Virus record (IMG/VR): IMGVR_UViG_3300020043_001373
Location: 1-32,578 of that record
DNA from: a virus
Lineage: Duplodnaviria; Caudoviricetes
Direction: 5' to 3' (one strand)
Length of the DNA stretch: 32,578 bases
This document shows, in pieces, positions 1-32,578 of the stretch. The notes below the pieces were generated by a model. It was not told the origin of the DNA. It ran no database searches and saw only the letters and a list, made by a program, of their open reading frames with translations. The position numbers and the translations under genes were made by a program. Each line of letters starts with the position of its first letter. Position 1 is the stretch's first letter.

Positions 1-2
1 CA

Positions 3-80
3 GCAGGAATGATGCGTTTAGCCGAAGAGTACAACAGTGAACTTGAAGATACTTTCTTAGAAGAAGAGGATGACGAATGA
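3..80 (+). CDS. 3' end of an upstream gene (partial, acidic C-terminus AGMMRLAEEYNSELEDTFLEEEDDE)
   Basis: Open frame from the window edge ending in TGA 78-80, overlapping the next ATG (ATGA coupling). Confidence 0.6.
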   Translation, partial: AGMMRLAEEYNSELEDTFLEEEDDE

Positions 81-565
81 CAACAGCACCAGAAAATCGT
101 GGTGGAGACCGTCCGACAGCATCTCAGAATAATCCTGCAAACATTTCTGCTACAGGTGGAGCAGGTGGAAAAGGTACTCAAGCACCTAAGTACATCCCAG
201 GTATGAAGAGTTTAGGCTCAACAGGAGTGGCAACTATGGAACAACAAGGTGGAGCAGCATTGGCTGGCAATCCAGTTCCTCCAGTTCAAACACCTTCTGT
301 CGACCCTATGGCATCAATGATGTCAGGACTTACACCTCTTGATGCTGAGTCAATGGATGATTTACCAATCTCTGATGGAGTAGATATTGGTCGTGGTCGT
401 GGTTCAGAAGCGCTACCTGCACGCTTGACATCTCCGATTAACCAGGATGAAAACGTAGCACTTATCAAGCGTTACCTTCCAGATTTAATGAATGCAACTC
501 GCCTTCCAGGAGCACCTGATTCTTATAAGCAATTTATCAACTACTTGAAAAATCAGATAATTTGA
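77..565 (+). CDS. hypothetical structural-region protein (162 aa, Gly/Pro-rich N-terminus)
   Basis: ORF with SD GAGGA, translationally coupled at both ends. Confidence 0.75.
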   Translation: MTTAPENRGGDRPTASQNNPANISATGGAGGKGTQAPKYIPGMKSLGSTGVATMEQQGGAALAGNPVPPVQTPSVDPMASMMSGLTPLDAESMDDLPISDGVDIGRGRGSEALPARLTSPINQDENVALIKRYLPDLMNATRLPGAPDSYKQFINYLKNQII

Positions 566-768
566 TGAGATGGGTAGAAAATAACTTCTTTGACCACCTA
601 GATAAGTTTGCTAACTCCCTAGGTTATGAAAATTATGAAATAGCAATTCCTTTGGCAATGGTTCCTTGGGAGTCACCACAAGATAGAGATATCTTTATTC
701 TTACTGTTACTGGTAATGAAGTGCAAGGTGGAAGCCCTGATACATTTAGAGCAGCGGAGGTGAAGTAA
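565..768 (+). CDS. hypothetical protein (67 aa)
   Basis: ATG 565 overlaps the upstream stop (TGATG); its stop overlaps the next ATG (TAATG). Confidence 0.7.
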   Translation: MRWVENNFFDHLDKFANSLGYENYEIAIPLAMVPWESPQDRDIFILTVTGNEVQGGSPDTFRAAEVK

Positions 769-3700
769 TGCCATTATGGGAAGACTTCATTAATTCTGTC
801 AAGGGCGCTGCTAAGGGATTATCACAACTTCCTGGTGCAATTCTTGGAAATGTTGCAATGGGCGGAGCACAACTAGGTGCCGCACAAACATTTAAGGGTG
901 ACCCACGTGCTGCAGCCGCTGCAGGTATTGCTGCTGAAACAGGAACACAAAAGGCTTTGCAAAAGGCTGGTCTTGTAACCGTAGATGATACTACTGGAAA
1001 AGTAGTTGACCCAGTTCTCTACGCATCGCAGAAGGCTGAAGAGTATGTCTTTAGTCCTATCATTGCTCGTCCTATCTCGACAGCATTTTTACTTACTGAC
1101 CCAACTAGCCGACTATACAAGGCTGGAGAATACGGTAAAGGGTTTCAGTTTTCAGATATAACCGACGCATACGAACGTTCTGGCGATGAATATAAAATTG
1201 TTAACGGAGAAAGAGTTCTTGTAAGAAAAGGCGTTTCTCTGGGTGTATCTCTTCTTAAGAGTAATTTAACACCATTTGGTGATTTTCAAAGTCTTATTCT
1301 TAAAGGCGGAGGAATCGATGTTGAAGATGTTGATTTATGGAATGCTGAGCAAGTTGAGAAGAACTTTGAAGAAAACACTCTTGGTCGTTGGATTACGGGA
1401 ACAAATGACTTTTTAATTAAGAACGTTGCTATTAACGTAGCAGGTGCGGGTCTTGCAGCAGGCGTTCGTGCAGGTGCACTAAAGGCTGGTCTTAGTACTC
1501 GCTTTCGTGTAGGTGATGTGGATGCTATGCCACAGGCTGAAGATTTAATTAATCAGCACATTACATTTCGCAAGTCTGGTGGAGCAGAGGGTAACTTAAC
1601 TGTCTTTGGACAAGATGTTGAAGACCTTGCTACCTCAGAAAACATTCTTGATATTACAAGAATTATAAGAAAGCATAGTAACAACCCTCGTCTTCCTGGA
1701 ATTCTTAAGGATACAAAAGACCCAGAGTTTGTTCGTGATTTAATTTTGGCTGATAAGGCTTACGCTCCAGCAGTTGAGCGCCTTGCTGCTGCTGGTATGC
1801 GCGATGACCTATGGGTACTAGGTGATGGTAACCTTGTTATTCAAGGTAACTACGCAGCAACTGGACGTATTCCGTCAATGGCACCTGAGCAATCTGCTCG
1901 TGTACTTGGCGCATTTGATGATGCAATCAAGAAGAATCCTAAGCATCAAGAAATTTATGATGCCTTCTTAAAAGAAATTGAAGACCCAGCAACTGGTGCT
2001 AGGACTATTGAACCTACATTCTTCGGCAAGAACTACAAGCCAGCAGAGCCAGTTATTGGACGCGAAGCATTTGCTGCTGCACGTTCACGTGCTGGAAAGA
2101 TTAAAACTTCTACTGTTGAGCGTGATTTCTCAAATGTTGGTGGATACACACAAACGGTATTGCAAAGCAAATACCTTAATGGTCCATCTACTGTTTTGAT
2201 TCGCACACTTGGAACAATGATGCCTAAGGGTTTTATTACTAACTCAGGTGTACGTCCACTTAATGGTGTAGATGAGTTAATTGCTACTTTTGATGATGTT
2301 CCTTTGTTTACTCGTGGTGACAAGGTTCTTGTAACTCACGATGGAACAACCAAGACAGTCTCACAATATCGTACTGAAATTATTGACAAGTTTGTTTCAG
2401 CAAAGACTGATGGTGAGCGTGCTCTTGTTGTAAAGAATTTAGCACCTGAGTTAGTTCGCACTATTTCATTTACTCGCGGGTTTAATGATACTAATTTGAT
2501 TGACACATTTGTTGACAATCTAATGCAAGATGTTTACTCTGTTCACGGCAACCTAGCGTCACGAGGAACAGCACTTGACCCAACTGGTGTTAGAATTGTT
2601 GTCAATCCTAAGACACAGCGTCAATTAGCAAACTCTTTACCAACTCTACCATTTGGTGAGTTTGATAGAATGATTGCTCGCGCTGCTCGCAAACAAAAGA
2701 ATGTTGTTACTGGAACAATGCAGCAAGCAGGCGGTACTGGACGAGATGCTATTCGTGCAATTTTTGAAGCAGGAAACAAGGCGTTTTCGCTTTCTGCTTT
2801 GTATCGTTTCAGTTATATCCCAAAGAACTCAATCTTTGAACCACTTCTTAGTGGAACTATGGCTGAAGGTAGCAAGTTTGCAAGTGCTATGTTTGGTAAG
2901 GCATCAAAGCAGATTATTGAAAACAATATAAACGTAGTTATGCGTGGTATTGAAAAGGTTAAGACAATTGCACCTAGCGCAAAAAAAGAAATCCAGCGTG
3001 AAGTCAAGGCTTTATCTGACGAATACAACATTGCTGTTAACAATAGAGATATTGTTTATGCTAAGTATGAGCAACTATTTAATGATGTTCCTGGTGTATC
3101 TCCAGCAACTAAGCGTGAGTGGGCAGATGTAGTAAAGGAAGACCTTCGCGCTGCAGAGAAGATGGTTGATTACCTTGAGACTAGCCTGAATCGATATACA
3201 GTTGAGTACGGTAAGCCAATCGATGTTCCATCTTTATACAATTTGCGTCGCAGAGTCCAAACACTTAAAGACCTACCAGCCGAAGCACGTGCAGGTGAGC
3301 GTTATGCTAGTGAGATTCGCAACGCAGAACTACTAATTGCTAAGGCATCTCAAACCATTAATACAATGGCACCAGAGATTAACACTTTAGATACAGCCAT
3401 TGCTTCAGCATATAAGAAGATTAATGATTCTTTACAAGAACTTGCACCAGCAATCAAGAAGCGTGGAGAGATTTTCTCTGTTTCTGAAGGTCGCTATATC
3501 AAGAAACCTTTACTTCCTGAAATGCAAAAGATTGTTGCTGCTAATGGTCAAGTAATTGAAGTGCCATCTATGAGAAATCAAAATTATCTTGGAGATGGTT
3601 ACTTCAGCGAAATTGCTAACAACAGCACGAGAACAATTGAAGTTCTTGGTAACAAGGCAACTGTAGCAAAGTTTAATACTATCTTTAGAAATGGTCCACA

Positions 3701-5939
3701 GTCAATTACTAATGTGGCTGACCCACTCTACTTTGATGAGTTGGCTTATGTGGTCAACAACTTTATGCGTGGAGATATGCTGGTTGACCAGGTTCTTGCT
3801 GGTATCCCACGCGAGCGAATCCTTGCTTGGGCGTCTACAGGTCAGGGTCGCTCCTATGCTAACTCAATGGGTCGTCCTGTTGACCAGTTGACAGATATGG
3901 TTGACGAAGCATTTTCTTATGTCAATCGTTACCTACCAACTCGTGAGGCACAGGCGCTAGCCGCTGTTGGTCCAGTAAAGAAGACAGACTTAGAACAAAT
4001 TTTGGCTGACAAGTTAGACCAAATGGTTGGTATCCAGCCACTTGATGTCCCTTATGGTCGACCAACTACTGGCATCAAAACCTTTAATGCAGCAACTGAC
4101 GCTCTTATGGCTAAGGCTTGGCGCGGAATGGTTTTTCCAGAAAACGCTATCCGCGAAGTATGGGGAACTGTTGACTTTGCTAAGCGTATGCAAGAAAAAT
4201 TTGATATGCTTGTTGCTCAAGGACAGCAACCTACTCTTTCAACTGCTTTAGCAATGCGTCAATCAGTTGCTTCCGAAATGGTTGAAAATGTAAGTAGAGT
4301 TTTCTACACAATCCCACGCCAACAGCGTGCACTGTACTTAGCAAGAGCATTAACAACCTTTCCTAATGCTGCTGCTAGTGGTATTTACCGCTATGGTGGA
4401 TTTGCTGCTAAGCAACCTGGACGTATGGGTGGATTCCTTAACAGTTATTATGGTTTATACAACTCATTTGGCGTAGATAAGTTTGGTAACCCAGTTGAAA
4501 ACCCAATGGAAGCAGAATATTTGCTTATTCCTGGTACAAAGGAGATGGGTTTAAATGACGGTAAGGGCGTAGTCATTAGTGCTCGTGCAACTAACTACAT
4601 TGCCAACCTACCTGGTCCATCATATTTAGTTCCAATCTTCTTAGGTCGTGCTCTAGGCTGGAAGCCAGACACAAACGATGAGATTAAGAAGACAGTAAAC
4701 AATACTGTTGGAAAAATTCCTGGTTACTCCTTTGAGGAAATGTTCCCGTATGGAATTGAACCAGATTTAAAGACTCAACTAGGGCGTACATTTACACCCG
4801 CTTGGGCACGTAATCTATATACCGCTTTAAACAAGAGCACAACAGATGAGATGTGGGTTATGTCCCTGCTATCTGAGGCTAATCGCCAGCAAGTTCTTTA
4901 CGAAATGAAGATAGGTCCTAAGCCTACGGAAGAAAGCATTCGTAAGGGTACAGAAAGTATCTATCTACGTAAGTTCCGTACACAGATGTTCTCACTTTTG
5001 GGAACACCTCAGTATGTTGAATCTCGTCCAGATGCTTTGTTCTCTGACTATTACTATATGCTTTTGAATAAGTATAAGGCTCAGACCGACTCTAAGACTG
5101 GTAAGCCACTTACTGAAATGCAGGCATCTACGCTAGCAGAAGATGAATTCCAGAAGCAGATGCGTCTTGCAGGCGGCGGAGACTTCCCAATGGACCGTCT
5201 GTTTACTAATGCTCGTGATAAAGCAACTTATATACAGCCAAGCCAAAAGGCTTATAGCCGTATCTATCAAGATTTCTCTGGTCTTGCTAAGCAATTAGAA
5301 CGTCTTGACCCATCACTTGTTGGTTTAATGACTGCTGATTTGCCACGAGATTACGATATACAGATTAGTAAGTTCCTCAATGACCCTAATGCAACTCTTC
5401 CTGGTGGAACAGTTCTCAACAGTCAACTTAAGACACCACAGATGGTTGAGGATGAACTTGCTAAGTCACGTCTTTGGAAGGCTTACACGGGATTTAAAGA
5501 TGATTTAAATTCCGCAGCCAAGAAGGCTGGTTATGCAAGTTACCTAAGTGTTCCAGAATTAAAAGACCAACTTAGAGGATATGCTGAAACTCTTGGAGAG
5601 GTAAGCCCTCAGTGGTTTATTGAATATGGTGGTGGCGGAGCCGCCAATGACACAGCCTTTACGCAATCTGCTGGTCTTAAAACAATTCTAAAAGATGCAG
5701 ACTATATGAAGAAGTTTGGAAACACACAGTTCTGGACTCACGCTAAAGCGTTTATTGAATACAGAGAATCCTTTGGCAAAGTTCGTAGTGATGCTCCATC
5801 AGGATATAAGACTAAGGTTGAAGAAGCCTGGCAAAACTATCTTGAAGAGAGCCTCACATTGTGGGACCCTACCTTACAAAGAATAATTACACGCTATTAC
5901 AGCAACGATAAGTTGAATATCAAGGAGCCTAAACGATGA
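768..5939 (+). CDS. large internal virion / DNA ejection protein (1723 aa; T7 gp16-like role by size and position)
   Basis: Long Ala/Gly-rich, helical-looking ORF with SD GGAGGTG, first of three large coupled genes before scaffold/capsid. Function is inferred from podovirus organisation. Confidence 0.65.
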   Translation: MPLWEDFINSVKGAAKGLSQLPGAILGNVAMGGAQLGAAQTFKGDPRAAAAAGIAAETGTQKALQKAGLVTVDDTTGKVVDPVLYASQKAEEYVFSPIIARPISTAFLLTDPTSRLYKAGEYGKGFQFSDITDAYERSGDEYKIVNGERVLVRKGVSLGVSLLKSNLTPFGDFQSLILKGGGIDVEDVDLWNAEQVEKNFEENTLGRWITGTNDFLIKNVAINVAGAGLAAGVRAGALKAGLSTRFRVGDVDAMPQAEDLINQHITFRKSGGAEGNLTVFGQDVEDLATSENILDITRIIRKHSNNPRLPGILKDTKDPEFVRDLILADKAYAPAVERLAAAGMRDDLWVLGDGNLVIQGNYAATGRIPSMAPEQSARVLGAFDDAIKKNPKHQEIYDAFLKEIEDPATGARTIEPTFFGKNYKPAEPVIGREAFAAARSRAGKIKTSTVERDFSNVGGYTQTVLQSKYLNGPSTVLIRTLGTMMPKGFITNSGVRPLNGVDELIATFDDVPLFTRGDKVLVTHDGTTKTVSQYRTEIIDKFVSAKTDGERALVVKNLAPELVRTISFTRGFNDTNLIDTFVDNLMQDVYSVHGNLASRGTALDPTGVRIVVNPKTQRQLANSLPTLPFGEFDRMIARAARKQKNVVTGTMQQAGGTGRDAIRAIFEAGNKAFSLSALYRFSYIPKNSIFEPLLSGTMAEGSKFASAMFGKASKQIIENNINVVMRGIEKVKTIAPSAKKEIQREVKALSDEYNIAVNNRDIVYAKYEQLFNDVPGVSPATKREWADVVKEDLRAAEKMVDYLETSLNRYTVEYGKPIDVPSLYNLRRRVQTLKDLPAEARAGERYASEIRNAELLIAKASQTINTMAPEINTLDTAIASAYKKINDSLQELAPAIKKRGEIFSVSEGRYIKKPLLPEMQKIVAANGQVIEVPSMRNQNYLGDGYFSEIANNSTRTIEVLGNKATVAKFNTIFRNGPQSITNVADPLYFDELAYVVNNFMRGDMLVDQVLAGIPRERILAWASTGQGRSYANSMGRPVDQLTDMVDEAFSYVNRYLPTREAQALAAVGPVKKTDLEQILADKLDQMVGIQPLDVPYGRPTTGIKTFNAATDALMAKAWRGMVFPENAIREVWGTVDFAKRMQEKFDMLVAQGQQPTLSTALAMRQSVASEMVENVSRVFYTIPRQQRALYLARALTTFPNAAASGIYRYGGFAAKQPGRMGGFLNSYYGLYNSFGVDKFGNPVENPMEAEYLLIPGTKEMGLNDGKGVVISARATNYIANLPGPSYLVPIFLGRALGWKPDTNDEIKKTVNNTVGKIPGYSFEEMFPYGIEPDLKTQLGRTFTPAWARNLYTALNKSTTDEMWVMSLLSEANRQQVLYEMKIGPKPTEESIRKGTESIYLRKFRTQMFSLLGTPQYVESRPDALFSDYYYMLLNKYKAQTDSKTGKPLTEMQASTLAEDEFQKQMRLAGGGDFPMDRLFTNARDKATYIQPSQKAYSRIYQDFSGLAKQLERLDPSLVGLMTADLPRDYDIQISKFLNDPNATLPGGTVLNSQLKTPQMVEDELAKSRLWKAYTGFKDDLNSAAKKAGYASYLSVPELKDQLRGYAETLGEVSPQWFIEYGGGGAANDTAFTQSAGLKTILKDADYMKKFGNTQFWTHAKAFIEYRESFGKVRSDAPSGYKTKVEEAWQNYLEESLTLWDPTLQRIITRYYSNDKLNIKEPKR

Positions 5940-7030
5940 GTCCAATTCCACCACCACCGACCATTGTTGTTCCTAAAAAGGATAGTAAAGGTCCAAAGAT
6001 TACCTACATCTGGATGCCAGATAAAAACGGTAACTTAGTTAAGGCTGACGCATCTGTAGTAAAGAAGTCATTTGCTAAACTGCCAGGTAGTGCACAGGTT
6101 GCTCTTACTCAGTATCTACTTACTATTGCTAACAAGCAACCAACCGACGTTGCTCGTCAGGCTCTATGGAATGACATCGTAGATGGTGCTATTGCAGCAT
6201 TCAAAGAAGGCAAGAAACAAAGTCCTTGGGATGTTTTAAATGTTCTAACAAAGAACTCTCCAGCAATGACTGGCGAAACAGTAACCTACACAGAATACGA
6301 CGCTATTACAGCAGAAGCATTGCTAAATCAAATTGCTGAGACTATTGGCTTTGACGTCACTCAACTTTCTGCTGCAGATAAAACAGAATTCTTTAATAAG
6401 TTAAATACGGAGGCTAAGGCTTCTGGTAAATCAACTACTCGTAGGGCTGCAAGCGGTGGTATGGAGACAGTTATTACTCCATCATTGTTTAATGCTAAGG
6501 ATTTTACGGAGTCTTTCTTATGGGCAAAGGTAAATCTTGGTGACACAACTAAGTTACCATCTAGCGCAATTGCTAAGATTTCTTCAATCAATGCTTTGCT
6601 TAAGGCAAATGGAATATCTGATTATAGCAAAAAAGAAATTGATGCTTTTGGTATTGCACTTGCTTCAGGTGCTAAGACTGTCGATGAATTTAAGAGTCAA
6701 TTTGCAGCCAAGGCTGCAGCACGTTACCCACTGTTTGCAAAGAGATTACAAGATACTCCTGGCTTAACTGTTATGGATGTTGTAGAACCTTACATTACTC
6801 AGATGGCTAAGTACTGGGAGATTGACCCAAGCACTGTTGATTTAGACAATCCAGACCTTGACAAGTTTATTCGCCCTGATGGAACTGCAGGAAATGTACC
6901 AATGGGTTCAATATCAGACTGGGTTGATTATTTAAAGAATCACCCTAACTCAGAAAAAGCAAGTTGGTCCAAGGAATTAGCACGCGACTCCGCAGTAGGA
7001 GTTGCAAGAGCGATGGGATTTGGAGTATAA
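5936..7030 (+). CDS. putative internal virion protein (364 aa)
   Basis: SD AAGGAG, ATGA overlap, position within the ejection-protein block. Confidence 0.6.
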   Translation: MSPIPPPPTIVVPKKDSKGPKITYIWMPDKNGNLVKADASVVKKSFAKLPGSAQVALTQYLLTIANKQPTDVARQALWNDIVDGAIAAFKEGKKQSPWDVLNVLTKNSPAMTGETVTYTEYDAITAEALLNQIAETIGFDVTQLSAADKTEFFNKLNTEAKASGKSTTRRAASGGMETVITPSLFNAKDFTESFLWAKVNLGDTTKLPSSAIAKISSINALLKANGISDYSKKEIDAFGIALASGAKTVDEFKSQFAAKAAARYPLFAKRLQDTPGLTVMDVVEPYITQMAKYWEIDPSTVDLDNPDLDKFIRPDGTAGNVPMGSISDWVDYLKNHPNSEKASWSKELARDSAVGVARAMGFGV

Positions 7031-8664
7031 TGGCACGCAACCCAGGAGTTATGCAGGTAGATGATGACGGCAGCGGACTAGATGAACAAGCATTAATTGA
7101 TGCTATCACAAAACAACAGGTTGCTGCTGGCGTAAAGAGTACTGACCCTAAGGCTAGAATTGGAGACGAAACTGCTTCAGAAGCAAATGCTCGTATTACT
7201 AAAGGTTACAAAGACCAACCTAAGCCAGAATTAACTCAAGAAGGTGAAGCCGCAGGAGCAACAATTAAATTTGTTCGAACCGAAGCGGGTGGAGTTGGTA
7301 AATATAAAGAAATATTTCCTATTGGTACGCCTATTCCTGAAACACGCACAACAGAATATGGTAATATTTACGATGCAAAAGGCAATCTTATTCAAGGCAC
7401 TGGACTAAAAACTGGTGTACCTGGAACATCAAAAGCGCAAAGAACTCCAGAACAAATTGCTGCCTATAACAGCGCAAAAGAATTAGCACAATCATTTGTT
7501 GCTTCATATGGTGGAAAATTAAGTGATTACTTTGATTCCCTAACAGGTAAAGTAACATCTCCTACTAAAGAGATTATTGCCAAAGCACTTGCAAGCCAGA
7601 ACAATGGCGGAGTAACAGAAGTTTCAAGAGTTGCAAATCCAGATGGAAGTGTAACCGTAACTTATTCTGATGGAACTAAAAAAACTTTTGCTAGTACTGC
7701 TGCGGCTAATACAGCAAAGCCAGTGGTTACTGCAACAAGTACAACTGATACTGGTCCTACTTTAGCAGCAGATGTATTTAAGCAAACACTTGCGGTTTTC
7801 TTTGGCGCAGCAGAGATGGGTAAGCCTTGGGCTAACGAACTCTACAAGGTTGTGTCTAAATTTTATAAGGCTGGAGCGACGTCAGAAGAGGCATTTAATA
7901 TGGCTCTTTTAGAGTCTCGCAACAACCCAGCAATGGCTGATTTTACTAAGCGATTCAAGGGAATCTTTGCCCTTCAGGATATGAAGCAAGCAGGCAAGGC
8001 AGTTACTGTGCCAACTATTGCTGAATACTTTGCAACAGAATCAAAGATGGGCGATATGCTCAAGTCATCTAATTTAGGGGACTTGGCTAATGAAGATTTT
8101 CTTGGAGATGTACTTAGCAAAGGTGTATCTGCTACAGAGTTTGGTAACAGAATCACACAAATCTTTGACCGCATCGATAACGCACCAAGTGATATCAAGA
8201 AAACTATTTCAAGATTTTTTCCAACTCTTGACCGTATCCAACTTGCTAAGGCTTTGGCTTTAGGAGATAAGGGTGCTAAGCAACTAGAACAGGAAATTTC
8301 AGGATATGAAGTTCTTTCTGCTGCAGAACTCCAAGGTCTTGGATTGTCTAGAGAATTGCCTGGTGGAATTACCGTTGAACAAGCATCCAATATTGCTAAA
8401 GGTGGTGGCACATATGCCAGCACATTAGGGCAGTTTGGTCAGATTGCTCGTGCTCGTGAGACAGAACAGAAACTTGCAGAAATTTCTGGAGTTAAATCAC
8501 TTGGAGTTTCTGGTTTAACAAATGCAGTAATTGGCAAGTCTGCTGCAGAACTTAAGAAACTAGAAGATTTAACAATACAGGAAGAAGCACGTTTTATGGG
8601 CAAGGCTGGAACCGCAGGTTCTAGAGCGCTTGCATCACAATCTCGTGCTAATCGCATAATCTAA
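7030..8664 (+). CDS. putative internal virion protein (544 aa)
   Basis: Start reassigned to ATG 7030 (TAATG overlap, SD GGAG); Ala/Gly/Thr-rich. Confidence 0.6.
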   Translation: MARNPGVMQVDDDGSGLDEQALIDAITKQQVAAGVKSTDPKARIGDETASEANARITKGYKDQPKPELTQEGEAAGATIKFVRTEAGGVGKYKEIFPIGTPIPETRTTEYGNIYDAKGNLIQGTGLKTGVPGTSKAQRTPEQIAAYNSAKELAQSFVASYGGKLSDYFDSLTGKVTSPTKEIIAKALASQNNGGVTEVSRVANPDGSVTVTYSDGTKKTFASTAAANTAKPVVTATSTTDTGPTLAADVFKQTLAVFFGAAEMGKPWANELYKVVSKFYKAGATSEEAFNMALLESRNNPAMADFTKRFKGIFALQDMKQAGKAVTVPTIAEYFATESKMGDMLKSSNLGDLANEDFLGDVLSKGVSATEFGNRITQIFDRIDNAPSDIKKTISRFFPTLDRIQLAKALALGDKGAKQLEQEISGYEVLSAAELQGLGLSRELPGGITVEQASNIAKGGGTYASTLGQFGQIARARETEQKLAEISGVKSLGVSGLTNAVIGKSAAELKKLEDLTIQEEARFMGKAGTAGSRALASQSRANRII

Positions 8665-8673
8665 AACAGAATC

Positions 8674-8804
8674 CTGAGCGGACCGACCAGCCCCGCCAGC
8701 GTAACAGACTGGGAGTAAGAGCCAGACCATTTCCCCGAATGGAACCTGAGGCTTGCGAACTAACTACGAATAGAAGGGTGGCGTTGCTATGAGCAACAAC
8801 TACT
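8674..8804 (+). ncRNA. candidate structured cis-regulatory leader (pseudoknot, hairpin and start-codon hairpin) of the scaffold/capsid genes
   Basis: CUG(A)GCGG 8674-8681 pairs with CCGCCAG 8693-8699. Loop CCAG 8687-8690 pairs with CUGG 8709-8712. Hairpin 8715-8756. GUUGCU/AGCAAC encloses the AUG at 8789. Confidence 0.55.
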
Positions 8805-9268
8805 GGGACGACGAAGACGATGACCTAGATACAATCGATGAAGCACCGATGGATGGAAGTGACTTACTTAAAAAGTTACGAAAAGCCAAGCGTGCAGATG
8901 AGAAGCGTATTAAGGAACTCACAGAGCAACTTGAGGGATTCTCCAAGACGCAGCGTGAAGCAACTGTCAAGTCAGTACTAGAAAAGAAGGGCGTCAATCT
9001 TAAAGCAGCCCGTTTAGTAATGAAGGACTTGGATGACATTAGCGAAGAATCAGTTTCTAACTGGCTCGATGATAATGCAGACTTGTTCGGACTAACGGTT
9101 AACGAAGATAGTTCTAAGGTAACACAAGAAGACCGCGCTGCATTACGCAACCAGGACTTGGTTACACAGAACGCTATGACCCCTGACCGAGCAAACGATA
9201 TTGAATACAGAATGCAACAGGCTACGTCTGAAGAAGACATTCTGTCAATTCTACGCTCACAACAATAA
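8789..9268 (+). CDS. capsid scaffolding protein (159 aa)
   Basis: Acidic N-terminus, coiled-coil (LLKKLRKAKRADEKRIKELTEQLE), directly upstream of the capsid gene. Confidence 0.8.
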   Translation: MSNNYWDDEDDDLDTIDEAPMDGSDLLKKLRKAKRADEKRIKELTEQLEGFSKTQREATVKSVLEKKGVNLKAARLVMKDLDDISEESVSNWLDDNADLFGLTVNEDSSKVTQEDRAALRNQDLVTQNAMTPDRANDIEYRMQQATSEEDILSILRSQQ

Positions 9269-9301
9269 TATCCGTTCATAGTCACTTGGAGGTGACCGCA
9301 T

Positions 9302-10501
9302 ATGCCTAACGCATATACATCCACAGGCTCTACCACTCTTGGTGGTACAGTCGGCGGTGCAGGTCTTGTACAGAAGGCGTATGACCGTCTTCTTGAGTTC
9401 GCTCTCCGCGCCGAACCACTAATTCGTTCAGTCGCAGACAAGACTCCAGCACAGCAATCAATCCCAGGTTCAACAGTAGTTCTACAGAAGTACGTTGACC
9501 TCAATGCAGTAACAGATACTCTAACAGAGACAGTAGACCCAGATTCAGTCGCGTTGTCAACACCTAACACAGTTACAATTACTCTTAACGAGTACGGTAA
9601 CTCTGTTCTTGTAACACGCGCTTTGGAACTATTCTCACTTGCAGACGTTGACCCAGCAATTGCTAACGTAATTGCGTTCAACCTTGCAGACTCAATCGAC
9701 CAGGTTGCGATGACAACACTTAACGGTGGAACAAACGTAATCTACGGCGGTTCAACAGCAACCTCAACAGCAACAATCACTGCTGCTGCAACACTAGACT
9801 CAGCAGACATCCGTAAGGCTGTTGCTAAGTTGCGTTCAAACAAGGCTGCATACCGTAAGGGTTCACTATTCTGGACTGGTATCCACCCAGAAGTTTCACA
9901 CGACCTTCGTGCAGAGACAGGCGCAGCAGGATGGCGCGACCCACACAATTACTCTTCACCAGACAACATCTGGGCTGGAGAAATTGGACAGTACGAAGGC
10001 GCATTCTTCGTAGAGTCACCACGCTTGTTCAACGCTAAGTCAGGTGCAGACCAGTCAGCATTGGCTACAACAGCAGTAACAGTTGCAGGAACATCAGCAG
10101 GATTCACATTCGGCGTTGCTTCATCTTCTGTAATTGCATCACGCGCTGAAGTTGGCGACAAGATTGCAGGAACAGGAATCGGTGCATCTGCAAAGATTAC
10201 TGCTCTTTCAACAACAGGTTCAACAACAACAATTACTGTAGATGTTGCTAACTCAGCAGCAGTTACAGCAACAACAACAGTTACAGTTACACCAGTAACT
10301 CGCGTATTCTCAACAATCGTTGCTGGAAAGCAAGCAATGGCTCAGGCTGTTGCAGAAGAACCACACGTTGTTATCGGACCAGTCGTTGACAAGTTGATGC
10401 GTTTCCGCCCAATGGGTTGGTACGGCGTACTCGGCTTTGCACGCTACCGTGAAGAAGCACTTTACCGCCTGGAGACAGGCTCATCAATCGCTGCTCTCTA
10501 G
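9302..10501 (+). CDS. major capsid protein (399 aa, HK97-type inferred) with a Thr/Ala-rich insertion
   Basis: Strong SD GGAGGTG, highly biased codons, capsid-like motifs (ITLNEYGN, LADSIDQ, IHPEVSHDL, GEIGQYEGAFFVES, GWYGVLGF). Confidence 0.9.
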   Translation: MPNAYTSTGSTTLGGTVGGAGLVQKAYDRLLEFALRAEPLIRSVADKTPAQQSIPGSTVVLQKYVDLNAVTDTLTETVDPDSVALSTPNTVTITLNEYGNSVLVTRALELFSLADVDPAIANVIAFNLADSIDQVAMTTLNGGTNVIYGGSTATSTATITAAATLDSADIRKAVAKLRSNKAAYRKGSLFWTGIHPEVSHDLRAETGAAGWRDPHNYSSPDNIWAGEIGQYEGAFFVESPRLFNAKSGADQSALATTAVTVAGTSAGFTFGVASSSVIASRAEVGDKIAGTGIGASAKITALSTTGSTTTITVDVANSAAVTATTTVTVTPVTRVFSTIVAGKQAMAQAVAEEPHVVIGPVVDKLMRFRPMGWYGVLGFARYREEALYRLETGSSIAAL

Positions 10502-10506
10502 TAGTT

Positions 10507-10550
10507 AATTGACGGGTGAGCAGAGGGAAACCTCTGCTCATCAGTAAGTT
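10507..10550 (+). terminator. long hairpin after the capsid gene (terminator/attenuator or processing site; no U-tract)
   Basis: TGAGCAGAGG-GAAA-CCTCTGCTCA (10517-10540), extendable with G-U pairs and two mismatches to 10507/10550. Confidence 0.65.
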
Positions 10551-10565
10551 CACTAAGGAGGACTA

Positions 10566-10835
10566 ATGGCTACTTGGCTATTCAGAACACCAACAGTACA
10601 AGAAGGTCCTATTGGTGGAGCACGCCTATTTTACTTCTATAAATTAGATGTAGGTGTGTCAATCGTAAAGCAAAACGGAGTCTACTCCCAAGAACGATAC
10701 ATCCTTGATTCGGATATCCCAACATTCGAGCAGGTCTATCGTGGTGGCAGAAACTACAATGTTGACGATGCAACAAAGGCAGCATTGATTGCTGGCGGTG
10801 TTGGAGTTACAGAAGTAAACTTCACAGAAGTGTAG
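10566..10835 (+). CDS. hypothetical virion-associated protein (89 aa)
   Basis: SD AAGGAGG; directly follows the capsid gene. Confidence 0.75.
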   Translation: MATWLFRTPTVQEGPIGGARLFYFYKLDVGVSIVKQNGVYSQERYILDSDIPTFEQVYRGGRNYNVDDATKAALIAGGVGVTEVNFTEV

Positions 10836-10841
10836 GGACAA

Positions 10842-11156
10842 ATGGGATTACATCAAAGACAGACACATCCAGAGTATGTAGAAGGTTGCTTTGGTTGCAA
10901 GATACAACTTCTTGAATTATCTACTGGCGATGCCAAGCGAGATATATCTGATAAGAAGTGGGTCGGAGAATTGAATGCCTACAAAGAAGCAAGAGCACAA
11001 GGTATTCAACCAGCAGGAACAACGCACAAACATATCCAACAAGCATACACAGCCAGTGAGGTTCTCAATAAACCTTACAACGCTGACACTATGCCAACTG
11101 CAAAAAACATCACCAAACAAACCGTCGAAGTAATGAAAGAAGTGGGAGCAATATAA
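10842..11156 (+). CDS. hypothetical protein with H-x4-H...CFGC putative metal site (104 aa)
   Basis: ORF track; HQRQTH...GCFGCK motif. Confidence 0.7.
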   Translation: MGLHQRQTHPEYVEGCFGCKIQLLELSTGDAKRDISDKKWVGELNAYKEARAQGIQPAGTTHKHIQQAYTASEVLNKPYNADTMPTAKNITKQTVEVMKEVGAI

Positions 11157-11314
11157 TGCCAATGGTCAACGGAAAAGAATTCGCATACTCAGCAAAGGGT
11201 ATGGCAATGGCTAAGATGGAAGCAAAGAAGTCTGGTAAGAAGATGGTCAAGAAGGCTGTCGCCAAGCGCGTAGCAAAGAAGTCTGTCGCTAAGAAGATAG
11301 CAAAGAAGAAGTAA
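11156..11314 (+). CDS. Lys/Ala-rich histone-H1/protamine-like microprotein (52 aa)
   Basis: Hand translation MPMVNGKEFAYSAKGMAMAKMEAKKSGKKMVKKAVAKRVAKKSVAKKIAKKK (18 K/R); TAATG coupling, SD GGGAG. Confidence 0.75.
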   Translation: MPMVNGKEFAYSAKGMAMAKMEAKKSGKKMVKKAVAKRVAKKSVAKKIAKKK

Positions 11315-11316
11315 TT

Positions 11317-11649
11317 ATGCCAATGACATATGACGAATACCAGAACAAGCGTTCTTGGTTAGTAGATACCGCTGAGACTCCTGCAGACCAGAAGCGCCTT
11401 AAGGCACAACTTGAAAAATTAAAGGCTCAGTACGATGCTGGCAAGGCTAAGGCTTCACCTACTGCTAAGCCACTTACGGGTGCTGCTGCTATTAAGGCAA
11501 TTCAGCAACGCACATCTGACGCAGGTGTAGCAAAAGCAGAAGCCCAAGCACGTGCTGCTATTGCCAAGAAGCACCCAGGACTTACCATTCCTGAGGTGAA
11601 GAAATCCCCAGACCTATCACGTTCAAGAAACAAGAATTTCGGAAGATGA
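11317..11649 (+). CDS. basic Ala/Lys-rich hypothetical protein (110 aa)
   Basis: ORF track; coupled to neighbours. Confidence 0.7.
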   Translation: MPMTYDEYQNKRSWLVDTAETPADQKRLKAQLEKLKAQYDAGKAKASPTAKPLTGAAAIKAIQQRTSDAGVAKAEAQARAAIAKKHPGLTIPEVKKSPDLSRSRNKNFGR

Positions 11650-11831
11650 AGAACAAAGTACAAAAGGTTATGGGCGAATTTAAACGCGGGACATTACACG
11701 CAGGGGCTAATCCTAAAGGACCAAAGAAGGCGCCTATTGTTAAATCTCGTAAGCAGGCTATTGCAATTGCTTTGTCTGAAGCAGGTAAGTCTAAGAGCAC
11801 AAAAAAAACATCTAAGAAGGGTAAAAAATAA
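11646..11831 (+). CDS. small basic protein, DUF6496-like (61 aa)
   Basis: KVQKVMGEFKRGTLH...VKSRKQAIAIALSEA motif, recognised from memory of the family. Confidence 0.7.
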   Translation: MKNKVQKVMGEFKRGTLHAGANPKGPKKAPIVKSRKQAIAIALSEAGKSKSTKKTSKKGKK

Positions 11832-12142
11832 TGCAACCACCGTCAGGAAGAAATACAGGCACAGGATGGTCAAACAAGAAAAAGGCTCCAGGAGGAGGAA
11901 AACTAGTAGTTGACCCACGTCCAGGAAACAAGGCTCCACGAATTAAACCAGTAGTTGACCCACGCCCAGGCAACAAAACCCCAGGAGGAAACAAGCCAGT
12001 AGTTGACCCACGCCCAGGCGCAGGTCGCAAAGTGGCTAACCCAGGTCTTGATATGAAAATTCAACCATTGAAGCCACGTTCAAGTGGCGGACTCTTTGGT
12101 GTTGGCGGAAAAATGGTCAACAAAGTTTACAAGACATACTAA
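11831..12142 (+). CDS. Pro/Gly/Lys-rich protein with three VVDPRPG repeats (103 aa)
   Basis: TAATG coupling; internal repeats. Confidence 0.7.
   Translation: MQPPSGRNTGTGWSNKKKAPGGGKLVVDPRPGNKAPRIKPVVDPRPGNKTPGGNKPVVDPRPGAGRKVANPGLDMKIQPLKPRSSGGLFGVGGKMVNKVYKTY
11905..12018 (+). repeat. three 21-nt direct repeats AGTAGTTGACCCACGYCCAGG
   Basis: Copies at 11905, 11950 and 11998; periods of 45 and 48 nt keep the frame. Confidence 0.9.
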
Positions 12143-12168
12143 AATACTAAACAAGGCGGCGAACAAAG

Positions 12169-12426
12169 ATGGCAGACCCTAGACTAAAGCGAGCAGGAGT
12201 GTCAGGCTTCAACAAGCCTAAGCGCACACCAAGTCATCCAAAGAAGTCACACGTTGTTGTGGCTAAAGAAGGCGATAAGGTCAAAACTATTCGCTTTGGT
12301 CAACAGGGTGTTACTGGCGATAAGAAGCCAACAGCACGTCAAGCATCATTTAAGGCTAGGCACGCAAAGAATATTGCCAAAGGCAAAATGAGTGCCGCAT
12401 ATTGGGCAGATAAGGTGAAATGGTGA
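12169..12426 (+). CDS. small basic phage protein (85 aa), possible nucleic-acid binder
   Basis: KPKRTPSHPKKSHVVVAK...IRFGQQG...SFKARH...SAAYWA; very K/R-rich. Confidence 0.75.
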   Translation: MADPRLKRAGVSGFNKPKRTPSHPKKSHVVVAKEGDKVKTIRFGQQGVTGDKKPTARQASFKARHAKNIAKGKMSAAYWADKVKW

Positions 12427-12581
12427 AAAAGAAAGCATTCTGGGACAAGAAGAATCCTAACAAGAAATCAACACCTTTGACTGCAGCACAAAAGGCAAAA
12501 GCAAAGGCTAGGGCTAAGGCAGCAGGTCGACCTTACCCAAACTTAGTAGACAACGCAGCAGTTAAAAGAAAGGCTAAGTAA
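12420..12581 (+). CDS. small basic protein (53 aa; LTAAQKAKAKARAKAAGRPYPNLVDN)
   Basis: Hand translation, 17 K/R. Fills the gap exactly and its stop overlaps the next ATG. The start could be GTG 12423. Confidence 0.75.
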   Translation: MVKKKAFWDKKNPNKKSTPLTAAQKAKAKARAKAAGRPYPNLVDNAAVKRKAK

Positions 12582-12847
12582 TGGCTAGCATTCCAGGTTT
12601 ATCATTTTGTGCTGAACTTAATCGTTTAGCAAATGGTGGAGATTATCCACTAATGACTGCATTCAAGGAGTCACAAGGCGCAGCCAATGCTTGGGCTGGG
12701 ACAACAGGTAAAGGTTTAATTGCTGCTCTGAACTACAAGGCTGATGCTGGTCGTCAACCTAATAACTTTAAAAACCTTAACGCTATCTGCAACGAACTAG
12801 CGTCTACTACTGGACTATCTGCTCTTGCAGCATTGAGGACTATCTAA
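12581..12847 (+). CDS. hypothetical virion-region protein (88 aa)
   Basis: TAATG coupling at both ends. Confidence 0.7.
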   Translation: MASIPGLSFCAELNRLANGGDYPLMTAFKESQGAANAWAGTTGKGLIAALNYKADAGRQPNNFKNLNAICNELASTTGLSALAALRTI

Positions 12848-13764
12848 TGCCAACACTTGAAAGTATGATTGATGAAGTGCTTATCAACCTTGCAGGTTAT
12901 ACATACCAGCAGGATAGAGCAACTTACATCACAGAAAACGTTACTGATACACCATCGACTATTGCTAGTCCAACTATTCTTCAGTTAGCATCTACCGATA
13001 ATATCGGTAAGGGTACTATTGAAATCAACGAAGAGTTAATCTGGCTAGATTCTTTTGACCGCGTATCTAATACAGCAACCGTTCCACCTTGGGGACGTGG
13101 CTACCTAGGTACAGAGATTGCAGCACATACCGCTGGGGCTAAGGTTACTATTACACCTACCTTCCCACGCTATGTAATTAAAAAAGCAATCAACGATACT
13201 ATTGCAGCCTTCGGCGCTACTATCTTTGCGGTTAAGACAACATCATTTACTTTTAATGCAGCACAGACTACATACCCATTTAACAACCTCAACATCCACA
13301 ACATTATGACAATTATGTGGCAAGACATTGGACCTTCGGAAGAGTGGTTCCCAATTCGTCGTTGGTCTTGGGATTCTTTGGCTTCAACTGCAGCATTCGG
13401 TGCTGACGCACAGACTGTAACAATCGGTGACTTTGTTCAACCAGGTCGTACAGTCAAGGTTGTCTATGCAACTGACCCAGTACCTTTCACAAGCGATTCT
13501 CAAGACTTTGCAACTCAGACAGGACTACCAAACTCTGCACGAGATGTTGCAATCCTAGGCGCTTCATACCGCCTACTCACATATTTGGACCCTGCACGTG
13601 CTGCACAAGTTAGCCCACAGGCTGACGAGACAGATAGTAAGCGTCCGTTTGGTGCATCACAGAGTGCAACGAAGCAACTCTACGCACTTTACGTACAACG
13701 TTTAAATGAAGAAACAGCAAGACAGCAAGCCCAGTATCCAATCCGTGTTCACTACAGCCGATAG
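12847..13764 (+). CDS. head-tail adaptor / tail tubular protein A-like (305 aa)
   Basis: N-terminal TLESMIDEV..L, IKKAINDTI and C-terminal AILGASYRL helices typical of adaptors; position before the fibre. Confidence 0.6.
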   Translation: MPTLESMIDEVLINLAGYTYQQDRATYITENVTDTPSTIASPTILQLASTDNIGKGTIEINEELIWLDSFDRVSNTATVPPWGRGYLGTEIAAHTAGAKVTITPTFPRYVIKKAINDTIAAFGATIFAVKTTSFTFNAAQTTYPFNNLNIHNIMTIMWQDIGPSEEWFPIRRWSWDSLASTAAFGADAQTVTIGDFVQPGRTVKVVYATDPVPFTSDSQDFATQTGLPNSARDVAILGASYRLLTYLDPARAAQVSPQADETDSKRPFGASQSATKQLYALYVQRLNEETARQQAQYPIRVHYSR

Positions 13765-13772
13765 GTAACTAA

Positions 13773-16700
13773 ATGACAACAAGAAAATACTCCTCTCGCT
13801 CCCAGCAAACTACGCTAGCAGCAGGTATTACAGATACAGCAACAAGTTGTACAGTAGTATCTGGCTCAGCATTACTTGGTGGAGCAACCGTCCCTGCTGG
13901 TACAACATTTACTGTTGTCATTGACCCAGATACAGCACTCGAAGAAATTGTAGATGTTACGGTTGTTAGTACTAACGTATTAACAATTACCCGTGGTGTT
14001 GAAAATGCTGGTACTGGTCAGGCTCACTCCGCTGGTGCTGCTGTTCGCCATATGGCAATTGGTCGTGACTTCCGCGAAGCCAACCTTCACATTGAAGCAA
14101 CTGGTGGATACAACGATGGTACTGGTGCTCACACAATGCACGGTATTGCCGCAGGCGAAGGCGACGTTGTAGGTACACTTAAGACTCAGACACTGACCAA
14201 TAAGACCCTTACAGCCCCTACAATCACCAACCCTATTATTTCAGGTACTAATGTAGATGCAAGCATTGTCTTTGAAGGCGCAACACCAGATGCCTTTGAG
14301 ACTACCCTTACAGTGGTTGACCCTACACAGGACAATACAATCACAATGCCTAACACAACAGGCACAGTGGTTATTGCTACTGCGGTACAGACTCTTACAA
14401 ACAAGACTCTGACTAGCCCAACCATCTCTGGTTCTCCAGTCATTACTGGTCTGTCCTCTGCAGGGATGTCAGCATCCTCTGCTACTCCTAAGGACTATGT
14501 AGATAGCATTTTAGGTTCAGCAACTGCAGCAGCAACCTCGGCAGCAAGTGCTGCAACCTCTGCTACATCGGCTGCTACAAGCGCTACAAGCGCTGCAGCC
14601 AGCGCAGCAACCGCAGCATCATCTGCAACTACATCCGCTAACTCTGCAACAGCAGCAGCAACCAGTGCTACAAGCGCAGCGGCATCTGCCACAGCAGCGG
14701 CTACGTCAGCCACATCTGCTGCAGCAAGTGCTACTGCTTCTGCCAATAGTGCAACAGCATCAGCCTCATCCGCAACTGCTTCTGCAACTTCTGCTACAGC
14801 GTCTGCATCATCTGCAAGTGCTGCAGCCACATCAGCCTCATCTGCTTTGACTAGCCAAACCGCTGCAGCAACTAGCGCAACAAGCGCTGCTGCTTCCGCA
14901 ACGGCTGCTGCAACAAGTGCAACATCTGCTGCTGCATCGGCTACCGCCGCTGCGACTTCTGCAACTTCTGCTGCTGCCTCAGCGACTGAGGCTGCTGGTT
15001 ATGTAGTTCCATCTCAGACTGGCAATGGTGGTAAGGTACTAGGAACTGATGGTTCCGCAGTATCCTGGACAACAACTATTAACCCTACTACAGTTTCAAG
15101 CAACGTTGGTTTAGGTTCAGGAGTTCTTGCTGCTAATACAACTGGCGCAAATAACGTCGCTATTGGTAGTTTTGCACTTGATGCCAATACTATTGGGCAA
15201 TACAATATCGCTATTGGTGCCAATTCATTAGGAGGCAATACCACAGGTGTACAGAATACTGGAGTTGGTTCTGGAGCGTTGCAAGCAAATACAATAGGTA
15301 TCAATAACACCGCAGTTGGACACTTAGCATTAACTGCTAACACAACAGGCAATAATAACGTCGCTGTAGGTAGTCTTGCACTTGATGCCAATACTACTGG
15401 TATAAATAATGTGGCTGTAGGCAATAATGCTCTTGGCGCTAATGAGACTGGTTTTCAAAACATAGCCATAGGTTCTTCTGCACTATTAGCAAATACAACT
15501 GGTATCAATAACGTTGCTGTTGGGGTTCTTGCTTTAGATGCAAACACAACTGGTACAAATAACATTGCAGTTGGAACTAATACTCTAGGTGCTAATACTA
15601 TTGGAACAGATAACGTTGGTGTTGGAGTTCTTTCGCTAGCAGTAAATACAACAGGTATTAACAACGTAGCAATTGGCTCTAGCGCACTTAATGCCAATAC
15701 TACAGGCACTAATAATACTGCAATTGGAACCAATGCTTTACTTCTTAACACTACAGGTATTAACAATGTTGCTATTGGTTCTAGTGCATTAGATGCCAAT
15801 ACCATTGGCTATAACAACACTGCGGTTGGATTCCAAGTTTTAACTAGCAATACAGATGGTTATGAAAACGTTGCTATTGGAACAAACGCATTGCTTGCCA
15901 ACACAACTGGTAATAACAATGTTGCTGTTGGTACTTTTGCTCTTGATGCAAATACAACAGGTATTAACAATGTTGCAGTTGGTGCATCTGCTTTGGGTGC
16001 TAATACTACGGGTACCAATAATACTGCAATTGGTAAAGATGCCTTGCTTGTAAACACTACAGGAGCATTTAACGTTGCACTTGGCTCATTTGCGCTTGAT
16101 GCTAGCACAGTAGGTAATAGCAATGTTGCACTTGGCTATAATGCTTTAAGTACTAACACAACAGGTTCAAACAACGTAGGAGTTGGAACAAATTCTCTTA
16201 ATGCTAATACAACTGGAGTGGACAACACAGCAGTTGGTCACAACTCTCTTCTTGCAAATACAGTAGGAACTGGAAACGTTGCAGTAGGCTCACTTTCTCT
16301 TGATGCAAATACTACAGGTACTAATAACGTTGCTGTTGGTTACAACGCACTTGGTGCAAATACTATTGGAACCAACAATGTTGGTGTGGGAATCAGCGCT
16401 TTATCCGCAAATACAACAGGCTTTGCCAACATTGGAATTGGAACAAATGCATTACTTGCTAATACCACAGGTGTTAACAATGTGGCAGTAGGTCATCTTT
16501 CACTTGATGCCAATACAGTTGGTCTAAGAAATATTGCTGTAGGTCGTGACGCTCTTGGTGCTAATACCGAAGGTAGCGACAACGTAGCAATAGGTCACTC
16601 TGCCCTTCTTGTCAACACAACAGGTACTAGCAACACAGCCGTTGGTGCATTCGCCCTTGACTCCAATACCACTGGACCAGGAGGAGTTGCTCTTGGTTAC

Positions 16701-17807
16701 AACGCTCTTACATCAAATACAACGGGTGAGTATAATACAGCGGTAGGCTACAACGCTTTACTGTCAAACACAACAGGTGTAAACAATATTGCCATTGGTC
16801 CTCAAACATTAAACTCAAATACAGTTGGTTATAATAATATTGCTATTGGGCGCTCTGCTTTGTATGCTAACACTACTGGTATTGAAAATACTGCTGTTGG
16901 TCGTGCTGCGCTGGAATCAAACACAGTAGGTACTAGCAACACAGCCGTTGGTTCATACGCTCTTGATGCTAATACAACTGGTACAAACAATACTGCTGTT
17001 GGTACAAGTTCTTTATCTGCAAATACTACAGGAGTTGAAAACGTAGCGGTTGGAAACACTGCTCTTTTTTCAAATACCATTGGTAGCGCCAACGTTGCCA
17101 TCGGTAAAGATGTACTGTACGCCAATACAACTGGTGTATCCAATGTGGCTATTGGTAGCGCAAGAGGTGGCGCTCACGGCGCAGCACTCGGATTAAATAC
17201 TACTGGTATTAACAACACAGCAATTGGTGCGGGTGCGTTACATTCACAGACAACAGCAACTGGCAATGTCGGTGTTGGTCACCTAGCAGGGTATGACGTA
17301 ACAACAGGTTCAGAAAATACTTTCCTTGGAAATGAGGCTGGGCGTGATGGCGTAAACAATGTCACAACTGGTACTAATAATACTTTATTGGGTAACAAAG
17401 CAAGAGCAAGTAGCGCTACGGCATCAAATGTAATTACACTTGGTAATTCATCCATTGCAACTATCCGCGCTCAAGTAACATCTATTACTGCGCTATCAGA
17501 TGCCCGTGATAAAACAGATGTTGAATCAATCCCAGTTGGACTGGACTTTATTAACAAGTTAAACCCAGTTACATTTACTTGGAATATGCGTGATGGTGGC
17601 AAGGTTGGCGTTAAGGACACAGGCTTTATTGCCCAAGAACTTATGGCAACCGAGGACGAAGCAGAACTTGCTGAGTACCTACAACTAACATACCGTGATA
17701 ATCCAGAAAGACTAGAAGCAACTCAGGGCAGACTAATCCCTATATTGGTCAAGGCAGTACAAGAACTTTCAGCAAAGGTCGCTGAACTAGAAGCAAAGGT
17801 AAACTAA
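13773..17807 (+). CDS. tail fibre with Ser/Ala/Thr stalk, 17-aa beta-solenoid repeats and C-terminal peptidase S74 intramolecular chaperone (1344 aa)
   Basis: QTLTNKTLT motifs, SATSAA repeats, about 42 NTTGxNNxAxGxxALxA repeats, SDARDK (Ser at 17496)...GFIAQEL...LVKAVQELSAKVAELE. Confidence 0.9.
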   Translation: MTTRKYSSRSQQTTLAAGITDTATSCTVVSGSALLGGATVPAGTTFTVVIDPDTALEEIVDVTVVSTNVLTITRGVENAGTGQAHSAGAAVRHMAIGRDFREANLHIEATGGYNDGTGAHTMHGIAAGEGDVVGTLKTQTLTNKTLTAPTITNPIISGTNVDASIVFEGATPDAFETTLTVVDPTQDNTITMPNTTGTVVIATAVQTLTNKTLTSPTISGSPVITGLSSAGMSASSATPKDYVDSILGSATAAATSAASAATSATSAATSATSAAASAATAASSATTSANSATAAATSATSAAASATAAATSATSAAASATASANSATASASSATASATSATASASSASAAATSASSALTSQTAAATSATSAAASATAAATSATSAAASATAAATSATSAAASATEAAGYVVPSQTGNGGKVLGTDGSAVSWTTTINPTTVSSNVGLGSGVLAANTTGANNVAIGSFALDANTIGQYNIAIGANSLGGNTTGVQNTGVGSGALQANTIGINNTAVGHLALTANTTGNNNVAVGSLALDANTTGINNVAVGNNALGANETGFQNIAIGSSALLANTTGINNVAVGVLALDANTTGTNNIAVGTNTLGANTIGTDNVGVGVLSLAVNTTGINNVAIGSSALNANTTGTNNTAIGTNALLLNTTGINNVAIGSSALDANTIGYNNTAVGFQVLTSNTDGYENVAIGTNALLANTTGNNNVAVGTFALDANTTGINNVAVGASALGANTTGTNNTAIGKDALLVNTTGAFNVALGSFALDASTVGNSNVALGYNALSTNTTGSNNVGVGTNSLNANTTGVDNTAVGHNSLLANTVGTGNVAVGSLSLDANTTGTNNVAVGYNALGANTIGTNNVGVGISALSANTTGFANIGIGTNALLANTTGVNNVAVGHLSLDANTVGLRNIAVGRDALGANTEGSDNVAIGHSALLVNTTGTSNTAVGAFALDSNTTGPGGVALGYNALTSNTTGEYNTAVGYNALLSNTTGVNNIAIGPQTLNSNTVGYNNIAIGRSALYANTTGIENTAVGRAALESNTVGTSNTAVGSYALDANTTGTNNTAVGTSSLSANTTGVENVAVGNTALFSNTIGSANVAIGKDVLYANTTGVSNVAIGSARGGAHGAALGLNTTGINNTAIGAGALHSQTTATGNVGVGHLAGYDVTTGSENTFLGNEAGRDGVNNVTTGTNNTLLGNKARASSATASNVITLGNSSIATIRAQVTSITALSDARDKTDVESIPVGLDFINKLNPVTFTWNMRDGGKVGVKDTGFIAQELMATEDEAELAEYLQLTYRDNPERLEATQGRLIPILVKAVQELSAKVAELEAKVN
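14515..14997 (+). repeat. low-complexity heptad-like SAT(S/A)AAA coding repeat
   Basis: About 160 codons almost only Ser/Ala/Thr. Confidence 0.9.
15134..17345 (+). repeat. about 42 tandem 51-nt (17-aa) coding repeats
   Basis: Counted from the translation; synonymously diverged at DNA level. Confidence 0.9.
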
Positions 17808-18115
17808 TGTCACATACAGACAATGCAGTAAAGACAATCACTAAGGCTACTCCTACAGTTGACCTTGATGGCAAGGTAATCAAGTGGGATGTAGAGGTTG
17901 AGTACTTACTCAATGACTATGTATCAAAGTTCCAGAAGGCTGTAGAGGTTGAGGCTGAGAAGGCACCAGCATCTTTCAACAAGGCTGAACTGTGGGCATT
18001 GGTCAATGAGGCTCACCTAGATGCAGTATATGAGTCACAATATGTATCAACTCAAATTCCAGTAGAGGCTACTGAAGTCAAGGTTGATGATTTTGATATT
18101 GATTCACTAGCGTAA
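17807..18115 (+). CDS. acidic small protein, putative tail fibre assembly/accessory protein (102 aa)
   Basis: Coupled (TAATG) to the fibre gene; function by position only. Confidence 0.55.
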   Translation: MSHTDNAVKTITKATPTVDLDGKVIKWDVEVEYLLNDYVSKFQKAVEVEAEKAPASFNKAELWALVNEAHLDAVYESQYVSTQIPVEATEVKVDDFDIDSLA

Positions 18116-18134
18116 CCAAAGGTCGGGGGACACA

Positions 18135-18815
18135 ATGAAAACAGTACTAATCGCGACACCTTCGTATGATGGGAAAGTAGATGTCTGGTACGCCAGTGCA
18201 CTGCATCAAACTGCATTGCTTGGTATGCAATCGGACATTTACTTCCACCCAATCTTTATGTCTTATGACGCACTAATCCAGCGTAGCCGTAATGACCTGC
18301 TAGCCCTAGCGGTAGAGCAAGAGTTTGATGGCATCCTATGGATTGATGCTGATATGGAATGGAACCCACAGTGGGCTATTGATGTGGTGAACTCAGGCAA
18401 GGATGCCTTGGGTCTACCAGTTATCAAGAAGTCTATCTTCGAGGAATCCTACAACGTCAAGTGTAAGCCAGAAGATTTGGTTACTAACGAGGACGGACTT
18501 ATCAAGGTTGAGTCTATTGGTACAGGTTTCTTCTATATGTCTAAGGATGCAATCAAGCATCTATGGGATAACTCAGAAGCCTATGTTCATAATGGCGCAG
18601 AGCGTCGCTGGGCGTTTGAGGTAAAGATTCAAGACGGAGACATCATCTCCGAAGATGTATTGCTTTGTCAGAAGTTACGAGATGGTGGGTATGGGGTATT
18701 TATAGACCCAAGCAAGACTTGCAATCATATTGGTACACTAAAGTTCAGTGGAGATTTCGCAGGCTTCATTAACAAACTATCTATGTCGGGGGACAAGAAT
18801 GAGCAAAGTAAATAA
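18135..18815 (+). CDS. GT-A fold (GT2-like) glycosyltransferase 1 (226 aa)
   Basis: VLIATPSY, IQRSRN, DxD motif (WIDADM), GTGF, SEDVLLC, late His (CNHIG). Confidence 0.85.
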   Translation: MKTVLIATPSYDGKVDVWYASALHQTALLGMQSDIYFHPIFMSYDALIQRSRNDLLALAVEQEFDGILWIDADMEWNPQWAIDVVNSGKDALGLPVIKKSIFEESYNVKCKPEDLVTNEDGLIKVESIGTGFFYMSKDAIKHLWDNSEAYVHNGAERRWAFEVKIQDGDIISEDVLLCQKLRDGGYGVFIDPSKTCNHIGTLKFSGDFAGFINKLSMSGDKNEQSK

Positions 18816-19521
18816 AGGGACAGTAGCACTTGGTTGGTGTGACAACGGCAATACTGATGGCAAGTTTACAGAGGGTATGGTTTCCATAGCCCTTCAGGCT
18901 CCTGCTAACAATATTGAAATTACACACAGTATGCGAGTGCAAGGTAACCAAATCGGAAGACAGCGCCAAGTACTCTTTGATTACTGGGCAGACCAGATTA
19001 AAACTGATTGGCTCTTATGGGTTGACTCAGACATCGTGATGGATATCCACGTGTTGACAAAGGTATGGGATGCAGCAGACAAGATTGGTAAGCCAGTTGT
19101 ATCTGGTACTTACTTCATCTCTAAGCAGAACGAAGGCACACTAGCCCAACCATTTCCTGCATTGTTCACCGAAGTAAGTGAACACAGTATTCGTCACGTA
19201 CACCCACTGCCTGAGAATCAAGTAATACCAGTTGACTCAGCAGGTTTTGGATTCGTATTGATGCACAAGTCAATCATTCCTAAGATGCGGGAGAAGTTCC
19301 CAAACCAATCTTTATTTGCAGAGCAAGAAGGTATCGGCGATAAGTTTGTCGGAGAAGACATTGTGTTCTTCCGCAAACTTAAAGAAGCAGGAATTCCGTT
19401 ATACGCACACACAGGTGCGCTAGTACGACATATGAAACGATTCTCATTAGACGCTGATTACTACAGCCTCTACTGGAGTTGGCAAACATTGAAGAAAGAA
19501 ATAGAGCAAAACAAACCCTAA
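18799..19521 (+). CDS. GT-A fold (GT2-like) glycosyltransferase 2 (240 aa)
   Basis: Start reassigned to ATG 18799; IGRQRQ, WVDSDI, AGFGFVL, GEDIVFF, HTGALVRH. Confidence 0.85.
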   Translation: MSKVNKGTVALGWCDNGNTDGKFTEGMVSIALQAPANNIEITHSMRVQGNQIGRQRQVLFDYWADQIKTDWLLWVDSDIVMDIHVLTKVWDAADKIGKPVVSGTYFISKQNEGTLAQPFPALFTEVSEHSIRHVHPLPENQVIPVDSAGFGFVLMHKSIIPKMREKFPNQSLFAEQEGIGDKFVGEDIVFFRKLKEAGIPLYAHTGALVRHMKRFSLDADYYSLYWSWQTLKKEIEQNKP

Positions 19522-19530
19522 GGAGTCTAA

Positions 19531-21729
19531 GTGGCTGGTCGTGATATTACCGAAGGTCGTCCAACGCGAGCCATCGCAACTGATATTGGTATCGTTTCCG
19601 ACGGTGCAATCTGGCAGAATACGGACATCAATTACGATGTAGCAATTGGTGGACTTCCATTCATCTATGCAATTAGTGATGCCCGACCATACATTAGACA
19701 GACAGCACCGTTTCGTAAAGACCAGTTCGACAACCAGACAGAACCAGGAGAGCAATCTCTAACTGGCTGGTGGATTCGTTCACAGTCTTCTTTCCACGGT
19801 GGTACAGGTATTGTCTATTTTGACCCACAAACCTCTGACCCATTTGGTCACTATCGTTTTGCAGATAGCAAGGGTGTAGATGTATTTAAGCAAGGTGAAG
19901 TAACTCTACTTAACAATGTAGAAGAAAACCACATCACCACTGGAACTATACGTAGCAATGGTCGACCATTCCAGTCAGCCCGTTCTATCAAATATGGAAG
20001 CACCGAGGCTGTATTGCTTTGGGATGAGTATGACGTGGATAAGATTGTTCCAGGGGCAGCCCCTGTTCATTTTATTGATTACATCTCTGGAACTGACAGT
20101 GCAGTCTATGCCATCTGTGATGATGGTGTAAATGCATTTTGGATTACTAATACATCAACCAAGAAGACTGTTTACAAAAAGCCTCTAACTGGCACTTCAG
20201 CATCTACTGCAGATGTTACAAAAATGTTTGATGAAATTGGAACAGTTGCTAACGCAACAATGGAATACGTCAAAGAACGTATTGTTATGTGTGCTGACAA
20301 CAAGGTGTATGAATTCTCATCCTCTGCGGTGGCTATGCCAACTGCAGTCTATACACACCCATCAACTACGCACGTCTTTACGTCCGTAGCAGCCTCTGGT
20401 TCAGCAATCTATGTTGCTGGATACAATGGCATTCAGTCAACAATCATCAAGTTTACCCTCTCTACTGCTGGAGTTATGCCAAATCTTACATCTGCTGTAG
20501 TAGCAGCAGAACTACCAGTGGGTGAGATAGTCCACAAGATTTACTACTACCTAGGCTTTATGTTGATTGGAACCAACAAGGGTATTCGTGCTTCTGTTGT
20601 CTCAGATGTTGATGGCTCAATCAACTATGGTCCGCTCATTGTGGAAACAACTCAGCCTTGCTATGACTTTGCAGCGCGTGACCGCTTTGTATGGTGCGCT
20701 ACCTCTGTTGCTGGCGAGCCTGGAGTTATCCGTCTTGACTTAGGAACTGAACTAGAACCACTGCGCTTTGCCTATGCAAATGATATTTATTATTCAGGTG
20801 TAACAAACCATATTACTACTGGCTGTGCATTCGTCAATGGTACTGAGCAACTAGCATTTACTACATCTGCTACTTCCGCAGGTACTATTGTTAATAAGGC
20901 ATTGACTAGCAACGTAGCAACACTGACTACAAGTGCAGCACATAACCTAGAGGTTAGCGATTCCATCTGGGTTGAAGGTGTCGATGCAACATTTAATGGT
21001 GAATTCACAGTAGCAACTGTGCCAACTACCACTACATTTACATACGCCAAGACAGCAAGCAATGTTGCATCCACAGCAGTTACTTCTGCTGCAGCAATTG
21101 TTGCCACTACTGGTGCTATCTATGTAGAGGATTTAACTGAGTTAACACCTACTGGTTACCTAACTACTGGTAACATTCGTTACAACACCCTTGAGAAGAA
21201 GAACTTTAAGCGTCTTTTGGGACGCGGTGACTTTACCTATGGTTCTATGACACTCAACACTGTTGATGAGGCTGGCACTGTATATGACGTCATCTCTTAT
21301 GACGCAGCAGTTGGTGCTCCAGAGGTAACAACATCATCTCCTGCTGTAGCACAAGAGTACTTGGCTTACAAGTTCATTATGTACAGAGATGGAACAGACC
21401 CAAGCAAGGGTCCACAGTTCAAGGGTTACCAAGCAAAGTCAACGATTGCTACTCCACGTCAGCGTGTAATGCAGTTCCCTGTCTATTGCTATGACATTGA
21501 GACTGACCGATACAACGTACTACTTGGATACGAAGGCAGAGCCTTTGACAAGATTCGTTTACTTGAAGACATCGAAGGCAACGGAGATGTTATTACCTGG
21601 CAAGACTTAACAACTGGCGAATCTCGTCAGGCTGTTATCGAACAAGTTACGTTCACCCGTTTAACCCCACCAGATAAGCGCTTTGATGGCTTTGGTGGCG
21701 TACTACAAATCACTATCCGTACCGTATAA
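19531..21729 (+). CDS. tail nozzle / tail tubular protein B-like (732 aa)
   Basis: GTG start with SD AAGGAG; beta-rich, propeller-like; size and position fit a podovirus nozzle. Confidence 0.6.
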   Translation: MAGRDITEGRPTRAIATDIGIVSDGAIWQNTDINYDVAIGGLPFIYAISDARPYIRQTAPFRKDQFDNQTEPGEQSLTGWWIRSQSSFHGGTGIVYFDPQTSDPFGHYRFADSKGVDVFKQGEVTLLNNVEENHITTGTIRSNGRPFQSARSIKYGSTEAVLLWDEYDVDKIVPGAAPVHFIDYISGTDSAVYAICDDGVNAFWITNTSTKKTVYKKPLTGTSASTADVTKMFDEIGTVANATMEYVKERIVMCADNKVYEFSSSAVAMPTAVYTHPSTTHVFTSVAASGSAIYVAGYNGIQSTIIKFTLSTAGVMPNLTSAVVAAELPVGEIVHKIYYYLGFMLIGTNKGIRASVVSDVDGSINYGPLIVETTQPCYDFAARDRFVWCATSVAGEPGVIRLDLGTELEPLRFAYANDIYYSGVTNHITTGCAFVNGTEQLAFTTSATSAGTIVNKALTSNVATLTTSAAHNLEVSDSIWVEGVDATFNGEFTVATVPTTTTFTYAKTASNVASTAVTSAAAIVATTGAIYVEDLTELTPTGYLTTGNIRYNTLEKKNFKRLLGRGDFTYGSMTLNTVDEAGTVYDVISYDAAVGAPEVTTSSPAVAQEYLAYKFIMYRDGTDPSKGPQFKGYQAKSTIATPRQRVMQFPVYCYDIETDRYNVLLGYEGRAFDKIRLLEDIEGNGDVITWQDLTTGESRQAVIEQVTFTRLTPPDKRFDGFGGVLQITIRTV

Positions 21730-21744
21730 CTCTTAGGAGCGCAA

Positions 21745-21948
21745 ATGACCGCCACTGACTGGGCTGCTTTAATCATATCTATCTTAACAATTGTTTCAGC
21801 ATTTGCTGCATCTGTTAGATGGTTAGTAAAACATTTCCTATATGAACTTAAGCCTAATGGTGGTTCAAGTATGAAGGATTCAGTGTCAAGATTGGAGCGA
21901 CAGGTTGAAGAGATTTATCGCATCCTTCTTTCTCGCAATAACTCTTAG
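21745..21948 (+). CDS. single-TM membrane protein with coiled-coil tail (lysis module, 67 aa)
   Basis: TM WAALIISILTIVSAFAASV; ELKPNGGSSMKD..RLE motif. Confidence 0.75.
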   Translation: MTATDWAALIISILTIVSAFAASVRWLVKHFLYELKPNGGSSMKDSVSRLERQVEEIYRILLSRNNS

Positions 21949-22096
21949 CGGTTGCGGATATCAGGGCTGGGTTCGTTACCCCTGCCAAGAGTTTGAAAAC
22001 TGGGAAAAGCCAGAGTGCAACCCACCTCAATGTATCCCGACTGGTACTTGTACCAAAGACATTTTGCCTGGAGTATTAGATGAGCCAAAGAAATAA
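21905..22096 (+). CDS. Cys-rich lipoprotein (63 aa)
   Basis: TTG start with SD GGAG; signal MKRFIASFFLAIT plus lipobox LSGC; four further Cys. Confidence 0.65.
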   Translation: MKRFIASFFLAITLSGCGYQGWVRYPCQEFENWEKPECNPPQCIPTGTCTKDILPGVLDEPKK

Positions 22097-22355
22097 GTTA
22101 AGTCCAGAAGACTTACACGCACGACTAATTGTAACTATCGGAATCATACTAGCCATTGTATTTGCTGGTTCTGTTTTTGCATTGCTCTATGCGTTGCTAT
22201 TTATTACACAACCATTAGGAGACCAGGCACCCAACGATGCTGCATTTATTGACCTTGTTAGTACCTTGTGCGTGTTTCTTACTGGTTCTCTTGCTGGCGT
22301 ACTTGCAGGAAACGGATTAAAGTCAAAGCCAAAGGAAAAAAAAGATGGAGAATAA
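22080..22355 (+). CDS. two-TM holin-like membrane protein (91 aa)
   Basis: Two hydrophobic segments and a basic C-terminus, next to the endolysin. Confidence 0.7.
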   Translation: MSQRNKLSPEDLHARLIVTIGIILAIVFAGSVFALLYALLFITQPLGDQAPNDAAFIDLVSTLCVFLTGSLAGVLAGNGLKSKPKEKKDGE

Positions 22356-22858
22356 TGAAGACACTTGCCAAGAAAGCCACACCTGCCGCTATTGCTGTAC
22401 TTCGTCAAGCCACAGCGATTTCACCTTCGCGTATGAAAGCCAGCGATGGACTCCTTCCTTCCCAAGCGCATATACATCAGAATCCCAACTCTGACCACAA
22501 CACAGGGTTGGCAGTTGATTTAACTCACGACCCTAAGCACGGCATTGATTGCGTTGACATCTTCGAGAAGTTGAAGGAAGATGCACGAGTTGAGTACCTG
22601 ATTTTCAAGGGAAAGATTTGGTCGAAGGCTCGTGCTAAAGAAGGCAACCGTAAGTACACAGGTAGCAACCAGCACAACAAGCATCTTCATATTTCCATCA
22701 AGCCAGAACTATCCAAGGACACAAGCCCTTGGTTCTGGTGGCTCAACCAGCCAAAGATTGTTAAGCAGATAGCAGCAAGGGTAATCCCTATCCCTGCTAA
22801 GAAGGCATACAAGACCGAAGTTTGTACCTGTTGCAAAGTGCACGGTGCAAAAGCCTAA
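22355..22858 (+). CDS. endolysin, peptidase M15-like Zn peptidase (167 aa)
   Basis: Start reassigned to ATG 22355; SDH-x6-D (SDHNTGLAVD) and HNKHLHIS motifs. Confidence 0.8.
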   Translation: MKTLAKKATPAAIAVLRQATAISPSRMKASDGLLPSQAHIHQNPNSDHNTGLAVDLTHDPKHGIDCVDIFEKLKEDARVEYLIFKGKIWSKARAKEGNRKYTGSNQHNKHLHISIKPELSKDTSPWFWWLNQPKIVKQIAARVIPIPAKKAYKTEVCTCCKVHGAKA

Positions 22859-22875
22859 TCCCCTAGGAGGATACA

Positions 22876-23061
22876 ATGGAACAATTCAAGCAACTATCAC
22901 TATCTTGGTTCCGCGCTGCAGCATCTGCTGCGGTTGCGCTTTACCTTGTTGGTGAGACGGACCTTAAGACCCTAGCAATGGCAGCATTGACTGGTTTCGC
23001 TGGTCCACTACTCAAGTGGCTAGACCCATCTGCTACAGAGTTTGGTCGCGGTTCAAAGTAA
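22876..23061 (+). CDS. holin-like protein (61 aa)
   Basis: SD AGGAGG; two short hydrophobic helices; follows the endolysin. Confidence 0.7.
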   Translation: MEQFKQLSLSWFRAAASAAVALYLVGETDLKTLAMAALTGFAGPLLKWLDPSATEFGRGSK

Positions 23062-23100
23062 TACCCTTTATACGCCTTCCAAGGCGGTTTTAAGACACTT

Positions 23101-23144
23101 AGACCCTCAGGTCATAGGATTACCTATGGCTTGGGGGTCTTTTT
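23101..23144 (+). terminator. intrinsic terminator of the late operon
   Basis: 18-bp stem AGACCCTCAGGTCATAGG / CCTATGGCTTGGGGGTCT with three G-U pairs (indicating + strand RNA), loop ATTA, followed by TTTT. Confidence 0.85.
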
Positions 23145-23165
23145 GTCATTTCTGTAGGGTCATTG

Positions 23166-23207
23166 GCGTGTCGTAATACTTGCAGTCAGGTCAGATGTGT
23201 GTATACT
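23166..23207 (+). promoter_or_regulatory. sigmaA-type promoter of the replication module with upstream GTGTC (GACAC on - strand) box
   Basis: TTGCAG 23180-23185, 16-nt spacer, TATACT 23202-23207; GTGTC 23168-23172. Confidence 0.55.
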
Positions 23208-23292
23208 TAGATTATTAATTATTAATTTAATTAATATAAGGCGCGAAGCGCCGATATTATATATATAATTATATAATAATAACTAAATAGAT
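23208..23292. other. AT-rich tract with central GC hairpin: candidate replication origin
   Basis: Almost pure A/T flanks around GGCGC-GAA-GCGCC (23240-23252), with outer TAATAT/ATATTA arms. Confidence 0.55.
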
Positions 23293-23366
23293 TTACATAG
23301 TTCTCCCTTATTGAGTACCCTCCTGTCCTCTAAGGGAGGACTATGTAACAACTTTCAGACAGGAGA
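23293..23366 (+). promoter_or_regulatory. leader hairpin with anti-SD loop plus its cognate RBS
   Basis: 18-bp stem 23293-23310/23331-23348; loop CTCCTGTC 23320-23327 is the exact complement of GACAGGAG 23358-23365. Confidence 0.65.
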
Positions 23367-23371
23367 AGTCG

Positions 23372-23557
23372 ATGATTAAATTGGACAGTTATGAACTGCC
23401 AGCACATATATCCTACTCAGCATTTACCACTTACCTAACCTGTGGATATCAGTACTACCTAGGTAGATTACTTCAAGTACCAGAGGAACCATCTATCTGG
23501 TCAGCAGGTGGACGAGCATTCCACTATGCAGCAGAGTTGTATGACTATGACAATTAA
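23372..23557 (+). CDS. Cas4/RecB-like PD-(D/E)XK exonuclease, N-terminal part (61 aa)
   Basis: HISYSAFTTYLTCGYQYYL...GRAFH is the typical N-terminal S.S......C...Y / G..FH signature. Confidence 0.8.
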   Translation: MIKLDSYELPAHISYSAFTTYLTCGYQYYLGRLLQVPEEPSIWSAGGRAFHYAAELYDYDN

Positions 23558-24149
23558 CCCATTATGGGAACAAGCGTGGCGGAAAGAGACCGAAGGTCTT
23601 GACTTTGCTAACGCACGAGTAGCAGGACGAGCAACTAAACTCAACCCTAACAAGGAAGATGCTGCTTGGTGGTACGAACAAGGTTCCATATGGACTGACA
23701 ACTACATCCTATGGCGCAAGAACAACCCTAACTGGAAACTTTGGACAACACCTCAGGGTGCCAAGGCTATCGAGTTAGAGTTAAACCCAGTCATTGCTGG
23801 AGTACCAGTGAAGATGTTCATTGACAGAATCTTTGAGGTCGACGGTAAGTTAGTTATCGTTGACTTGAAGACCTCTCGTGCACGTCCTCAGTCTGACCTT
23901 CAGTTGGGCTTCTACAAAATAGGAGTCGAGATGATGCTGGGTGTTGAAGTCAATCTAGGAAACTACTGGATGTCTCGTGAGTCGGGGACAGGAGAGATGA
24001 TTGACCTAAGTAGGTATACACAGGACACGCTTGAATACTTTGTTGATGGCTTTGACAAAGCACGCAAGGCTGGTATATTTCTACCGAACCTACAATCGTG
24101 CAATTTCTGTGGACTCACAGAACATTGCCAATTCACGAAGGAAAAATAA
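23541..24149 (+). CDS. Cas4/RecB-like PD-(D/E)XK exonuclease, catalytic C-terminal part
   Basis: AIELEL, FIDRI, IVDLKT, QLGFY, CNFC...HC. Start is ATG 23541 or 23547. Confidence 0.85.
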   Translation: MTMTINPLWEQAWRKETEGLDFANARVAGRATKLNPNKEDAAWWYEQGSIWTDNYILWRKNNPNWKLWTTPQGAKAIELELNPVIAGVPVKMFIDRIFEVDGKLVIVDLKTSRARPQSDLQLGFYKIGVEMMLGVEVNLGNYWMSRESGTGEMIDLSRYTQDTLEYFVDGFDKARKAGIFLPNLQSCNFCGLTEHCQFTKEK

Positions 24150-24269
24150 ATGCTCAAAGTAAATACACTAACAGCACAAGATGTGTTGGTAGCACTTGAA
24201 ATGAAACTCATTACACAGGATGAAGCACGCGAAGCATTGGGCTTTGTAGCAACTAAGGAGGACAAGTAA
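24150..24269 (+). CDS. microprotein (39 aa; MLKVNTLTAQDVLVALEMKLITQDEAREALGFVATKEDK)
   Basis: Hand translation; SD AAGGA; fills the gap exactly, with TAATG coupling downstream. Confidence 0.6.
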   Translation: MLKVNTLTAQDVLVALEMKLITQDEAREALGFVATKEDK

Positions 24270-24652
24270 TGGCAGAAGATTGGAAGTTACAGGTCTCATA
24301 CAAGACCAACGGCGGGGATATGGTAAATGTCCGTGCTAATACTGCAGATGAACTCAGCGTATTGCTAGAGGGAATCTCTGATTACTCAACACAGATTGCA
24401 GCAACAGGAAGAATGCTAAATGGTGCAGGTGTGGCAGCCCCTTTGGGGACTCCTACTTCAACTCCCGCGCAGCCAGCAACTCCTACCTTCGTAACCGCCC
24501 CGACAGCGGAAGCATCAGGTACCACGCCAACGTGTTTACACGGGGAGCGAAAGTTCCTATCGGGAATTTCGAAGAAGAACGGCAAGCCATATCGGATGTG
24601 GGTTTGTCAACAACCACAAGACCAAGGGCAATGCTCACCAGTCAATGGTTAG
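24269..24652 (+). CDS. protein with Pro/Thr linker and C-terminal GRF-like Zn finger (127 aa); possible ssDNA-binding/recombination factor
   Basis: CLHG...SKKNGKPY..WVC.......QC; SD AAGGAGG. Confidence 0.65.
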   Translation: MAEDWKLQVSYKTNGGDMVNVRANTADELSVLLEGISDYSTQIAATGRMLNGAGVAAPLGTPTSTPAQPATPTFVTAPTAEASGTTPTCLHGERKFLSGISKKNGKPYRMWVCQQPQDQGQCSPVNG

Positions 24653-24671
24653 ATATTGACATAAACTAAAA

Positions 24672-24718
24672 TTGGTAGAGGGGTATTTATTAGGGGAAGA
24701 TATTTACCCTTCTGCCAA
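24672..24718 (+). promoter_or_regulatory. intergenic RNA hairpin with purine-rich AGGGGAAG loop
   Basis: TTGGTAGAGGGGTA (24672-24685) pairs with TACCCTTCTGCCAA (24705-24718), two G-U pairs. Confidence 0.65.
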
Positions 24719-24737
24719 CTTAAGACAGGAGATACAA

Positions 24738-24905
24738 ATGGAAAAAACAATTAAGTATTTATTACAAGAAGCGTACGTCAATGGTTACAACGATGCTCGT
24801 GAAGCAATAGCGCAAGAGATTGAAAAGTTGCCAGTTGAAAGTTCAACTACTAATGCAGTAGGTATGAAGTATGTAGCCGTAAAGGTTGCACGAGGTAAGC
24901 AGTGA
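24738..24905 (+). CDS. hypothetical protein (55 aa)
   Basis: Start reassigned to ATG 24738 behind AGACAGGAGA. Confidence 0.7.
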   Translation: MEKTIKYLLQEAYVNGYNDAREAIAQEIEKLPVESSTTNAVGMKYVAVKVARGKQ

Positions 24906-25684
24906 GAACTCTTGTACGCTCAGTAGGAAGAGCAGACATTGGTGGCGAACCGTTGCCCTCTGTATTCCGAGCATTCGATAATAACAAAATAATTCTACGC
25001 AGAGCAGAAGTCTCTATGTTGGCAGGTACTCCAGGTGTGGGAAAGTCCACTCTGGCACTGGCTTTAGCCCTCAAAATGAAGGTGCCTTGCTTGTACATCT
25101 CAGCAGATACTAACGCTCACACTATGGCTATGCGCCTTGCATCAATGATTAGCGGTAAGAATCAGACTGATGTTGAAACATTAATGAACAATGACTACGG
25201 CTGGACAAAGGCAACTCTCTCACGAGGTGCACACATTGTCTGGTCATTTGAATCATCTCCTACTCTGCAAGATATAGACGAGGAAGTTCAAGCCTTTGAA
25301 GAGTTGTGGGGTTGTCCACCTACTGCAATCTTTGTTGATAACTTAATGGACATTGCCACCGATGGTGGTGAAGAGTTCGCATCTATGCGTGCGATTATGA
25401 AGGAGTTGAAATTCCTTGCTCGTGATACTAACGCTGCTATTATTATTCTGCATCATACTTCTGAGGCTGTACCTGGAAATCCTTGCCAGCCTCGCTCGGC
25501 TCTTCAAGGTAAAGTCGCGCAACTTCCTGCTCTTATTTGTACTCTTGGAGTTGTTGGCACTTCTATGGCTATTGCCCCTGTAAAAAATAGATACGGAAGA
25601 GCAGATGCAAACGGGGATTTGCTAGCGTGGCTAGCATTTAATCCTGAGTATATGTTTATGGACGACATCCCAGAGAATAGTTGA
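24902..25684 (+). CDS. DnaB-like (RecA-fold, SF4) helicase, motor domain only (260 aa)
   Basis: Walker A GTPGVGKS, Walker B IFVDNL, ILHH, KNRYG arginine-finger motif. Confidence 0.85.
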   Translation: MRTLVRSVGRADIGGEPLPSVFRAFDNNKIILRRAEVSMLAGTPGVGKSTLALALALKMKVPCLYISADTNAHTMAMRLASMISGKNQTDVETLMNNDYGWTKATLSRGAHIVWSFESSPTLQDIDEEVQAFEELWGCPPTAIFVDNLMDIATDGGEEFASMRAIMKELKFLARDTNAAIIILHHTSEAVPGNPCQPRSALQGKVAQLPALICTLGVVGTSMAIAPVKNRYGRADANGDLLAWLAFNPEYMFMDDIPENS

Positions 25685-25887
25685 TGATGCAGATAAATAA
25701 ACAAAATCACAAAGGTTCCTTTGCTTTAGGTGTGAGGTATACTAAAGTAATTAATTACAGAGACCATTTAAAAAAATATAGAAGCACACTGCACGCAGTT
25801 CAGTTAATGTGCGGTCCATTTTTGCTATCACTCGAATGGCAAACAACCAATGCACTAGAAAAGAAGTTAAGGAAAGCAAATGATTAG
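25684..25887 (+). CDS. hypothetical protein (67 aa)
   Basis: TGATG coupling; fills the gap. Confidence 0.5.
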   Translation: MMQINKQNHKGSFALGVRYTKVINYRDHLKKYRSTLHAVQLMCGPFLLSLEWQTTNALEKKLRKAND

Positions 25888-26077
25888 AGAAGAAGAAGAC
25901 GATATGACGCAAGAGATGCGTGCTTATATCTTGCTTGAAGTTAAGCGAGAGACAGTAGCATTAATTGAAAAGATTGAAGCAGCCAAGGTGCCAGTCACAG
26001 ATGAGTGGACTGATGGACTCAACGCTGGCTTAGCGTGGGCTGTTCGTATCCTGAATAAGGACAAGAGCGCATCTTAG
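25880..26077 (+). CDS. hypothetical protein (65 aa)
   Basis: SD AAGGA; DGLNAGLAWAVRIL helix. Confidence 0.7.
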   Translation: MIREEEDDMTQEMRAYILLEVKRETVALIEKIEAAKVPVTDEWTDGLNAGLAWAVRILNKDKSAS

Positions 26078-26584
26078 ATGGTTGATATATACCTGACTCA
26101 AGAAGAGATTGATTCTTCTCTTGCATTCGTTGACGCTATGCGTAAGGATAAGCAAGAGTACAACGTAATAGACAGAAAGTTTGATGCGAAGAATACTTCT
26201 TGGGCTGTCAATCTAATGGGTCATCTGGGCGAGAAGGCAGTAGCCAAAGTCTATGATGTATCAGTAGATGACAGAGTGCTTACTGGTGGGGATGAAGGTC
26301 ACGACCTAGTTATCAACGGTAAGACTGTTCAGGTTAAGACAACTGTGACTAAGCAGTTAATCTTTAATAGCAAGGAACTCTTCTCTGCTGACTATGCAAT
26401 CCTTGTAACTCTTATTGGTGACAGAACACAGCCACACATCAACTCACACTTCGTAGTGTGGGGCGATATCTCACGAGAGAAGTTCTTAAGTGTATGCTTC
26501 GAGAAAGACTTTGGATATGGGGTTAGGTACGTATGCAACTTAGAAGATTTAGGACAGGAATTAAATGCCGTCTCAGTCGCGTAA
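26078..26584 (+). CDS. PD-(D/E)XK-like nuclease-fold protein (168 aa)
   Basis: GHLGEKAV, GGDEGHDL, TVQVKT motifs. Confidence 0.6.
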   Translation: MVDIYLTQEEIDSSLAFVDAMRKDKQEYNVIDRKFDAKNTSWAVNLMGHLGEKAVAKVYDVSVDDRVLTGGDEGHDLVINGKTVQVKTTVTKQLIFNSKELFSADYAILVTLIGDRTQPHINSHFVVWGDISREKFLSVCFEKDFGYGVRYVCNLEDLGQELNAVSVA

Positions 26585-26912
26585 GCATCGGGGATATCGT
26601 AGTCAAAAAGTACTGGCTAATTATCTGGTTGACAATGGCTTCCCTTTTGCTGAGAGTACTGGGGCTGGTCGCAGTGGGACTGATGTTACTGGGACTGTGG
26701 GTATTGATTGGGAAGTAAAGGCACGCACAGGGTTTAATCCTAGTGCTGCTATTGAACAATTAAAAGATAGAGCAAATGACAAAGACCTAGGCATAGTTGT
26801 GCTACGCTTGAATGGTCAGGGCGAAAAGAGTGTGTCCGATTGGGTATGCTTACTAAGACTGGAGGATGCGGTGAAACTATTAAGAGATGCAGGATATGGT
26901 GATAAGAATTGA
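26565..26912 (+). CDS. Holliday junction resolvase, Hjc-like (115 aa)
   Basis: SRKHRG...LANYL..NGF, GTDV, WEVKAR. Confidence 0.75.
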   Translation: MPSQSRKHRGYRSQKVLANYLVDNGFPFAESTGAGRSGTDVTGTVGIDWEVKARTGFNPSAAIEQLKDRANDKDLGIVVLRLNGQGEKSVSDWVCLLRLEDAVKLLRDAGYGDKN

Positions 26913-27276
26913 CAGCGACCTTCCGCCAATCGCGGACATACTTAGACACTACGGTGCGAATCTTAGACAAACACACGGGCAAGTTAATCTCAAGTGTCCG
27001 TTTCATTCAGACACGCACCAATCAGGAAGTGCAAACCTTGATAAGAACATCTTCATTTGTTTCGCCTGTGGTGTCCAAGGAAACAGCATTCAAATTATTG
27101 TCAGACAAGAGGGGATGAGTTTCAATGAAGCAAAGCATTTTGCAGAAGGAATTACTGGGGAAAGCAGCAGCAGGGTACGCGGAAAACATTTATCAGGCGG
27201 AAGATTACCTAAGAAGCAGAGGTATTCCTCTGGAGGTAGCACGTCTGGCGTCATTAGGCGTAGTCGCGGAGCCTGA
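26896..27276 (+). CDS. DNA primase CHC2 zinc-binding domain (stand-alone ORF)
   Basis: CPFHSD...S...FICFACG..GN.I; start uncertain (26887, 26896 or 26899). Confidence 0.8.
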   Translation: MVIRIDSDLPPIADILRHYGANLRQTHGQVNLKCPFHSDTHQSGSANLDKNIFICFACGVQGNSIQIIVRQEGMSFNEAKHFAEGITGESSSRVRGKHLSGGRLPKKQRYSSGGSTSGVIRRSRGA

Positions 27277-27751
27277 GACAGGGCACGAAGCCTTCAAGGG
27301 TAGGTTGTCTATCCCTTACATTACTAAGACTGGCGTAGTTGATTTAAGATTTAGAAGTTTAAACCCTGCAGTTGAACCAAAGTATATGGGTATGACTGGG
27401 GCTGAAACTAAGATGTACAATGTACTAGATGTGGAGAGAGCCAGTGACTTTATTGGAGTTTGTGAAGGCGAGTTGGATACCCTTACTCTTTCTGCTTGCG
27501 TTGGGATTCCTTGTGTTGGAGTACCAGGTGCGAACAGTTGGAAGAAGCACTACACACGATTGCTCGCAGACTTTGAACGAGTCTTTGTCTTTGCTGATGG
27601 CGACCAGCCAGGAACAGAGTTCGCCCGTTCGCTTGCCAGAGAACTGCCAGTTACTATCATTCAACTCCCAGACGGACACGATGTTAATTCGATGTTCGTG
27701 CAAGAAGGGGTTGACTACTTCAATCAAAAGATGGGTGTAAATGAACATTGA
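27125..27751 (+). CDS. DNA primase catalytic TOPRIM part (208 aa)
   Basis: YLRSRGI, GRLSIPY, PKY, VCEGELD, FADGDQPG, DVN. Confidence 0.9.
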   Translation: MKQSILQKELLGKAAAGYAENIYQAEDYLRSRGIPLEVARLASLGVVAEPETGHEAFKGRLSIPYITKTGVVDLRFRSLNPAVEPKYMGMTGAETKMYNVLDVERASDFIGVCEGELDTLTLSACVGIPCVGVPGANSWKKHYTRLLADFERVFVFADGDQPGTEFARSLARELPVTIIQLPDGHDVNSMFVQEGVDYFNQKMGVNEH

Positions 27752-28112
27752 GGATACTCCTCCCCATAATCATTGCAATGACTGCAACATAACCTTTCCC
27801 GATTCGTTTGCCTTGATAGACCATATGCTGGAAGATGATGAAGAGTTCGACCCGTACTACTTGTTGCCCTCTGGGTTCAAACTTATGTTAGGGTCAATGC
27901 TTAGATTCTTATTCGAGAATGCAGAGGACGCAGACCAAGTTAAATTGATAACTCAGTCTACTTATGTTACACTATTTGCTAGTGAGAATGGTTACGACCT
28001 AGTAGATGAGTTAGTTGAGGATATGATTGTGAAGTCTGCACTTCAAGACTTTGACCGAGACTTACAAAATTTACTAGCGGAGGAACCAGATGACAACGAA
28101 AGCGGAGCGTGA
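27741..28112 (+). CDS. acidic protein with N-terminal C2H2-like finger (123 aa)
   Basis: CNDCNITF.....LIDH. Confidence 0.65.
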   Translation: MNIEDTPPHNHCNDCNITFPDSFALIDHMLEDDEEFDPYYLLPSGFKLMLGSMLRFLFENAEDADQVKLITQSTYVTLFASENGYDLVDELVEDMIVKSALQDFDRDLQNLLAEEPDDNESGA

Positions 28113-28242
28113 AGAGATATGGCAGATTATTCAGTATCTAACAAACTTGGGTTTAAACGTAGTAAAGACGGAGACTCAGGGAACTTCATTGATGGTTTCG
28201 TTAGCCATTCCGCTGTTGCACGCGAACTCCACCTCGAAGTAA
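28090..28242 (+). CDS. overlapping microprotein (50 aa; MTTKAEREEIWQIIQYLTNLGLNVVKTETQGTSLMVSLAIPLLHANSTSK)
   Basis: Hand translation; strong SD GGAGGA; amphipathic helix plus beta pattern; overlaps the next ORF by 124 nt. Confidence 0.5.
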   Translation: MTTKAEREEIWQIIQYLTNLGLNVVKTETQGTSLMVSLAIPLLHANSTSK

Positions 28243-28502
28243 ACCTTGCCAATATAAGCAAAGAATTATCTGAACTGCTTATATCTAAGCACAAAGATTA
28301 TGGTCCGAAGAATATCTCACAAGCACCAGGCGGTGCAATCAATGGTTTGCGTGTGCGTATGCACGACAAACTTGCACGCATTAACAATTTGATTGACAGT
28401 GGCGCAAGCCCTGAGCACGAATCCTTAGAAGACTCCTTCAAGGATATGGCTAACTATGCAATCATTGGACTGCTAGTTCTAAGAGGTAAGTGGGACGAAT
28501 GA
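28119..28502 (+). CDS. nucleotide-modification-associated domain 1 (Nmad1/DUF1599-like) protein
   Basis: KHKDYG..NI, RMHDKLARI, ESLEDSFKDMANYAII; N-terminal ~35 aa look poorly structured, so the start is uncertain. Confidence 0.75.
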   Translation: MADYSVSNKLGFKRSKDGDSGNFIDGFVSHSAVARELHLEVNLANISKELSELLISKHKDYGPKNISQAPGGAINGLRVRMHDKLARINNLIDSGASPEHESLEDSFKDMANYAIIGLLVLRGKWDE

Positions 28503-28885
28503 AAGAACAGGAGTTGTTCGACTGGCTCAAAGAAGAACATTTCCCAGACTTAGTACACTCCCCAGAACTCTTTGATGGTTTCGATTGCATCACAGATATG
28601 TATAAGATGTTCATTGAACTTAAATCACGCAACACGCATTACGATACGTTGTTGCTTGAGAAAAAGAAATATGACTTCCTTATCACTAAGTCTGCTGAAC
28701 TTGAGTTAACACCTTATTACATTAACTATACACCTGAGGGTGTGTGGTCTTTTCGTCTTGACCTGATGAATGATTTAGTCTGGGAAGATAAGTGGTTGCC
28801 AGTTACAACTGAGTTTGCTAACAAGAATAAGATGATGAAGCCTGTCACATTCCTTAAGATAGTGGATGGGACAAAGATTAAATGA
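28499..28885 (+). CDS. PD-(D/E)XK-like nuclease-fold protein (128 aa)
   Basis: Start ATG 28499 (ATGA overlap); FDC...IELKSR...LLEKKKY. Confidence 0.6.
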   Translation: MKEQELFDWLKEEHFPDLVHSPELFDGFDCITDMYKMFIELKSRNTHYDTLLLEKKKYDFLITKSAELELTPYYINYTPEGVWSFRLDLMNDLVWEDKWLPVTTEFANKNKMMKPVTFLKIVDGTKIK

Positions 28886-29568
28886 TTGAATGGGAAAGAA
28901 TAAAGCGGTGGGATTATGTAGTAGATGCTGTCGCCTCTGAATACTCTCGTAAGTTTTCAATCATTGACATCGAAGACATCAGACAATCTTTGTATCAGTG
29001 GTTTGTAGAGCACCCAAATAAACTGGATGCTTGGGAAGAGATAGGTGACAAGGATGCAAAGAACCTTATCTATCGTAGCCTACGCAATCAAGCCTTAGAT
29101 TATTGCAACCATTGGAAAGCAAAGTCTGGTGGCTATGAGACTAGCGATTTATTCTTTTATGAAGCAGATATGGTTGAGGCTTTGTTGCCTCCTGTATTGC
29201 GTGGAGAGTGGGGCGTAACCCACAAATTAAATCTTGGTAGAACTGGTCGTCCATCTGCACCTAACGAGGGTGGCAATATGATGGCTATGATGATTGAAGT
29301 TGACTATGCATTCTGGAAACTGCCAAAGGATGACAGGAAAGTATTATTCCTGCGCTATGCAGAGTCAATGGAGTTCGGTGACATTGCAAAAGAATTAGAT
29401 ATGGGCACAGAAGATGCAGTTCGTATGCGTCACAAGCGTGCCATTCGTAAACTCATTAACAAGATTGGTGGGTTCAAACCATTCCGCGATTACGACGACG
29501 CACCTCAGGAAGACTCAGGCGTTGACTCTGCTGGGTCTACCCAGAGTGACTCACCATATGAGTCGTAA
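28882..29568 (+). CDS. phage sigma-70 family RNA polymerase sigma factor (228 aa)
   Basis: Region 2-like (IEDIRQ...LRNQALDY) and region 4 HTH (LPKDDRKVLFLRY..MEFGDIAKELD..EDAVRMRHKRAIRKL). Confidence 0.85.
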   Translation: MIEWERIKRWDYVVDAVASEYSRKFSIIDIEDIRQSLYQWFVEHPNKLDAWEEIGDKDAKNLIYRSLRNQALDYCNHWKAKSGGYETSDLFFYEADMVEALLPPVLRGEWGVTHKLNLGRTGRPSAPNEGGNMMAMMIEVDYAFWKLPKDDRKVLFLRYAESMEFGDIAKELDMGTEDAVRMRHKRAIRKLINKIGGFKPFRDYDDAPQEDSGVDSAGSTQSDSPYES

Positions 29569-29660
29569 AATTCTTCTATCTCTTTACCGCTAGCAAACTG
29601 AAGTGTTTCATTGCGTGGCTCACAATTACTGCAACCACCCTTCTCACATACTGTACACAT
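29505..29660 (-). CDS. Cys-rich acidic microprotein (51 aa; MCTVCEKGGCSNC...)
   Basis: ATG 29660 behind SD AGGAGG; overlaps the sigma 3' end. Confidence 0.6.
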   Translation of the reverse strand: MCTVCEKGGCSNCEPRNETLQFASGKEIEEFYDSYGESLWVDPAESTPESS

Positions 29661-29661
29661 A

Positions 29662-29835
29662 TTATCCTCCTGTTGAATAGAACCCGCTACCATTGAAGCG
29701 GATTGCTGGTGTGTTGTAAATTCTAGTAGATGTATGACCGCAAATGCAACTGACTTCATCATCTCGTTCTTCTACATTGCGTGTTAATTCTTGGTGTGAC
29801 ATACACTTATTGCAACGATACTCATAAGTTGGCAT
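29662..29835 (-). CDS. FmdB-family zinc-ribbon protein (57 aa)
   Basis: Hand translation MPTYEYRCNKC...CICG...RIYNTPAIRFNGSGFYSTGG, the canonical signature. Confidence 0.85.
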   Translation of the reverse strand: MPTYEYRCNKCMSHQELTRNVEERDDEVSCICGHTSTRIYNTPAIRFNGSGFYSTGG

Positions 29836-29981
29836 TATTTATCCACCATTACTCCCACAACGTGGAACCCATTCTTCTTAAAGTCTTCTAACAACTGCAT
29901 AAATAATTCTTTGGGCACGTGTGCTTCTACAAATAGGTGCTTATGCCCTAAGTCTTTGATGTAAACTCTTTGGTCGTTCAT
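29835..29981 (-). CDS. microprotein (48 aa; MNDQRVYIKDLGHKHLFVEAHVPKELFMQLLEDFKKNGFHVVGVMVDK)
   Basis: Hand translation; coupled at both ends. Confidence 0.6.
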   Translation of the reverse strand: MNDQRVYIKDLGHKHLFVEAHVPKELFMQLLEDFKKNGFHVVGVMVDK

Positions 29982-30160
29982 TCATCTCTCCAGTCTATTG
30001 GTGTTGGTGCGGTGCTAATTGCCCCACACGCCTTGCATTCCTGCTTTAAATCGTACCAACCTACTTCTCTTGTCTCTTCGTCCCACATTACTGTGACCAC
30101 AAACATCTTGCACCCACAAATACAGGTTACTATGGGCTTGCCCCGTAAGTCAAGCATCAG
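29978..30160 (-). CDS. zinc-ribbon microprotein (about 60 aa)
   Basis: DLRGKP..TCICGC.MF...ECKACG...TAPTP; start approximate. Confidence 0.7.
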   Translation of the reverse strand: MMLDLRGKPIVTCICGCKMFVVTVMWDEETREVGWYDLKQECKACGAISTAPTPIDWRDE

Positions 30161-30576
30161 TACCAATTTCTGCGCTGGCTATGTGACCAAGCCTTGCAGG
30201 GTGTGTCGTAGCGGTGCTTGATATATTTATAGGCGTTGAGTATCTGTATCGCTGGGTCTTTGCTGGTTTCCTTAAGCACTTGCCCTATCCCAAATGCGCT
30301 ACTGCCTTGTTGGTTCTTGGCTAAGTGGTCGAATTTACTTTCCTTCATAAACAACGAGTAGACACATTGCCGTTCAGTTTTATTCCAGTTCCACCCTGCC
30401 TTAGCAAACTTCATAGCCATAATCTTGTTGGCTTTCTTTTGTTCCATTGTTGCCTTGGTCTGTACAACTTCTGGCTTTTTGGGTTCGATATCTAAGTGCA
30501 CTCCCACGTTATGGGTTACTGGTGTGATTAAAGCCACAGCAATTAGGGTTACTATAACTATCGTTCGGTTTCTCAT
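30157..30576 (-). CDS. membrane-anchored lytic transglycosylase, SLT-like (139 aa)
   Basis: N-terminal TM; catalytic KES, AKN..SSAFGIGQ, QI..AYKYI..RY.TPC.AW...WY (actinobacterial type). Confidence 0.8.
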   Translation of the reverse strand: MRNRTIVIVTLIAVALITPVTHNVGVHLDIEPKKPEVVQTKATMEQKKANKIMAMKFAKAGWNWNKTERQCVYSLFMKESKFDHLAKNQQGSSAFGIGQVLKETSKDPAIQILNAYKYIKHRYDTPCKAWSHSQRRNWY

Positions 30577-30926
30577 CTATCTATTCTAGCAATCTTTCGA
30601 CGAACATTCCCTCTGTGTCGTCGTTCTGCTTTAACTCGAACCTCTTTTGGGTGTTTAGTTGTGAGTAAGTACCGCTCAACTGTGAGCAACCCGCCCCAGA
30701 TACTGCCGTGTCCACCTGTGTACTCTAGGTTCTCAGTTTCTAACCCTTGCTCTAAACATTTAAGCCTAACTGGGCAAGCGTTGCATAACTCTATTGCCTG
30801 CACACTTCGTAAGACTTCTAGTTGTTGCTCATCTGCCAACCTTGGGTTGTCGTAGTGCCATAAGTCTGGGTCTGGGTGGTTGTTGCAGTTACCTTTTGCG
30901 TGCCAACTTCTGTCTGGTAGCGTCAT
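30573..30926 (-). CDS. whiB: WhiB-family Fe-S transcription factor (117 aa)
   Basis: Four Cys (GNC...CNACPVRLKC), IWGG turn, basic C-terminus. Confidence 0.9.
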   Translation of the reverse strand: MTLPDRSWHAKGNCNNHPDPDLWHYDNPRLADEQQLEVLRSVQAIELCNACPVRLKCLEQGLETENLEYTGGHGSIWGGLLTVERYLLTTKHPKEVRVKAERRHRGNVRRKIARIDR

Positions 30927-31011
30927 CTCTTGTCCAATTCTGATAGTAGTATTTTATTTTCTTGTGGTATCTAATCAATAATAAAATTACAAATAGTAAG
31001 GTAATGCTCAT
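30889..31011 (-). CDS. small membrane protein (40 aa; MSITLLFVILLLIRYHKKIK...)
   Basis: Hand translation; ATGA coupling; hydrophobic N-terminus. Confidence 0.4.
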   Translation of the reverse strand: MSITLLFVILLLIRYHKKIKYYYQNWTRDDATRQKLARKR

Positions 31012-31235
31012 ACGACTATCTTTAGTTCTGCAACTGGCAATATGTTTACAACTTCACCCTCTGTTTCATCTGACCAATTAAGGTGAGCCTCTGACTGGTT
31101 CTCATAAAGCCACTCGTCTTGTTCTCTAAGGGTCATACTGCCCCAGTTCGCGGGGATTTCTGTGCCCTCTGGTAGCCAGACGTTGATTACCTTCACGCCT
31201 TTGGTTTCGTATGTAACTCTGAATTGCTTACTCAT
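31008..31235 (-). CDS. hypothetical early protein (75 aa)
   Basis: Start reassigned to ATG 31235 (SD GAGGT). Confidence 0.7.
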   Translation of the reverse strand: MSKQFRVTYETKGVKVINVWLPEGTEIPANWGSMTLREQDEWLYENQSEAHLNWSDETEGEVVNILPVAELKIVV

Positions 31236-31338
31236 CTTTGACCTCAATCCAAACAAACCCGTCTTGGTGTCGTGTAATTTGTCCTAGTATTTCAAACCAT
31301 TGTTCGTCTACTTCTGCAGTAATAATTCTTTTAGTCAT
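31228..31338 (-). CDS. microprotein (36 aa; MTKRIITAEVDEQWFEILGQITRHQDGFVWIEVKDE)
   Basis: Hand translation; SD CGGGGA; fills the gap. Confidence 0.6.
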   Translation of the reverse strand: MTKRIITAEVDEQWFEILGQITRHQDGFVWIEVKDE

Positions 31339-31474
31339 TTGTTTCCCCGTTCTCGCAAGACTCGCACGTCTTGGAATTGTAGGTGTTGTAATCGAACTCG
31401 TTGTCACACTGGCTACACATAATCCACTCTGAGTCGTCGTAAAATACTGGGTCGTTTAGTTGTGGCTCGCTCAT
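31331..31474 (-). CDS. CxxC...CxxC zinc-finger microprotein (47 aa)
   Basis: Hand translation MSEPQLNDPVFYDDSEWIMCSQCDNEFDYNTYNSKTCESCENGETND; SD GGAGG. Confidence 0.65.
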   Translation of the reverse strand: MSEPQLNDPVFYDDSEWIMCSQCDNEFDYNTYNSKTCESCENGETND

Positions 31475-31737
31475 AGATAAGAAGCCTCCATCATTTCATC
31501 TGACAGTTCATCAAGGGTATAAGCAAGGCTCTCGCCGATTTCATTTGTCCAATTAGTAGCCCACTCAGGTTCAGGCACAGACCTATAGCCACCAGTAATC
31601 TCTGTAAAAGATAGGTCGTAGCCGTCGTGAGTATCCCAATGTAAATCAACGAAGTATTCTTGTCCTTCATAGATAAAACTTATTCGCTTGTCGTATGCGG
31701 TTTCGGTTTTGCCTGCTGATAGTAGTTCAATGCTCAT
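31471..31737 (-). CDS. acidic hypothetical early protein (88 aa)
   Basis: SD AAGGAGG; ATGA coupling. Confidence 0.75.
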   Translation of the reverse strand: MSIELLSAGKTETAYDKRISFIYEGQEYFVDLHWDTHDGYDLSFTEITGGYRSVPEPEWATNWTNEIGESLAYTLDELSDEMMEASYL

Positions 31738-31865
31738 TTTTCTTCCTCCTTTGGTTCTGCGTCTGTCTCTCCGTCTTTAATGCACTCGCCACAGACGTAC
31801 CATTTGCCGTTGTCGTCTAGCCAAATAAAATCTGCCACACCTTCACAGAACTTACACTCATTCAT
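31734..31865 (-). CDS. CxxC...CxxC zinc-finger microprotein (43 aa)
   Basis: Hand translation MNECKFCEGVADFIWLDDNGKWYVCGECIKDGETDAEPKEEEK; SD GGGGGA. Confidence 0.65.
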   Translation of the reverse strand: MNECKFCEGVADFIWLDDNGKWYVCGECIKDGETDAEPKEEEK

Positions 31866-31962
31866 CTTCGTCCCCCTCTGTCATCAAGCCTAACTCTCTG
31901 AGTGCTTGCATTGCTTCGTTCAAACTATCTATTGCGCTTTTAATCTGTTGTTCTGTACTCAT
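31858..31962 (-). CDS. helical microprotein (34 aa; MSTEQQIKSAIDSLNEAMQALRELGLMTEGDEDE)
   Basis: Hand translation; RBS AGACAGGAGA. Confidence 0.6.
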   Translation of the reverse strand: MSTEQQIKSAIDSLNEAMQALRELGLMTEGDEDE

Positions 31963-31963
31963 T

Positions 31964-32104
31964 TTATTCTCCTGTCTTTGGGCAATCTGAATAGGGATAT
32001 TCGTGTGGCTCTGTGTCTTCACACATACACCACCCAAACTTATACACTTGCGTTTCGTGTGTCAACTCTGCTAACTCGCTCCAACTAATTGAGTCTTGCA
32101 TCAT
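31964..32104 (-). CDS. Cys/His microprotein (46 aa; ...ELAELTHETQVYKFGWCMCED...YPYSDCPK)
   Basis: Hand translation; very strong SD AAGGAGGTGAGG. Confidence 0.65.
   Translation of the reverse strand: MMQDSISWSELAELTHETQVYKFGWCMCEDTEPHEYPYSDCPKTGE
32037..32065 (-). promoter_or_regulatory. consensus-like sigmaA promoter (TTGACA-17-TAAGTT), internal to an ORF
   Basis: -35 at 32065-32060, -10 at 32042-32037. It lies within the 46-aa ORF, so it may be coincidental. Confidence 0.4.
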
Positions 32105-32169
32105 TTCCTCACCTCCTTGTAGTGGTGGCATTCATTGATAGGTCGTAAGCAATCTCCACAAATTAGCAT
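32101..32169 (-). CDS. 22-aa CxxC...CxH micropeptide (MLICGDCLRPINECHHYKEVRK)
   Basis: Hand translation; coupled at both ends; SD GGGGTGAG. Confidence 0.5.
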   Translation of the reverse strand: MLICGDCLRPINECHHYKEVRK

Positions 32170-32333
32170 CACTCACCCCTGTATTTAATTATAGTTTGAA
32201 TTGTTAGGCAGATTTTGCACTCGCAAGGCTCACCGCCCATATTCCATTCAAACTCTAAGTGTGAATAGTTGTCCTCGTAAATTTCATTTATGAGTTGCTC
32301 GACTGTGTAGGGCTTGGTTTCTGTGGCGTTCAT
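32169..32333 (-). CDS. microprotein with H...CxCxxC (54 aa)
   Basis: Hand translation MNATETKPYTVEQLINEIYEDNYSHLEFEWNMGGEPCECKICLTIQTIIKYRGE. Confidence 0.65.
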   Translation of the reverse strand: MNATETKPYTVEQLINEIYEDNYSHLEFEWNMGGEPCECKICLTIQTIIKYRGE

Positions 32334-32578
32334 TCGTTGCCCTCTAACTCTTCCTCTAGTTCTGCAAGTGCTTCATTGAAGATGTCGGTATAGTAGAGAT
32401 ACAAATCAAGGCTCATTAAATTGTAGATATTAATCTCCCCGCCCTGTCCTAATTCCGCGTGCCCTCTGTCGTTGTACTCGCTCGGCATTGCTTGCCACTC
32501 TTCTACAATTTCGTTGTAATAAACAGGGAGGTAGCCGTCTACCCACTCGCCCGAATTTTCTCGGATTTCATCAAGTTC
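32330..32578 (-). CDS. Ocr-like acidic DNA-mimic protein (5'-truncated by window)
   Basis: Hand translation ELDEIRENSGEWVDGYLPVYYNEIVEEW...EALAELEEELEGNE; 22 D/E versus 2 R in 82 aa; D..(L/V)P.YY..I resembles T7 Ocr DNAVPHYYADI. Confidence 0.6.
   Translation of the reverse strand, partial: ELDEIRENSGEWVDGYLPVYYNEIVEEWQAMPSEYNDRGHAELGQGGEINIYNLMSLDLYLYYTDIFNEALAELEEELEGNE

What the first reader, a model, noticed from the sequence alone, without database searches (positions are those of the whole stretch)
8665..8804. Pseudoknotted leader RNA that buries the scaffold start codon
Seen: the 124-nt gap before the scaffold gene folds into three modules. (1) An H-type pseudoknot: 8674-8681/8693-8699, with loop CCAG pairing to CUGG 8709-8712. 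(2) A bulged hairpin: GUAA..GCC/GGC.UUGC closing CCAUU/AAUGG around UCCCCG. (3) A hairpin with the AUG itself as the 3-nt loop (GUUGCU/AGCAAC), extended by SD-region GGUGG 8777-8781 pairing with CUACU 8800-8804. AACUAC occurs both at 8762-8767 and 8798-8803, offering two alternative partners for the SD. Known precedent: P22 scaffolding protein autoregulates its synthesis post-transcriptionally. Inference: an RNA switch that sets scaffold:capsid stoichiometry. I do not recognise it as a described family.
Basis: partly seen in the sequence, partly recalled or inferred. Interest (0 to 1): 0.78.

Follow-up and report, generated by a model that had tools for sequence, protein, structure and literature searches.

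The report
Double-pseudoknot leader of actinophage scaffold genes
A roughly 125-base element matching no Rfam family is conserved, with compensating base changes, just before the likely head-scaffold gene of freshwater and soil actinobacterial phages; as RNA it is predicted to cover the ribosome-binding site and start codon and likely meters scaffold synthesis.

Summary
The window is a close relative of Planktophila phage LanE43AprE7. The same leader precedes the homologous putative scaffold gene in freshwater actinophages, cultured Streptomyces cluster BF phages and Streptomyces genome contigs (343 distinct leaders; scaffolds down to about 25% identity). The 5' pseudoknot and the bulged hairpin covary strongly against tree-aware nulls. 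The start-codon hairpin co-evolves with the protein's first codons in most clades. New here: the hairpin's CCC loop likely docks on the Shine-Dalgarno sequence as a second pseudoknot (one covarying position, p=0.0003; only 3 pairs in this genome), and an AGC/HGG internal loop is kept in 292 of 320 leaders. The pseudoknot starts at a tRNA 3' end, just after a -10 box, or just after a stop codon, which suggests a 5'-end role. The proposed AACUAC switch is not conserved (48 of 198). No Rfam match. Best reading: a translation-damping leader, likely held shut by free scaffold protein as in P22; the effector is untested. A new RNA family in a known niche, testable in Streptomyces.

The parts
6964..8664 (+). 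Upstream gene of unknown function; its stop codon (8662-8664) lies 8 nt before P1
   Evidence: ORF list; phrog_8424, unknown function
8673..8701 (+). P1 of the 5' H-type pseudoknot: 8674-8681 with 8693-8699, plus C8673-G8701 across a bulged base
   Evidence: Covarying pairs in freshwater and Streptomyces sets; C/U-G closing pair in 198 of 198
8687..8712 (+). Pseudoknot stem S2: CCAG 8687-8690 with CUGG 8709-8712; likely extra pair C8691-G8707 across a variable bulged base 8708
   Evidence: Nine compensated 4-bp variants in 320 parsed leaders; four core pairs kept in 63 of 63 and C-G invariant; 15 of 15 independent pairs
8715..8756 (+). P2/P3 hairpin: 5-bp P2a 8715-8719/8752-8756, internal loop AGC 8720-8722 / AGG 8749-8751, 8723-8725/8746-8748, P3 8727-8731/8738-8742, loop UCCCCG 8732-8737
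   Evidence: Covariation; AGC/HGG internal loop in 292 of 320 leaders; loop C columns 99 of 100
8734..8778 (+). Predicted second pseudoknot: loop C8734-C8736 docking on SD G8776-G8778, with a G8737-A8775 mismatch in this genome
   Evidence: Base after the C run covaries with the base before the SD G run, p=0.0003 against tree simulation; AGGAG-type SD goes with a CCC-UA loop in 32 of 32
8772..8780 (+). Shine-Dalgarno sequence AGAAGGGUG
   Evidence: Sequence; conserved core in alignment; match to the actinobacterial anti-SD is recalled
8783..8797 (+). Start-codon hairpin GUUGCU/AGCAAC around AUG 8789-8791
   Evidence: 36 of 36 freshwater start types fold it; cognate spacer-start pairs beat swapped ones in other clades, -3.87 vs -1.93 kcal/mol
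8789..9268 (+). Putative capsid scaffolding protein, 159 aa
   Evidence: Directly before the capsid gene; no Pfam hit itself; a relative passes the PF14265 scaffold cut-off and 5 more of 13 hit it weakly; low-confidence all-helical model, pLDDT 52
9281..9296 (+). Small hairpin over the capsid gene's SD; possible translational coupling
   Evidence: Fold of 229 distinct spacers, mean -9.6 vs -7.9 kcal/mol shuffled; covariation not tested
9302..10501 (+). Major capsid protein (N4-gp56 type)
   Evidence: phrog_1357 E 2.9e-81; PF13252
10515..10542 (+). 12-bp hairpin after the capsid gene, possible terminator without a U tail
   Evidence: Fold; not called by the terminator scan

Best explanation
The 124-nt gap is a conserved, covarying leader of the putative scaffold gene that is predicted to fold as RNA over the Shine-Dalgarno sequence and start codon, and it likely represses scaffold translation when free scaffold protein binds and holds it shut. 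Shown by comparison: a 5' H-type pseudoknot, a hairpin with a conserved AGC/HGG internal loop and CCC loop, and a start-codon hairpin. Inferred from covariation: the CCC loop docks on the SD (3 to 5 pairs). Inferred by analogy with P22: unassembled scaffold stabilises the docked state, probably at the internal loop, and repression lifts when capsid protein draws scaffold into procapsids. Inferred from position: the 5' pseudoknot caps the head-gene mRNA and likely shields it from 5' decay.
For: Covariation of P1, S2, P2, P3 in two clades aligned separately without structure and across 63 diverse leaders: 87.6% of cells paired vs 65.0% shuffled and 27-40% slid. G-U far exceeds A-C at well-aligned pairs (for example 55 vs 0, 38 vs 0, 28 vs 0), which points to the coding strand as RNA. 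Loop-SD covariation p=0.0003, 0.002 within GGG-type SDs, while 11 other column pairs gave p 0.08-0.97. Start-codon hairpin re-matches changed first codons. Fixed position: 109 of 120 motif-first hits have a scaffold match downstream, 8 more show the same start and 3 are cut off; 100 of 100 diverse loci gave one match, on the coding strand; one copy in the window. Conserved unpaired bases suggest recognition, not just stability. [quoted passage not shown]
Against: No binding, reporter or probing data. The scaffold is net acidic, and its basic patch is strong only in the freshwater clade. In this genome the loop-SD helix is 3 C-G pairs with a G-A mismatch at the covarying position (170 of 340); the neighbouring pair does not covary (p=0.68) and independent-pair sign tests were not significant. 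The start-codon hairpin is absent in most AGGAG-type leaders (4 of 19). Some leaders lack the internal loop (L446, L448, L449, L517) or a canonical 5' pseudoknot (L434, L436, L518). No conserved alternative 'on' structure was found.
Confidence: 0.45

Rival explanations
1. Fixed attenuator plus mRNA stabiliser: the leader simply lowers scaffold initiation to a set level and protects the 5' end, with no regulator.
For: All predicted pairings are repressive. Leaders with a longer loop-SD helix have weaker start-codon hairpins (means -5.2, -5.0, -2.0, -2.3 kcal/mol for 3, 4, 5, 6 pairs; rho 0.40, not tree-corrected), as if total occlusion were tuned. P1 begins at a tRNA end, after a -10 box or after a stop codon.
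Against: A plain hairpin would do this. It does not explain the AGC/HGG loop in 292 of 320 leaders or the invariant junction bases.
Confidence: 0.22
2. The effector is another phage protein, most likely free capsid protein, which opens the leader when coat is in excess.
For: The capsid protein is better conserved (50-60% between clades) than the scaffold (25-46%), matching a conserved RNA surface.
Against: No direct evidence; the cited precedent is scaffold self-regulation.
Confidence: 0.17
3. A riboswitch for a small molecule or ion, with the 5' pseudoknot as aptamer.
For: Compact H-type pseudoknot with conserved junction bases; SD-docking pseudoknots are common riboswitch platforms (recalled).
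Against: No Rfam match. The linker between the two domains varies from 2 to about 15 nt. Confined to one phage structural gene; not found elsewhere in 300 sampled genomes with limited scoring.
Confidence: 0.07
4. The 5' domain is a self-cleaving RNA that frees the head-gene mRNA from upstream tRNAs or genes.
For: In 60 of 320 leaders P1 starts within -5 to +8 nt of a tRNA end, 45 at -1 or -2, behind 11 tRNA types plus 2 undetermined, the position reported for theta ribozymes (PMC10879173, passages).
Against: The P1 loop is about 11 nt and holds no nested P2/P3, so the HDV-like fold is absent. In 12 of 16 prophage-type leaders a -10 box would start the RNA at P1, leaving nothing to cut.
Confidence: 0.05
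5. A DNA-level site (promoter, operator or packaging signal), not RNA.
For: Freshwater leaders often carry TAGAAT right before P1.
Against: Pseudoknot pairs covary and G-U is tolerated where A-C is not. A start 7 nt after TAGAAT would fall inside P1, whose closing pairs are kept in 198 and 195 of 198.
Confidence: 0.02

Closest known systems
P22 scaffolding protein (gp8) translational autoregulation
   Same: Control at the scaffold gene's translation start, in front of the coat gene (passage in bioRxiv 10.1101/2022.12.13.520362; Wyckoff and Casjens 1985 seen only as a reference entry in PMC2115188).
   Different: Different host phylum; no sequence comparison with the P22 leader was made; here a covarying tandem-pseudoknot structure is defined, and the effector is untested.
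GP20-a (RF02991), GP20-b (RF03003) and six further GP20-upstream candidates of Fremin et al. 2023 (PMC10690425)
   Same: Structured RNAs directly upstream of a phage head gene (passages); GP20 as a scaffold-type protein is recalled, the paper calls it unknown.
   Different: No match to either Rfam model even at E<=10; different protein family. The candidates' sequences could not be read, so presence among that paper's 8,495 DNA-virus candidates is not excluded.
T4 gene 32 autoregulatory pseudoknot
   Same: Phage 5' leader pseudoknot tied to self-repression of translation (passage in PMC10690425).
   Different: gp32 is a nucleic-acid-binding replication protein; here a head assembly gene, with a second SD-docking domain and a start-codon hairpin.
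Theta (minimal HDV-like) ribozymes (PMC10879173)
   Same: Begin directly at the 3' end of phage tRNAs (passages).
   Different: No nested double-pseudoknot topology here; always cis to the scaffold gene; also found behind stop codons and -10 boxes.
Exoribonuclease-resistant RNAs (xrRNAs; PMC5760640)
   Same: Pseudoknot at the 5' boundary of an abundant viral RNA; a flaviviral xrRNA blocks bacterial RNase J1 (passages); RNase J homologues occur in two actinobacterial genomes carrying the locus, one over the cut-off.
   Different: No three-way junction; ring threading and nuclease blocking untested; the examples in the papers listed are from eukaryotic viruses.

Membership tests
Any Rfam 15 family (including GP20-a, GP20-b, riboswitches, ribozymes) | Covariance-model score at or near the gathering threshold | tested here: not met
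   0 hits in the window; only chance hits at E<=10 for the window, FlowerPower and L429 leaders; only tRNAs in 20 further loci
P22-type scaffold autoregulation | Element lies at the scaffold translation start and occludes it | tested here: met
   (occlusion inferred from covariation; scaffold identity from relatives)
P22-type scaffold autoregulation | Free scaffold protein represses its own synthesis after transcription | not testable with these tools
   Needs a reporter or binding assay
GP20-upstream motifs | Downstream gene belongs to the GP20 Pfam family | tested here: not met
   No such hit for the window protein or 13 relatives, which hit PF14265 instead
Theta / HDV-like ribozymes | 5' end adjacent to a tRNA 3' end | tested here: met
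   60 of 320 leaders, none in the window itself
Theta / HDV-like ribozymes | Nested double pseudoknot with P2 strand and P3 hairpin inside P1, catalytic C in J4/2 | tested here: not met
   P1 loop is about 11 nt with one pseudoknot strand only; topology of the family recalled and from figure legends
Theta / HDV-like ribozymes | Mg2+-dependent self-cleavage | not testable with these tools
   Bench assay
xrRNA | Blocks a 5'-3' exoribonuclease without protein | not testable with these tools
   Only position and host RNase J presence were examined
Translational riboswitch with SD-docking pseudoknot | Loop pairs with the SD | tested here: met
   One covarying position p=0.0003 and a C-G to U-A swap in 32 leaders, 3 changes on the tree; moderate support
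Translational riboswitch with SD-docking pseudoknot | Selective small-ligand binding | not testable with these tools
   Needs in-line probing

The most novel reading that the evidence does not exclude
A two-function phage RNA device: a protein-free pseudoknot that blocks RNase J and so carves out and stabilises the head-gene mRNA from a tRNA array or longer transcript (an xrRNA-like element in a bacteriophage), fused to a scaffold-sensing SD-docking switch that meters head assembly.
Probability: 0.15. Interest if true: 0.88.

Novelty: new variant of a known kind. Interest (0 to 1): 0.64.

Why it matters
Scaffold must be made in proportion to coat protein, and P22 showed decades ago that scaffold can limit its own synthesis, but I found no described RNA structure for that in the searches run. 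This family gives a covariation-defined structure with specific pairs to mutate, in phages of the most abundant freshwater actinobacteria and in Streptomyces phages that grow on laboratory hosts. If the 5' pseudoknot also blocks RNase J, it would extend exoribonuclease-resistant RNAs to bacteriophages.

Tried and rejected
Thermodynamic z-score: uninformative. Sigma-70 promoter scan: nothing near the leader; TANNNT positions in freshwater leaders are scattered or abut P1. AACUAC switch rejected. GGUGG/CUACU extension: compatible in 154 of 198, no covariation, both arms otherwise constrained. Independent-pair sign tests for loop-SD docking: direction as predicted (about 4 vs 0.1-0.3) but not significant. 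The 340 of 340 C-G count is circular (anchors) and not used. HDV-like fold rejected on topology. RNA runs: contigs from 4 metatranscriptomes lie on 8673-10515 and almost none on 7800-8672; they are contigs, may hold DNA and the upstream gene is variable, so this does not place a transcript start, and no DNA control was obtained. Model search of sampled genomes: 1 of 151 twice, only the seed genome, 22 candidates scored per genome; not proof of absence. No match before the head genes of Bacillus phage Pascal or one distant gut phage. Single-sequence structure model too weak for a fold search. Earlier scan notes: nothing. Rows dropped: L444, L449, L565 before (wrong or short ORF call; the first two were recovered); L433, L439, L522 before the tree tests (wrong loop anchor); rows with scaffolds under 120 aa. 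Literature searches without a description of this motif. Supplements holding sequences were unreadable for PMC10690425 and PMC5737381.

Full report
Setting. The window is a 32.6-kb virus record. The 159-aa ORF at 8789-9268 lies directly before the major capsid gene (phrog_1357) and is 94-95% identical to proteins of two records, one titled LanE43-AprE7. That is a phage isolated on 'Ca. Planktophila' (PMC10202952, first part of the main text read), so a Nanopelagicales host is inferred. The ORF has no Pfam hit itself. One relative passes the cut-off of the scaffold family PF14265 and 5 more of 13 proteins hit it weakly. 'Scaffold' is therefore likely, not proven.

Observation. Energy alone is unremarkable (z -0.56). 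Homologues settle the question. From scaffold, capsid and motif searches I assembled 343 distinct leaders. In 198 freshwater leaders aligned without structure, 13 column pairs passed a tree-based null at E<=0.025; 9 are pairs of P1, S2, P2 and P3 and 4 are cross-terms within S2, whose two variable pairs switch together (my own R-scape-like script). On a tree from the scaffold proteins (164 rows), one S2 pair changed together in 15 of 15 independent contrasts and the other in 14 of 15 with none opposite. In 24 Streptomyces-type leaders, aligned separately, the 4 significant pairs are again in P1, S2 and P2. Over 63 hand-picked diverse leaders 87.6% of cells pair, against 65.0% shuffled and 27-40% slid; the structure was derived from these sequences, which favours it. 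G-U is tolerated and A-C is not at well-aligned pairs; two bulge-shifted columns supply 75 of the 114 A-C counts.

Range. Cultured Streptomyces cluster BF phages carry the same architecture in the 115-nt gap between tRNA-Val and a homologous gene (hhalign probability 73%). Capsid-profile searches added soil phages and Streptomyces genome contigs. A covariance model gave one match, on the coding strand, in 100 of 100 diverse loci, many of them in its training set, one in the window and one in isolate E7. A parser found the 5' pseudoknot in 320 of 332 leaders against 46 of 996 shuffles. Motif-first hits precede the scaffold in 109 of 120 by tblastn; 8 more show the same start and 3 are cut off (output partly cut). 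Where an HNH-like gene sits between scaffold and capsid, the leader stays with the scaffold (L420, L444, L449). No match was seen in Bacillus phage Pascal or in two samples of 150 genomes beyond the seed (limited scoring).

The hairpin loop has near-invariant cytosines (99 of 100). The base after the C run and the base before the SD G run covary: G-A 170, U-A 64, A-U 59, G-U 22, A-A 10, G-C 9, U-U 4, A-C 2 of 340. Against simulation on the protein tree (304 rows) the excess of Watson-Crick pairs has p=0.0003, and 0.002 within GGG-type SDs; 11 other column pairs, including the next pair in register, gave p 0.08-0.97. All 32 leaders with an AGGAG-type SD have a CCC-UA loop, 3 changes on the tree. 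Sign tests on independent pairs were not significant, and here the helix is only 3 C-G pairs, so support is moderate. An AGC/HGG internal loop is kept in 292 of 320.

Start-codon hairpin. Of 121 distinct spacer-start types, 36 of 36 freshwater ones fold it. In 66 other types cognate combinations average -3.87 kcal/mol against -1.93 (sd 0.17) for swapped partners (p=0.003, not tree-corrected): the spacer re-matches changed first codons. It is mostly absent in the AGGAG group (4 of 19), which has the longest loop-SD helix. The AACUAC alternative partner is in 48 of 198 and is rejected; the GGUGG/CUACU extension is compatible in 154 of 198 without covariation.

5' position. P1 starts within -5 to +8 nt of an ARAGORN tRNA end in 60 of 320 leaders (45 at -1 or -2; 11 named tRNA types), and 0-12 nt after a stop codon in 226 of the other 260. 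In 16 prophage-type leaders picked by eye, 12 have a TANNNT box 25-28 nt before the S2 anchor, which would start the RNA 1-2 nt before their short P1. This suggests the pseudoknot sits at an RNA 5' end; no start was mapped. Two RNA-library contigs span leader and scaffold start (8699-8812 and 8702-8852), but may derive from DNA.

Mechanism. Shown: conserved helices fixed to the scaffold start. Inferred: SD and AUG occlusion lowers initiation. Most likely regulator: free scaffold, by analogy with P22 (bioRxiv 10.1101/2022.12.13.520362, passage), with invariant Arg31 as candidate contact (60 of 60); against it, the protein is acidic and its basic patch is clade-limited. I give this 0.45, a fixed attenuator and stabiliser 0.22, capsid protein as effector 0.17, a riboswitch 0.07, self-cleavage 0.05. 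The capsid SD also lies in a small hairpin near the scaffold stop, so the leader may meter both genes rather than their ratio.

Known systems. No Rfam family matches. The nearest described kinds are GP20-upstream motifs and the T4 gene 32 pseudoknot (PMC10690425, passages), P22 autoregulation, theta ribozymes (same position, different topology; PMC10879173, passages) and xrRNAs (PMC5760640, passages; RNase J homologues in two genomes that carry the locus). Searches found no description (listings seen). Sequence supplements of PMC10690425 and PMC5737381 could not be read, so a prior unnamed listing is possible.

Verdict. A real, widespread and apparently undescribed phage leader family: a new variant of a known kind, with function untested but directly testable. 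Interest 0.64.

Noticed in passing
window 9281-9296: The capsid gene's SD sits in a 6-bp hairpin 13 nt after the scaffold stop; similar SD hairpins with different sequences occur in many relatives, hinting at translational coupling.
   Followed up: partly
window 10515-10542: Perfect 12-bp hairpin after the capsid gene with no U tail; RNA-library contigs end near here.
   Followed up: no
L420 1064-1500, L444 1059-1500, L449 998-1500: HNH-like endonuclease ORFs (family assigned by eye) inserted between scaffold and capsid genes.
   Followed up: partly
L446 855-961, L448 844-952, L449 389-494, L517 853-958: Minimal leaders that keep the 5' pseudoknot and the CCCC loop but lose the internal loop; useful natural deletion controls.
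   Followed up: partly
L434 782-928, L436 787-929, L518 818-928: Leaders that keep the second domain but have a different 5' region without the canonical pseudoknot.
   Followed up: partly
L402 796-985: About 55 nt of self-complementary sequence inserted in the 3' arm of the hairpin, with the flanking motif intact.
   Followed up: no
L362 2317-2330 and related soil loci: The last tRNA of the array ends in NCC followed by G rather than CCA, and that C is the first base of P1, so tRNA end and pseudoknot overlap.
   Followed up: partly
window 10030-10290 (capsid gene): The freshwater capsid protein carries an insertion of about 80 aa, rich in Thr, Ala and Val, that Streptomyces relatives lack.
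   Followed up: no
L366 2025-2893: The capsid gene of Streptomyces phage JXY1 is annotated as two CDS pieces, possibly a sequencing error.
   Followed up: no
window 11317-12426: Cluster of short, very basic ORFs after the capsid module, one with a threefold repeated VVDPRPG-like unit.
   Followed up: no
window 28882-29568: Phage sigma-70 region 4 protein; a possible source of a phage-specific head-gene promoter.
   Followed up: no
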